Below are positions 1-64,000 of a stretch of DNA of 64,000 bases, piece after piece. A program made the position numbers and the translations under genes. How positions within the stretch are numbered: position 1 is the first letter of the stretch; every line of letters begins with the position of its first letter. The notes under the pieces were generated by a model. That model did not search any database. It saw nothing but the letters and a program-made list of their open reading frames with translations, and was not told the origin of the DNA. This DNA comes from Alphaproteobacteria bacterium (GTDB lineage: Bacteria > Pseudomonadota > Alphaproteobacteria > MPNO01 > UBA2964): NCBI GenBank assembly GCA_009377375.1, contig WHUE01000004.1, forward strand, positions 18,605 through 82,604. The letters are read 5' to 3'.

Positions 1-393
1 CATCAGCAGCCGCCCCCAGCCCGGACCGGCCAGCCGGTGCGCGCAGAGCGCGGCGACGCCCGGGAACAGCGCCAGATAGGCGGACAGGGACACGACCGCG
101 AACGGGGCCAGCGCGCCATAGCGCTCCGCCTCGACCATGAAGGCCTCGGCGACCCAGTACATGCCGGTGCAGAAATAGGCGAAGCCGAACCACCACCCGG
201 CGGCGAAGGCGGCGCGGCCGCGCGGGGCGGCCTCGATCAGCCAGACCAGCCCGACGAAGGAAACCGGAAGCAGGAAGACCGCATGCACCGGCGGCAGCGC
301 GGCGGCCGCGAGGGCGCCGAGCAGCAGCGCCGCCGCGATGCGGCGGAAGCGGCCCCACGACGCGGCGGCGGCGCGCGCCCGCGCCAGAATCAT
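1..393 (-). CDS. lnt: apolipoprotein N-acyltransferase, N-terminal part (runs off window)
   Basis: Manual translation from ATG at 393: MILARARAAAAWGRFRRIAAALLLGALAAAALPPVHAVFLLPVSFVGLVWLIE; ATGA overlap with corC stop; conserved ybeY-corC-lnt order. Confidence 0.85.
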   Translation of the reverse strand, partial: MILARARAAAASWGRFRRIAAALLLGALAAAALPPVHAVFLLPVSFVGLVWLIEAAPRGRAAFAAGWWFGFAYFCTGMYWVAEAFMVEAERYGALAPFAVVSLSAYLALFPGVAALCAHRLAGPGWGRLLM

Positions 394-1316
394 TCGCCGC
401 CGGCCCTGGCCGGAAGGTTGGAGATGCGCATGCGGCGGATACGGCGGGGATCGGCGTCGCGGATTTCGAACTCGACCCCGGAGGAATGGCGGATGATTTC
501 GCCTTTCACCGGCACGCGCCCCGCCAGGTAGGCGACGAGCCCGCCCAGCGTATCGATATCCTCCTCGCGCTCGTCGGGGGTCAGGATGGCCCCGGCCCAC
601 TCCTCGAACTCGTTCAGCTCGACCCGCGCATCGGCGTCGAGCGCGCCGTCGGGGCGCGGCGTCATGACCGGCGCCTCGTCGTCGTCGTGCTCGTCCTCGA
701 TCTCGCCGATGATCTCCTCGACCAGATCCTCGATGGTGACCAGCCCGTCCACGCCGCCGAATTCGTCCACCACCAGCGCCATGTGCATGCGGTTGACGCG
801 CATCTGCAGCAGCAGCTCCAGGATCGGCATGGACGGCGCGACGAACAGCACCTTGCGCACGAGGTCGGTCAGCTTGACGCTGCCAGAGCGGTCGCGCGCC
901 CAGGCCGCCAGCACGTCCTTGATGTGGATCATGCCGGCCACGTCGTCGAGCGTGCCGCGATAGACCGGAATGCGCGAATGCGCCTCCGCACTCATCGTCC
1001 TGACCAGGTCGTCGAGCGAGGTTTCGGCGTCGAGCGCGACGATGTCGGCGCGCGGCACCATCACGTCATAGGCGGTGAGGACATGCAGGTTGAGGATGTT
1101 GCGCAGCAGCATGAGCTCGTCGGCGGAGGCCGGCAGGTGGCCGGGGTCTTCCTGCTGGATGAGCTCCTCGAGGGATTCGCGCAGCCCCGCCCCGTTGCGA
1201 TGGCCGAAGAGGCGGCGGACCAGGTTGCGCAGCGACCCGCCGGACGAAGCGCCGGACGGCGAATCTTCAGGGTCTGGTTCCGCCGGGGCGGGCGGTTTCT
1301 GCGGCATCGCGTTCAT
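390..1316 (-). CDS. corC: CBS-domain hemolysin/CorC-family Mg/Co transport protein
   Basis: DVMVPRADI, HSRIPVY, VVDEFGGVDGLVTIEDLVEEIIGEIEDEHD, C-terminal CorC_HlyC. Confidence 0.9.
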   Translation of the reverse strand: MNAMPQKPPAPAEPDPEDSPSGASSGGSLRNLVRRLFGHRNGAGLRESLEELIQQEDPGHLPASADELMLLRNILNLHVLTAYDVMVPRADIVALDAETSLDDLVRTMSAEAHSRIPVYRGTLDDVAGMIHIKDVLAAWARDRSGSVKLTDLVRKVLFVAPSMPILELLLQMRVNRMHMALVVDEFGGVDGLVTIEDLVEEIIGEIEDEHDDDEAPVMTPRPDGALDADARVELNEFEEWAGAILTPDEREEDIDTLGGLVAYLAGRVPVKGEIIRHSSGVEFEIRDADPRRIRRMRISNLPARAGGE

Positions 1317-1812
1317 AGGCTCCGGGAAGCATGATCCGCCGCGTACGGGTTTTCAATACCGATCTGCGCCAGCGCGCGCGCCTCCGCCCCCTCCATCGCC
1401 TCGGCCTCGGCGTCGGTTTCGTGATCGAACCCCAGCAGATGGAGCACGCCGTGCGCGATCAGGTGGCAGAGATGCGCTTCCGCCGTCTTGCCGTCGCGCG
1501 CGGCTTCGGCCAGCGTCGTCTCCAGCGCCACGGCGACGTCGCCCAGCATCACCGGCGCATCGGGCGCGCCCGGCCCGTTGCCGGCGGGAAAGGCGAGCAC
1601 GTTGGTGGACTCGTCGCGCCGGCGCCAGTCGCGGTTGAGGCCCCGCACGAAATCGTCGTCGGCCAGCGCGATGCTGATCTCGACCGCCCTCGGGGCATCC
1701 GCGGCGGCCAGCGCGGCGCGTGCGGCGCGGCGGCAGGCCGCGGCGGGGCCGGGCAGCGCCGCGCGCCAGCCGGGCGCCGTCACCGAAACCGAAATCACCG
1801 TGCGCGGGCGGG

Positions 1813-1816
<4 letters not shown>
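1313..1816 (-). CDS. ybeY: rRNA maturation RNase YbeY
   Basis: TNVLAFP, LGDVAVALET, HLIAHGVLHLLGFDH. Confidence 0.95.
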
Positions 1817-2855
<1,039 letters not shown>

Positions 2856-2859
<4 letters not shown>

Positions 2860-4226
2860 GCGCTTGCCTGCCGCAAGGGACCTGTGGCTTCCGCCGCCGC
2901 CGCGATGCGGCCGGCGAGCGAGTTGCCGTGCGCCGCCGCGATATGCACGGTCGCGACCCGGCCGAACAGCGAAGCGGCGCGTTCCGCGCCGCCACAGGAG
3001 ACGTGCACCGCCTGCATGTGCGGCGACCGCCCGCCGAGCTGGGCGGGATGCCGGGCGCGGCGGTCGAGAAGCACCTTCACGTCGCGCCCGACGAAAGCGC
3101 GGTTGAAGGCAAGCTGCGAGGCGCCCAGCGCGGCCTGCAGCCGGGCCAGCCGCTCGGCCTTCACGGCTTCGGGGAGCTGGGCGTCCATTTCGGCGGCGGG
3201 AGTGCCGGGGCGCGGGCTGTACTTGAAGGAATAGGCCTGGGCGAACCCGGTCTCGGCCACCAGCGCCAGCGTCGCCTCGAAATCGGCTTCCGTCTCGCCC
3301 GGATGGCCGACGATAAAGTCCGACGACAGCGCGATGTCGGGGCGGACGCGGCGCAGGCGGTCGACGATGCGGCGGTAGTCGTCCGCGGTATGCCCGCGGT
3401 TCATTCGCGCCAGGATCTCGTCCGATCCCGACTGCACCGGCAGGTGCAGACAGGGCATCAGCTTCGGATTCTCGCCATGGGCGCGGATCAGCGCGTCGTC
3501 CATGTCGCGCGGGTGGGAGGTGGTGTAGCGCAGCCGCTCCAGCCCGTCGATGCCGGCCAGCGCGTCGAGCAGCGCGGCCAGCCCGCCTTCGGCGCCGTGC
3601 CAGGCGTTGACGTTCTGTCCCAGCAGGGTGATCTCGCGCGCGCCGCCCTCGACCAGCAGGCGCGCCTCCGCCGTCACCGCGACGAGCGGACGGGAAAATT
3701 CCGCCCCGCGCGTATAGGGGACGACGCAGAAGGCGCAGAACTTGTCGCAGCCTTCCTGCACGGTCAGGAAGGCTGACGGGCCCTGCGCGGCGGCGGGCGG
3801 CAGGTGATCGAACTTGGCCTCGACGGGGAAATCCGTTTCGACCCGCGCGCCGCCCGCTCCCAGACCGCGCAGCATGTCCGGCAGGCGGTGATAGGTCTGC
3901 GGGCCGAACACCAGGTCGACCTGCGGCGCGCGGCGGATAATCTCGTCGCCTTCGGCCTGGGCGACGCAGCCGCCCACCGCGATGGTGACGGCGCGGCCGC
4001 CCGCCATCATGCGCTCTGCGCGCAGGCCGCGCAGCCGGCCCAGCTCGGAATAGATCTTTTCCGCCGCCTTCTCGCGAATGTGGCAGGTGTTCAGGATCAC
4101 CAGATCGGCATCGTCCGGCGCATCGACATTTTCATAGCCCATCGGCGCCAGGACGTCCGCCATGCGGGCGGCGTCATAGACGTTCATCTGGCAGCCGTAG
4201 CTTTTAATGAAGAGCTTTTTCGCCAA
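2856..4226 (-). CDS. miaB: tRNA ms2i6A37 methylthiotransferase MiaB
   Basis: [26 protein letters not shown] radical-SAM motif, C-terminal TRAM. Confidence 0.97.
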
Positions 4227-4313
4227 CAGCGTTTTCCAAAGGGGCGGGCCGCGCCGGACCGCAACCGCGCCCGGCCCGCGCAGCGTCCGAAACTAGCACC
4301 GGGACGGTCTGAG

Positions 4314-5186
4314 TCAAGAATGGGCGACGGCGGAGCCGCTGGGCTGCGGCACCGCTGGCGGCGGCAGCGCCCGGCCGCTGAGCGCGGCCTGCACCCCGCC
4401 ATCGACCAGGGAGAAGCAGTAATCGGCGAGCGCCCTGCGGCTGTCGAACCCGTCGCCGCGCACCGGCGGGTGGAACTCCACCGTCACCGCGATGCGGCCG
4501 AGCCCCAGCATGCGCCTGAGATGCGGCATCAGGGACATGTCGCCATACCAGGCGACATAGGGCCGCATCAGCCGGCCCATCGGGATGCCATCGAGGGCGG
4601 TATAGGCGATCGAGACCGGCTGCACGGTGAGCGGCTCGTCCACGCCGCGCTGCGCGACGGCGAACAGGGCGGACTTGAACGGCAGGACGAAATTGCCGTC
4701 GTCGCTGGTGCCCTCGGGAAACAGGACCAGGCTGTCGCCCGCGCGCAGCCGGCCGGCAATGTCGTCACGCTGCTGCGCCGCCTCGATCGCCCGGCGCTGG
4801 ATGAAAACGGTGCGCTGCAGCCTGGCGAGGAGGCCGAAGAAGGGCCATCCGTCGATCTCCGCCTTGGCGATGAAGGAGGCCGAAATCAGCGAGCCGAGCA
4901 CGGTGATGTCGATATAGGAGACGTGGTTGGAGACGAACAGCGTCGGGCGCGTCGTCGACCTCTCGCCCCGCACGGTGATGTCGAATCCCATCAGCCGCGT
5001 GCAGACCCGGTGGTAGATGAGCGGGATGCGGCCCGGATTCGGCAGGCCGAGGCGCAGCACGAGCCACTGCGACGGGATGACGAGCACCGTAAGGAGGAAA
5101 TAGCCGGAAAGGCGCAACAGAGCGCGGGCGGAGGAACCCTTGCCTTCGAAGTCAGTCCGAGCCGCCTTTGCGGGCCGATCGTTCAT
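4314..5186 (-). CDS. olsA: lysophospholipid acyltransferase, probable lyso-ornithine lipid O-acyltransferase
   Basis: NHVSYID, FIAKAEI, FPEGT motifs; directly downstream of olsB-like gene. Confidence 0.75.
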   Translation of the reverse strand: MNDRPAKAARTDFEGKGSSARALLRLSGYFLLTVLVIPSQWLVLRLGLPNPGRIPLIYHRVCTRLMGFDITVRGERSTTRPTLFVSNHVSYIDITVLGSLISASFIAKAEIDGWPFFGLLARLQRTVFIQRRAIEAAQQRDDIAGRLRAGDSLVLFPEGTSDDGNFVLPFKSALFAVAQRGVDEPLTVQPVSIAYTALDGIPMGRLMRPYVAWYGDMSLMPHLRRMLGLGRIAVTVEFHPPVRGDGFDSRRALADYCFSLVDGGVQAALSGRALPPPAVPQPSGSAVAHS

Positions 5187-6006
5187 AATGCCGAATGTAC
5201 TTGTCCGTGACGAGGTCGGTCTTTACCACGATGCTGACGTCGGTGGTATTGAACTGGTGGTCGACCACCGCCCCGTCGCCGACGAAGCCGCCGAGCCGCA
5301 GATAGCCCTTGATCAGCGGCGGCAGCGCCGCCAGCGCGGCGCGCACGTCGATGTCGTCCCGCGGGATCGAGCCCATCGCGACGTAGCGTTCGGACAGCGC
5401 CCGGGGACGCAGCGGCTCGGGCGCGAGGTGATAGTGCCGCAGATAGGACAGCGGCAGGTTCAGGGCCTCCGGATCGGCGCCGGGCACGCTGGCGCAGCCG
5501 AACATCACCGGCACGTCGTAATGGGCGACATAGGCCGCGATCGCATTCCACAGCAGGTTCATGGTCGGCCGGTTACGGTATTCCGCATCGACGCAGGACC
5601 GCCCCAGCTCCATGATCTCGCCCGGCTGGGCGACCAGCGGCGAGATATCGTACTCGGCGGCCGAATAAAAGGCCCCGTGCCGCTCCGCCGCGCTGCGCCG
5701 CATCAGCCGGTAGGTGCCGACCACCCCGCAGGGCAGGTCCTTCCGGGCGCGATCGATCACCAGCAGATGGTCGCAGGCGGCGTCGAACGCATCGCTGTCG
5801 CGGCGCGCGGCGCGGGCGCCGTCGCTGGGCCGGGCGTGCATCTCCTCGTAGAACACGCGGTAGCGCAGCGCCTGGGCCGCGTCGATCTCCGCGTCCCGAA
5901 CGGCGAGACGCGCGACCAGATTGCCGGTTTCGATCGGCGGGATCGGGGAGTCGGGACGCAGGGGTCTTCCGATCTTTCCCGCGGCGTTCATGAGGCTGGT
6001 TGCCAT
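5152..6006 (-). CDS. olsB: ornithine N-acyltransferase (GNAT) OlsB
   Basis: AQALRYRVFYEE, VVGTYRL, ELGRSCV, PPLIKGYLRLG, DHQFNTTD; start uncertain (6006 or 5991). Confidence 0.85.
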   Translation of the reverse strand: MATSLMNAAGKIGRPLRPDSPIPPIETGNLVARLAVRDAEIDAAQALRYRVFYEEMHARPSDGARAARRDSDAFDAACDHLLVIDRARKDLPCGVVGTYRLMRRSAAERHGAFYSAAEYDISPLVAQPGEIMELGRSCVDAEYRNRPTMNLLWNAIAAYVAHYDVPVMFGCASVPGADPEALNLPLSYLRHYHLAPEPLRPRALSERYVAMGSIPRDDIDVRAALAALPPLIKGYLRLGGFVGDGAVVDHQFNTTDVSIVVKTDLVTDKYIRHYERSARKGGSD

Positions 6007-6073
6007 GAGACCAAACCAATACGCGCCAACAATGACGGATTTTTGACGATCAGGACAGACCGTACCCGGACCG

Positions 6074-6529
6074 TCAGCCCTGGCCGGTGCCCTTGCCCTT
6101 CGCCTTCGGCCGCACCTTGGAGCCCAGCGGCACGCCGTAAAGCTCCAGCCGGTCGTCGACGAGCTCATAGCCCATCTCCTGGGCGATGCGCTGCTTCATC
6201 GACTCGAGCTCCTCGTTCTCGAACTCGAGCACCTTGCCGGTGCGCATGTCGATCAGATGATGATGGTGATGGTCCTCGGTCGCCGGCTCGTAACGCGACC
6301 GCCCGTCGCCGAAATCGTGCCGGTTGATGATGTTCGCGATGTCGAACAGCCGCAGCGTGCGGTAGACCGTCGCAATGCTGATGCGGGGATCGATATCGGA
6401 CGCGCGGTGGTAGACCTGCTCGACGTCCGGATGGTCCGTCGAGTCGGACAGCACTTGCGCAATGACGCGCCGCTGGCCCGTCATCTTCATGCCTTTTTTC
6501 AGGCAGGCGCGTTCGATGCGCGAGACCAT
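6074..6529 (-). CDS. fur: Fur-family transcriptional regulator
   Basis: MTGQRRVI, DHPDVEQVY, ISIATVYRTLRLF, HHHLID. Confidence 0.9.
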   Translation of the reverse strand: MVSRIERACLKKGMKMTGQRRVIAQVLSDSTDHPDVEQVYHRASDIDPRISIATVYRTLRLFDIANIINRHDFGDGRSRYEPATEDHHHHHLIDMRTGKVLEFENEELESMKQRIAQEMGYELVDDRLELYGVPLGSKVRPKAKGKGTGQG

Positions 6530-6642
6530 CGTTCCCCCTAAGTATTGCCTCCTACAGGCCAGATAAAGTTACTACAGCCGAAGGCAAGCCGCAAACGCAA
6601 CGACAGGCAGGGATTTACAGGGAAAACGGCGGATCCGCCCGC

Positions 6643-7068
6643 TCAGCCGCCACGCTGCCGGCCGAGACCGATCTTCTTCGCCAGCGCGCTGCGCTGCTTG
6701 GCGTAGTTCGGCGCGACCATGGGGTAATCCGGCGGCAGACTCCAGCGGGCGCGGTATTCCTCCGGCGTCATGTTGTAGGCCGTCTTGAGATGGCGCTTGA
6801 GCATTTTCAGCTTTCTGCCATCCTCCAGGCACACGATATAATCCGGGGTGACGGAACGGCGGATCGGCACCGCGGGCTGCAGCTCGGGCGCGGCATCGAC
6901 CGGGCCCGACACGCTCTCCAGGGTCTTGTATACGGTGCGAACCAGATCCGGAAGCTCCGCCAGCGAGACCGTCGTGCTGCGCAGATGCGCCGACAGGATT
7001 TGCGTCGTCCACTGGAGAAGTTCTTCGGCCTTGGGCTTATCGATCATGCAGATGTGCTCCCGGTTCAC
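6643..7068 (-). CDS. mucR: MucR/Ros-family regulator
   Basis: PAVPIRRSVTPDYIVCLEDGRKLKMLKRHL, PPDYPMVAPNYAKQRSALAKKIGLG; start may be 7047. Confidence 0.92.
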   Translation of the reverse strand: MNREHICMIDKPKAEELLQWTTQILSAHLRSTTVSLAELPDLVRTVYKTLESVSGPVDAAPELQPAVPIRRSVTPDYIVCLEDGRKLKMLKRHLKTAYNMTPEEYRARWSLPPDYPMVAPNYAKQRSALAKKIGLGRQRGG

Positions 7069-7138
7069 AGGCGACGAATTTATACTATAAAGGTTCGTTT
7101 CGATTAATCAATCGATGTAGCAGTAAATCAGTCGGCAA

Positions 7139-7387
7139 ATGAGCGCACCGGACGACTACTTTTTGGACATCACACAGGATGTATGTCCGATGACATTCGT
7201 CAAGACACGGCTTCTTATCGAGAAGATGGCGGCGGGCGAGACCGCCGAGATCCGCCTCAGCGGCGGCGAACCCCTTGAAAACGTGCCAGAATCGGTCGCC
7301 GAGCTGGGGCACGAGGTGCTCGGAATCGAGCATGAGCCCGACACGGCGGAACCCGGCATACACCGCATCCGCGTCCGCAAGCGCTGA
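7139..7387 (+). CDS. TusA-family sulfurtransferase
   Basis: LDITQDVCPMTFVKTRL CPxP-type motif; 82 aa. Confidence 0.85.
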   Translation: MSAPDDYFLDITQDVCPMTFVKTRLLIEKMAAGETAEIRLSGGEPLENVPESVAELGHEVLGIEHEPDTAEPGIHRIRVRKR

Positions 7388-7418
7388 CGCACGCGGCACC
7401 GGTGTTAATCCGGAATAT

Positions 7419-9158
7419 TCAGAGGAAGCAGCCGGCTTCCTGCAGGTCGGCGGGATTGTCCACGTCCAGCCAGTGGCCCGTCACGTAGACGGCCCTCACC
7501 TCGTGCCCCACGTCGATCAGCCGCTGGACGAGGTCGATCATGCTGGAGTCTGCCAACACGCCCTCCGCCGCCATCGCATCCAGCGTTGCGCGCACCAGGG
7601 AAGCCCCGGCCGCGCTGAGCCGGGCCACGCCGATCCATTCGCCGTCGATCGCGGCCTCGTCCAGCCCGGCGCCGATGGCCGTGACCGCAACGGCGTCCTC
7701 GTCCAGATAGCCGGCGCGGAACCGCGTCGCGCAGGCGACCAGGTCGCGGGTGCGCGAGGCGGGGTCCGGGTCGCGTTCGCGCCACATCGCATCGACCGCC
7801 AGCACGATGTCGCCGTCCGCCGCGCGCAGCCGGTCGAGGATGTACTGGCGGAACAGCACGTCGCCATAGGCCACAACCGTCTCGCCGTCGAGCGTCGCCG
7901 CGGCGCAGGCGAGCGTCGCCGCCTCGCCGGTATCGGCGAAGGCGTCGTTGTCCACGGTTTTCACGCTGGGCAGGTTGACCATCTCCTTGCGGTAGCCGCG
8001 CACCACCGTGATGTCATGCACCCCGCCGCCATTCAGCGTATCGACCAGCCGGCTGAGGAGCGGCCGGCCGCGCACCTCGACCATGCATTTGGGCCGGTCG
8101 GCGGTGAGCGGGCCCAACTCCACTCCGCGCGAGGCCGCCAGCACAATGGCGCGCGGCGCGTCGGGGGTGGTCGGCAGGTACCGCTTCTCGGCGTCGGCCA
8201 GCTCGTCGTTGCCGGCCAGCTCGAACACCTGCTTGACCGTGGCGATGCCGTTCTCGACCCCGGCCAGCCCCTCGTCGCGGAAGATGCGCGACGAGGCCTC
8301 GCGCATCGCGGTGATCGCGGCGCGCAGATTGTGATTGGCCCAGATGACCAGCGAGACGCTGGCCTCGCGCCAGCGATCGGTCGGGGTGTCGTAATAGGTG
8401 GTCGGCACGATCACGACCGGGCAGCGCCCGGCCCATTCGCGCATGAACTCCAGGATCTCGCCGGGGTCGCGCTTCTTGGAATGGATCAGCAGCGCGTCCG
8501 CGCCGGCGCCGTGATACGCCTCGGCGCGGCGCAGCGCCTCCGCCATGCCGCGCCCCGATATCAGCGCCTCGATCCGGGCGACGACGCAGAAATCGGCGTC
8601 CTCCTGGCTGTCCTTACCGGCCTTGATCTTGCCGCAGAACTCGTCGATATCGGCCAGCGGCTGACCGTCGCCGATGAACGAGTTGGTCTTCGGGAACAGC
8701 TTGTCCTCGATGCAGATGCCGGCGATGCCCCGTTGCCCCAGCTTGCGCACCACGCGGCGCACGTTGTTGAAGTTGCCGTAGCCGGTATCGCCGTCCACCA
8801 GGATCGGGACCGAGGTGGCGTCGGACATGAACTCCAGCACCTCGAGCACCTGCGTCCAGGACGCCTCGTTGCTGTCGCGCACGCCGAGCGCGGCCGACAT
8901 GGTCAGCCCCGACGCCCAGATGCCCTTGAACCCCGTCTCCTCGACGATCTTGGCGGAAAGCCCGTCATGGGCCTCCATGATGAACTCGGTCCGGGCCGAG
9001 GCCAGCAGGGCCCGCAGCCGGCCCGCCTTGGTATCGGATGCGGGGGCGCGGCTGCGCGCCTGCGCCAGGGACGCGACGTTCGGTGCGGTCGATCGGGTGG
9101 CCACCGGCCCCTCCATAAATCGGTGCGATGCGCGCGATTGCGGCAGAGGAAGGACCAT
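7419..9158 (-). CDS. pepM: phosphoenolpyruvate mutase fused to C-terminal nucleotidyltransferase
   Basis: Diagnostic [10 protein letters not shown] (EDK-X5-NS), DGDTGYG; C-terminal AIVLAASRG...[24 protein letters not shown]; start may be 9116. Confidence 0.93.
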
Positions 9159-9250
9159 AGTTGGGAATCGCCCCGGATTTCAACAAGATGACGATATGGC
9201 GACCGGGCCGTGACAGCATGTCCCGGCGGCGGCGGGCGGAGCGGGCCGCG

Positions 9251-10111
9251 CTAACCCCCCGCTCCCGCATAGCGGGCAAGGCGCACCGAGGCGGCCTCCA
9301 GCGCGGCGGGGAACCCGTCCGACATCAGGAAGGCGTACTCCGCCTCGCGCTGGTCGGTCAGCGAATCGAGCCGGCGCAGCGCGTCGTCCACGTGGCCCGG
9401 ATGGCACATGATCAGCGTGCGCGGCCGCGTGGCCACCAGGAAGCGCCGGAACAGCGCGCCGAAATCGCGGCCGGGCGCCAGGTCGTAAATGCCTGCGAAC
9501 CCGTCATTGACCGGCACCCCGGCCCGGCGGGCGAGGCGATGCAGCGCCCGGCCCGGAACCGCGAGCCCCAGCGCCCGGCCCACCGATTCGCCGCGCCGCA
9601 GCACCGCGGATGCGCGTTCCCGGCCGCTGCGCAGATAGGTGCCGCGTCCGGCATAGCGGTCGCGCACCAGCCCGACCACGACCTCGCGCAGACCCGGCAG
9701 GTTCTGGATGTGATGATGGCCGTCCACGAAGTCCGGCGCGCGCCCGAGCGCCGCCTCGAAAGCGTCGAGCTGCGCCGCGAACTCCGCCCGGCATTCGCCG
9801 GCGTCCAGCCGGCGGAGCCAGGCCGCCCGCGCCAGCGCCCCGAATGTCGCGGCCCGGCCGCCCGGCGCGGTGCGCGGCATGGCGGTCAGCGGCGACAGCG
9901 TGGTCAGGCTGAGATGCACGCCGATATCGGCGTCATCGGCAACGGGCGCGAGCCAGGCGGCATGCTCGGGCCAGTACGGGCTGGCGGTCATGCAGCCGGT
10001 GGCCGTGAGGCGACCGGCGCCGATCAGCTCCGCAATGCCCCTGCTGACGGCAGGGGACAGCGCGTAATCGTCGGCGCAGAGAATAACCGGCGTGCGCGCG
10101 ACGCCGGTCAC
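9251..10111 (-). CDS. ChbG/YdjC/HpnK-family carbohydrate deacetylase
   Basis: ILCADDY, GVHLSLT, PDFVDGHHH, IMCHPG. Confidence 0.88.
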   Translation of the reverse strand: MTGVARTPVILCADDYALSPAVSRGIAELIGAGRLTATGCMTASPYWPEHAAWLAPVADDADIGVHLSLTTLSPLTAMPRTAPGGRAATFGALARAAWLRRLDAGECRAEFAAQLDAFEAALGRAPDFVDGHHHIQNLPGLREVVVGLVRDRYAGRGTYLRSGRERASAVLRRGESVGRALGLAVPGRALHRLARRAGVPVNDGFAGIYDLAPGRDFGALFRRFLVATRPRTLIMCHPGHVDDALRRLDSLTDQREAEYAFLMSDGFPAALEAASVRLARYAGAGG

Positions 10112-10328
10112 GCCCGCCCGCCGCGACGAAACCCCTGCTCCCGGAACGATCCGGCCTCAGCCGTCCCGCTCATGCGCGCCTCCGGTCCTGAATCCTGTAC
10201 CCGGCCTTGCTATGGTATCCGGTCGGCGCGGTCAATCGCGCGCGCAGGCGAAGGGTGGGGCTCGCCGTCCCGATTGACAGCCGGTACCGCCAACTGTAGA
10301 GGAAGCGCCGGACAAGGCGGGGGTTTCC

Positions 10329-11606
<1,278 letters not shown>

Positions 11607-11612
<6 letters not shown>

Positions 11613-12272
11613 GGCGGCGGACTCCCGCCTGTCGGGACGCGGATGCGCCGGATCGTAGAGCGCGAGAAAACTCGACACCGCGTGATCGATCCGCCGCAGC
11701 AGCTCGGTCTCGTCGGGCCGGTTGAGGACGCCCAGCAGCGCGCGAAGCTGCAGGCGGCCGGTCAGCGCCCCGATGAACGCCTCGGCGGCGAGGTCCGGGT
11801 CGGCGACATAGAGCCGGCCGTTCCGCGTTTCCCACGCGAGGTAGTCGGCCAGCATGGCGATGAGGCGCCCCGCCCCGACCGCGTAGATCGCGCCGCCGAG
11901 TTCCGGGAAGCGCGCCGATTCCGCTACGATCAGGCGGTACAGGGCCAGCGAGGAGGGGCGCAGCATGAGGGTGAGAAGGTCCCGACCGAACGTCCGGAGC
12001 AGACGGTCGGGCGTCGATGCCGCCGCGTCGCGCAGCACGAGCGGCGCCATCAGCGTCGCCGTCAGGTCCTCGACGATCCCCTTGAACAGCGAGTCCTTGC
12101 TGTGGAAATGGTTGTAGACCGTCTGCTTGGACACGCCGGCCTCGGACGCGATCAGGTCCATGCTGGCGGCCCCGTAGCCGAGCCGGAGAAAGACGTCGGT
12201 GCCCGCGCGCTGAATCGCCCGATGCTTGCGGCCCGACGCGTCCGGCATTGCGCTGGCGGTTCTCTGTGCCAT
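11607..12272 (-). CDS. TetR/AcrR-family regulator
   Basis: GYGAASMDLIASEAGVSKQTVYNHFHSKD HTH; divergent from RND operon. Confidence 0.93.
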
Positions 12273-12295
12273 ATTGACCCTGCTTTGCTGACAGG

Positions 12296-12323
12296 CTAGA
12301 TTGGACTGTACGGTCCAGTCTAG
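12296..12323. promoter_or_regulatory. probable TetR operator (28-bp imperfect palindrome)
   Basis: CTAGATTGGACTGT|ACGGTCCAGTCTAG, 12 of 14 positions pair; lies between divergent tetR and MFP starts. Confidence 0.8.
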
Positions 12324-12337
12324 GATCGGTCGAAACA

Positions 12338-13438
12338 ATGGAACTGTCAATGGGCCGGGCATCGAAATTCTGGGTAGCCTCGGGTGTCGCGGCGCTTCTG
12401 CTGGGCGGCGGGGGATACCATTACCTGACGGAAAGGGATGCGCCCGCCGGACCCGTCGCTCAAGCGGCCACCCCGCCCGCCGAAAAGACCGTCGCCGTGG
12501 AGGCGGAGCGGGCTTCCGTCGGCGTCGTGCTGGAGGATCTCAACGCGGTCGGCACGCTGCGGGCGAACGAGGCCGTCGCCGTTTCGCCCGAGATCGCCGG
12601 GCGCATCGACCGCATCCGCTTCGACGAGGGCGACGAGGTTGCCGCCGGCGACGTGCTGGTGGAGCTCGACGCGGCGATCCTGCGCGCCGAGCTGGCCAAG
12701 GCCCGTTCCGATCTCACCCTCGCCGAAGCCAATCGCACGCGCGCCATGACGCTGGCGCGGCAGGGCACCGGCACGCTGCGCGCGCGGGACGAGGCCCTTG
12801 CGGCCCACCAGGCGGCGCAGGCGAACATCGCGCTCGCGCAGGCCCGGCTCGACAAGGCGTCGATCAGGGCGCCGCTTTCCGGGATTGTCGGGCTGCGCGC
12901 GGTCAGCGCCGGCGCCTATGTCACGCCCGGCGACCGGATCGTGGAGCTGGCCGACATCGACCCGATCAAGGTGGATTTCCGGGTGCCCGAGCTCGCGCTT
13001 TCGAGCCTGCGTCCCGGCCAGGCCATACGCGTCGCGGTCGACGCCGTGCCGGGAAAGACGTTCGACGGCGCCGTCTACGTCATCGATCCCATCGTCGACG
13101 AGAACGGCCGCGCCATACGGCTGCGCGCCCGCGTCGCGAATCCCGACCGCGCGCTGTTCCCCGGCCTGTTCGCGCGGGTGCAAATCGTGATCGAGCGGCG
13201 CGCCAACTCGGTTCTCGTGTCGGAATCCGCGGTCTTCGCCCGCGGGCAGGAGCGGTTCGTCTATCGCGTGGTCGATGGCCGGGCGGTGCTGACGAAAATC
13301 GAGCTCGGCCAGCGGCGGCCCGGCCAGGTCGAGGTGACGGCCGGTCTCGCCCCCGATGCGGTGGTCGTCACCGCGGGCCACCAGCAGGTCCGGGACGGCG
13401 GCCGCGTCGAGATCATCGAGCCGCGCACGGGAAGCTGA
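12338..13438 (+). CDS. RND efflux periplasmic adaptor (MFP)
   Basis: N-terminal TM, lipoyl/hairpin pattern GDEVAAGDVLVELD, IRAPLSG, LFPGLFARV. Confidence 0.93.
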   Translation: MELSMGRASKFWVASGVAALLLGGGGYHYLTERDAPAGPVAQAATPPAEKTVAVEAERASVGVVLEDLNAVGTLRANEAVAVSPEIAGRIDRIRFDEGDEVAAGDVLVELDAAILRAELAKARSDLTLAEANRTRAMTLARQGTGTLRARDEALAAHQAAQANIALAQARLDKASIRAPLSGIVGLRAVSAGAYVTPGDRIVELADIDPIKVDFRVPELALSSLRPGQAIRVAVDAVPGKTFDGAVYVIDPIVDENGRAIRLRARVANPDRALFPGLFARVQIVIERRANSVLVSESAVFARGQERFVYRVVDGRAVLTKIELGQRRPGQVEVTAGLAPDAVVVTAGHQQVRDGGRVEIIEPRTGS

Positions 13439-13439
13439 G

Positions 13440-16400
13440 GTGAATTTTTTCGAATTCTTCATCCGGCGGCCCGTCTTCGCGACGGTGATGAGCCTGATCG
13501 TCATCCTGATCGGGCTGGTATCCTATCTGCAGCTCACCGTCCGCGAATACCCGGATATCGACGAGCCGATCGTGTCGGTGAGGACCGACTATCCCGGCGC
13601 GAGCGCCGAGATCATCGAGACGCAGGTCACGCAGGTCCTCGAAGGCTCCGTCGCCGGCATCGAGGGCATCGAGACCATGTCCTCGAGCAGCCAGCCGGAA
13701 GAGAGCCGGATCACCGTGCGGTTCCGGCTCGGCACCGATCCCGACGTGGCGGCGAGCGACGTGCGCGACCGCGTGTCCCGCGTGAGCAACAGGCTGCCCG
13801 ACGAGATCGAGACGCCGCGCATCGCCAAGGTGGAGGCCGACGCCCAGTCGATCATCTACATCGCCTTCACCAGCGACCGGCATTCGCCGATCGAGATCTC
13901 CGATTACGCCGACCGCTACGTCCGGGACAGATTGCAGAACCTTCCCGGCGTCGCGGAGGTCCGCATCTTCGGCGAGCGCCGCTACGCCATGCGCATCTGG
14001 CTCGACCGCGCGCGGCTCGCGGCGTACCGGCTGACGGCGGAAGACGTCGAGAACGCGCTGCGCAACCAGAACGTGGAGGTGCCGTCCGGCCGCATCGAAA
14101 GCCTGGACCGCGAATTCACGGTGCTGTCCCGCACCGGGCTCGTCACGCCGCAGCAGTTCGAGCGCGTCGTGGTCAAGGACGCCGACGGGTTTTCCGTGCG
14201 CATAGGCGACGTGGCGCGCGTCGAGGTCGGCCCGCAGGACGAGCGCCGCGTCACCCGGTTCAACGGCGACAACGCCGTGATCCTCGGCATCGTCAAGCAG
14301 GCCACCGCGAACCCGCTGGACGTGTCCAACGCCATGCGGGAGGTGCTGCCCGACCTGGCCGGGGACCTGCCGCAGGGCATGAACGCGCAGATCGCCTACG
14401 ACAAGTCGATCTTCATCGACCGGTCCATCGAGGCCGTCTACACCACGATCGGCGAGGCCGTGGCGCTGGTCGTCGTCGTCATCTTCTTCTTCCTGCGGAC
14501 CATCCGGGCGACGATCATCCCGCTGGTCACGATTCCGGTCTCTCTGGTCGGCTCGTTCGCGCTGATGAGCGTGCTCGGCTTCTCCATCAACACCCTCACC
14601 CTGCTCGCCATGGTGCTGGCGATCGGGCTGGTCGTCGACGACGCCATCGTCGTGCTGGAGAACATCCATCGCCATGTCGAGGACGGCATGAAGCCGATCC
14701 GCGCCGCGATGGTCGGGATCGGCGAGATTTCCGGCGCAGTGGTCGCGATGACGCTGACGCTCGCCGCCGTCTATGCGCCGGTGGCATTTACACCCGGACG
14801 GACCGGCACGCTGTTCGCCGAGTTCGCGCTCACGCTCGCCGGCGCGGTGCTGGTCTCGGGTTTCGTGGCCCTGACGCTGAGCCCCATGATGTGTTCGCGG
14901 CTGCTGCGGACGCACGAGACGCACGGCCGGACATACCTGGCGCTGGAGCGCGGGCTGCTCGCCCTCAACCGCGGCTACCAGAACGTCCTCGAAGCGACGC
15001 TCCGCGTTCGCCCGGCGGTCGTCCTGGTCGCCGTCCTGGTCGCCGGCGCGAGCTACGTCCTGCTCACCGGCCTCAAATCGGAGCTGGCGCCGGTGGAGGA
15101 CCGCGGCGTCCTGTTCACCGCCGGCCGCGCGCCCGAAGGCTCGACCGTCGATTTCACCAGCCGCTACGCCGGACAGTTCGAGGCGCTGCTGAACAAGATC
15201 CCCGAGGTCCAGCACTACTTCGTCATCGTCGGCTCGCGCGCCGTGAACGAGCTGATCTCGTTCTCGCAGCTCACCCCGTGGGAGGAGCGCGCGCGCACCC
15301 AGATGGAGATCGTGCGCGAGGTTCAGCCGAGCCTCTCCAGGATCGCGGGGGTACGGGCATCGGCCAACAATCCGGGATCGTTCGGGCAGAGCGCCCGCAA
15401 CAAGCCCGTCGAGTTCGTCATCCAGACGTCGGAGAGCTACGAGCAGCTGGACAGGTACGTCGACAGGTTCCTCGCCGAGGCGGAGAAGTTTCCCGGGCTC
15501 ATCAATCTCGACAGCGACCTGCGGCTCAACAATCCGCAGATCGACGTCGAGGTCGATCGCGAACGCGTGGCCGACATGGGCGCCGGCGTCGTCACCGTGG
15601 GGCGGACGCTCGAGACGCTGCTCGGCGGCCGGCAGGTGACCCGTTTCAACCAGAACGGGGAGCAGTACGACGTCGTCGTCCAGGTTGCGGCCGACGACCG
15701 GCGCACGCCGGACAACCTCAACGACATCTATGTGCGCGGCCGCAACGGCTCGATGATCCAGCTGTCCAATCTGGTCCGGGTGCGCGAGAACGTGGCGCCC
15801 ACGGAGCTGAACCGCTTCAACCAGTTCCGCTCGGCCACGATCACCGGGAACATCGCCCCCGGCTATTCGCTCGGCGAAGCGCTCGCCGCGCTGGAGGCCG
15901 CGGCGGAACGGGTGCTGCCCCAGTCGGTAAGATACGACTATTCCGGCGAGTCCCGCGAGTTCAGGGAGGCCGGCACGAGCCTGGTGTTCGTCTTCGCGCT
16001 CGCGCTCTGCTTCATCTTCCTGGTGCTCGCGGCCCAGTTCGAAAGCTTCATGGACCCGCTGATCATCATGCTGACGGTGCCTCTGTCCATGACAGGGGCC
16101 CTGCTCGCCCTCAACCTGACCGGCGGCACGCTCAACATCTACAGCCAGATCGGGCTGGTGACGCTGATCGGGCTGATCAGCAAGCACGGCATCCTGATCG
16201 TGCAGTTCGCCAATCGCCTGCAGGACGAGGGCCGGTCGGTCCGCGAGGCGGTCGTCGAAGCCGCCGCGCTGCGGCTGCGTCCGATCCTGATGACGACGGG
16301 CGCGATGGTGTCCGGCGCGGTGCCGCTGGCCTTCGCCACCGGCGCGGGCGCCGCGAGCCGGCAGGAGATCGGCTGGGTGATCGTCGGCGGCATGACCTTC

Positions 16401-16511
16401 GGCACGCTGCTGACCCTGTTCGTCGTGCCGACGGCATACACGCTGCTGGCGCGCGACCGCGGCAAGCTGCGCGCGGCGGAGGCCAGCCCGGTGCCCGGCC
16501 CGGCCGAGTGA
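13440..16511 (+). CDS. RND efflux permease (AcrB/HAE1 family)
   Basis: FIRRPVFATV, AIGLVVDDAIVVLEN, RLRPILMTT; GTG start at 13440. Confidence 0.96.
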   Translation: MNFFEFFIRRPVFATVMSLIVILIGLVSYLQLTVREYPDIDEPIVSVRTDYPGASAEIIETQVTQVLEGSVAGIEGIETMSSSSQPEESRITVRFRLGTDPDVAASDVRDRVSRVSNRLPDEIETPRIAKVEADAQSIIYIAFTSDRHSPIEISDYADRYVRDRLQNLPGVAEVRIFGERRYAMRIWLDRARLAAYRLTAEDVENALRNQNVEVPSGRIESLDREFTVLSRTGLVTPQQFERVVVKDADGFSVRIGDVARVEVGPQDERRVTRFNGDNAVILGIVKQATANPLDVSNAMREVLPDLAGDLPQGMNAQIAYDKSIFIDRSIEAVYTTIGEAVALVVVVIFFFLRTIRATIIPLVTIPVSLVGSFALMSVLGFSINTLTLLAMVLAIGLVVDDAIVVLENIHRHVEDGMKPIRAAMVGIGEISGAVVAMTLTLAAVYAPVAFTPGRTGTLFAEFALTLAGAVLVSGFVALTLSPMMCSRLLRTHETHGRTYLALERGLLALNRGYQNVLEATLRVRPAVVLVAVLVAGASYVLLTGLKSELAPVEDRGVLFTAGRAPEGSTVDFTSRYAGQFEALLNKIPEVQHYFVIVGSRAVNELISFSQLTPWEERARTQMEIVREVQPSLSRIAGVRASANNPGSFGQSARNKPVEFVIQTSESYEQLDRYVDRFLAEAEKFPGLINLDSDLRLNNPQIDVEVDRERVADMGAGVVTVGRTLETLLGGRQVTRFNQNGEQYDVVVQVAADDRRTPDNLNDIYVRGRNGSMIQLSNLVRVRENVAPTELNRFNQFRSATITGNIAPGYSLGEALAALEAAAERVLPQSVRYDYSGESREFREAGTSLVFVFALALCFIFLVLAAQFESFMDPLIIMLTVPLSMTGALLALNLTGGTLNIYSQIGLVTLIGLISKHGILIVQFANRLQDEGRSVREAVVEAAALRLRPILMTTGAMVSGAVPLAFATGAGAASRQEIGWVIVGGMTFGTLLTLFVVPTAYTLLARDRGKLRAAEASPVPGPAE

Positions 16512-16547
16512 CCGCGCCGGCCGGTACGGTTTCCGGAAGAGCGGCCG

Positions 16548-18218
16548 CTACTTCTCGTCGGTCATCCGGCTGAGGGCCCATTTGACCTGGCCCTGGCCGT
16601 CCCTGGCGGCGCCGGCGATGACGATCTGGCCGGTGCGGCGCACCTCGCCCGACGCGCCGAGATAGACGCTTTCCTGCAGCGATATGGTCCCGCCGCCGGC
16701 GCGCAGCCGCCAGCCGCCGCCGCTGGCAAGGCGCAGCAGCACGGTGGAGCCCTGCTGCACCAGCGATGCCTTGACCGCCGGGTGCAGATGGAACCGCACC
16801 GCGAACCGGTGCGCGCCGGACCCGTCGATCGTGTCCTCGCCCCGCAGATCGCCGCCGGAGGCGCCGAGATAGAGCCGGCGGGTATGGGTGACGCCCAGCG
16901 CGCGGCGCCAGCCGTCATGCGTGGCCTCGATCCAGATGTTGCCGTCGCCCTCGCGGCGTTCGACCGCGACATGCTCGGGCCGCGCGCCGAGCCCGCCGTC
17001 GGGCAGCAGCTCGGACGAGTTCACGTCGTCCACCGTCACGGTCGAGTGGGCGGCGGTGGTGCGCTGGGCGGTGCGCCAGGACTCGTTCTCGCCGGCATGC
17101 GCCCCGCAATTGACGATCAGCCGCTCCTTGCCGACGCTCATCTCGAAGCTCAGCGTGCCGGCGTGGGCATGGGCATCGAAACCGGGCGGGGCGGGACAGC
17201 CGGTATCCATGATCACCAGCGTCCGGTTGGCGGTCAGCCGCTCGAACCCGGCATGGGGGGCGGAGTCCAGCGGCTTGCCGCGCGCCTCCGCCCGGGTCAG
17301 GGTGACGTCGATCAGCCAGGGCTCGGATTCGATCGAATCGTTGAACAGCGCCAGCCCGCCGTCTCCATGGCGGAAGAACCGCGCCATCGGCGTCATCCGG
17401 TCGATGGCGTTCTGCAGCGCGTGCGGCACCTCCGCCCCGGAGTCGCGCAGCACCGCGCGCATGTCGACCAGATCGCGCAGCACCGACAGATGCACCGCCG
17501 GGCTGCGTTCGGCATGGCCGCCGTCGCCCAGCACCTGGCGGCCGATCTCCGCCTCCAGCATCCGCACCCAGCGCGGCAGACGCGCCTCATGGCCTTCCAG
17601 ACCGGCCGCGGCGAAGATCAGCCCCTTCAGCGCCACCAGCCGGGCGCTGCCGGGCGGGGTCATGCGCACGATGCGGGCGAGATGCCGCGCCTGCAGCCCG
17701 GCGCTGGCATAGAGCCGGTCGCGGAACGCGGCGCTGGTCCCGGCGCAGAGGAACTCCGCATGCACCAGCCAGTTGGCGATGCGCGCGCCGAGGATATGGG
17801 GCCGCCACGTCAGCGGCTGCCACCAGCCTTCATGCTCGATCCAGTCGTCGATCAGGGCGCGGCCGCGGGCGCGGGCGACGTCGCCGCCCGCCGCGCGCAG
17901 GTCGCGCAGCCAGTCGAACGTCGCCGCCTCGGCCCGCCAGCGGTTCGACATGCCGCTGCCGCGCCAGGGCGAATCGACGCCGCGCAGCACCTGTCCCGCC
18001 GCCGCGAAGTCGCCGGCGACGATGATCGCGCCGCGGCTGGCGTCGCCCGGCCATGAATCCGCGGCGTTGAACGCCGCCGGCCGGGCCGGGGCGCCGCCCA
18101 GCGACCAGCGATAGGGCGTGGTGGAAAAGACCGGCCGCAGGAGGGCATAGGCGATGCGTCCGCCGTTGATCCGCCGGCGGCGGTGCCCGAGGCTCGCGAT
18201 CCGCCAGCCGAGTCTCAT
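16548..18218 (-). CDS. heparinase II/III-family protein
   Basis: [40 protein letters not shown]. Confidence 0.85.
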
Positions 18219-18907
18219 GCGCCGCCGCGCAGCCGGGCGATGCGCGCGGCGTACGCCTTCTCTCCGCGCTGGGGCCGCCGGGCCTTCGCATCGCCCCTGA
18301 ACACCGCGGTCCCGGCAACCAGCACGTCGGCGCCGGCCGCGACGGCGAGCGGCGCCGTCTCGGGATCGATCCCGCCATCGACCTCCAGGTCGATCCGGCG
18401 CCCGGTGGCGTCGATCATCTTGCGCAGCGCGGCGATCTTGGACAGCTGGCTGCGGATGAATTTCTGGCCGCCGAAGCCGGGGTTCACCGTCATCACCAGC
18501 ACCAGGTCGACCATGTCGAGCACCTGCGCCACGGCCTCCGCCGGGGTGGAGGGGTTGAGCGACACCCCCGCCTTGCGTCCGCAGGACCGGATGAGCTGCA
18601 GCGTGCGGTGCAGATGCGGCCCGGCCTCGGCATGCGCGGTGATGATGTCGGCGCCGGCCTCGGCGAAGGCCGGCACGAAGGCATCCACGGGCGAGATCAT
18701 CAGATGCACGTCGAACGGCCGCCGGCTGGCGCCGCGCAGCGCCTTCACCACGTCCGGGCCGATGGTGATGTTGGGCACGAAATGCCCGTCCATCACGTCG
18801 ACATGGATGTAGTCCGCGCCAGCGCGCGTGATGGCGCGTATCTCCTCGCCCAGCCGGGCGAAATCGGCGGACAGGATGGAGGGGGCGATGCGGGTCTTCT
18901 GTTGCAC
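18215..18907 (-). CDS. rpe: ribulose-phosphate 3-epimerase
   Basis: [38 protein letters not shown]. Confidence 0.97.
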
Positions 18908-19047
18908 GTCAGAGGGTCTTTCGGGATGCGGTCAGTCGGGCTCGAACAGGGTCTGGCCGGATGTGCGGGAAACGGTTCACACGCGTCAGCCCAGCCGCGC
19001 TGCCGTGAGAGAAGGCCGGGAGTCCGGGACTGCGCAAAACGGCCCCG

Positions 19048-19197
19048 TCAGAAAATCGTGCGAACGAACGGCGCCACCGCCGAGCCCTGGGTCAGGATCA
19101 CCAGGCCGAGGAACAGCAGCAGCAGCACGACAATGGGCAGCAGCCAGAACGTCTTGCGCGCCCGGAGGAACATCCACAGCTTCCTGACGAACGACAT
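19048..19197 (-). CDS. small membrane protein, DUF5989/SxtK-like
   Basis: MSFVRKLWMFLRARKTFWLLPIVVLLLLFLGLVILTQGSAVAPFVRTIF fits the RKKxWLLP...GSAVAPFIYTLF pattern. Confidence 0.75.
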   Translation of the reverse strand: MSFVRKLWMFLRARKTFWLLPIVVLLLLFLGLVILTQGSAVAPFVRTIF

Positions 19198-19417
19198 GGG
19201 CGGCGGTCCTGGAACGGGTTGCGCATCGAATCCGGGGCCGACCCGGCCGCCGGGCGGGCCCCTGCCAAGCGCCGTCATGATAGGCCCCGCCGGCGTCATG
19301 GCCAAGAATAACGCCGGACCGGTTCCGGCCCGAACGGCCATCCGATGCAGGGGAGGTCCCGAAAACGACGCCGAAGGGGCGCGCGGAGCTTTCATGCGTG
19401 TCTTTGCGATCGGCCAT
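19198..19417 (-). pseudogene. degenerate SxtJ-family membrane protein remnant
   Basis: SSARPFGVVFG in one frame and LFLAMTPAGPIMTALGRGP in another resemble the N- and C-terminal SxtJ motifs; middle TM segments missing. Confidence 0.45.
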
Positions 19418-19491
19418 GGGACGGGCGTTTCCGGATCGTCAGCGACGCTGGTTCTCGTTGTAGGATAACGGCTGCGTCGCTTCAAGGGACG

Positions 19492-20472
19492 CTAGCGTCG
19501 CAGCAGCGCCGCGCCGCCGCGCAGAAACGGTCTCAGGCCGCGCAGCTGCGCCACCAGCGCCGTCCGCCACACCCGCCGCCCGTAAAGCAGCGAGGCCCGG
19601 CGCAACGCCTCCGCCACATCGCCATTCAGATGCGGAGCAAGCGCGGCGGCGGCAGCCGGCCGGTCCAGCAGGGAAGCGGCATGGTCGAAATAGCCGTAGG
19701 CCATCGCGATCCAGCCCGCCTTCAGCGCCCGCGCGCCGTCATCCGCCAGCGTCTCCGGGTCGCGGAAGTAGAGATGGTCGCCGTGCGCCAGCCCGCCGCG
19801 CGAATAGGGCACCGGGCCCCGTCCGGCCTGCGGATGCACCGGACCGGCGCGGCGGCGCCAGCGCGCCGGGCGGATCAGGTCCATCAGCAGAAAGCCGGCC
19901 TCTTCCATCAGGCGGTCGACGGCGTGCGCCGCCATCTGGCCTTCGCGCAAAGGCATGAAGCTGACCTCCACCTTCACCGCCAGCGCCGACGCGAGGGCGA
20001 TCGGCGCGGCGGCAAGGATCTCGCCCTCCGCCCCTTCCACGTCCAGCTTGAGGAAATCCGGCGCGGGGACGCCGAATCGGACAACCGCCCCGTCCAGCGT
20101 TTCGGTGTCCACCCCGGCCGTCGTCCGGATATCCGACCAGGCCCTGTGGTCGTGCGCCGCCGCCGTCGCGGCCACCGGGGGCAGCAGGCTGGAGGATTGC
20201 GGATCGGCGGCGATATGCAGCGTGCGGGGCCCCGCATGGCCTGAGATCGCCGTCGGCAGATGCCGCAGGCTGCGCCACGGGGAGCCCGTCGCCCCCTGAA
20301 GCTGCGCGAAGGCCGCGGGCTCGGGCTCGAAGCCGACGCCGTCGACCGCGAAGGCAATGGGCAGCAGGTCCGGCTCGAAACCCTCGCGGGCGCCGATGTC
20401 GAGCCCCTGCACCGGCAGGGCGTCCATCGCGGCGGCGAACGGGGTGCGGCGGAACAGGTCGGTCTGCGCCAC
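19492..20472 (-). CDS. FkbM-family methyltransferase
   Basis: LDIGAREG, GFEPEP, PDFLKLDVEGAE, KVEVSF; probable GTG start at 20472 within the longer ORF. Confidence 0.85.
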   Translation of the reverse strand: MAQTDLFRRTPFAAAMDALPVQGLDIGAREGFEPDLLPIAFAVDGVGFEPEPAAFAQLQGATGSPWRSLRHLPTAISGHAGPRTLHIAADPQSSSLLPPVAATAAAHDHRAWSDIRTTAGVDTETLDGAVVRFGVPAPDFLKLDVEGAEGEILAAAPIALASALAVKVEVSFMPLREGQMAAHAVDRLMEEAGFLLMDLIRPARWRRRAGPVHPQAGRGPVPYSRGGLAHGDHLYFRDPETLADDGARALKAGWIAMAYGYFDHAASLLDRPAAAAALAPHLNGDVAEALRRASLLYGRRVWRTALVAQLRGLRPFLRGGAALLRR

Positions 20473-20522
20473 GGGGCTGAGCCTCTTCTCTCTGCTGCGT
20501 AGGGCAGGGCGATAATAGGCGG

Positions 20523-21848
20523 TTACGCGGCCCGGCGCAGCCGCGCGATATAGAACCCGTCCATCCCGCCCTGCGCCGCCATGTGGCAGGGCAGGGTGCG
20601 CAGGTCGCCGGCTTCCGTGACCGCCTCTTCCGGCGCGCCGGCTTCGCCGGCCGCGATCGCCTCGCGCGCAAATCCGTCCAGCCCGGCTAGCAGGGCGTCG
20701 ATGCGCGCCGCCCCTTCCTCCGGCTGCAGCGAGCACACGCTGTAGACCAGTACCCCGCCCGGCTTCACCATCGCGGCGGCGGCGCGCAGCAGCGCGTCCT
20801 GAGTCGCGGCAACGGAGGCGGCCGAGCCCGCGCCCTTCAGCCACGGGATGTCGGGATGGCGGCGAATGGTGCCGGTCGCAGTGCAGGGCGCGTCCAGCAG
20901 CACGGCCTCGGCAGGGGCCGGCGACCGCCACGCGGCGGCGTCGGCCGTTACGGTTTCCGCCGTCAGCTTCAGCCGGTCCAGGTTGCGGCGCAACGTCGCG
21001 AGCCGCGCCTCCGACCGGTCGACGGCCACGACGCGCGCTCCGGCGGCGGCGAGCTGCGCCGTCTTGCCGCCCGGCGCGGCGCAGAGATCGATCACCGCGC
21101 GCCCCTCCGCCCGCCCGCCGAGCGACGACAGCAGCACGCGCGCCGGCAGCGCGGCGGCGGCGTCCTGCACCCACCACGCGCCCTCCTCGAAACCGGGCAG
21201 CGAGGCGATCATGCCGGCGCGCCTGAGGCGCAGCATGCCGCCAGGCAGGATCTCCGCGCCCAGCGCCGCGGCCCAGCGCGCGGCGTCGTCCGTCTTCACC
21301 GAGAGGTCCAGCGGCGGCTCGTCCAGATGCGCGGCGGCGATGCGGCGGCAGGCATCCTCGCCGTAGGCGTCCTGCCACGACCGCCACAGCCAGTCCGGCG
21401 TGTTGAGCCGCGCGGCATCGGCGGCAGCAAAGGCCGCGCGCCCTTCGCGGTCGCAGCGCCGCAGCACGGCGTTGACCAGCCCCTTCATCCGCTCCGCCCC
21501 GTTCGCCTCTGCCAGCCTGACCGCGGTGTCGACCACCGCGTGCGGCGGCGCCTCGAGCACGAAGAGCTGCGCCGCGCCGAGCCGCAATACCGCCCGGGCC
21601 GCATGCGCCTTCTCGGGCAGCGGACGGTCGATGAACCCCGCAAGCACCGCATCGATCTGGCCCAGCCGGCGCAGCGTGGCGGCGACCAGCGCCCGGGCGA
21701 AGGCGCGGTCGCGCACGCTCAGCCGGTCCAGCCCGCGGTCGGCCGCCAGCGCCTCGTCCAGCGCGACGCCGTCCTGCAGCACGCGGCCGAGCAGGGCGAG
21801 TGCGGCGGCCCGGGCCTCGAGGCCCTGCCGGGCGGTGTGATCGGGCAT
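20523..21848 (-). CDS. rsmB: RsmB/NOL1-family rRNA m5C methyltransferase with NusB-like N-terminus
   Basis: WVQDAAA, DLCAAPGGKT, LLDAPCTATG, YSVCSL, DGFYIARL. Confidence 0.9.
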   Translation of the reverse strand: MPDHTARQGLEARAAALALLGRVLQDGVALDEALAADRGLDRLSVRDRAFARALVAATLRRLGQIDAVLAGFIDRPLPEKAHAARAVLRLGAAQLFVLEAPPHAVVDTAVRLAEANGAERMKGLVNAVLRRCDREGRAAFAAADAARLNTPDWLWRSWQDAYGEDACRRIAAAHLDEPPLDLSVKTDDAARWAAALGAEILPGGMLRLRRAGMIASLPGFEEGAWWVQDAAAALPARVLLSSLGGRAEGRAVIDLCAAPGGKTAQLAAAGARVVAVDRSEARLATLRRNLDRLKLTAETVTADAAAWRSPAPAEAVLLDAPCTATGTIRRHPDIPWLKGAGSAASVAATQDALLRAAAAMVKPGGVLVYSVCSLQPEEGAARIDALLAGLDGFAREAIAAGEAGAPEEAVTEAGDLRTLPCHMAAQGGMDGFYIARLRRAA

Positions 21849-21916
21849 TGCGACCGTGGCGGACAATGAAAAGCGCGCCGCCACGGATTAAAGAAAACGC
21901 GGCCCCGCGTCACCCG

Positions 21917-22363
21917 CTATTTCCGAGGAATGCGTCCCGTACGGGGATCGGAGCGGAGCGGGCAGCGTTTCATGGCGCGCAATCCGAACAGGCGGTCGCG
22001 CGTCCCTTGATGATCGTCGAGTGCCTTCTTTTCCGCGGCATTTTCCTCGGCTGCCAACATCAGCGGCATAAAAAGAACGGCGCCAATGTAGCCAATCGTC
22101 TGGTTTTTTCGCCGATTGCCGGCGACCGTCCCCTCCAGCTCGTCCATGGCCTGTGAAATCTCGAACAGCCGCGCATCGATCTCCTCGCAGGAAAGGGCGA
22201 GTTCCGCTTCCTGGTAGGCTGCTGGAGTATTGTCGTTCCGGCCCTCGACCGACGTTATGTCGGGCGGCAGCTCCGGCGCAGCCCGACTGCATGCGGCGGC
22301 AAACAACGCCAGGACGACCGCAGGACCGAGCCTATTTAAACTTGACCGCACGGCCTTTTCCAT
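21917..22363 (-). CDS. hypothetical lipoprotein
   Basis: lipobox-like LFAAAC, LSCEEI, hydrophobic segment, terminal Cys; start uncertain. Confidence 0.6.
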   Translation of the reverse strand: MEKAVRSSLNRLGPAVVLALFAAACSRAAPELPPDITSVEGRNDNTPAAYQEAELALSCEEIDARLFEISQAMDELEGTVAGNRRKNQTIGYIGAVLFMPLMLAAEENAAEKKALDDHQGTRDRLFGLRAMKRCPLRSDPRTGRIPRK

Positions 22364-22733
22364 CCAGCGAACCCCAGGTCATGAACGATATGCCGACCGT
22401 GCCGTAACGGACCAGTATGACGGCATCGGCGCCTATCTTCGACGCTACGGCACGCAGCTTTTGGGCTACAAGCTCCTTGGTCGGGTCAGGATGAAGAAGC
22501 GACGTCTTGTTCACCGTTACCGAAATATCCCCTATCGCCTCGTACGGACGGTCCCCGATGTCGCTCTCTGTGATAACGATTTTGGCGGGATCGGTTCTGG
22601 GAAGAGAGGCTGTCTGGCCGGCATCACCGGACGGCGCGTCAGGCCTCTGAACGTTCGCTGTCGACCAGCTGCCGGAACAGGCACCCAGCATCAAGAGCAG
22701 AGGCGCGACCAGAAACGAACGTCCGAATTTCAT
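22332..22733 (-). CDS. lipoprotein with YbjQ-like (heavy-metal-binding-type) domain
   Basis: LLMLGAC lipobox; RPYEAIGDISV, AVASKIGADAVI, GRAVKF. Confidence 0.7.
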   Translation of the reverse strand: MKFGRSFLVAPLLLMLGACSGSWSTANVQRPDAPSGDAGQTASLPRTDPAKIVITESDIGDRPYEAIGDISVTVNKTSLLHPDPTKELVAQKLRAVASKIGADAVILVRYGTVGISFMTWGSLDGKGRAVKFK

Positions 22734-22856
22734 GATGTTCTTCCCCCAAAATCCCCGGACCGCTTTTACCAGCCCGAGGAAAACAGGGAAAGAACTTCTG
22801 TACGATCGCTCAACCCATGGGAAGCGAATGCCGACAGACGCGGCCGCCTGTCCGCC

Positions 22857-23708
22857 TCAGCCCCACGGGCCGGCGACGCCGGCCATCTCGCGCAGGCGGC
22901 GGACGCGGTTGGCGGTGGCGGGATGGGTGGAGAACAGGCCGTCCACGGCGCCGCCGTGCAGCGGGTTGACGATGAACATATGCGCCGTTGCCGGGTTGGA
23001 TTCGGCGACGCGGTTGTCGATGCGGCGGCTGCCCGCCTCCAGCTTTTCCAGCGCCGAGGCGAGCCAGAGCGGATGGCCGCAGATCTCGGCCCCGCCGGCA
23101 TCGGCCGAATACTCGCGGGTGCGGCTGATCGCCATCTGCACCAGCGCGGCGGCGACCGGCGCCAGCACCATCAGCAGGATCGTGCCGATCAGCCCCAGCG
23201 GGTTGTTGCGGTTGCCGCCGAAGAACAGCGCGAAGGTGGCGAGCATGGAGATGGCGCCCGCGATCGTCGCCGTCACGGTCATGATCAGCGTGTCGCGGTT
23301 GCGGACATGGGAAAGCTCGTGCGCCATCACGCCGGCGATCTCCTCGTGGCTGAGATCGCGCAGCAGCCCGGTGGTCGCGGCGACGGCGGCGTTCTCGGGG
23401 TTGCGCCCGGTGGCGAAGGCGTTGGGCTGGTCGTTCTCGATGATATAGACCTTCGGCATGGGCAGGCCGGCGCGGTCGGCGAGCTGACTGACGATGCCGT
23501 AATAGGCCGGCGCCGTGCGCGCATCCACCTCGCGCGCGCCGTACATCGACAGCACCATCCGGTCCGAGTTCCAGTACGCGAACAGGTTGGTGCCGCAGGC
23601 GAAGACCAGTGCGATCAGCATGCCTGCCTCGCCGCCGAGCAGGAACCCGATGACGAGGAACAGCGCCGTCAGCGCCGCGAGCAGGAGGGCGGTGCGGAAA
23701 TAGCTCAT
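22857..23708 (-). CDS. htpX: zinc metalloprotease HtpX
   Basis: [32 protein letters not shown]; start MSYFRT at 23708. Confidence 0.96.
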
Positions 23709-23774
23709 TCCGTGATGTCCGCTGCGTTTCCATCCGATGCCGGAGCCGGGGAAAGCCGGCCCGGGGCCGCCCAG

Positions 23775-23804
23775 TATGTGGCCCGCCGGGAGGCCCGGAT
23801 CAAG
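23775..23804 (-). promoter_or_regulatory. putative RpoH promoter of htpX
   Basis: minus strand CTTGAT-N17-CCACATA. Confidence 0.55.
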
Positions 23805-24017
23805 ACGCCGGGCGCAGCCGCGCCGCGCCGGAAAGATGCGACATTGCGCCGCGCCGGCCTGTCGAGGACAATCCGGATGCGCGCACCGAAGAGAAACCCC
23901 TCCCCCGGAAACGATTCTTGCTGATGCGGACGAAACGGCCCGGAACCTGTAGCGCGGCGCGCGCCGTCCGCCCCGTGACGCGGCCCCCCGGCCGCGGCCG
24001 GGACGAGGGCTGAGGCC

Positions 24018-25490
24018 GTGGCGCAGCCGCTGTCGGAAGGGGGCCGGATCGCCCGCAACTTCGCGGCGCTGTTCTCGTCGCAGGCGGCGGCCGCCGCCGC
24101 GGGGCTGGTCGCCACCGCCTTCCTGGCCCGCATGCTCGGCACCGAATCGTTCGGCGTGCTCGGGTTCGGCGTGGCAATCCTGTCCTATTTCGGGCTGCTG
24201 GTGACGCTCGGCACCGACGTCTATGGCGCGCGCGAGATCGCACAGACTCCAGCCAGGGCGGCACGGCTGGTCCACGACCTGCTGGGGCTGCGGACCGCAA
24301 CCGTCGCGGCGGTCTCCGTTCTCTATTTCGTCGTCGTCTTCGCGCTCGACCTGCCCGAGCGGGTCCGCGTCGTGCTGTGGATCCAGGGGGCGGGGCTTCT
24401 GGCGACCGCCTATACGCTGGACTTCGTCTTTCAGGGGCTGCAGCGCATGGGCGCCATCGCCGCGCGCCAGACGATGGCGTCCGCGCTGTCGCTCGCTCTG
24501 GTGCTGCTTGTCGTGCGGACGCCCGAGGACGTCTACCTCGCCGCCCTCGCCCCGGTAGCGGCGGGCGCGCTGACGGCGGGCTGGCTGGCGCTGCGCATGC
24601 ACCGCGCCGTCCTCCCCTTCGGCATCGCCGTCCGCCCGGCCGCGTGGCGGCCGATGCTGAAGGCATCGCTGCCGATCGCGGTCGCCCAGCTCATGGGGGC
24701 GGTCTTCTTCTATATCGACATCGTCATGCTGGGCTTCATGGAAACGCCGCATCTGGTCGGCGTCTATGTCGGCATGTCGCGGGTGCTGATGGTCACCCTG
24801 GTCGCCGCCGGGCTGATCGGCAGCGTCTTCCTGCCGGTCGTCGCGGCTGCGTGGCCGGACGCCGGGCCGATGCGCGCGCGCTATCGCGACTTCATGATCG
24901 CGGCACTGCTGGCCGGCGCGCCGGTCGCCCTTGCCGGGATGGCGTTCCCGGCGGAGATCGTCTCCGTGATCTTCGGTGCGCCCTATCTCGGCGGCACGAC
25001 GGCGCTGACGATCCTGATGGGAATGACCCTCGCGGCCTATCTGGCGATGGCGCCGGCCGGCGCGCTGACCTCCTGGCACGACCAGACCTGGCACATGGTC
25101 GCCTTCTCGGCCGGGGGCGTCGCGAACGTCGCGCTCAACCTGGTCCTGATCCCGCGCTACGGCATCGAGGGCGCGGCGACGGCGACGCTGCTGGCGCAGC
25201 TGCTGGTTCTGGCGGTGGCGGCCACGCGAATATGGCTGCGGTTCAGGCTGTTCGAGATGGGGCCGGCCGCCGCGCTGGTCCTCGCCGCCGCAATCGCGGC
25301 CGCGGCGGCGCGCTGGCTGGCAGACGCCGTGCTCGGCGACGCCCCGGCGCTGGCCGTGCTGGCCGTGGGAGGGACCTGCGGGGCGGCGATCTATCTGGGG
25401 CTGGTGGCCGCCATGCGCATCGTGCCGCTGCGCCGCCTGCGCGGGGCGGTCGCCGGACGGCTGCGCAAGGACGATGCCGGAGACAGGTGA
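24018..25490 (+). CDS. polysaccharide flippase (Wzx/MOP family)
   Basis: [37 protein letters not shown]; many TM segments. Confidence 0.88.
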
Positions 25491-25592
25491 CGGGCGGATG
25501 GCGGATCGACGACGTGCCGATCCGCCGCATCGCCCGGCGCCGCGCCCTGCGCTATATTCGTGCCGAAGCTCCAGCACGACGGACACCGAGAC

Positions 25593-25754
25593 ATGACCGG
25601 CAAGACGGACGAGAAGACACCGACCGCCACGCCCGGCGACGACGCGCCCGGCGAGGAAAAGGCCGACGCGCCGAAGGAGATCGGCGGGCGCAAGGGCCCC
25701 GACCCGACCCGCTACGGCGACTGGGAGAAGGACGGACGCTGCGTGGATTTCTGA
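25593..25754 (+). CDS. DUF1674 small protein (SDHAF4-like)
   Basis: [25 protein letters not shown]. Confidence 0.9.
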
Positions 25755-25772
25755 GAAGCGGCCGCCGCCCGG

Positions 25773-26765
25773 TCAGATCCCGTTCTTCGCCAGCAGCGCC
25801 TTCAGCGAGACCGCCGGCCGCGCGCCGTAATGCTGGATGACCTCGGCCGCCGCCAGCCCGCCGATGCGGGCGCAGTCCGCCAGCTCGCGGCCCTGCGTCA
25901 GCCCGTACAGGAATCCCGCGGCATAAAGATCGCCGGCGCCGGTGGTGTCGACCACCTTCTCGACCGGCATGGCCGGCACGGCCTGCGTCCGGCCGCCGGA
26001 GACGACCACCGATCCGTTTTCCGAGCGCGTCACCGCCGCGATCTCGCACTGGTCCGAAATCCTGCTCACCGCGGCATCGAAATCGTCCACGCTGTACAGC
26101 GACGTGATTTCCGCCTCGTTGGCGAACAGGATGTCGACATGGCTTTCGACCAGATGCAGGAAGGCGGCGCGGTGCCGGTCGACGCAGAAGGCGTCGGACA
26201 GCGTCAGCGCCACCTTGCGCCCGGCGGCGTGCGCGATCTCCGCGGCATGGACGAAAGCCTCCTTCGCCGCCTCCTTGTCGAACAGATAGCCTTCCAGATA
26301 GGTGATCCGAGAGGCCTCGATCGCCGCCGCGTCGATGTCGCCGATGCCGAGCTCGACCGAGACGCCGAGAAAGGTCTGCATCGTGCGCTCCGCGTCGGGG
26401 GTGACGAAGATCAGGCAGCGCGCCGTCGGCGGGCCGTCATTGGCGGGCTGGGTGCGGTAATCGACGCCGACCGCCTGGATGTCGTGGCGGAACACGCCGC
26501 CGAGCTGGTCGTTGCGCACCTTGCCGATATAGGCGCCGGCGCCGCCGAACGAGGCGATCCCCGCCAGCGTGTTGGCCGCCGAGCCGCCGGAGGATTCCAT
26601 CCCCGGCCCCATCTGGCCGTAGAGGTCGCGCGCCTGGTCCGCGTCGATCAGCGTCATCGCGCCCTTGGCGAGGCCGAGCGTCTCGATCTGCGCCTCGTCC
26701 GCCTGGGCGATCACGTCCACGATCGCATTGCCGACGCCGATCACGTCGTAGGTGGCATCCGCCAT
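25773..26765 (-). CDS. PfkB-family adenosine kinase
   Basis: GNAIVD, GGSAANT, YLEGYL, VDTTGAGD. Confidence 0.9.
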   Translation of the reverse strand: MADATYDVIGVGNAIVDVIAQADEAQIETLGLAKGAMTLIDADQARDLYGQMGPGMESSGGSAANTLAGIASFGGAGAYIGKVRNDQLGGVFRHDIQAVGVDYRTQPANDGPPTARCLIFVTPDAERTMQTFLGVSVELGIGDIDAAAIEASRITYLEGYLFDKEAAKEAFVHAAEIAHAAGRKVALTLSDAFCVDRHRAAFLHLVESHVDILFANEAEITSLYSVDDFDAAVSRISDQCEIAAVTRSENGSVVVSGGRTQAVPAMPVEKVVDTTGAGDLYAAGFLYGLTQGRELADCARIGGLAAAEVIQHYGARPAVSLKALLAKNGI

Positions 26766-26892
26766 AGGTGGGGTATCTCCTGTCGTTATGTGCCGGGTTT
26801 GCGAGCGGCGCAGTATAACGGCCCCGCCCGGCATTGAAAGGGAGGGGCGGGCGGGCGCGCCGTCCGCCTTGCCCCCGCGATGGCCGGCGGCT

Positions 26893-27594
26893 ATGGATGG
26901 CGCGATGTTTGCAGCGTTCTTCAAGGCGATCGGGCAGTTCCCCGACCCGCGCATCCAGAGCGTGGTGTGGCGGGGCGTGCTGTATTCGATGGTGCTGTTC
27001 TTCGTCCTGATCGCGCTGGCGGGGTGGGGGTTCGGCGCGACGCGCGCGTTCGAGGCGGCCTGGGCGGAATGGATCGCGGACGCGCTCGGCTGGGGCGCGG
27101 CGGTGGTGGCCGCCGTCGTCCTGTTTCCGGGGGCGGTGCTCACCATCCTGTCGCTGATGCTGGACGAGATCGCCGAGGCGGTGGAGACGCGGCACTACCC
27201 CGACCTGCCGCCCGCCCGCAGCCAGCCGGCAATGGAGGCGCTGGTCGCGGGGCTGAAGCTGTCCGGCGCGGTGATGATCTGGAACGTGCTGGCCCTGCCG
27301 CTCTACCTGGTTCCGGGGCTGAATGTTTTTGTTTTCTACGGGTTGAACGGGTATCTTCTCGGTCGCGAGTATTTCGAGCTGGTCGCCTGCCGCCGGCTCG
27401 ATCCCGGGGGCGCGAAAGCGCTGTGGCGGGCGCGGCGGGGGACGATCTGGACCGGCGGTGTAGTGGTGGCAATGCTGCTGAGCATACCGCTGGTCAACTG
27501 GCTGATGCCGGTGATGGCCTGCGCGTTCATGCTGCATCTGTTCGAGGGCTTGCGGCGGGCGGCCGCAGGCGGGCAGATCGCGACAGCGCGGTAG
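26893..27594 (+). CDS. EI24/CysZ-like membrane protein
   Basis: LDEIAEAVETRHYP, NGYLLGREYFELVA. Confidence 0.8.
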   Translation: MDGAMFAAFFKAIGQFPDPRIQSVVWRGVLYSMVLFFVLIALAGWGFGATRAFEAAWAEWIADALGWGAAVVAAVVLFPGAVLTILSLMLDEIAEAVETRHYPDLPPARSQPAMEALVAGLKLSGAVMIWNVLALPLYLVPGLNVFVFYGLNGYLLGREYFELVACRRLDPGGAKALWRARRGTIWTGGVVVAMLLSIPLVNWLMPVMACAFMLHLFEGLRRAAAGGQIATAR

Positions 27595-27664
27595 CACGGC
27601 GGCAGTTATGCAGGATTTCGTCGCGCCTGCGCGCGGCGCAGCGAAGCGAAAGGGTGACAGGGCC

Positions 27665-28249
27665 ATGAGCAAGTTCGGCAACAAAACCGAAGACAGCAAG
27701 AAGCCTCTCGAGGCCGCCCCGGCAGCGGCCGCGCCTGCGGCGGCCGGCGCCGCCGCCGTTCCGCTGCCGCTGAAGCAGGGCACGTCCGCCCCCGCCGCCG
27801 CCCCGGCGATGCCGGCGCGCAAGCAGGTGGTGCGGCCGGAGATCGTCCGCCGGACGCGCGACTACACATCGGGTGTCGGGCGCGACGACCACGGGATGGG
27901 CGGCGGCTTCAACGACAGCAAGAAGCTGATCGTCGGCCGCGACATCGCGCTGTCGGGCGAGATCAAGGCCTGCGAGAAGCTGGTCGTACAGGGCCGGGTC
28001 GAAGCCAATATGACCGATTGCAGCGAGATCGAGGTGACCGAGACCGGCACGTTCAAGGGCCAGGCCGAGGTGGACGTGGCCGAGATCGACGGCGCGTTCG
28101 AAGGATCGCTGATCGCGCGCGAGCTGCTGCTGATCCGCGCCAACGGCCACGTGACCGGCACCATCCGCTTCGGCCGGCTGGAAGTCGAGCGCGGCGGCGA
28201 GCTGATGGGCGACGTGCAGGTCTACAAGCCCGTGGGCGGCGAAGACTGA
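27665..28249 (+). CDS. bactofilin (polymer-forming cytoskeletal protein)
   Basis: LIVGRDIALSGEI...LVVQGRVE...IDGAFEG...GHVTGTI beta-helix repeats after a low-complexity N-terminus. Confidence 0.88.
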   Translation: MSKFGNKTEDSKKPLEAAPAAAAPAAAGAAAVPLPLKQGTSAPAAAPAMPARKQVVRPEIVRRTRDYTSGVGRDDHGMGGGFNDSKKLIVGRDIALSGEIKACEKLVVQGRVEANMTDCSEIEVTETGTFKGQAEVDVAEIDGAFEGSLIARELLLIRANGHVTGTIRFGRLEVERGGELMGDVQVYKPVGGED

Positions 28250-28263
28250 TCCCCTGCCCGGAC

Positions 28264-28758
28264 ATGCCGGCATTGCGCCGCCTGCACCGCCTCCCCGCGC
28301 ACGCCGCGGCGGCGCTGCTCTGCGCCGCCCTTGCCGGCTGCACCGCGGGGCCCCCGGCCCCGGCCGATGGCGGTCCGCCGGTGACGGCAGCGACGCCGGG
28401 GAGCGCCAGACCCGCGCCCGAAACCCCGCCCGCCGGCACCGCGTCGCGCAGCCCCGCGCCCGGCTCGGCGATCGAGGTGGACGCCGACCCGAAACGGCTC
28501 GCCGGGCTCGACCGCGCCGGCCTGGCGAAGATCCTCGGCAAGCCCGCCTTTCAGCGCCTCGACGGCCCCGCCGCGCTGCTGCGCTACCGCGATCCCGCCT
28601 GCCTGCTGGACGTGTTCCTCTACCCCCCGCCCGGCAAGCGCGACGCCGAGAAGCGCGTCGACCATGTGGAGGCCCGCGCCGTCGACGGCGGCGCCGTCGC
28701 GGTTCGCGACTGCTTCGCCGCGCTGCTGCGCGCCCGCGCGACGCAGGAGAAGGGTTAG
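28264..28758 (+). CDS. hypothetical lipoprotein
   Basis: ALAGC lipobox, Pro-rich linker, LGKPAFQR...RYRDPACLLDVFLY. Confidence 0.7.
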   Translation: MPALRRLHRLPAHAAAALLCAALAGCTAGPPAPADGGPPVTAATPGSARPAPETPPAGTASRSPAPGSAIEVDADPKRLAGLDRAGLAKILGKPAFQRLDGPAALLRYRDPACLLDVFLYPPPGKRDAEKRVDHVEARAVDGGAVAVRDCFAALLRARATQEKG

Positions 28759-28763
28759 CCCCG

Positions 28764-29408
28764 TCAGGCGACCAGCGTCTTTGCCTTGAACTGGCAGAGG
28801 TCGATGACCGGGCAGGCCGGGCAGTCGGGCTTGCGCGCCTTGCAGATATAGCGCCCGTGCAGGATCAGCCAGTGATGGGCGTGCAGCTTCCACCTGTCCG
28901 GCGTGCGGCGCAGCAGCGCGTCCTCCACCGCCTCGACGGTCTTGCCGGGCGCGAGCCCGGTGCGGTTGCCGACGCGGAAGATGTGGGTGTCCACCGCGAT
29001 GGTCGGCTCGCCGAAGGCGATGTTGAGCACCACGTTGGCGGTCTTGCGCCCGACCCCGGGCAGCGCGACCAGCGCATCGCGGTCCCGCGGCACCGCGCCG
29101 GCGTGACGCTCGATCAACAGCTCCGACAGGCGGATGACGTTCTTCGCCTTGTTGCGGTAGAGCCCGATGGTCTTGATGCAGTCGCGCAGCCGCGCCTCGC
29201 CCAGCGCGACCATCTTTTCCGGCGTGTCGGCCGCCGCGAAGAGCGGCCCCGTGGCCTTGTTGACGCCGACATCGGTCGCCTGGGCCGACAGCACCACGGC
29301 GACCAGCAGCGTGTACGGGTTGATGAAATGCAGCTCGCCCCGCGGCTCCGGATCGCGTTCCGACAGCCGGCGGTAGAACTCGTCCACGGTCTTCAGCGTC
29401 ATGGCCAT
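28764..29408 (-). CDS. nth: endonuclease III
   Basis: LSAQATD, LPGVGRKTANVV, VDTH, CKARKPDCPACPVIDLC. Confidence 0.97.
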   Translation of the reverse strand: MAMTLKTVDEFYRRLSERDPEPRGELHFINPYTLLVAVVLSAQATDVGVNKATGPLFAAADTPEKMVALGEARLRDCIKTIGLYRNKAKNVIRLSELLIERHAGAVPRDRDALVALPGVGRKTANVVLNIAFGEPTIAVDTHIFRVGNRTGLAPGKTVEAVEDALLRRTPDRWKLHAHHWLILHGRYICKARKPDCPACPVIDLCQFKAKTLVA

Positions 29409-29479
29409 GGCGCGATCTTAGAGCCGCCGCAAGATGCCGTCACCCCGGCGGCCGTCGTTAACCGGTTAACACACCGGCC

Positions 29480-29509
29480 CTTGCGCGAGGCGGGACCGCG
29501 CCCCTATCT
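29480..29509 (+). promoter_or_regulatory. putative RpoH-type promoter of DUF2244 gene, near-leaderless
   Basis: CTTG-N19-CCTATCT ending 8 nt before ATG 29518. Confidence 0.5.
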
Positions 29510-29517
29510 TTAAGCCC

Positions 29518-30060
29518 ATGTCCGGTACGCCAACAGAGATCACGGCGGACGAGGCCGGGGCGCTCGCCGCGCCCGCCCGCTTCGACGCCGTGCTGCATCC
29601 GCACACCAGCCTGAGCCCCCGCGGCTTCCTGCTGTTCATGATGCTGCTCTGCCTGGTCAGCTTCACGGCGGGCATCGCCTTCATGCTGGCGGGGGCGTGG
29701 CCGGTGCTCGGCTTCATGGGGCTCGACGTCGCCATCGTCTGGTTCGCCTTCCGGGCAAGCTACCGGGCGGCGCGGCGCTACGAGCGGCTTCTGCTCACCG
29801 ACAGCGTCCTGACGGTGGAGCGGATCAGCCCGGCGGGCGAACGGCGCACGTGGCGGTTCCAGCCCTACTGGCTGTCGGTGATCCTCGACGACCCGCCCGG
29901 CCCGGACAGCGCGCTGCTGCTGCGCAGCCACGGCAGGGCGCTGGAGATCGGCAAGTTCCTCACCCCCGGCGAGAAGCGCGAGCTGGCCGAGGCGCTGCGC
30001 GCCGAGCTCCGCCGCCTGCGCGAGCCCGCAATGCCCGCTGCCGAAGAAGCCGAGACCTGA
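29518..30060 (+). CDS. DUF2244 integral membrane protein
   Basis: PHTSLSPRGF, GAWPVLGFMGLDV, FQPYW, IGKFLTPGEK. Confidence 0.85.
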   Translation: MSGTPTEITADEAGALAAPARFDAVLHPHTSLSPRGFLLFMMLLCLVSFTAGIAFMLAGAWPVLGFMGLDVAIVWFAFRASYRAARRYERLLLTDSVLTVERISPAGERRTWRFQPYWLSVILDDPPGPDSALLLRSHGRALEIGKFLTPGEKRELAEALRAELRRLREPAMPAAEEAET

Positions 30061-30081
30061 GTCCGGGAGATTCGGGCACCC

Positions 30082-30897
30082 TCAGTCCCCGCTGAGCCCC
30101 AGCACGTCCTGCATGGAATAGAGGCCCGGCGTCCGGTCCCGCGCCCAGAGGGCGGCGCGGACGGCGCCGCGGGCGAAGATCTGGCGGGAGGCGGCCTTGT
30201 GGGTGAGCTCCAGCCGCTCGCCGTCGGCGGCGAAGATCACGGAATGGTCGCCGGTGACGTCGCCGCCGCGCAGCGTCGCGAATCCGATATCGCCGCGCCG
30301 CCGCGGGCCGGTCTGGCCGTGGCGGGTGAAGATTCCGGTCTCGTCCAGCGCCACGCCGCGGGCCTCGGCGGCCGCCCGCCCCAGCCCCAGCGCGGTGCCC
30401 GACGGGGCGTCGACCTTGTGCCGATGGTGCATCTCCACGATCTCGATGTCGAACTCGTCGTCGAGCAGCGCGGCGACCTGGCGGGTCAGCGCGAACAGCA
30501 CGTTGACGGCGAGGCTCATGTTCGGCGCGTAGACCACGGGCACGTTGCGCGCGGTGTTGCGCAGCACGGTTTCCTGGTCGCCGTCGAGCCCGGTGGTGCC
30601 GATCACATGGATGCAGCCGGCACTCGAGGCGATCTTCGAATTGCGGATCGTCGCCTCGGGGACCGAGAACTCGATCACCGCCTCGGCGGCGCGGAACAGG
30701 TCATCGGCGTTGTCGGTCACGGTCACGCCGATCTCGCCGATCCCGGCGAGCATGCCGGCGTCCCTGCCGACAGCAGGGCTGCCGTGGGTTTCCGCCGCCG
30801 CCACGACGACGCAGCCGGCGGTTTCCGTCACCTGGCGGATCACCGCGCCGCCCATGCGCCCGGCCGCGCCGACCACGCCGATCTTCATGTCCGCCAT
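30082..30897 (-). CDS. dapB: 4-hydroxy-tetrahydrodipicolinate reductase
   Basis: GAAGRMG, VIGTTG, EMHHRHKVDAPSGTA. Confidence 0.97.
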   Translation of the reverse strand: MADMKIGVVGAAGRMGGAVIRQVTETAGCVVVAAAETHGSPAVGRDAGMLAGIGEIGVTVTDNADDLFRAAEAVIEFSVPEATIRNSKIASSAGCIHVIGTTGLDGDQETVLRNTARNVPVVYAPNMSLAVNVLFALTRQVAALLDDEFDIEIVEMHHRHKVDAPSGTALGLGRAAAEARGVALDETGIFTRHGQTGPRRRGDIGFATLRGGDVTGDHSVIFAADGERLELTHKAASRQIFARGAVRAALWARDRTPGLYSMQDVLGLSGD

Positions 30898-30972
30898 CGA
30901 AACCTCCATACGCGTTCGCGCGGAGTTAAGCACAGGGCAGGCGGGCAGGGAACGGCCGCGGCCTCCGCCGGG

Positions 30973-32547
30973 TCACAGCAGGTACAGCAGCGGCCCGACC
31001 GCGAACCACACCATGTAGCCGAGGGCGCAGACGAGGATGCCGTCGATCCGCCGCGCCGGCCCCGGCGGGGCGGCGTGCAGCCGCGCGAGCAGCCAGACGA
31101 GGAGCGCGCCGTGCAGCAATATCGGCACCAGCACCGGCGCGAACGCCGACCCGCCCGACCCCCGCAGGCTGACCGACACAGCGGCGGCGGCGGCCAGCAC
31201 GACGGCGGCGGCCGCGATCGCGACAGCCGGGCGCGCGCCGAAGCGCACGGCCAGCGTCCGCTTGCCGACGGCGGCGTCGGCGTCGCGGTCTGGCAGGGCG
31301 GCGAGGGCGATGGCCGGCAGGATCGACAACGCCAGCGGCGCGCCGAGCAGCCAGGGCAGGGCGCTGGCGGGCGCGCCGCCGAACAGCAGGAAGCCGACGA
31401 CCGGCACGCCCACGCCATGGGTCAGCGCGACGTCCAGCTCGCCCAGCGTGCGCCAGGACAGGCGGACGGGCGGCAGGGTGTAGCAGATCGCGAGGACGGA
31501 GAGGGCGGCCAGCGCCGCGAGCCAGGGCAGCGCCGGGGCGGGGGCGAGAATGGCGGCGACGGCGGCCAGCGCCCAGCCGGCCACGAAGCAGCCGAGCGCG
31601 GCACGGGCGAGCGCCCGGCGCGACAGGGCGCCGTCGGCGAGCACGCGCGAGCCCCCGTTGAACGGCCCGGCATTGGCGTTGCAAATGTCGGATTCGTAAT
31701 CGACGATCTCGTTGACGAAGACGGTCGCCGCCTCGATCAGGAACAGCGCGGCATAGACGGTCCAGAACGCCGCGGCGCCGAGCGCGTCCGCCCCGCCCGC
31801 CGCCACCGCGCCCAGCGCATAGGCCGCCCAGGTCATCGGATAGAACTGCAACCGGACCGCCCGCAGCCAGGCGCCGGCCAGCCCGAGGACCCTCCGCGTC
31901 CGGCCCGGCCCGGCGGCGCCGCGCAGCGCCGCGCCCTCCTTCGCCGCCCTGGCGATCCAGCGGTCGCGCTGCGCGGCGTCGGACTTGCGCACGGGGCCGA
32001 AGGCGGTGACGCGCACCGGCCCGATGCCGCAGAAGCCCAGCGTCGCCCGCGCCATCGCGTTGTGCCCCGGCCTGACGTACAGAAAGCGGTAGACCGGGCC
32101 CGGCGTGTCCATGGTGGTGATGAGATGGGCGGTGCGGCCGCCGAGCCTGCCCTCGAACCCGGTCAATCCGCCGGATTCGGCGAAGGCGAAGCCGGGCCTG
32201 AGGATGCGGTCGAGAAACGCCTTCATCAGCGCCGGATAGGTCCCCCACCAGGTGGGATAGACGAGGACGAGATGGTCCGCCCAGAGGATCGCCTCTTCCG
32301 CCGCGCGCAGGTCAGGCTCCATCGCCTGGTCGTTGATGCTCGGCGCGACCACGTCGCGGGCGAAGGCCATGCTGGCGAGGTCGAGCCGGCGCAGATCCGC
32401 CCCCGCCTCGCGCGCCGCCCCGGCATAGGCGTCGGCGAGCGCGCCGCAGAGCGATTTCCGCCGCGGATGGCCGAATATCAGCAGAACGCGCGGCGCGCGG
32501 CCGCCGGCACGGGCCCCATCTACGGCCGGCTTCACGGCGGTATCCAT
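30973..32547 (-). CDS. fusion: flavodoxin-like NAD(P)H:quinone oxidoreductase + UbiA/MenA-family prenyltransferase
   Basis: N-half GHPRRKS, WADHLVLVYPTWWGTYPALMKAFLDR; C-half NEIVDYESD, GGSRVL, YTLPPVRL, PDRDADAAVGKRTLAVRFG, multiple TMs; one uninterrupted ORF. Confidence 0.85.
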   Translation of the reverse strand: MDTAVKPAVDGARAGGRAPRVLLIFGHPRRKSLCGALADAYAGAAREAGADLRRLDLASMAFARDVVAPSINDQAMEPDLRAAEEAILWADHLVLVYPTWWGTYPALMKAFLDRILRPGFAFAESGGLTGFEGRLGGRTAHLITTMDTPGPVYRFLYVRPGHNAMARATLGFCGIGPVRVTAFGPVRKSDAAQRDRWIARAAKEGAALRGAAGPGRTRRVLGLAGAWLRAVRLQFYPMTWAAYALGAVAAGGADALGAAAFWTVYAALFLIEAATVFVNEIVDYESDICNANAGPFNGGSRVLADGALSRRALARAALGCFVAGWALAAVAAILAPAPALPWLAALAALSVLAICYTLPPVRLSWRTLGELDVALTHGVGVPVVGFLLFGGAPASALPWLLGAPLALSILPAIALAALPDRDADAAVGKRTLAVRFGARPAVAIAAAAVVLAAAAAVSVSLRGSGGSAFAPVLVPILLHGALLVWLLARLHAAPPGPARRIDGILVCALGYMVWFAVGPLLYLL

Positions 32548-32593
32548 CCCATAGGTATGGGGACGGCCGTGGCGCGGCGCAACGCGCCGCGGC

Positions 32594-33745
32594 TTACTCG
32601 GTGAGGTCTTCCCAGAACTCCTTCGCCTTGGCGAAGAAGCCTTCGGATTCGGGGCTGGTGGATTTGGCGCCGCGCTTCTTGCCCAGGTTTTCGAATTCGC
32701 GCAGCTTTTCCTGCTGGTCCTTGGTGAGGTTGACCGGGGTTTCCACCGTCACCTCGATATACATGTCGCCGCGGCCGCGGCCGTGCAGCCCGACCATGCC
32801 CTTGCCGCGCAGGCGGAAGCGGTGGCCGTTCTGGGTGCCGGCGGGGATGGAGACCTTGGCGCGCCCGCCCTCGACCGTCGGCACCTCGACCGCGCCGCCG
32901 AGCGCCGCGGTGGTCATGGGGATCGGCACGCTGCAGAACACGTTGGCGCCGTCGCGCTGGAACAGCGGATGCGCGGCGATGGCGATGAAGATATAGAGAT
33001 CGCCGGGCGGGGCGCCGTTGGCCCCGGCCTCGCCCTCGCCGGTGAGGCGGATGCGGGTGCCGTCCTCCACCCCGGCGGGGATGTTGACGGACAGGGTCTT
33101 TTCCTTGCGCACGCGGCCGGCGCCCTGGCAGGACTTGCATGGGTCCTCGATGGTCTGGCCCGCGCCGCGGCATTGCGGGCAGGTGCGCTCCACCGTGAAG
33201 AATCCCTGCTGGGTGCGGACCTTGCCGGCGCCCCCGCAGGCGGGGCAGGCGCTGGGCGCGCTGCCCTTGGCCGCCCCGGACCCGCCGCAATGCTCGCAGG
33301 CGACCGAGGTGGGCACGCGGATGCGCGTCTCGCGCCCCTTGTAGGCATCCTCGAGGCTGATCTCCAGGTTGTAGCGCAGGTCGGCCCCGCGCCGGCGGGC
33401 ATTGCCGCGCCGGCCGGAGCCGCCGACGAAATCGCCGAACATCTCGTCGAAGATATCGGCGAAGCCGGCGCCGAAACCGCCCGCGCCGCCGCCGCTGAAG
33501 CCGCCGGCCCCGCCGGAGCCGTCGAACGCGGCGTGGCCGAACTGGTCGTAGGCGGCGCGCTTCTGGTCGTCCTTCAGGACGTCATAGGCCTCGCTGATTT
33601 CCTTGAACCGGTTCTCGGCCGAGACATCGCCCGGATTGCGGTCCGGGTGATACTGCATGGCCAGCTTGCGGTAGGCGCGCTTGAGGTCGTCCGCGCTCGC
33701 CGAACGGGAGACGCCAAGCGCCTCATAGTAGTCCTGCTTGGCCAT
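32594..33745 (-). CDS. dnaJ: chaperone DnaJ
   Basis: J domain HPD, G/F region, four CxxCxGxG. Confidence 0.98.
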
Positions 33746-33786
33746 CGATGAGCCTCCGCCGACCGATACGCGTCCCGCTCAACCGG

Positions 33787-35733
<1,947 letters not shown>

Positions 35734-35822
35734 GACATCCTCTTTCACTGTGGCAGGTCTTCCGGCCCGCTGCGGGCGCAGCCGGCTAACCCCCGAATAG
35801 ACGTTGTGTATACGCTACCGGC

Positions 35823-35852
35823 TATATAGGGACCCCGGAACTGGCCCGCAAG
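35823..35852 (-). promoter_or_regulatory. RpoH (sigma32) promoter of dnaK
   Basis: minus strand CTTG-N17-CCCTATATA, matches alphaproteobacterial RpoH consensus. Confidence 0.75.
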
Positions 35853-36023
35853 CGCGGAATGGCCCGGCCCGTGGGCGCGAAAGCACTTTCGCGCCCAGCC
35901 GTTAATACACCGTTTACGCTGTGCTTGCGCAACCCCGCCGCCGGTGAGACCATCCGCCATCGCAACCGGCCGCGCAAGAACGGCCGGGCCGGAATGGTTT
36001 CATGTCAGGGAAAGGGTTCTCAC

Positions 36024-37049
36024 ATGCGCATGTTTTCCACGATCGCCGCCGCGATCGCGCTGTCCGCAACAGCCGGCGCGGCCCAGGCCGCCGACGCGTT
36101 CTACGACGGCAAGACGGTCAAGCTGGTCAATTTCGGCGGCGCGGCGGGGTCCTATGCCATCTACACCCGCATCTTCGCCAACCATGTCGGCAAGCACATT
36201 CCGGGCAAGCCGAACGTCGTGGTCGACTTCATGGGCGGCGGCGGCGGGCTGAAGGGGCAGAACTACCTCGCCAACGCGGCGCCCCGCGACGGGCTGTTCA
36301 TCGGCATGCCCATGCCGTCGGCGATCACCGCGCCGCTCATCCATCCGAAAAACGCCCGGTTCGACCCGGCCAAGTTCAAGTGGTTCGGCAACCTCACCCA
36401 GCTCCAGACCGGGCTCGGCGTGTGGAAGGCCACGACCAAGGTGCGCTCGATCGAGGACGCCAAGAAGACCGAGGTGGTCATCGGCTCCAGCGGCAAGACG
36501 TCGGAGCTCACCCTGACGCCGCAGCTTCTGAACTCCATCATCGGCACCAAGTTCAAGATCGTGCAGGGCTACAAGTCGCTCGGGCCGATCAACCTGGCGC
36601 TGGAGAAGGGGGAGGTTCAGGGCCGTTCGGGCGGCATGACCGCCTGGCATCCCCTGAAGCCGGAATGGTTCCAGCCGGAAAACAAGATCGCGTTCCTGAC
36701 GCAGGTCGGCATGTCGCGCCATCCGGCGATCCCGGACGTGCCGCTGGTCACCGAGCTGACGACGAACGAGGACGACCGCCTGGTGCTGGAGCTGCTGTCG
36801 CGCTCCACCGTGCTCACCCGGCCGGTCGCCGGGCCGCCGGGCATGCCCAGCGAGCGGGTCGAGGTGATGCGCGCGGCGTTCGACGCCACGCTGAAGGATC
36901 CTGAGTTCGTCGCCGAGATGAAGAAGCGGCGGATGCAGATGATCAGCCCGATGACCTGGCAGGAGATCGACAAGTTCGTCGCCGAAACCCAGGCCACCCC
37001 GGCCCACATCGTCAAGCGCTTCCAGGACGTCCTGGGGGTGAAGGGCTGA
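36024..37049 (+). CDS. Bug/TctC tripartite tricarboxylate transporter substrate-binding protein (orphan)
   Basis: signal peptide AAQA, HIPGKPNVVV, APRDG, LALEKGEVQG, PDVP, GPPGMP. Confidence 0.85.
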   Translation: MRMFSTIAAAIALSATAGAAQAADAFYDGKTVKLVNFGGAAGSYAIYTRIFANHVGKHIPGKPNVVVDFMGGGGGLKGQNYLANAAPRDGLFIGMPMPSAITAPLIHPKNARFDPAKFKWFGNLTQLQTGLGVWKATTKVRSIEDAKKTEVVIGSSGKTSELTLTPQLLNSIIGTKFKIVQGYKSLGPINLALEKGEVQGRSGGMTAWHPLKPEWFQPENKIAFLTQVGMSRHPAIPDVPLVTELTTNEDDRLVLELLSRSTVLTRPVAGPPGMPSERVEVMRAAFDATLKDPEFVAEMKKRRMQMISPMTWQEIDKFVAETQATPAHIVKRFQDVLGVKG

Positions 37050-37083
37050 TCCCGGCCGCCTCACGCGCGGACACGCGAACATG

Positions 37084-37113
37084 AAGGCTCCGCTGGCGAC
37101 GGCGGGGCCTTTT
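37084..37113 (+). terminator. Rho-independent terminator after Bug gene
   Basis: AAGGCTCCGC-loop-GCGGGGCCTT followed by Ts. Confidence 0.55.
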
Positions 37114-37184
37114 CCGTTCACCGCCCCGCAATCAGGCCGAAACGATCCCGGCCCGCATCGCCTCGCGTTCGATCCGCTCGCCCA

Positions 37185-38276
37185 TCACCCGCCCGGCGCG
37201 GGCGAATCGTCCGCCGCCGGGGCGGGCGCGACCACCAGCGCGTTGCGTATCTCGCGCTCTACCAGCGCGGACAGCGCCGGCATGTCCTCGTCCTCGAGAT
37301 ACTGAACCGGGACGATCCAGTTGAAGGTGGCGACGGTCACGCCGACATCCGTCCGCGCCATCTTGAGCCAGAACGTTCGGCGCAGGGATTCGCCGTCCTC
37401 CTCGCTTCGGGAGACGAGCGCGAACATCGCCTCCCCCGGACGATCCTCCATCGCGTCGAACGCGGCCTCCGAAGCATCGCTGCCTGCCTTCTGCGCCTCG
37501 AAGAGATCGTGCGCGGCCTGTTCGATGTCGACGGCCTCGCTGTCGCCGACCCCGTAGGCGATGAAGTCGACCCATAGCGTCCACCGATCGCGCCCCGGCT
37601 CGTTGAAGACGTCCCTGCCGGTCCCGTCCTCGTTCTCGCGCTCGCGCACCCAGCTCTCCGGAACGCGCAGGTAGATGCCGCCGCGGAGCGGCAGGAGCTT
37701 GAGACCGTCGGCGGGCGCAACACGGTCGAACTTGGTGGGCTCCGACTCCCAGTCGGTCTCGGCGACCAGCGTGCGCATGCTGGCCAGCAGCATTCAGCGA
37801 AAGTCCGGATCCGTGTTCGCCGGCGTGCGAAACCGGAACTCGACCACGCGGACATGATCTGGCGGCGCCACGTTTACGCGCCGCCAGATGTCGATCTCCG
37901 CCGTCACCTCCAGCTCGCCGGGCGCGCCGCCCTCGGTGCAGCCGTAATGGACGGTGAGACGTCCGTAATCCGGCTTTCCGTCCCCGTCGCGCACCGGGTT
38001 GACCAATTCCTCCGATGGCGGCGGGGCGGCGGGGTGGTTGAGATAGGACTCGAGCGCGTTGGCGCGGATCGCCTCCGGGTCCTCGAAGCAGGTCAGCTCC
38101 GTCGAGAACGTCGCGCCCGCGATTTCCGCCACCGCGAAGGTCGCCTCGGCGAGGTCCCGGCTTTCCACGCTCCAGTGCTTCGGCACCGGAATCCGCGCCG
38201 CGCCCAGGCCCAGCTCGACCCAGTGGCACGGGTACTGCTCGTATTCGTCGTCCGGTTCACCGCCTCCGGAATCCAT
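37185..38276 (-). pseudogene. two-domain hypothetical gene interrupted by in-frame TGA at 37794-37796 (or two abutting genes)
   Basis: ORFs 37794..38276 and 37185..37793 share a frame: TTT CGC TGA ATG CTG; halves resemble each other. Confidence 0.55.
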
Positions 38277-38392
38277 CCTGCACTCTCCCCTGCAATGCAA
38301 TCCCTGCGTGAAAGGAACAAAGGAGGAACAATCTAATTGCGGTTCGTGAGAGAATCCATCCCTTTTTGCCCCGGCTGTGAAATATTGGCCCC

Positions 38393-39274
38393 ATGATCGT
38401 CTCCGCCTCCTACCGCACCGACATCCCAGCCTATTGGGGGCGCTGGTTCGCGCGCCGGCTGGCCGAGGGCGCGGCCGTCGTGCGCAACCCGTATGGCGGG
38501 CGGGACTACACCGTGTCGCTGCGGCGCGAGGACGTGGACGGGTTCGTGTTCTGGACCAAGAACGCCGCGCCCTTCGCCGAGATCCTGTCTAAGGTGGTGG
38601 CGAAGGGCCTTCCCTTCGTCGTCCAGTACACGGCGACCGGCTATCCGGCCGCGCTGGAGGACGCCGCGCCCGGCGCGGCGCGGAGCGTGGCGGAGATGAA
38701 GCGGCTGCGCGATGCCTTCGGGCCGCGCGCCGTGGTCTGGCGTTACGACCCGGTGGTGGAGACGAGCCTGACGCCGCCCGCCTGGCATCGGGAGAATTTC
38801 GCCCGCCTCGCCCGCGCGCTGCGCGGGACGGTGGACGAGGTCGTCGTCTCCTTCGCCCACCCCTACGCGAAGACCCGGCGCGGGCTCGACGCGGCGGCGG
38901 CCGCGCACGGGTTTTCCTGGCGCGACCCGGCGGCGGATGAGAAGCGCGCGCTGGCCCGCGACCTCGCCGCCATCGCCGCCGAACATGCCATGCGGCTCAC
39001 CCTCTGTTCGCAGCCGGATTACCAGCCGGAAAGAGCTGTGGGCGCGGCCTGCATCGACGCCCGGCGGCTGTCGGATGTCGCCGGGCGGGAGATCGCGGCG
39101 CGGCGGAAGGGCAACCGGCCCGGCTGCCTCTGCGCCGAATCGCGGGATATCGGCGCCTACGACACCTGCCCGATGGGCTGCGTCTACTGCTATGCGGTGG
39201 GTTCGCGCGACGCCGCGCGCCGGGCCGTAGAGACGCAGGCCCCCAACCGCCCCGAAAAACGTCGGAAAATTTGA
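38393..39274 (+). CDS. DUF1848-family protein (C-terminal Fe-S motif)
   Basis: MIVSASYRTDIPA, VFWTKN, WRYDP, DIGAYDTCPMGCVYCYA. Confidence 0.9.
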   Translation: MIVSASYRTDIPAYWGRWFARRLAEGAAVVRNPYGGRDYTVSLRREDVDGFVFWTKNAAPFAEILSKVVAKGLPFVVQYTATGYPAALEDAAPGAARSVAEMKRLRDAFGPRAVVWRYDPVVETSLTPPAWHRENFARLARALRGTVDEVVVSFAHPYAKTRRGLDAAAAAHGFSWRDPAADEKRALARDLAAIAAEHAMRLTLCSQPDYQPERAVGAACIDARRLSDVAGREIAARRKGNRPGCLCAESRDIGAYDTCPMGCVYCYAVGSRDAARRAVETQAPNRPEKRRKI

Positions 39275-39404
39275 CACCGACGCGCGCCGCGCGCGCCATC
39301 CGCGAAGCACCGCAGATCGCCGGCATCCCGGCATTTCCGGCAACCCTCTGATATTCCACGAGAATCCGCAGGCGGTAAAATTCACCCGCGACCGGACCCG
39401 CATC

Positions 39405-39419
39405 TGGCACGGAAATTGC
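39405..39419 (+). promoter_or_regulatory. sigma54 promoter of PEP-CTERM-type gene
   Basis: TGGCAC-GGAAA-TTGC consensus -24/-12, 45 nt before ATG 39465. Confidence 0.75.
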
Positions 39420-39464
39420 TTCAACCATGGCAACGCCCTCTGGCCACTTCGGGAATGCGCAGCC

Positions 39465-40070
39465 ATGACGAAACTCGGCAGGTTTCTTGCCGTATCGGCG
39501 CTCGCCGCGCTGGCGGCCGGCGCCGCCAACGCCGCACCGATCACCTATGACGAGGCCATCGACGGCGATCTGACCCAGTTCATGTCGCTGACGCTGGACA
39601 CCGGCGTCAACACGGTCACCGGCACGTTCAATTTCCTGCCGGGCGACAACGACAACGCCAGCATCGTGGTCGGCCCGGGCAAGCGGCTGGTCGGCGTGAC
39701 GCTCGACATCCTCGGCTTTACGACCACCGGCACGCTGTCGCTGAGCGAGGCGCGTTTCGGCGGCGGGCTGTACGCGCTACCCAGTGTGACGGTCATCAAC
39801 GCGCTGGAGGCCACGCTGATCGAGCACGGCGTCACGCTCGCAACGTCGGCCTCGCTGGACCTGTTCAGCGGCGACCTAGCGGACGGCCGCTATCTCGGCG
39901 GCTTCACCGGCGGGATCGCCACCTCCGGCAGCGGCACGCTGGATGTCGCCTACCGCTGGACCTACGTTGTCGACGACGCGACCGCCGCGGTGCCGGCGCC
40001 GGCGAGTGGGCTGTTGCTGGCTGCGGGACTGGCCGGGCTGGGCCGCATACGGAAGCGCCGCCGGGCCTGA
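39465..40070 (+). CDS. exported protein with PEP-CTERM/VPxPA-CTERM sorting signal
   Basis: signal peptide AANA; C-terminus VPAPASGLLLAAGLAGLGRIRKRRRA. Confidence 0.85.
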   Translation: MTKLGRFLAVSALAALAAGAANAAPITYDEAIDGDLTQFMSLTLDTGVNTVTGTFNFLPGDNDNASIVVGPGKRLVGVTLDILGFTTTGTLSLSEARFGGGLYALPSVTVINALEATLIEHGVTLATSASLDLFSGDLADGRYLGGFTGGIATSGSGTLDVAYRWTYVVDDATAAVPAPASGLLLAAGLAGLGRIRKRRRA

Positions 40071-40074
40071 CCCC

Positions 40075-41358
40075 TCACGCGTCCCGCGCGAGCCGCAGCC
40101 CGGTGAACTGCCAGCGCTGGTCCGGATAGAAGAAGTTGCGGTAGGTGATGCGCGCGTGGCCCGCCGGGGTGACGCAGGACGAGCCGCGCAGCGTCATCTG
40201 GTTGGCCATGAACTTGCCGTTATATTCGCCGACCGCGCCGGCGGCGGGGCGGAAGCCGGGATAGGGCGCGTAGGCGCTCTGCGTCCATTCCCACACGTCG
40301 CCGAGAAGCTGCGCTGGCCCGTCGCCGCCGTTTGCCGCCGCCGCGGGGTGCAGCCGGCCGGAGGCGAGGGTGTTGGCGTCGTCCTCGTCCACCCTCGCGG
40401 CGCGGGCGGCCAGCTCCCACTCGGCTTCCGTCGGCAGGCGCGCGCCGGCCCAGGCGGCGTAGGCGGCGGCCTCGTAGAAGCTCAGATGAGACACCGGCGC
40501 GGCCATGTCGACCGGCCTGAGCCCGCGCAGCGTGAACTCCGCCCAGGACCCGTCCTCCTGCCGGCGCCAGTAATACGGCGCCTCCCAGTCCTGCTCCCGC
40601 ACCGCGGCCCAGCCGTCGGACAGCCAGTGTGCCACGGTCGCATAGCCGCCATCGGCCATGAAGTCGAGATATTCGGCGTTGGTGACGGGGCGCGACGCGA
40701 TCTCCGCGTCCTCCAGCCAGGTCCTGTGGTGCGGAAACTCGTTGTCGAAGCCGAACCCGTTGCCGTCATGGCCGATCTCCTGCACCCCGCCCTCGACGCC
40801 GCACCAGCGCAGCGCCGGCGCCCCCGCCGGGCCTTCGGGCGGGGCTTCGTCGAGATAGGCCGGGTAAAGCGGATTGACCGAGAAGGCGTGCTTGATGTCG
40901 GTCAGCGCCAGCTCCTGATGCTGCTGCTCGTGATGCAGCCCTAGCGTGAACAGCGGGACGATCTCCGCCCACTCCCCCTCCGTCGCTTCCGCGAGGAGGC
41001 GGGTCATCGCGTCGTCGACATGGGCGCGGTAGCCCATGATGTCGGCCAGAGGCGGGCGCGAGAGCATTCCGCGGGCGGGCCGCGCGTGGCGGTCGCCGAC
41101 GGATTCGTAATACGAGTTGAACAGGTAGCTGTAGCGCGGGTGGTATTCGGCGTAGCCGGCGAGGCCGGGCTTGAGCAGGAAGGTCTCGAAGAACCAGGTG
41201 ACGTGGGCGAGGTGCCATTTCGTCGGGCTGGCGTCGGCCATCGACTGGATCTGCTGGTCTTCCGCGCTCAGCCTGGCGGCGACGGCCTCGGTCGCACCGC
41301 GCACCGCGTGATACAGCGCGGTCGCGGCCGCCCGGTCGCCTGTGGCGATGCTGTCCAT
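40075..41358 (-). CDS. egtB: ergothioneine biosynthesis sulfoxide synthase EgtB
   Basis: QSMADASPTKWHLAH, HHEQQHQEL, RLPTEAEWE, GEYNGKFM, YRNFF. Confidence 0.92.
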   Translation of the reverse strand: MDSIATGDRAAATALYHAVRGATEAVAARLSAEDQQIQSMADASPTKWHLAHVTWFFETFLLKPGLAGYAEYHPRYSYLFNSYYESVGDRHARPARGMLSRPPLADIMGYRAHVDDAMTRLLAEATEGEWAEIVPLFTLGLHHEQQHQELALTDIKHAFSVNPLYPAYLDEAPPEGPAGAPALRWCGVEGGVQEIGHDGNGFGFDNEFPHHRTWLEDAEIASRPVTNAEYLDFMADGGYATVAHWLSDGWAAVREQDWEAPYYWRRQEDGSWAEFTLRGLRPVDMAAPVSHLSFYEAAAYAAWAGARLPTEAEWELAARAARVDEDDANTLASGRLHPAAAANGGDGPAQLLGDVWEWTQSAYAPYPGFRPAAGAVGEYNGKFMANQMTLRGSSCVTPAGHARITYRNFFYPDQRWQFTGLRLARDA

Positions 41359-41437
41359 GACTGCCCCCTCTTCGACGCCTGCCCCCACATATGGTGTCTC
41401 CGGCCGCCGCCCGGAACCCGCGGGCAGCGGCGGAACG

Positions 41438-42061
41438 TCATGCGGTTGTATCAACGGTGTGACCGCTCTCGGGCAGCGCCTTGGCGACGCCGACGCGGGC
41501 CGCGCGCAGCAGCCGGTCGTGGATGACGTAGCCATCCTCCATCACCTGCACGACGGTGCCCGGCGGGGCGTCGTTGGTCGGCACCTCGAACATGGCCTCG
41601 TGCAGGTCGTGGTTGAACTTCTCGCCCATCGGCGAGATGCGCTTGATGCCGTGGCGCTCCAGCGCGGCGAGCAGTTCCTTCTCCGTCAGATCGAGGCCTT
41701 CGGCCAGGGTCTTGCCGGCCTCGTCCTCGCGCAGCGACTGCGGCATCGAGTCGAGCGCGCGGCGCAGATTGTCGGCGACCGACAGCATGTCGCGGGCGAA
41801 GTGGGCGGCGGCGTACTTGGCCGCATCCTCGCGGTCCTTGCGGGCGCGGCGGACGACGTTCTCGTTTTCGGCCAGCGCGCGCAGCAGCCGGTCCTTGAGC
41901 ACCGCCGCCTCGTCGGGGGCCTCCGCGGCGGCCTCTTCCGCCGGGTCCGCGGGCGCGGGATCGGCCTCGCGCGCGGCGGCGCCGTCATCCGCCGCGGCCG
42001 GCTCGGGCTGCGGCGCATCTTCCGGGGTTTCGCTCTCCGGTGTCTTCTTCTCGTCCGTCAT
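41438..42061 (-). CDS. grpE: nucleotide exchange factor GrpE
   Basis: LRALAENENV, VADNLRRAL, FNHDLHEAM, DRLLRAARVGV. Confidence 0.95.
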   Translation of the reverse strand: MTDEKKTPESETPEDAPQPEPAAADDGAAAREADPAPADPAEEAAAEAPDEAAVLKDRLLRALAENENVVRRARKDREDAAKYAAAHFARDMLSVADNLRRALDSMPQSLREDEAGKTLAEGLDLTEKELLAALERHGIKRISPMGEKFNHDLHEAMFEVPTNDAPPGTVVQVMEDGYVIHDRLLRAARVGVAKALPESGHTVDTTA

Positions 42062-42069
42062 GTCGTTCC

Positions 42070-43131
42070 TTAGGATTGGCCCATCAGCCGGCCGACGACC
42101 TTCGCGGTGTAGTCGACGATGGGAATGATGCGGGCATAGTTGATGCGCGCCGGCCCGATGACGCCGATGGCGCCGACGATGTTGCCGCGCGCACCGGCGA
42201 AGGGCGCCGCGATCATCGCGCAGCCCGCCATGTTGAACAGGTTGTTCTGGGCGCCGATGTAGATCTGCACCCCGTCCGCCTCGCGCGTGCCCTCGATCAG
42301 CCGCGCCATAAGGTCCTTGGTGTCCAGCGCGTCGAACAGCGCGCGCACGCGCTCCAGGTCGCCGAGCGCGCTGACGTCGTCGAGCAGCCGCGCATGGCCC
42401 TTGATGATCAGCGAGGCGGCGTCGCCGTCGCCCGACCAGGTGGCGAGCCCGGCCTCCACCAGCCCGGCCGTCAGCGCGTCGAGCTGCGCGCGGTGCTCCA
42501 CGATCTCGTTCTGGATCTGGGCGCGCGCCTCGTCCAGCGTGCGGCCGGTGAGGCGGGCGTTGAGATAGTTGGTCGCCTGGGACAGTGCCGAGGGCGGGGT
42601 GCCGACCGGCAGGCGGACCACCCGGTTTTCCACCGCGCCTTCCTCCGACACCATGACCACCAGCGCGCGGCCGTCGCCGAGGCTGACGAATTCGATATGC
42701 CGCAGCGCCCGGTCGAACTTGGGCGCGACCACCAGCCCGGCGCAGCGCGACAGCCCGGACAGGGCGGTGGTCGCCTCTTCCAGCACCTCCTTCAGCGGCT
42801 TGCCGACGGCGGCGCACTGGGCCTCGATCTGCCGGCGCTCCTCGTCCGGCACGCTGCCGATTTCCAGCAGCCCGTCGACGAACAGCCGCAGCCCGGCATC
42901 GGTCGGCATGCGGCCGGCGGAGGTGTGTGGCGCATACAGCAGCCCCATCTCCTCCAGGTCGGCCATCACGTTGCGGATGGTGGCCGGCGACAGCGATCCG
43001 TCGATGCGCCGCGCGAGCGTGCGGGAGCCGGTCGGCTCGCCGGTGTCGAGATAGGCCGTCACGATCTCGGCAAAGATCGTGCGCGAACGCTCGTTCAGCG
43101 CTCCGATCAGCCCATTTGGCGCGCGCTCCAT
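42070..43131 (-). CDS. hrcA: heat-inducible repressor HrcA
   Basis: [33 protein letters not shown]. Confidence 0.96.
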
Positions 43132-43153
43132 GACCTGTCCTCCGTGCCGGTCG

Positions 43154-43182
43154 AATGTAGTGAGCCCCCCCGGCGAGGTCAA
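43154..43182 (-). promoter_or_regulatory. putative sigma70 promoter of hrcA
   Basis: minus strand TTGACC...TACATT shortly upstream of ATG 43131. Confidence 0.45.
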
Positions 43183-43268
43183 TGTGCGCTGGACGCGGCG
43201 GAGCCCGGGGGTTAGCTTCCGGCCACCGCGGAAAACCGCCAAGACATGTATCGAGAGGAACAGCCGAC

Positions 43269-43994
43269 ATGACCGAACGCCCCTCCGGCCGGGCCCGCGA
43301 CGAGATGCGCGCCGTGACGCTCGAGCCCGGGTTCAGCCCCTATGCGGAGGGCTCCTGCATGGCCCGGTTCGGCAACACCCACGTGTTGTGCACCGCCTCC
43401 GTCGAGGAGCGCGTGCCGCCGTTCCTGCGCAACAGCGGCACCGGCTGGATCACGGCGGAGTACGGCATGCTGCCGCGCTCCACCCATACCCGCACGGACC
43501 GCGAGGCGGCGCGCGGCAAGCAGAGCGGCCGCACGCAGGAGATCCAGCGGCTGATCGGCCGGTCGCTCCGCGCCGTGACCCATCTGGGCGCGATGGGCGA
43601 GCGCCAGATCCGGCTCGACTGCGACGTGATCCAGGCCGACGGCGGCACCCGCACCGCGGCGATCACCGGAAGCTGGGTCGCACTGCGTCTCGCCTTCGAG
43701 AAGCTGGTGGCGGCCGGCGCGCTGGCCGGGGTGCCGATGACCGATTCGGTGGCCGCCGTCTCCTGCGGCATCCACCAGGGCCAGACGGTGCTGGACCTCG
43801 ACTACGCCGAGGACGGCAACGCCGAGGCCGACGCCAATTTCGTCATCACCGGGCGCGGCGGGCTGGTGGAGGTGCAGGGCACCGCCGAGGCGGAGCCGTT
43901 CGCGCGCGAGAAGTTCATCGAGCTGCTCGACCTGGCCGAGCTGGGCGTCAAGACGCTGACCGGGATGCAGCTTCTGGCGCTGAAGCGGCCCTGA
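43269..43994 (+). CDS. rph: ribonuclease PH
   Basis: [31 protein letters not shown]. Confidence 0.97.
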
Positions 43995-44005
43995 CGCGCG
44001 GTCCC

Positions 44006-44611
44006 GTGGGCAGCGCGCGCAAATTCGGCGGCGGCAGGCTGGTGATCGCCAGCCACAACCCCGGCAAGTGCCGCGAGATCGCGGCGCTGCTGGCGCCCTG
44101 GGACGCCGAGATCGTCTCGGCCGCCGCGCTGGGGCTGGCGGAGCCGGAAGAGACCGGGGCGACCTTCGCCGCCAATGCCGCGCTGAAGGCCCGCGAAGCG
44201 TCGAAAGCCTCCGGCCTGCCAGCCCTGGCCGACGATTCCGGGCTGGCGGTGACCGCGCTGGACGGCGCGCCCGGCATCTATTCCGCACGCTGGGGCGGGG
44301 CGGAGAAGGATTTCGATGCCGCGATGGCGCGGGTGAACTGCGAGCTCGGCGAGGCGGCCGACCGCACGGCCCGCTTCGTCTGCGCCCTGTCGCTGTGCTG
44401 GCCCGACGGCCATGCCGAGACCGTAGAGGGGCTGGTGGAGGGCGCGCTGGTCTGGCCGCCGCGCGGGACGCAGGGCTTCGGCTACGACCCGATCTTCGTG
44501 GCGCGGGGCCATACGGAAACCTTCGGCGAGATGGACCCGGACGCCAAGCATGCGATCAGCCACCGCGCCGACGCGTTCCGCAAGCTTGTCGCCGTCTGCT
44601 TCGCGGCCTAA
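44006..44611 (+). CDS. rdgB: non-canonical purine NTP pyrophosphatase RdgB
   Basis: [25 protein letters not shown]. Confidence 0.95.
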
Positions 44612-44652
44612 CTGGCGTTAAACCGGCCGCACAAGGCCGCTTCGGTACCGGA

Positions 44653-45819
44653 ATGCACGATCCATCGCCCGCGGACGGCCTCGCCGTCTATGTCCACTGG
44701 CCGTTCTGCAAGGCCAAGTGTCCCTATTGCGACTTCAACAGCCATGTCCGCGCGGGCGTGGACCAGGGACGCTGGCGCGCGGCGCTGCTGGCGGAGATCG
44801 ACCATTACGCGACCGAAACCAAGGGGCGGGTCGTGACCAGCGTGTTCTTCGGCGGCGGCACGCCGTCGCTGATGCCGACGGAAACGGCAGCGGCGGCGAT
44901 CGGGCGCATCCGCGACCGGTGGGACATGGCGCCCGATGCCGAGATCACGCTGGAAGCCAACCCGACCTCGTCCGAGGCCGCAAAGTTCGAGGCCCTGCAT
45001 GCCGCCGGGGTCAACCGGCTGTCGCTGGGCGTGCAGGCGCTGGACGATTCCGACCTCGCCTTTCTGGGGCGCGAGCACTCCGCCCGGGAGGCGCTGGACG
45101 CCGTCGCGGCGGCGCAGCACGCCGTGCCGCGCAGCTCGTTCGACCTGATCTATGCCCGCCCCGGCCAGACCGCTTCGCGCTGGGCCGACGAGCTGGGCCG
45201 CGCGCTGGAGCTCGCGCACGGCCATATCTCGCTCTACCAGCTCACCATAGAGCGCGGCACGCCGTTCTTCGCCGCCCATCGCGACGGCGGCTTCGCCGTT
45301 CCGGACGACGATCTGGCCGCGACCCTGTTCGAGCAGACCCAGGCGGCGATGGACGCCGCCGGGATGCCGGCCTACGAGATATCCAACCATGCGGCGCCGG
45401 GCGAGGAATCGCGCCACAACCTGACCTACTGGCGGGGCGGGGACTATGTCGGGATCGGCCCCGGCGCGCACGGGCGGCTGACCGTCGACGGTGCGCCGGT
45501 CGCCACCGAGCAGGCACCCGCGCCCGAGACCTGGCTCGCCGCCGTCGAGGCGAAGGGGCACGGCACCCGCAGGCGCGAGACGCTGGCCCCCGACCTGCGT
45601 GCCCGCGAGCGGGTCATGACCGCCCTGCGGCTGAGCGCCGGGCTGGACCGCGCTGAGTTCGAAACGCTGTCGGGGCTGCCGCTGGACGCCGTCATCGACG
45701 CCGCCGCGCTGGCCCGGCTGGTCGAGGCCGGCTATGTGAAGACGGATAACCGCGTCCTGCGCGCCACCGCCGAAGGCCGGCTGCGGCTCAACGCCGTCGT
45801 CGCAGCGCTGCTCGCTTAG
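44653..45819 (+). CDS. hemW: radical SAM heme chaperone HemW
   Basis: YVHWPFCKAKCPYCDFN, FGGGTPS, YEISN, HNLTYW. Confidence 0.95.
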   Translation: MHDPSPADGLAVYVHWPFCKAKCPYCDFNSHVRAGVDQGRWRAALLAEIDHYATETKGRVVTSVFFGGGTPSLMPTETAAAAIGRIRDRWDMAPDAEITLEANPTSSEAAKFEALHAAGVNRLSLGVQALDDSDLAFLGREHSAREALDAVAAAQHAVPRSSFDLIYARPGQTASRWADELGRALELAHGHISLYQLTIERGTPFFAAHRDGGFAVPDDDLAATLFEQTQAAMDAAGMPAYEISNHAAPGEESRHNLTYWRGGDYVGIGPGAHGRLTVDGAPVATEQAPAPETWLAAVEAKGHGTRRRETLAPDLRARERVMTALRLSAGLDRAEFETLSGLPLDAVIDAAALARLVEAGYVKTDNRVLRATAEGRLRLNAVVAALLA

Positions 45820-46089
45820 AGTCTGATCCACCTAAATAGAATCACCTGCGTTGTGCGCAAACGAGACGATCCGCGAGGCGCGGCCCGCAGGGCGATGCCT
45901 TCGCATCGGCCAAGGGTCGCAACGACGCGGGCGGCCGTCTGCGCGCAACCCTCCGGGCCGGGGCCTTTTGCGGCGGGGATGCGTCGCGCGGCTTGCCCGA
46001 TTCTGCGGCATCGCGCTGCGCCACGCTCCTGCCCCCGACGCAAAATGTCCGCGGCGCAGGTGCTTCTATTCAGGTGGATCAGACTCTAA
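45816..46089. mobile_element. MITE-like non-autonomous element with 35-bp terminal inverted repeats
   Basis: left TTAGAGTCTGATCCACCTAAATAGAATCACCTGCG vs reverse complement of right TTAGAGTCTGATCCACCTGAATAGAAGCACCTGCG (33/35); TA on both flanks; internal hairpins; no credible ORF. Confidence 0.8.
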
Positions 46090-47576
46090 TTCCCCAGCGG
46101 CTGAAAGGTCGTGCGGGCGGGAGAGACCACGACGGCGCCGGTCGGGCGGAGTTCGATCACCGCGAGCTGGCGCTCGACCAGCCCGTCCCGCAGCAGGCGG
46201 AACGTGCCGGCCGCGCCGGCGAAGCCGTTCGGCGCGGTCAGCGATATCGTATTGAAGGCCGGCCCTTCCTCCGCGGTCGCCAGCACCGCGGCGAGCGAGG
46301 CCGCGTCGTAGGCCAGCACGCCGAGCGGATGCGGCGGCCGGCCGTAGACGGCGCGGAACCGCTCCTCGAAAGGCTTGCGCGCGTCGGGCGAGGGGCCGGC
46401 GAACCAGGCCCCGGACAGCGAGGGCTCGCGTTCCAGCTCCTGCCCCGGGCGGCCGTCGATGCCGAGGACGCGGACCTGGCCGGTGTCGATGTCGTAGAAC
46501 GGCAGCAGCGGCGCCAGCGCCTTCAGCGCCGCGCCCGATTCGGCCAGCAGCACGGCGTCGAACGGCAGCGCGCCCAGCGTGTCGCGCCCGATCAGCCGGC
46601 GGAGCGCGCGCGCGGACAGATCGTCCCCCGCCTGCGCCAGCTCCGCCCGGCGGGCCTGCATCGCGGCGCGGCGGTCCTCGTAGGCGGCGAGGCGGCGGAC
46701 CGCGGCGGCGATCGAGTCCTGGCTCTGGCCGTAGAATTCGATATCGGCCACCGCCCCGCCGGCAGCGGCCACCGCCTCGCGGAAGGCTTCGGCGACGCGG
46801 GTGCCGAAGGCGTCCTCGGGCAGCAGCGCGGCAAACCGCCTGCGTCCCTGGGACGCGGCATAGCCGACCACCCGGCGCACCGCCGCCTCGGGCCGGAACC
46901 CGATGACGAAGGCGTCCTCGCGTGCCGCGGCGCGGTCGTTGGAGAACGCGACGACCGGCAGGTTCGCGGCGCGTGCGAGCGGCGCGACCTCCACCACCGA
47001 ACCGGCGAAGAGCGGGCCGAGCAGGATCTGCGCGCCGCCTTCGATGGCGGAGATCGCGGCGGCGCTGGCGCCCTGGGACGTGCCCTGCGTGTCGCGCGGC
47101 AGGAGGGTAAGCTCGTCGTTCGCGACGTCGAACACGGCAAGCTGCGCGGCGTCGAGCAGCGCGCGGCCGATCCCCGCATCGGCGCCCGAGAGCGGCAGCA
47201 ACAGCCCCACGCCGATGGTCCGGTTCACCCCCGGCGGCGGCGTCAGGATCACCCGGCCGCCTTCGGCGCCGGGCAGGCCGGGCGGCGGCGCGGCGGGAAC
47301 GGGATAGGGCGGCGGCGTCGCCATGGGGACGCGCGGTTGCTCTTCCCCCGGCGGGACGGGCTGCGCCCGTGGCGCGTCGGCGGCGCGGCCTTGCGCGGCT
47401 TCGCCCCGCTCTCTAACGTTGGACGACGAGCAGGCCGCGAGCAGCAGGCACAGCACGGCGATCAATGGCCACGCCCAGACCCCGCAGGAAGACGCCGCGC
47501 GACGATGCGGTGCGGCGCACGCAGGCCCCGGCCGAAAGCGCCGCATCGACGAGTTGCATTCCGACTCAGCAGACAT
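46086..47576 (-). CDS. LppC-family penicillin-binding protein activator lipoprotein
   Basis: LLLAAC lipobox, VGLLLPLSG, LLGPLFA, LAYDAA, FRLLRDGLVERQLAV; true start probably downstream of 47576. Confidence 0.85.
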   Translation of the reverse strand: MSAESECNSSMRRFRPGPACAAPHRRAASSCGVWAWPLIAVLCLLLAACSSSNVRERGEAAQGRAADAPRAQPVPPGEEQPRVPMATPPPYPVPAAPPPGLPGAEGGRVILTPPPGVNRTIGVGLLLPLSGADAGIGRALLDAAQLAVFDVANDELTLLPRDTQGTSQGASAAAISAIEGGAQILLGPLFAGSVVEVAPLARAANLPVVAFSNDRAAAREDAFVIGFRPEAAVRRVVGYAASQGRRRFAALLPEDAFGTRVAEAFREAVAAAGGAVADIEFYGQSQDSIAAAVRRLAAYEDRRAAMQARRAELAQAGDDLSARALRRLIGRDTLGALPFDAVLLAESGAALKALAPLLPFYDIDTGQVRVLGIDGRPGQELEREPSLSGAWFAGPSPDARKPFEERFRAVYGRPPHPLGVLAYDAASLAAVLATAEEGPAFNTISLTAPNGFAGAAGTFRLLRDGLVERQLAVIELRPTGAVVVSPARTTFQPLGN

Positions 47577-48494
47577 CCGAAAACCCGACCCCTGAAAACG
47601 GAGGCGACCCTATCGCCAGGCCGGAGCCAAGTAAACCGCTGCGCATCCCGCCCGGGCTGCACCTGGTGGCGACGCCGATCGGCCATCTGGGCGACGCGAG
47701 CGCACGCGCGATCGAGACGCTGCGCCGCGCCGACATCATCGCCTGCGAGGACAGCCGCGTCACCGGCAAGCTGTGCGCCGCATATGGCATCCGCACCCGT
47801 CTTACCCCCTATCACGAGCACAACGCGAAATTCGCGCTGCCCGTGCTGATGAAACGATTGGAACAGGGCGAGATTGTGGCGCTGGTATCCGATGCGGGCA
47901 CGCCGCTGGTGTCGGATCCGGGTTACCGGCTGGTGCGGGCCGCGATCGACGCGGGCGTCGCCGTGACCGCCGTGCCGGGCGCCTCCGCCGCGCTCGCGGC
48001 GCTGGTCGTGTCCGGGCTGCCGACCGACCGTTTCCTGTTCGCCGGGTTCCTGCCGCCGAAATCCGCCGCGCGGCGGACGGCGCTCGCGGAGTTGGCCGGG
48101 CTGCGCGCGACGCTGGTGTTCTACGAATCGCCGCGGCGGCTGGCGGGCGCGCTGGCCGACATGGCCGCGATGCTGGGCCCGCGCGAGGCGGCGGTGGCGC
48201 GCGAGCTGACCAAGCTGCACGAGGAGACGCGACGGGGCGCGCTCGCCGCCCTCGCCGCGGACTACGCCGCCGCGCCCGCGCCGAAGGGCGAGATCGTCGT
48301 CGTGGTCGGACCCGGCGCGGGAGACGGGCGTCGCCGACGACGATGCGCTCGACGCGATGCTGGAGGACGCGCTGGCGGCGGGCGGGGCGCGGCTGCGCGA
48401 CGCGGTGGACGAGGCGGCGCGGCGCAGCGGCCGGAAGCGGCGCGAGGTGTATGCCCGGGCGCTGGCGCTGCAGGGCCGGGGGGAGACGGAATGA
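47465..48494 (+). CDS. rsmI: 16S rRNA C1402 2'-O-methyltransferase RsmI with apparent frameshift near 48310
   Basis: LHLVATPIGHLGD, VSDAGTPLVSDPG, FYESPRR, ARELTKLHEE, KGEIVVVVG; C-terminal helical tail continues in another frame to TGA 48492-48494; start uncertain. Confidence 0.85.
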
Positions 48495-48898
48495 GCGGCA
48501 GAGCGCCGTCCCGGCCGATGGGCCTGGCCGAGCGCCGGCGGCGCCATGCGCTGGGGCTGGGGGCCGAGCGGCTTTGCGCCTGGCATCTGCGGCTGCGCGG
48601 CTGGCGCATCCTGGCGCGGCGCTTTCGCACCCCCGCCGGCGAGATCGACATCGTCGCCCGGCGCGGCCGGCTGATCGCCTTCATCGAGGTCAAGGCGCGC
48701 GGCGACGCGGGCATGGCGGCGGAATCGCTGGGTCCGCGCCAGCGCCGCCGCATCGCGCGGGCCGCCGCGCTGTTCGTCAAGAAATCGCCGCAATACGCAG
48801 GCTACGATATGCGCTTCGACATGATGCTGGTCAGTCCCGCGAGGCTGCCCCGCCACGTGATGGATGCTTGGCGCGACTCACCACGCGCGGCAGAATAA
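48491..48898 (+). CDS. yraN: YraN-family PD-(D/E)XK nuclease-like protein
   Basis: GEIDIVARRG, FIEVKAR, MRFD. Confidence 0.9.
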   Translation: MSGRAPSRPMGLAERRRRHALGLGAERLCAWHLRLRGWRILARRFRTPAGEIDIVARRGRLIAFIEVKARGDAGMAAESLGPRQRRRIARAAALFVKKSPQYAGYDMRFDMMLVSPARLPRHVMDAWRDSPRAAE

Positions 48899-48945
48899 CG
48901 GGCGCGAACCTCTATCTTCACCCGTCCGAACGCCGGAGGATCGAC

Positions 48946-49554
48946 ATGCGCACCCGCCTGCCCCCGTTTGCCGCCCTTGCGCTCGCCGCCGCGCTGGCAC
49001 AGCCGCTGGCCGGCTGCGTCGAGGTCGCCGCGGGCGGGGCCGCCGCCGTCACCACCGCCGCGCTGGAAGAGCGCGGGCTGAAGGCCGCGGTCAGCGACAA
49101 CGTGATTCGCGCGCGCATCCTCGACAGGTGGCTTGAGCACAGCGAGGAAATGACGCGCAAGGTCGACATGGCCATCACCGAGGGGCGCGTGCTGCTGACG
49201 GGAATCCTGCCGAACCAGCAGATGCGGCTGGACGCCGTCCGCCTCGCCTGGCAGGCCGACGGGGTGAGGGAGATCATCAACGAGATCCAGGTCGACAGCA
49301 GCGCCGGCGTCGGCACCTTCGCCCGGGACACCTGGATCACCACCCAGCTCCTCAGCAAGCTGACCTTCGACAACCGCGTCTCGTCGATCAACTACTCGGT
49401 CGAGACGGTCGCCGGCACGGTGTACCTGATGGGCATCGCCCAGGACCAGGACGAGCTGGACCGCGTGCAGAACCACGCGCGGAACCTGAGCTACGTGCGC
49501 CGGGTCGTTTCCTATGTGAGGCTGAAGGACGACCCCCGCCGCGGCAAGTCGTGA
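48946..49554 (+). CDS. dual BON-domain lipoprotein (DolP/YraP-like)
   Basis: LAGC lipobox, EGRVLLTG, DTWITT, GTVYLMG. Confidence 0.88.
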   Translation: MRTRLPPFAALALAAALAQPLAGCVEVAAGGAAAVTTAALEERGLKAAVSDNVIRARILDRWLEHSEEMTRKVDMAITEGRVLLTGILPNQQMRLDAVRLAWQADGVREIINEIQVDSSAGVGTFARDTWITTQLLSKLTFDNRVSSINYSVETVAGTVYLMGIAQDQDELDRVQNHARNLSYVRRVVSYVRLKDDPRRGKS

Positions 49555-50387
49555 CTGCCGCGCAGGATATCCGGGACGAGCTGGCCGCCGTCGGCGGCCT
49601 TGAGGACGACGCGATCGACATCGCCCGCACGGCGCTGCTGCTGGCCGCGCTGGACCGGCCCGGCGTTTCGCGCGACTCCTATCACGCCCATCTGGACGAG
49701 ATCGCCGCCGCGGTCGCTGCCCGCGTGCCGGCCGGCGCGAGGCACAACCTCGCGCGGCGCGCCGGCGCCCTGGCCGCAGCGCTGGGAGGGGAGATGGGCT
49801 ATGCCGGCGACACGCTGACCTACGAGGACCCGCAGAACGCCAACCTGATGCGGGTGATCGACCGCCGCAAGGGGCTGCCGGTGGCGCTGGGCATCCTCTA
49901 TCTGCACGCCGCGCGGGCGCAGGGCTGGGACGCGGCGGGGCTGAACTTTCCCGGCCATTTCCTGGTGCGGCTGGAGCGCGGCCCGGTGCGCGTCATCATC
50001 GACCCGTTCAACGGCGGCCGGGAGATGGCCGCGGAGGACATGCGCGGCGTGCTGAAGACGGTGGCCGGCGCCGAGGCCGAGCTGCGCCCCGAACACTACG
50101 CCCCCACCGGCAGCCGGGACGTGCTGGTGCGGCTGCTGAGCAACATCAAGCTGCGCGCGGCACAGACGGACGACGCCGCCCGCGCGCTGGAGATCATCGA
50201 CCGCATCCTGCTGATCGCGCCCGGCCAGACCGCGCTCCTGCGCGAGGCCGGGCTGTTCCACGCGCGGCTCGGAAACCTGAAAAGCGCGCAGGAGGCGCTC
50301 GTCGCCTTCCTCGGCCGCAGCGGCGACGCCGCGATGCGCGCCGAGGCGGAGAAGCTCTTGCAACAGCTCCGGACCCGGCTTAACTAG
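49551..50387 (+). CDS. SirB1-like transglutaminase/TPR protein
   Basis: [31 protein letters not shown]-terminal TPR-like helices. Confidence 0.85.
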
Positions 50388-50434
50388 ATCAGCCTCGCGC
50401 GCCGCGTCAGCCCGCTCCCAACACGGACCCCGAA

Positions 50435-51394
50435 ATGAGCCTCGCCGTCGCCATCCAGATGGACCCGATCGAGAGCATCGACATCGATGCCGACAGCACC
50501 TTCGTGCTGGCCCTCGAAGCGCAGCGGCGCGGTCACGCGCTCTACCACTATCTGCCGCAGGACCTGATCCTGCGCGACCACCGGCTGTTCGCGCGCTGCC
50601 GCGCGCTGCAGGTGCGGCGCGAGGCCGGCAGCCACTTCACCCTCGGCGGGAAGGAGCTCATCGACCTGGCCACGCTGGACGTGGTGCTGATGCGCCAGGA
50701 CCCGCCCTTCGACATGGCCTATATCACGGCGACGCACCTGCTGGAGCACATCCATCCGGACACGCTGGTGATCAACGATCCCGTCCATGTGCGCAACGCG
50801 CCGGAGAAGCTGTTCGTCACCCATTTCGAGGGGCTGATGCCGCCGACGCTGATCACCTCGGACCGAGAGGAGATCCTGGCCTTCCGGCGCGAGCACGGCG
50901 ACATCATCCTGAAGCCGCTGTTCGGCAACGGCGGCGCCGGCGTCTTCCACCTGACGCCGGAGGACGAGAACATGAATGCGTTCCTTGAGATGTTCACGGC
51001 GCTCTACCGCGAGCCGATCATCGTGCAGCGCTACGTGCCCGAGGTGCGCGAGGGCGACAAGCGCATCATCCTGGTGGACGGCGAACCCGCCGGCGCGGTC
51101 GCCCGCATCCCGGCCAGGGGCGACGCCCGCGCCAATTTCCACGCCGGCGGCCGGGCGGAGAAATCCGTCCTCACCGAACGCGAGCGCGAGATCTGCGCCA
51201 TGATCGGCCCGGCGCTGTACGACCGCGGGCTGGTCTTCGTCGGCATCGACGTGCTCGGCGACTACCTGACCGAGATCAACGTCACCTCGCCCACCGGCAT
51301 CCAGGAGATCAACCGCCTGGACGGCATTCAGATCGAGACGACGATCTGGGACGCCATCGAGCGCCGCTTCGGCGAGCGGCACACGCGGTTCTAA
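50435..51394 (+). CDS. gshB: glutathione synthetase
   Basis: [31 protein letters not shown]. Confidence 0.97.
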
Positions 51395-51714
51395 CCTGAG
51401 GCGGCCTCGCGGCAGCCGACCAGACGGGTTCCCCCGGTCACCCAGAACGCGCCGCGCCCCTTGGCGTGAAACACGTGCTCGCCGTTGCGGTAGCGGATGC
51501 CGGAGCCGGAGACCGTCTGCGCCATCACCATCGGCGCGGCGCCGGGACGTTCGACCGTCACCCGATGCGCCAAGGGGTCGAAATCCGCGGTGAACGTCGT
51601 CCCGTCGTCGCAGGCATAGGCCACCGGCGCCGGGGCCGGCGCGTCGAGCCCGCAGGCGCAGCCGGCCAGCAGCAGGGCGAAGGCGGGCGCGGCGAAGGAG
51701 GCAGGGTGTCGCAT
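51391..51714 (-). CDS. MliC-family lysozyme-inhibitor lipoprotein
   Basis: [23 protein letters not shown]. Confidence 0.8.
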
Positions 51715-51775
51715 GACCCCGATGCTACGCCGTCGGGCGCGACGGGGAAAGCGGGATGCGCGGGGCCGATGCGGG

Positions 51776-53347
51776 TCAGGCGACCTGGCGGGTCTCGATG
51801 AGGCGCGCCGCGGGCAGGGTGATCGTCACCGTGGTGCCGACGCCGAGCGTGCTTTCGAGTTCCAGCGTGCCGCCGTGAAGCTCCATCAGGCTCTTGGACA
51901 GCGGCAGGCCGAGCCCGGTGCCCTCGTAGCGGCGGCCGAGCGTGTCGTCGACCTGGCCGAAGCGTTCGAGCGCCTTGGGGATGTCTTCCGAGGCGATGCC
52001 GATGCCGGTGTCGGTGACGGAAACCGCGACGCCCATGGCGGTGCGGTACGCGACGACCCGCATCGCGCCGTCTTCAGGGGTGAACTTGACCGCGTTGGAC
52101 AGCAGGTTCAGGAGCACCTGGCGGAGGCGGCGCTCGTCGGCGCGGATCCGGGGCATATCGGGAGGGATGTCGATCGCCAGCGCGATGCGCGCGGTTTCGG
52201 CCTGTCGCCGCACCATCCGCACCGCGTCGTCCACGATCTGGCGCAGATCCGTCTCGTCGTCGTCCATCTCCAGCCCGCCGGCATCCAGCTTCGAGATGTC
52301 GAGCACGTCGTTGATCAGCCCCAGCAGATGCGCGCCGCTGTCGTAGATGCACTTGGCGTAATCGAGGTACTGCCCGTTGCCCACCGGGCCGAACATCTCC
52401 TTCGCGATCACCTCGGAGAATCCGATCACCGCGTTCAGCGGCGTGCGCAGCTCGTGGCTCATGGTCGCCAGGAACTGGGATTTCGTCTGGCTGCTGGCCG
52501 CCGCCGCCTCCAGCGCCCGGGTCAGGTTCTCGGCGGTCGCCTCGAGCTCGCGCTTCGTCGCCTCGAGCTCGGCGACGTGATCGCGGAGCCGCGCCGCCTC
52601 CGCCACAGAGCGGTCGGCCAGATGCTGGTCGACGATCGAGCCCACAAGACCGAGGGCGATGATCAGCACGGTCAGCAGCACCACCGCGACCGAAAGCCAT
52701 TCCGGATCGACCGACGCGGCGGACACGACGATGCGCGGGTCGGGAACGTAGGTCACCGCCGCCATGCCGGTGAAGTGAAGCCCGACGATCCCGAGAATAT
52801 AGAGCGTCACGGCCCCGACCTGGCGCCCGAGCGTCGCGTCCGGCCGGGCGGCGACGCGCAGCGCGGCCGCGCAGCCGGCGGCCCCGATCAGGATCGAGGC
52901 GGCGACATAGGTCATGTCCCATTGCGCCGCGGCGGGAATCCGCACCGCCGCCATGCCGACATAATGCATGCCGGCGACGGCCAGCCCCGCCACCGCGCCG
53001 CCGAGGGCCGCGCTCCTGCCGGATGCGCCGCCGCGAAGCGCGATCAGGAAGCCGCCCCAGGTGATCCCGGCGGCGATGGCGATCGACAGCAGCGTCAGCA
53101 GAAGGTCGTACCCGACGGGAAGGCCGGGACGGAAGGCGAGCATGGCGAGAAAATGCGTCGCCCAGATGCCGGAGCCCGCCACCACGGCGGCGCCGGTATG
53201 CCAGAACAGCCGCGCCCGCCCCTCAGCCGCGCGCGCGCGGCTGAGCAGGCTGACCGCCGTGTAGCAGCCGAGCAGGCAGATGACGGCGGCAGCAGCGACG
53301 AAACGCAGGTCGTGCTGACCGGTGATGCAATCGAGGACGCGCAGCAT
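51776..53347 (-). CDS. MHYT-domain sensor histidine kinase
   Basis: GIWATHF, AGMHYVGM, GLHFTGM; MSHELRTPLN, NLLSNAVKFT, GTGLGL. Confidence 0.92.
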   Translation of the reverse strand: MLRVLDCITGQHDLRFVAAAAVICLLGCYTAVSLLSRARAAEGRARLFWHTGAAVVAGSGIWATHFLAMLAFRPGLPVGYDLLLTLLSIAIAAGITWGGFLIALRGGASGRSAALGGAVAGLAVAGMHYVGMAAVRIPAAAQWDMTYVAASILIGAAGCAAALRVAARPDATLGRQVGAVTLYILGIVGLHFTGMAAVTYVPDPRIVVSAASVDPEWLSVAVVLLTVLIIALGLVGSIVDQHLADRSVAEAARLRDHVAELEATKRELEATAENLTRALEAAAASSQTKSQFLATMSHELRTPLNAVIGFSEVIAKEMFGPVGNGQYLDYAKCIYDSGAHLLGLINDVLDISKLDAGGLEMDDDETDLRQIVDDAVRMVRRQAETARIALAIDIPPDMPRIRADERRLRQVLLNLLSNAVKFTPEDGAMRVVAYRTAMGVAVSVTDTGIGIASEDIPKALERFGQVDDTLGRRYEGTGLGLPLSKSLMELHGGTLELESTLGVGTTVTITLPAARLIETRQVA

Positions 53348-53524
53348 GGGCGCAGCATGAGGAAATTCCGCTAACAAAGCGTTACTGTTCGCGGAATCCC
53401 ACCGATGGAAACGGTCTTGCCTTCGCCGGAACAAAGAGGCAACATATCCGCCGTCCCGGTGAAGGAGGAGCAGGATGGCGGCGGAGGTTCTAGAGGCTTG
53501 GTAATGCTCGTCACGTCCCGATAA

Positions 53525-53836
53525 CTATACTTCTCCACTCGGAGGCACGTGCGATGGTTGCTCCCGCTCGGGCGGTTGCGGTTGCTTTACCAATGCGTGA
53601 TGAACCAGAAGACTTAGAAGATGCGCCCGCTCGTGCGGTGGAATAACGAATGATAACCACCCGAAACCAGAATGCCGAAATTGAAGTATCGTGTTTTCTC
53701 CGTCGAGAAACGTCTGCCATGCGGGGTCGAACTCCCCATGGGCATGCTTTGGAGCCTCTCTAGGAATCTCTGGTTGGAGCTGTCTCCGCTGTTGTGACGC
53801 GCGGGCAATTAGCGCATCAAGCTCGACGGTGTCCAT
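53525..53836 (-). CDS. hypothetical protein (possibly N-terminally truncated)
   Basis: MDTVELDALIARA...DPAW...FRHSGFGWLSFVIP; GGAG upstream. Confidence 0.5.
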   Translation of the reverse strand: MDTVELDALIARASQQRRQLQPEIPREAPKHAHGEFDPAWQTFLDGENTILQFRHSGFGWLSFVIPPHERAHLLSLLVHHALVKQPQPPEREQPSHVPPSGEV

Positions 53837-54074
53837 ATTCGATAATCTCCGCTTCCCAGTCAAAACCTGACATTGCCAAGTATAGAACGCCGCGCCCCCG
53901 GTCCGTGAAATAACGACCGAGACACGCTAACGTCTTAACGGCCTCGTCCTCCACAAACCGGGGTCCTTCTTGAACAACCCGCCAGAAATCCTCCTTCGCG
54001 GAAAGGCTCGTCCACGTGGCATCCAGAATTCTTGTCCGCGCCGTCCGCTCAACAGCGGCAAAATCTTCTGTCAT
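53817..54074 (-). CDS. hypothetical protein or fragment
   Basis: short ORF MTEDFAAVERTARTRILDATW in AT-richer block; no recognised motif. Confidence 0.3.
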   Translation of the reverse strand: MTEDFAAVERTARTRILDATWTSLSAKEDFWRVVQEGPRFVEDEAVKTLACLGRYFTDRGRGVLYLAMSGFDWEAEIIEYGHRRA

Positions 54075-54498
54075 ATACTGCACTTACCACCCATCCTAAT
54101 CCGACAGCTATCCAGATGGCTACATACAAGAATGACCATGTATACATGGAGTCCGGCATCGGTGAGATGACAAGCACCGGAATCGTCATTATCGTCAGTA
54201 CGAAACTTGCGGTTATCGAATATATAAAATGCCGCTCCATTCGCTTATAAATTTTCTTTGAACGGAAGGCAGATAAGAAATGATTTTCCGTAGTCTTGAT
54301 AAAAATCAAGAATGAGAACAAGAACGCACATACAATAGATGATGTATCAAATACTGCCTGATACAGCGACGATACAGATAAATTGCTCTCCTCTGCGACA
54401 GAGTAAAACTGCTCTCCCCATTTCCCAAAGGAGAGGACGCCGAAAAGCGCAAGCGCCAACGGTCCCCATCTCTCGGCAAAGATCGCAATTGGCTTCAT
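54049..54498 (-). CDS. hypothetical 4-TM membrane protein
   Basis: four hydrophobic segments; AT-rich codons; ATGA overlap with an upstream stop. Confidence 0.6.
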   Translation of the reverse strand: MKPIAIFAERWGPLALALFGVLSFGKWGEQFYSVAEESNLSVSSLYQAVFDTSSIVCAFLFSFLIFIKTTENHFLSAFRSKKIYKRMERHFIYSITASFVLTIMTIPVLVISPMPDSMYTWSFLYVAIWIAVGLGWVVSAVYDRRFCRC

Positions 54499-54542
54499 TT
54501 GTCCGCAGTTAAGTAGCTCTCTCTTATATAAGATATATTCGA

Positions 54543-55049
54543 TTGCATATCAGGATAGAGCGCCCCTGCATCTTCGTGGAACACATCGAACCGAAGAATT
54601 TCGGCACTCTCTGGCAAGCCCACGATAAGCCGGAACGACGATTCGCCCTTTCCGTCGATCTGCTTTTCAAAAACGAGGGTACGCGGCACGGCACGCTTCA
54701 TTCGTACTACATCACCCATTGCGACAAACTGCCAATTCACCCCGTGCCCGATCAGACAGCCAACATGTGGCATGGCAGGATTTTCGTTAACGCCGGCACC
54801 GGAGAACTCGCACGCGGCATCCACTCTTGGCCCGCTACATACGAGGCCGCCGCCCCAATCTTGGCGCGCAAGGCAAACATATATCTGCACGGTTTCATTA
54901 GGTACGCGGACATTCACGGCACCATGTGGCGGTCCGGATTCGCCTTTGTGTACTCCCCCGCTGAAGATCACGGGCGCGACGGTAGTTTCGACCAGTGCGG
55001 CCCTAGCGCCTTCTGGTACGACGTGGAGCAGGACGTAGACCGCACCTAG
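54543..55049 (+). CDS. hypothetical protein, probably lacking its N-terminus
   Basis: ERPCIFV, FKNEG, LHGFIRYADIHG, SGFAFVY protein-like composition; no clear start. Confidence 0.5.
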   Translation: MHIRIERPCIFVEHIEPKNFGTLWQAHDKPERRFALSVDLLFKNEGTRHGTLHSYYITHCDKLPIHPVPDQTANMWHGRIFVNAGTGELARGIHSWPATYEAAAPILARKANIYLHGFIRYADIHGTMWRSGFAFVYSPAEDHGRDGSFDQCGPSAFWYDVEQDVDRT

Positions 55050-55154
55050 TCCGGCTATCGACAGCCGCCAAAATCTTGATTTCTTCACAGCCCGGTCTCC
55101 ACCGGGCATCGGGTAGGCTAACGACGCACCAGCACTAGGTGCGTTTGCTACCTA

Positions 55155-55775
55155 ATGCCGGAATTCGCCCGCGCGACTTTGGAGGCGCTGCGCCAGCCGA
55201 TGGAGACCGGGCGCGCCGTTGTCGCCCGCGCCAACGCGCACCTGACATACCCGGCGCGGTTCCAGCTCGTCGCAGCGATGAACCCGTGCCGCTGCGGCTG
55301 GCTGGACGATGCGTCCCAAGCCTGCAGCCGCGTGCCGCGCTGCGCGCAGGACTACCAGGCGAAGATCTCCGGCCCGCTGTTCGACCGCATCGACCTGCAT
55401 GTCGACGTCCCCGCCGTCAGCCCGGCGGACCTGTCCCTGCCGCCGCCGGCCGAGGGTTCGGCGGCGGTCGCCGCCAGGGTCGCCGCCGCCCGCGCCGCCC
55501 AGGCCGAGCGCTATGCCGGCGAGGAGGCGCATGGCCGCGCACTGCGCACCAATGCCGACGCCGACGGGGCGCTGCTGGAACGCGTCGCCGCGCCGGACGA
55601 GGCCGGGCGCGCGCTGCTGACCCAGGCGGCGGAGAAGATGCGGCTGACGGCGCGCGGCTGGCACCGCACGCTCCGCGTCGCCCGCACGCTGGCCGATCTC
55701 GACGGCGCGGACGGGGTGCGCCGGCTGCACGTCGCCGAGGCGCTGTCCTGGCGCCGCCTCGCGCCGGGGCGGTGA
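55155..55775 (+). pseudogene. comM: C-terminal fragment of ComM/YifB Mg-chelatase-like ATPase
   Basis: PEFARATLEALRQPME, YPARFQLVAAMNPCRCG, ISGPLFDRID, VARTLADL; everything up to Walker B missing. Confidence 0.9.
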
Positions 55776-55814
55776 GCAAGTCGGCCTTTCCCGCCGCGCC
55801 GAACCCGCGCCCGG

Positions 55815-58343
55815 TCAGGTGGCCAGGCGGGCCGGCCGGGAATCGAGGCTGGCGCGGACCTTGCGCGCCAGGGCGTCCCGGGCGAAGGGTTTCGGCAGGA
55901 AGTCCAGCCCTTCCGCCAGCCGGCCCTGGTGGACGATGATGCTTTCGGCGTAGCCGGACATGAAGACCGTCCCGATGTCGGGAAATATCTTCTGGACCTT
56001 TTCCGCGATTTCGCGGCCGTTCATGCCGTTGGGCAGGACGACGTCGGTCAGGAGAAGGTCGACGCGGCCGCGCTCCCGAAGGCCGCGCAGCGCCGACGGC
56101 CCGTCGGGCGCCAGCACGACCGTGTAGCCCAGCAATTCCAGCGCCGCGGCCACGAATTCGGCCACGTCCACGTCGTCCTCGACGACCAGGATGGTCTCGG
56201 TGCCGGTCGGGACTTCCCCTGACAGCGCATCGGGCGCATCCGCCTCCTCGGGGTCCGCGCCCGCCGCGCGCGGCAGGAAGAGCCTGACGGTGGTGCCGTG
56301 GCCGAGCTCGCTGTAGATGCTGACATGGCCGCCCGACTGCTTGGCGAAGCCGTAGACCATGCTGAGCCCGAGCCCGGTTCCCTCGCCCTGGGGCTTGGTC
56401 GTGTAGAACGGCTCGAACACGCGCCGCAGCGCCTCGGGCGCGATGCCGACGCCGGTGTCGCTCACCGAGATCATGACATGGGGCCCGGGCGCGACCTCCG
56501 GATTGCGCGCCGAATGATTGTCGTCCAACGTCATGTTGGCCGATTCGATGGTGAGCTTGCCGCCGCCGGGCATGGCGTCGCGCGCGTTGATCGCCAGGTT
56601 CAGGAGCGCGTTCTCGAGCTGGCTCGGGTCGACGAGCGCGGGCCACGCGTTCTCCGACATGTAGATCTCGATGCCGATCTCCGCGCCGAGCGTGCGTTGC
56701 AGCAGGACCCTGCAGTCCGCGACCAGGCGGTTCACATCGGTGCTGACCGGGGCCATGGGCTGGCGGCGCGAAAACGCCAGAAGCCGGTGGGTGAGCTCGC
56801 TGCTGCGCACGGCCGCGCGCACCGCCGTATCCAGATAGCCGAGCGCGACCCTGTCCCTGCCGATCAGGGCCCTGAGGAACTCGAGATTCCCCATGATGGC
56901 GGTCAGCATGTTGTTGAAGTCGTGCGCCACGCCGCCGGTCAGCTGACCGATCGCTTCCATCTTCTGGGACTGGCGGAGCTTCTCCTCGGCCTCGCGGGCG
57001 CTGGTGACGTCGGTCAGGATCCCGCCGACGAAAACGGTATCGTCGTCGGCGAAGCGCACGGGAAAATCGGTCGCCGCGATCCGGCGCACCGCACCGTCGG
57101 GGAACGTCGCCTCGATCTCGCGCATGAGCACGTCGCCGGTCGCCGCCACCCGCCGATCCTGCTCCGCCGTCTCGCGGCCGGCATCCTCGCCGAACAGGTC
57201 GGAAACCGTTTTTCCCAGAATCTCCTCCGCCGGCAGGCCATACCATTCCTGCACCTTCCGGTTCGCGATCAGGTGGCGGCCCTCCCGGTCCCTGAGCACG
57301 ATGCCCGACGGGGAATGGTCGATGATGGCCTGGAACTGGACCTGGCTCCTGTGCAGCGCGGCGCCGGCCCTGTCGCGCTCCGCGGCGGTCTCGGCGTGCT
57401 CGCGGCCCGACCTGGTGATCCACGCCCCCGCGAGCCCGAGCAGGAGCGCCATCCCGCCGGCCGATCCGCTCACCGTTACGAGTTCGGTATACCAGGAGGA
57501 AAACGCGTCCCGTTCGGCCACCGACACCGTGACGACAAGGGCGGAGCCCGGCAGCGCCCGCCAGGCCGTGAGATAGGAATCGCTGCCGGTTCCGAAAGGA
57601 GCGCGCAGGAAGCCGTGGCCGGACCCGTTCCGCGACGCGACCGGGATCAGGGTCCTGCCGGCCGCGTCTTCCCGCGAACGCGCCGCGTGGGGCTGGCTGA
57701 ACAGGAGGTTGCCGTCGGCGTGGAACAGGCGGATGACCCCGTGCGCGCCCACGTCGATCGCTTCGTAGAAGCCGCGCAGCCGTTCGGGCTGGAACGTCGC
57801 CGCGATGAAGCCGATGAAATTCCCCTCTGCGTCGTGCAGCGCCCGGCCGATCGGGATGCGCACGCCGCCGATATGCTCGGCCGGCGCGGCGGGACCGATG
57901 ACGAGCCTGCTGCTCCGCTCGTCCTTCAGCCGCCGGTGGAGATAGCGGCCGCGGCGCGACGTGCCGGTGACGGCCGGGTTGGTGGACAGGACGACGAGCC
58001 CCTCGGCGTCGAGAAGGTTCAGCGATCCGATTCCCGAAAGACCGGACAGGGTGGCCGCGAGCACCGCCGACCACTCTTCGCGCGGCGCCTGGGGGCCGCC
58101 GATGCGGTCGCTCCGCACGGCGAGCTGGCTGACGGCGGATTCGAGGGCGCCGAACGTGCGGTCGAGATGCTCCGCCAGCACATGCGCCAGATTCTCCGCG
58201 CGCCGCTGCTCGGCCGCGAGGGTCCGGTCGTGTTCCCACCACAACAGGCCGGCCCGCGCCGCGATGAAAACGAGGAACACGCCGGCGAGCGCGAGAAAGA
58301 CCTTGCTGCGCAGGAATCCGGTTCTTGAATGCAAGGTGGTCAC
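55815..58343 (-). CDS. hybrid sensor kinase (Cache-like periplasmic, PAS, HisKA, HATPase, REC)
   Basis: QSQKMEAIGQLTGGVAHDFNN, NLAINARDAM, FEPFYTTK, ILVVEDD, LLTDVVLP. Confidence 0.93.
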   Translation of the reverse strand: MTTLHSRTGFLRSKVFLALAGVFLVFIAARAGLLWWEHDRTLAAEQRRAENLAHVLAEHLDRTFGALESAVSQLAVRSDRIGGPQAPREEWSAVLAATLSGLSGIGSLNLLDAEGLVVLSTNPAVTGTSRRGRYLHRRLKDERSSRLVIGPAAPAEHIGGVRIPIGRALHDAEGNFIGFIAATFQPERLRGFYEAIDVGAHGVIRLFHADGNLLFSQPHAARSREDAAGRTLIPVASRNGSGHGFLRAPFGTGSDSYLTAWRALPGSALVVTVSVAERDAFSSWYTELVTVSGSAGGMALLLGLAGAWITRSGREHAETAAERDRAGAALHRSQVQFQAIIDHSPSGIVLRDREGRHLIANRKVQEWYGLPAEEILGKTVSDLFGEDAGRETAEQDRRVAATGDVLMREIEATFPDGAVRRIAATDFPVRFADDDTVFVGGILTDVTSAREAEEKLRQSQKMEAIGQLTGGVAHDFNNMLTAIMGNLEFLRALIGRDRVALGYLDTAVRAAVRSSELTHRLLAFSRRQPMAPVSTDVNRLVADCRVLLQRTLGAEIGIEIYMSENAWPALVDPSQLENALLNLAINARDAMPGGGKLTIESANMTLDDNHSARNPEVAPGPHVMISVSDTGVGIAPEALRRVFEPFYTTKPQGEGTGLGLSMVYGFAKQSGGHVSIYSELGHGTTVRLFLPRAAGADPEEADAPDALSGEVPTGTETILVVEDDVDVAEFVAAALELLGYTVVLAPDGPSALRGLRERGRVDLLLTDVVLPNGMNGREIAEKVQKIFPDIGTVFMSGYAESIIVHQGRLAEGLDFLPKPFARDALARKVRASLDSRPARLAT

Positions 58344-58485
58344 GCCACCCCCTCTTCCCGTGCTGCACGGCTTTCGGCTCTAGCCGAGTGGCGCTGCATC
58401 GGCGCCAAGTCTTTTTCCGTCAAGGGTCCAACAGAAATGTTGCCGTACCCTTAACGTCGCCATCCCCGCATCCGGGCGGTACCTG

Positions 58486-58547
58486 TCAATGACACCGAAA
58501 TGCCGATTAATGACACCGAAATGCCGATCAATGACACCGAAATGCCG
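58486..58547. repeat. three tandem 21-bp direct repeats
   Basis: T(C/T)AATGACACCGAAATGCCGA at 58486, 58507, 58528 (third lacks last base). Confidence 0.95.
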
Positions 58548-58648
58548 CCGCTTCGCGCGGAGGCGTTAATCCTTTGTTTACAGTTTCGGCGGTACCAGAA
58601 TCGCACGGGGGACGATGGCGGCATTTATGCCGCCAGCACGGCTTGTGT

Positions 58649-59062
58649 ATGAGGGCGCCGATGATCGAGTCCCCCCCGGGCAGCCGCCCGCGGATTCTCC
58701 TGGTGGACGACGCGGTGCAGGACCGCGCCCTGGGCGTGCGGATTCTGACGCGGCTGGGCTACGAGGTGGCCACGGCGGCTTCGGCGGAGGCGGGCATCAC
58801 GCGGCTGGCGGGCGAGCCGTTCGACCTGGTGCTGATGGACCTGTTCATGCCGGGGCTCGACGGCGCGGAGGCCACCCGCCGCATCCGCGCGATGAACGGC
58901 CGGGCGGCATCGGTGCCGGTGATCGGGCTCAGCGGCTCGATCCTGCCGTCGGACCGCCGGCACTGCATCGAAAGCGGCATGACCGACTTCCTGTCCAAGC
59001 CGTTCGCCCCGGCCGAGATCGCCCCGCGCCTGCTCAACTGGATCGACGGCCGCACCGGCTGA
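58649..59062 (+). CDS. single-domain response regulator
   Basis: ILLVDD, FDLVLMDLFMPGLDG, FLSKPF. Confidence 0.9.
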   Translation: MRAPMIESPPGSRPRILLVDDAVQDRALGVRILTRLGYEVATAASAEAGITRLAGEPFDLVLMDLFMPGLDGAEATRRIRAMNGRAASVPVIGLSGSILPSDRRHCIESGMTDFLSKPFAPAEIAPRLLNWIDGRTG

Positions 59063-59124
59063 CCCGGCCGCCCGCGCCGCCGATTTTCAGCCGGCCGCTT
59101 GTGGCGCGGCGCGGCACATGTCAT

Positions 59125-59826
59125 ATGGCTGCAATGCTCGACATCGACCTGCAGATCGCCATCCCCCTGCTCGCCGCGCTGGCGGCCGGCAGCCTGATCG
59201 GGCTGGAGCGCACCTATCACGGCCGGCCCGCCGGGTTCCGCACCCATGCGCTGGTCTGTCTCGCCTCCGCCCTGCTGATGCAGGTCACGACGCACCAGTC
59301 GCAATGGCTGACCGGGGTGCCGCTGGAGGCCGTCCGGCTGGACCCCACCCGGATGGCGCAGGGCATCATGACCGGCATCGGCTTTCTCGGCGCCGGGGTG
59401 ATCTTCAAGGAAGGCCTGACCGTGCGCGGGCTGACCACCGCGGCCTCGATCTGGATCACCGCCGCGCTGGGCGTGCTGTACGGCATCGGGTTCTATTTCC
59501 CCGCGGTGCTCGCCACCATCTACGTTCTGGGCACGCTGGCGCTGTTCCGCTGGTTCGAGCACCTGCTACCGACGCAGAACTACGTGGCGATCGCGCTGCG
59601 CTTCGCCCGCGACCGCGCGCCCGACGAATCCGACATCCGCAGCCTGCTGGAGCAGGCCGGCTTCAAGGTCACGGGGATGACCTACCGGCTGGAGGAAGCC
59701 GGCAGCGCGTTCCAGTACGACACCATCGGCATGACGCTCAACCGCGACGACCCCGGCCGGCTGGCCGAGACGCTGCGCGGGCGCGGCGATCTGCTCTCCT
59801 TCAGCATTTCGCCCGCCGGGGACTGA
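59125..59826 (+). CDS. MgtC/SapB-family membrane protein
   Basis: IGLER, PAGFRTHALV, DPTRMAQGIMTGIGFLGAG, GLTTAASIW. Confidence 0.93.
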   Translation: MAAMLDIDLQIAIPLLAALAAGSLIGLERTYHGRPAGFRTHALVCLASALLMQVTTHQSQWLTGVPLEAVRLDPTRMAQGIMTGIGFLGAGVIFKEGLTVRGLTTAASIWITAALGVLYGIGFYFPAVLATIYVLGTLALFRWFEHLLPTQNYVAIALRFARDRAPDESDIRSLLEQAGFKVTGMTYRLEEAGSAFQYDTIGMTLNRDDPGRLAETLRGRGDLLSFSISPAGD

Positions 59827-59909
59827 CGCCCGATCCGGAAGGCCGCGCCGGCGGAGCGGACTGGAAAGCGGGTATTTGCCCCGCCGCCCCCGATCCCCAT
59901 ATTGAGGGA

Positions 59910-60422
59910 ATGATGAGGCACCCGCTCATGGCCGCCGCGCTTGCGCTCGCCCTTTCCGGCTGCGCGTCGCCGACGCCGTACCAGCCCTCCGCGACGGGCG
60001 GGGGCTATGGCTATTCCGAGCAGCGGATCGAGGACGACCGGTTCCGCGTCTCGTTCTCCGGCAACTCGGCGACCGAGCGCCAGACGGTGAAGAACTACCT
60101 GCTTTACCGCGCCGCGGAGCTGACCCTGGCCCAGGGCGGCGACTATTTCGTCGTCACGGCGCGGAGCGATACCCCCGATTACGGCGCCGCCGGCCCCAGC
60201 ACCAGCGTCGGCACCGGCGTCGGGATCGGCAGCGGCGGCATGAGCTCCGGCTGGTCGATCGGGATGGGCGTGCCGGTAGGCGGCTACGGAGGCGGCCCCA
60301 GCGAGGCCAGCGCCGAGATCGTCGTCCACCGCGGGAAGAAGCCCGCGGGCGCGGCCGAGGCCTATGACGCTCGCGTGGTGAAGGGAAACCTCGCCCCGCA
60401 CGTGCGCCGGCCGGCGCCGTAG
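59910..60422 (+). CDS. CC0125/CC1285-like lipoprotein, paralog 1
   Basis: LSGC lipobox, PTPYQP, RFRVSFSGNS, YLLYRAAELTL. Confidence 0.8.
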   Translation: MMRHPLMAAALALALSGCASPTPYQPSATGGGYGYSEQRIEDDRFRVSFSGNSATERQTVKNYLLYRAAELTLAQGGDYFVVTARSDTPDYGAAGPSTSVGTGVGIGSGGMSSGWSIGMGVPVGGYGGGPSEASAEIVVHRGKKPAGAAEAYDARVVKGNLAPHVRRPAP

Positions 60423-60461
60423 CCGCTTTGCGCGGGGCAGCCCGCTTCCCATATTGAGGGT

Positions 60462-60983
60462 ATGAACGCGCGACTGCTTGCCGTTGTCCTTCCGCTGCTG
60501 GCGCTGGCCGCCTGCGGGACGCCCACGCCCTACGCCCCGGGGAACGGCGGCTACGGCTATGGCGCGCAGCGGGTGGAGGACGGGCGTTTTCGCGTCTCCT
60601 TTTCCGGCAACGCGCTGACGTCGCGGCAGACGGTGGAAAACTACCTGCTCTACCGCGCGGCGGAGGTCACCCTGGCCGAGGGCGGCGACCATTTCGTGAT
60701 CGTGCGCCGCAACACCGAGCCCGATACCACCTGGCTTGTCAGCCCCGGCGGCGGGCCGTGGTATCCCGGCTATTGGGGCCGGCGCCACTGGCATCCCCGA
60801 TACGGTTACGGCTACGGCGCATGGGACGACACCACCGCGCGCCCCGTGACGCGCTACGGCGCGGACGCCGAAATCCTGGTGCGGCGAGGCCCGAAGCCGC
60901 CCGGCGACCCGCTGGCCTTCGACGCCCATTCGGTGATCCGCAACCTCGGCCCCACGATCCGGCGGCTCCTCCCGCCGGCGTGA
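60462..60983 (+). CDS. CC0125/CC1285-like lipoprotein, paralog 2
   Basis: LAAC lipobox, PTPYAP, RFRVSFSGNA, YLLYRAAEVTL. Confidence 0.8.
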   Translation: MNARLLAVVLPLLALAACGTPTPYAPGNGGYGYGAQRVEDGRFRVSFSGNALTSRQTVENYLLYRAAEVTLAEGGDHFVIVRRNTEPDTTWLVSPGGGPWYPGYWGRRHWHPRYGYGYGAWDDTTARPVTRYGADAEILVRRGPKPPGDPLAFDAHSVIRNLGPTIRRLLPPA

Positions 60984-60992
60984 CAGGCGCCC

Positions 60993-61388
60993 TCACCCCC
61001 GCCTGAAGCTGCCGTCCGGCGGCAGGCTGCCGCCGTCGAGCATCGGGCCCAATGGCCGGCCGGCGAAGATGTGGATGTGCAGATGCGGCACTTCCTGATG
61101 CGCGTCGCGGCCGTGATTGGCGAGGATGCGGTAGCCGCCGTCCACGAGACCCAGCGCGCGCGCCGTCTCGCCGACGGCGCGAAGGAACCCGGCCTGCTCG
61201 GCCGCGCCCGCCTGGGCGGAGAAGTCGTCCATCGAGACGTAGCGGCCCTTCGGGATCACCAGCACGTGCACCGGCGCCTGCGGGTTGATGTCGTGGAACG
61301 CCAGGGCAAAGTCGCTCTCGTAGACCTTTTTGCAGGGCAACTCCCCGCGCAGGATCCTCGCGAACACGTTGCCGTCGTCATAGGCCAT
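60993..61388 (-). CDS. histidine triad (HIT) nucleotide-binding protein
   Basis: NVFARIL, DINPQAPVHVLVIPK, HLHIHI. Confidence 0.93.
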   Translation of the reverse strand: MAYDDGNVFARILRGELPCKKVYESDFALAFHDINPQAPVHVLVIPKGRYVSMDDFSAQAGAAEQAGFLRAVGETARALGLVDGGYRILANHGRDAHQEVPHLHIHIFAGRPLGPMLDGGSLPPDGSFRRG

Positions 61389-61411
61389 GACGCCCTCCCG
61401 GTCTTTCCGCC

Positions 61412-61753
61412 CTAAAGGTCCCGGCCGGCCTTCTCGGCGATGCCGGAGCGGCCCTCGCGTTTTTCCAGTTCGGCCCAGACCTCGGCGGGCGCGACGCCGC
61501 AGGCCGCCCACAGCACGAGCAGATGATAGAGCAGGTCGGCGCTCTCGCGCACCAGCTCCGTCTTTTCGCCGGCGATCGAGGCGATGGCGGCCTCGATCGC
61601 CTCCTCGCCCAGCTTCTGCGCGATCTTGGCACGCCCGTCGGCCAGCAGCTTCGCCGTGTAGGACGTGGACGGATCCATGCCCTTGCGGCTCTCGATCGTC
61701 GCGAACAGGCGGCCCAGCACGGCATTGCCGCCATCGTCCGGTTTATCCGTCAT
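61412..61753 (-). CDS. hisE: phosphoribosyl-ATP pyrophosphatase
   Basis: [23 protein letters not shown]. Confidence 0.95.
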
Positions 61754-61836
61754 GCCTCACCCCCGGCCTCGTTAACCCTGCTTGTATCGGATCGGGGCGG
61801 CGGTGTCACGGCGGCCCGCGGCCCCGCGGCGGAGGG

Positions 61837-62595
61837 TTACGGGCGGACGGGAATCCCCGCGGCGGCCATGTGCGCCTTCGCCTGGCCGATGGTGAACAGG
61901 CCGAAATGGAAGATCGACGCGGCGAGCACCGCGGTGGCGTGGCCCTCGCGCACGCCGGCCACCATGTGGTCGAGCGTGCCGACCCCGCCGGAGGCGATCA
62001 CCGGCACCCGCACCGCATCGGCGACGGCGCGGGTCAGCGCGATGTCGAAGCCTCCGCGCGTGCCGTCGCGGTCCATCGAGGTCAGCAGGATCTCGCCCGC
62101 TCCGTACCCGGCCATGCGCTGCGCCCAGCGCACCGCGTCCAGCCCGGTCTCCTTGCGCCCGCCATGGGTGAATATCTCCCATGTCCCGGGCCCGGTCGCC
62201 TTGGCGTCGAGCGCGACGACGATGCACTGGGAGCCGAATTTCTCCGCCGCCTCGCGCACGAAATCGGGATTGGCGACGGCGGCGGTGTTGATCGAGACCT
62301 TGTCCGCACCGGCCAGCAGCAGCTTGCGGATGTCGTCCACGCTGCGCACCCCGCCGCCGACGGTCAGCGGCATGAAGCACTGCTCCGCCGTGCGCGCGAC
62401 CACGTCGAACAGCGTGTCGCGGGCATCGACGCTGGCGGTGATGTCGAGGAAGCAGAGCTCGTCCGCCCCGGCCTCGTCGTAGACGCGCGCCTGCTCCACC
62501 GGATCGCCGGCATCGATCAGCTCGACGAAATTGACCCCCTTGACGGTGCGCCCGTCCTTCACGTCCAGACAGGGGATGATGCGCATCTTGAGCAT
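61837..62595 (-). CDS. hisF: imidazole glycerol phosphate synthase cyclase subunit
   Basis: [28 protein letters not shown]. Confidence 0.97.
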
Positions 62596-62630
62596 GGATG
62601 AGTGGTCTTTCTCCGGCGCCGCGGCCGTTC

Positions 62631-63362
62631 CTACTTCTTTCCCGCCAGCACCGCCAGGGCCGCCGCCGGGTCGATCCGCCCGTCATACAGCGCGCGGCCG
62701 CAGATCACCCCGTCGATGCCGGCGGATTCCTGGGCCTTCAGCTCCTTCAGGTCGGACAGGGCGGAGACGCCGCCCGACGCGATCACCGGCGTCGTCAGCG
62801 CGAAGGCGAGATCCACCGTGGCCTCGACGTTCACCCCGCCCATCGCGCCGTCGCGGTCGATGTCGGTGTAGATGATCGCCGCGGCGCCCGCGTCCTCGAA
62901 GCGCAGCGCGAGGTCGAGCGCGCGCACGTCGGAGTTCCTCGTCCAGCCCTCGACCGCGACGCGGCCCTCGCGCGCGTCGATGGCGATGGCGACGCGGCCC
63001 TCATGGGCGCGGCAGGCGTCGAGCACGAAATCCGGGTCGGACAGGGCCGCGGTGCCGAGGATCACGCGGCGCACGCCTGAGTCCAGCCAGCGCTCCAGCG
63101 TCTCGCGGTTGCGGATGCCGCCGCCGAGCTGCACCGGGATGTCGATGGCGGCGACCACCGCGGCGACCGCGTCGGCGTTGACCGGCTTGCCTTCCACCGC
63201 GCCGTTCAGATCCACCAGGTGCAGCCACTCGAACCCCGCCTCCTGAAACCGCTTCGCCTGGGCGACGGGGTCGGGGTTGAAGATGGTGGCGCGGTCCATG
63301 TCGCCGCGCAGCAGTCGCACGCAGACCCCGTCCTTCAGGTCGATCGCCGGGTAGAGAATCAT
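62631..63362 (-). CDS. hisA: ProFAR isomerase
   Basis: [35 protein letters not shown]. Confidence 0.96.
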
Positions 63363-63904
63363 GAGCTGCCCTTGCCGCGGCGCGGGCCGCGGATCGCCTT
63401 GGTGTAATAGTAGCCGGGAATCGTCTTGCCCTTCACCACGGCATAGTGCGGGTTTGTCCCCCAGCGTTCGTAGCCGAGCGTCTCGTACAGCTCGATCGCC
63501 GCCTCCTGGGTCGCGCGCACGTCGAGGTTCACGTACCACGCGCCACGGGCGCGCGCCGCCTTTTCGGCGGCAACGACCAGGTCGCGCGCCATGCCGTGAC
63601 CGCGCGCCCAGGGCGCGACGAAGCTGGTGGTCATGGCGACCACGCGCGCTTGCGCCTCGTTGTTGCGCGGCGGTCGGTGCAGCTGCACCGACCCGCCGAC
63701 GGTGCCGTCCAGCCGGCCGACGAACAGGTCGCGCTCCGGCACCAGCAGCACGCCGCGCCAGTAGCGTTCCATCACCTCGCGCGGCGGCGGCTTGAGCCAG
63801 CCGAACCCGCCGCCGTCGAGGATCGCGACTTCGGCGGCGTCGCACAGATCGGCCAGGTCGCCGTCCGTGATCTCGGTCAGCACCTCGACCTTTATCCTGG
63901 CCAT
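63359..63904 (-). CDS. GNAT-family acetyltransferase within his operon
   Basis: FVAPWARGHGMA, LDVRATQEAAIELYETLGY. Confidence 0.88.
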   Translation of the reverse strand: MARIKVEVLTEITDGDLADLCDAAEVAILDGGGFGWLKPPPREVMERYWRGVLLVPERDLFVGRLDGTVGGSVQLHRPPRNNEAQARVVAMTTSFVAPWARGHGMARDLVVAAEKAARARGAWYVNLDVRATQEAAIELYETLGYERWGTNPHYAVVKGKTIPGYYYTKAIRGPRRGKGSS

Positions 63905-63914
63905 ACCCGTCTCC

Positions 63915-64000
63915 TCATGGCCGCCAGCGCAGGAAATTGCGCAGGATCGCGAGCCCCACCGCCTGGCTCTTCTCCGGGTGGAACTGGGTGCCGACGATAT
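63915..64000 (-). CDS. hisH: imidazole glycerol phosphate synthase glutaminase subunit, C-terminal end
   Basis: IVGTQFHPEKSQAVGLAILRNFLRWRP*. Confidence 0.92.
   Translation of the reverse strand, partial: IVGTQFHPEKSQAVGLAILRNFLRWRP

Follow-up and report, generated by a model that had tools for sequence, protein, structure and literature searches.

The acceptor of MenA is a hydroquinone, and in animals the quinone reductase NQO1 serves the prenyltransferase UBIAD1 in vivo. UBIAD1 is described as inactive on menadione unless a reductant is present, reduction to the hydroquinone being required (PMC4398444); this is the behaviour that the initial annotation of the DNA considered here had attributed to UBIAD1. 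Conversion of menadione to long-chain menaquinones has also been observed for microbial communities, MenA being only proposed as the enzyme (PMC7928036).

The gene described here encodes both kinds of domain, a quinone reductase and a UbiA-fold prenyltransferase, in a single chain. Each half is a well-known kind of enzyme, while no characterised example of the joined form was found, and the searched open-access and bioRxiv literature yielded no published description of a Flavodoxin_2-UbiA fusion.

The fusion gene and its locus

In the window (the whole stretch of 64,000 nt that was analysed) the fusion gene occupies positions 30973..32547 of the minus strand, where the list of open reading frames (ORFs) gives an ATG start, 524 amino acids and a stop codon, exactly as the initial annotation described. 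It lies between two other minus-strand ORFs, dnaJ (32594..33745), which forms the upstream flank of the insertion, and dapB (30082..30933), which forms the downstream flank. The upstream edge of the insertion, as read from the sequence, is a 46-nt spacer (32548..32593, minus strand) located 3' of the dnaJ stop codon and carrying a G+C-rich inverted repeat. No promoter-like site was identified around the fusion gene and no terminator-like site adjoining it, the 46-nt spacer included, and the search of the whole window returned neither Rfam families nor tRNAs.

The placement between dnaJ and dapB, noticed initially in this one sequence, is borne out by comparison with related genomes. In all five examined genomes of the same family dnaJ is directly followed by dapB with no gene between them; the window's dnaJ is 67-71% identical to these dapB-abutting genes, and the dapB matches immediately 3' of dnaJ are 64-69% identical. 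Since the two genes are adjacent in all five relatives, the fusion gene is a true insertion, and no copy of it was found in any of 40 relatives. It is thus a lone single-gene insertion between dnaJ and dapB.

The ORF is genuine, not a product of misassembly: positions 30900-32650 are covered in full by the contigs X1 (2332 nt) and X3 (2874 nt), each from a metagenome run of its own, which differ from the window by 103 and 118 letters, respectively. The listed insertions and deletions inside the ORF all preserve the frame in both contigs, and a 1-nt deletion, at position 30970, is outside the ORF. The initial annotation had allowed for a stop or a frameshift at this place and for homologues that are normally two separate genes; the two contigs keep the frame, and the domains are fused as one ORF in 75 of 80 genomic loci. 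An artefactual ORF, which we regard as extremely improbable (together with loss of prenyl transfer, considered below), is contradicted by these loci, and by the intact ORF in the independent contigs and in a 93% identical protein. There were no RNA runs among the 20 sequencing runs listed with matching words (word shares all at most 0.17).

Reductase and prenyltransferase halves

The N-terminal domain (aa 20-199; 31951..32490, minus strand) matches Flavodoxin_2 (Pfam PF02525) with E 8.7e-36 and 123.9 bits against a cut-off of 27, covering profile positions 2-192 of 198, and is of the NQO/MdaB type. The C-terminal UbiA match (PF01040, aa 242-489) has E 2.5e-21 and 76.5 bits against a cut-off of 34.2, so that the profile scan proposed at the outset finds a complete Flavodoxin_2 domain and a UbiA domain in one ORF, both above the Pfam cut-offs. 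In the profile search against the PDB the best match of the N-half is 3lcm (E 6.2e-35). Structural alignment of the AF2 model with VIA-align also ranks 3lcm high (Z 21.9, rmsd 2.4, 187 aa), with NQO1 (4cet, Z 21.6) and NQO2 (Z 21.4) close by, the whole MdaB/NQO set spanning Z 21.4-21.9 and rmsd 2.4-2.6. By sequence and model comparison, the N-half is closest to MdaB of S. mutans, described as FAD-dependent and menadione-reducing.

The PTWW loop (aa 98-101; 32245..32256, minus strand), invariant in 28 fused homologues, carries a Trp pair that is predicted to stack on the flavin and aligns with the WW of 3lcm and 4r81. In particular, residues W100, W101, P105, K109 and D113, all invariant among these homologues, align to Trp89, Trp90, Pro94, Lys98 and Asp102 of MmNQO, which are described as lining the flavin site of that enzyme, Trp89 and Trp90 packing against the flavin (PMC4274662). 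The pocket of the fusion differs from that of MmNQO in two positions, with Gly in place of Ser91 and Phe in place of Tyr111. In the AF2 model, low-pLDDT loops are seen at aa 101-103 and 127-129, which may be dimer-interface or flavin loops. The soluble domain is connected to the first membrane helix by a helical linker (aa 200-231; 31855..31950, minus strand; AF2 secondary structure), the helices of this region being modelled at 191-206, 208-211 and 216-231, and W197, L208 and W227 are invariant in the 28 homologues.

A Flavodoxin_2 domain could also act as a regulator or redox sensor, gating the prenyltransferase by the NAD(P)H/NAD(P)+ ratio or the quinone state, as KefF does with KefC. KefF is an ancillary subunit of a membrane protein and belongs to the same Pfam family, the model aligns with the KefF-KefC structure 3eyw at Z 18.0, and there is a weak NCBIfam match to KefF (E 5.8e-8). 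However, the KefF and KefG models both fail by far (32.3 bits against a cut-off of 210, and 16.7 against 240, respectively), the MdaB/NQO type is clearly closer, and the invariant flavin-contact residues suggest retained catalysis, so we consider a regulatory N-domain very unlikely. KefF also retains its flavin.

The C-terminal half (aa 232-524; 30976..31854, minus strand) is a MenA/UBIAD1-like domain of the UbiA fold with nine predicted helices, which the AF2 model (pTM 0.72) places in aa 233-523, after the helical linker. Both acidic motifs named by the initial annotation are present in the translation, the first Asp-rich motif, NEIVDYESD, at aa 279-287 (31687..31713, minus strand) and the second, PDRDADAAVGKRTL, at aa 419-432 (31252..31293, minus strand). 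Residues N279, D283, D287, D420, D424 and K429 are invariant in the 28 fused homologues and in the alignment with canonical MenA. In AfUbiA, Mg2+ is described as bound by the equivalent residues, N68 and D72 of the first motif and D198 and D202 of the second (PMC4106721).

As the list of Foldseek matches in the PDB was filled by the N-domain, structural neighbours of the C-domain were taken from the wide VIA-align search. UBIAD1 (8djm_B) has the highest score (Z 23.1, rmsd 2.9, 268 aa), tied within about 1.5 Z units with the other UbiA folds (22.1, 22.1 and 21.6), UBIAD1, DGGGP synthase, ApUbiA and AfUbiA covering 264-274 residues of the C-half model at Z 21.6-23.1. UBIAD1 (8djk_B) is also the best match of the C-half in the PDB profile search (E 1.4e-6). 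Among NCBIfam models the best matches are those of MenA, every one below its cut-off: the best, NF004751, has 46.3 bits against 264, and TIGR00751 is absent at E <= 0.01. The MenA set comprised TIGR00751 and the PRK06080 series, and the canonical MenAs of two loci (L076 and L079) do pass TIGR00751. Motifs common to the C-half and bacterial MenAs are (F/Y)TGGSR, Y-x-x-PP, RGLGE, GK-x-T, N-x3-D-x3-D and D-x3-D-x4-K.

The comparison with canonical MenA suggested in the initial annotation was made by a tree of C-domains with 39 rows and no UBIAD1 sequence, from which L078 and L003 were excluded because of their long branches. In this tree four TIGR00751-positive MenAs fall outside a clade (99/99) made up of the family and two sister sequences. 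A quick first tree had set L003, a DPPR-synthase-like paralogue on a long branch, inside the family, which was taken as an artefact, and the tree was rebuilt without L003 and L078. Judged by sequence and model, the C-half is MenA/UBIAD1-like, not a canonical MenA.

The separate clade and the failure of every MenA cut-off could also mean that the acceptor is not a respiratory-type quinone at all, but a phenazine, a flavin-like compound, a hydroxyquinoline or a phenolic xenobiotic, whose reduced nucleophilic form would be supplied by the N-domain. Relatives of the latter within Flavodoxin_2 include azoreductases and other broad-acceptor enzymes, and the UbiA superfamily is described as using many acceptors (PMC4106721). 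This is distinctly unlikely, as the closest solved relatives of both halves are quinone enzymes and the C-half shares with MenA motifs beyond the generic Asp ones (GGSR, RGLGE).

The N-terminus and both Asp motifs of UbiA are described as lying on the cytoplasmic side (PMC4106721), and the model of the fusion fits with a reductase on the same side of the membrane as the prenyltransferase active site. Judged by residue conservation, catalysis appears to be preserved in the two halves alike, because the residues of the Asp motifs and of the flavin pocket are invariant in the 28 homologues. The UbiA-like half might alternatively be a mere membrane anchor or quinone-binding platform that has lost prenyl transfer, and the fusion would be simply explained if it served to hold a soluble reductase at the membrane. 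An anchor, however, would not conserve Mg2+/diphosphate residues that are invariant in the fused homologues and common to active MenA, and, like the artefactual ORF above, such a loss is extremely improbable.

Distribution, neighbourhood and hosts of the fusion family

Both domains are present in all of the 120 best homologues listed. The family is large: clustering at 90% identity gives 455 clusters (E <= 1e-3), and the one-genome-per-species contigs contain 293 matches. Its hosts include Proteobacteria, Bacteroidota, Acidobacteriota, Planctomycetota and haloarchaea. The caution of the initial annotation that this architecture may exist in databases was well placed, as there are hundreds of members, automatically named. 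Within the family the fused form predominates and is conserved, and the gene, on its own, has crossed from phylum to phylum and between domains of life.

The N-domains of the fused proteins form one clade (SH-aLRT 97), and so do their C-domains (88/74). Divergence in one domain parallels that in the other (r = 0.89, 378 pairs), which, given the kinship among the sequences, speaks for co-inheritance only. On the evidence of the sequences, the fusion is of single origin, its two domains have a common history, and it is selected for. Only two of the 80 loci, from Ilyobacter and Methanofastidiosum, both strict anaerobes, have no N-domain anywhere in the locus, which fits with the reductase mattering where hydroquinones oxidise. 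Apparent stand-alone forms of 358-360 aa start at a conserved Met inside the reductase domain and were discarded as truncated calls of fused genes.

Two sister prenyltransferases are joined to other redox domains, a DCC1-like one (P0253) and a PNPOx-like one (P0254). They add little as independent support, being singletons: only the query has both domains among 108 and 70 hits, respectively.

For the analysis of neighbourhoods, 22 fused loci were compared by all-against-all BLAST and 82 neighbours were scanned with Pfam, while neighbours were clustered over 99 loci, L126 and L173 having been dropped because they share their contigs with L011 and L005. No conserved neighbour was found, the top neighbour family being present in at most 7 of the 99 loci and at most 6 genera. 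The recurrent families are generic ones: GGDEF-EAL proteins, ABC ATPases, SDR and GSDH. The neighbourhood of the 99 loci points to no pathway, and the absence of a nearby biosynthetic cluster is a further argument against the non-quinone acceptors listed above. The gene travels alone, without accessory genes.

In the source genome, 93.5% complete, MenB, MenD and MqnA/D were all below cut-offs genome-wide, and three other UbiA-family matches are all on other contigs. The initial statement that the window has no men or ubi genes thus holds for MenB, MenD, MqnA/D and the UbiA family, the families covered by this genome-wide search, and is confined to them. As to the proposed check of whether carriers lack the pathways, neither MenB nor MqnA/D is above cut-offs in 7 of the 10 carriers examined. 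Canonical UbiA was found in all five carriers tested for it, and MenD in none of five. The other three of the ten have their own menaquinone route, Natrinema with MenA and MenB, and Pedobacter and Geothrix with MqnA/D; as these carriers make menaquinone, salvage is not the sole reason for keeping the gene.

These data also bear on the order of the two reactions. The protein might prenylate first and reduce afterwards, the N-domain acting on the prenylated quinone product or on the general membrane quinone pool, a sequence of events that we consider rather unlikely. Reduction would then make the product ready for further processing, for instance methylation of the ring, or maintain it as an antioxidant quinol, making the fusion a membrane-anchored counterpart of NdbB/NDC1, which seems an equally unlikely role. 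NdbB and NDC1 are described as reducing demethylphylloquinone after MenA and before MenG (PMC5299476). Consistent with such an order, a canonical MenA gene in a Victivallales contig is directly followed by a Pyr_redox_2 gene, and in 3 of 22 fusion loci (L007, UbiE-like, L020 and L040) one of the four closest neighbours encodes a methyltransferase; moreover, intact, co-inherited domains fit this order equally well. Nevertheless, the methyltransferase neighbours are not conserved, in seven of the ten carriers no source is known for DHNA or another hydroquinone acceptor, and enzymes of the NQO/MdaB type are described as soluble, with small quinones as characterised acceptors (PMC4274662).

Proposed mechanism and comparison with known systems

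Reduction of a free quinone, driven by NAD(P)H, followed by prenylation of the resulting hydroquinone is the reading that we prefer, by analogy with the known enzymes and with a probability of roughly one half. What the sequences show is the domain architecture, the conserved motifs, the family to which each half belongs, the spread of the gene and its insertion alone; on the preferred reading, the fusion protein would be a self-contained two-step membrane enzyme. Its N-domain, an NQO1/MdaB-type flavoprotein that by analogy probably forms homodimers holding the flavin between the two subunits, would transfer hydride from NAD(P)H for the two-electron reduction of a free, unprenylated 1,4-quinone head group to the hydroquinone. 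The nine-helix C-domain, whose Mg2+/diphosphate site would face the cytoplasm like the reductase, would then prenylate the electron-rich ring of the hydroquinone with a polyprenyl diphosphate drawn from the pool of the host, yielding a membrane-anchored prenylquinol. Likely acceptors would be naphthoquinones (menadione-like compounds, 1,4-naphthoquinone, oxidised DHNA) or small benzoquinones. The sequence of the two reactions, the acceptors, dimerisation and possible channelling are inferences, drawn for the chemistry from related enzymes. The benefit would be the capture of redox-cycling quinones and/or their salvage into respiratory or antioxidant quinones, and the gene, with no need of partner genes, would be horizontally mobile as a single unit.

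From the proposal of the initial annotation that an exogenous quinone is reduced and then prenylated, the architecture, the motifs and the logic are kept, while a specific substrate and role, and salvage as the only reason (given the three carriers that make menaquinone), are not. Tentatively, and with considerable doubt, the gene may be seen as a mobile one-gene module of quinone capture: external quinone head groups would be reduced with NAD(P)H and prenylated in one protein, so that ubiquinone-only bacteria with neither the men nor the futalosine pathway would gain menaquinone-type or other prenylquinols.

If the coupled mechanism is true, the fusion provides a "Rosetta stone" argument that prenylation of free quinones by MenA/UBIAD1-type enzymes needs a dedicated two-electron reductase. 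It would be a simple route for hosts without menaquinone synthesis to gain prenylquinones or to disarm redox-cycling quinones, and, consisting of one gene, a compact means of producing prenylquinones from inexpensive quinone precursors. If the capture reading is true as well, the fusion would do in prokaryotes, within one covalent chain, what animals do with menadione by means of a quinone reductase and UBIAD1, and it would be a candidate enzyme for the prenylation of menadione by microbes, so far unexplained.

The fold and the flavin pocket of the N-half are common with the MdaB/NQO enzymes (S. mutans MdaB, 3lcm/4f8y; M. marburgensis NQO, 4r81; NQO1 and NQO2). These, however, are soluble stand-alone homodimers, whereas the N-half shares one polypeptide with a membrane enzyme of nine helices. 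MenA has the UbiA fold and the motif set of the C-half and lacks an N-terminal reductase; moreover, the fusion is mostly found in genomes without a DHNA pathway (7 of 10 carriers).

In animals, UBIAD1 works with a separate reductase or, alternatively, a chemical reductant, and the fusion joins the two activities in one chain, its N-half belonging to the same fold family as NQO1 and NQO2. UBIAD1 has only 15% identity to the C-half over the structural alignment, with a Z score tied with those of archaeal UbiA homologues and DGGGP synthase. The system of NdbB/NDC1, MenA and MenG resembles the fusion in that a dedicated NAD(P)H-dependent quinone reduction is tied to the MenA step (PMC5299476), but NdbB and NDC1 differ from it in fold, being type II NAD(P)H dehydrogenases, in existing as proteins of their own and in working once the prenyl chain is in place. 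The IspH-UbiA "Rosetta stone" fusions, as described in PMC4746011, likewise combine a soluble redox enzyme with a UbiA-family prenyltransferase; there the partner is the 4Fe-4S enzyme IspH, which makes precursors of the prenyl donor, and not a quinone reductase on the acceptor side, as in the fusion described here.

Architecture and distribution of the fused gene

The fusion gene (30973..32547, reverse strand) appears in the ORF list as a single frame with an ATG start and 524 codons for amino acids. In the Pfam scan Flavodoxin_2 is matched at aa 20-199 over nearly all of its profile (positions 2-192 of 198, E 8.7e-36) and UbiA at aa 242-489 (E 2.5e-21), each scoring well over the curated cut-off, and both acidic motifs are present, NEIVDYESD at aa 279-287 and PDRDADAAVGKRTL at aa 419-432. 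Hence the initial annotation, one intact ORF joining the two domains with both motifs, is borne out by the ORF list and by the HMM scan it had proposed. None of the NCBIfam models reaches its cut-off in this protein; the best match of the N-half is a YcaK-like NAD(P)H oxidoreductase model (58.8 bits, cut-off 162), and those of the C-half are several MenA models (top 46.3 bits, cut-off 264).

The gene is flanked by dnaJ (32594..33745), 46 nt upstream, and dapB (30082..30933), 39 nt downstream, all three on the reverse strand; dnaK lies further upstream. Other genes nearby encode bactofilin (27608..28249, forward), endonuclease III (28764..29408, reverse) and a DUF2244 membrane protein (29518..30060, forward), the latter two being found beside dapB in some relatives too.

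Contigs of two other metagenome runs cover the whole of 30900-32650, differing in 103 and 118 letters, and all indels listed inside the ORF preserve the frame in both contigs; thus the reading frame is not an assembly accident. No RNA data turned up in the search of sequencing runs. Among 8000 candidates scored when 5.8 billion clustered proteins were searched, 455 match at E <= 1e-3, and PF01040 and PF02525 are both present in 120 of the 120 matches listed, of which one is 93% identical to the window protein and the others 48-57%. The names they bear are all automatic (e.g. 'NAD(P)H-dependent oxidoreductase', 'putative NADPH-quinone reductase/1,4-dihydroxy-2-naphthoate octaprenyltransferase').

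When one genome per species was scanned, with the shortest members of the family aligned as query, 293 relatives were obtained, and the best 80 of these loci were checked with domain HMMs built for this analysis. A single fused ORF is found in 75 of the 80; two separate genes are thus not the normal form among these loci. In three loci (L094, L107, L163) the frame is split or shifted and the reductase part lies immediately upstream; the two ORFs are adjacent in L094 and L107, suggesting frameshifts, and about 1.2 kb apart in L163 (797-3873, Vreelandella rituensis), suggesting insertion or disruption. The reductase is wholly absent in only two, from an Ilyobacter and a Methanofastidiosum MAG. 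A dead anchor or an artefact appears very improbable.

According to record names, the hosts include alpha-, beta- and gammaproteobacteria, Bacteroidota, Balneolota, Rhodothermota, Acidobacteriota, Gemmatimonadota, Planctomycetota and Actinomycetota, as well as three haloarchaea. With only the C-half as query, exhaustive searching by HMMER gave 2201 cluster representatives at E <= 1e-3 (96 at E <= 1e-30). Many seemingly reductase-less matches of 358-360 aa were rejected as truncated gene calls, since they start at a conserved Met within the reductase domain.

Two metagenome proteins that are sisters of the family have a different redox domain at the N-terminus: in P0253 a DCC1-like thiol-disulfide oxidoreductase containing a D-x-x-C-x-x-C motif, in P0254 a PNPOx-like FMN-binding barrel. 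Each domain pair is unique among the respective 108 and 70 matches, and the two proteins could be genuine fusions of a rare kind or products of faulty gene calling. A large set of UbiA-domain proteins of 447-479 aa (P0279-P0353, e.g. P0285 and P0301), some named from Chloroflexota or Limnocylindrales, is about 30% identical to the family prenyltransferase domain and is extended at the N-terminus by about 160 aa that match nothing in Pfam.

Origin and transfer

The first, quick tree of C-domains places stand-alone members among fused ones, and therefore the loss of the reductase looks secondary. In that tree a third UbiA-family paralogue of the window genome (L003, contig C222, 1408-2862, 485 aa), which has a long Arg/Gly-rich N-terminal extension, fell within the family; this was a long-branch effect that distorted the tree. 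Its motif resembles those of decaprenyl-phosphate phosphoribosyltransferases, a family name we presume from the motif. A careful tree of 39 rows was rebuilt leaving out L003 and another long-branch sequence, L078; it holds no UBIAD1 or MqnP rows. Here 27 family members form one side of a branch (support 88/74), and the family with two sister sequences forms a clade (99/99) apart from four MenAs passing TIGR00751, so that the phylogenetic comparison proposed initially was made for MenA.

The N-domains of 21 fused proteins are likewise separated by one branch from 21 stand-alone homologues (SH-aLRT 97), and the nearest partners of the window protein are identical in both domain trees. Pairwise identities (mean 64% for N-domains, 56% for C-domains) are correlated with r = 0.89 over 378 pairs, which shows co-inheritance only, as related sequences share history. 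Taken together, these sequence comparisons point to a single fusion event, after which the gene was transferred as a whole.

A full-length match is found in none of 40 relatives (24 of the same family, 16 of the same order); of 400 further genomes sampled within the class, just 5 have one. Moreover, dnaJ is directly followed by dapB in five of five same-family genomes, with a gap of about 65-115 nt, in agreement with the insertion proposed initially. A lone 1.6-kb gene has thus been acquired between two housekeeping genes, and its horizontal transfer is directly visible at this site. The single-gene insertion spans 30934-32593, including its 46-nt and 39-nt spacers, and just past the dnaJ stop codon lies an inverted repeat rich in G+C.

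When neighbours were clustered for 22 and then for 99 loci, no neighbour family occurred in more than seven loci or six genera, and those that do recur are generic. The fusion function thus needs only what any host already supplies.

Host pathways and the proposed reaction

Quinone pathways were checked in 10 of about 293 carrier genomes. In the first five (the window genome, Modicisalibacter, Pseudosulfitobacter, Microbaculum and Marinibaculum) MenB, MenD and MqnA/D are each over cut-off in none, and canonical UbiA is present in all. Nitrotoga and Marinobacter have no MenA, MenB or MqnA/D. Thus in this check, proposed initially, seven of the ten have no known way to make a naphthoquinone head group, and three do: Natrinema (two copies of MenA, and MenB), Pedobacter and Geothrix (both with MqnA/D). 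Among these ten carriers, presence of the fusion gene is independent of the host's own quinone type.

For the N-half, a profile of 28 homologues matches S. mutans MdaB best (3lcm/4f8y, E 6.2e-35), followed by M. marburgensis NQO (MmNQO), NQO2 and NQO1. In the AF2 model (mean pLDDT 82.7, pTM 0.72) the N-half superimposes on 3lcm with Z 21.9 (rmsd 2.4 Å, 187 residues) and on NQO1 with Z 21.6. Residues W100, W101, P105, K109 and D113, invariant in the family, align with flavin-pocket residues of MmNQO, whose Trp-Trp pair is described as stacking on the flavin; relatives of this type are reported as homodimers with flavin at the interface (PMC4274662). By analogy, the fusion would likewise be a flavin-binding homodimer.

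By profile, the best solved relative of the C-half is UBIAD1 (E 1.4e-6, full length), and by structure UBIAD1 again scores highest (Z 23.1, rmsd 2.9 Å, 268 residues), although DGGGP synthase and two archaeal UbiA homologues tie with it. In the model nine helices come after a helical linker (aa 191-231), the Asp motifs following helices 2 and 6. In the archaeal homologue AfUbiA, N68, D72, D198 and D202 are reported to bind Mg2+, and the N-terminus and both Asp motifs to be cytoplasmic (PMC4106721); by analogy, the reductase lies on the same membrane side as the polar cavity of the prenyltransferase, over which it may dock.

The most economical reading, to which we assign a probability of about one half, is a coupled two-step enzyme: the N-half would reduce a free quinone by two electrons with NAD(P)H, and the C-half would then C-prenylate the hydroquinone in a Mg2+-dependent step. 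Ilyobacter and Methanofastidiosum, hosts of the two reductase-less members, are strictly anaerobic, and hydroquinones would be long-lived in such organisms; the coupled reading agrees with this but is not proved by it. Judging by relatives of both halves, menadione-like naphthoquinones or oxidised DHNA are the favoured acceptors, small benzoquinones including the ubiquinone head group may also serve, and a non-quinone acceptor is unlikely. UBIAD1 is reported to form no MK-4 from menadione without reductant, the authors concluding that reduction to hydroquinone is required (PMC4398444); the fusion would provide this reductant enzymatically. The main rival, reduction after prenylation, has a precedent in NdbB/NDC1, described as acting before MenG (PMC5299476), and we regard it as doubtful. 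A KefF-like regulatory role seems improbable.

Relation to known systems

No paper on a Flavodoxin_2-UbiA fusion was found in open-access and bioRxiv full text. Databases already hold hundreds of members, as the initial annotation had suspected, so the novelty is not in the architecture but in recognising that these fusions make up one coherent family, monophyletic and horizontally mobile, and in the mechanistic proposal. The family links NQO-type reductases to MenA/UBIAD1-type prenyltransferases in the manner of a 'Rosetta stone', and offers a possible prenylquinone route in organisms without men or futalosine genes. It would also bear on microbial prenylation of menadione, observed with no enzyme assigned in that report (PMC7928036).

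Two arrangements of canonical MenA genes were observed among the compared loci. In a Victivallales MAG (L076, 349-2629) MenA is directly followed by a Pyr_redox_2 gene, type II NAD(P)H dehydrogenase-like, recalling the MenA-NdbB/NDC1 pairing of phylloquinone synthesis. In Lentisalinibacter salinarum (L079, 5866-9510), and also at L080-L082 and L084, a MenA gene whose product narrowly passes the TIGR00751 cut-off immediately precedes nqrA-nqrB, genes of the Na+-translocating NADH:quinone reductase, to our knowledge an unusual pairing for a gammaproteobacterium.

As in canonical bacterial and archaeal MenAs, the alignment of the C-half contains the generic Asp motifs, GGSR, Y-x-x-PP, RGLGE and GK-x-T; unlike them, it scores under every curated MenA model cut-off and falls outside the MenA clade. 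Judged by its sequence, the C-half is therefore MenA-like machinery but not a MenA.
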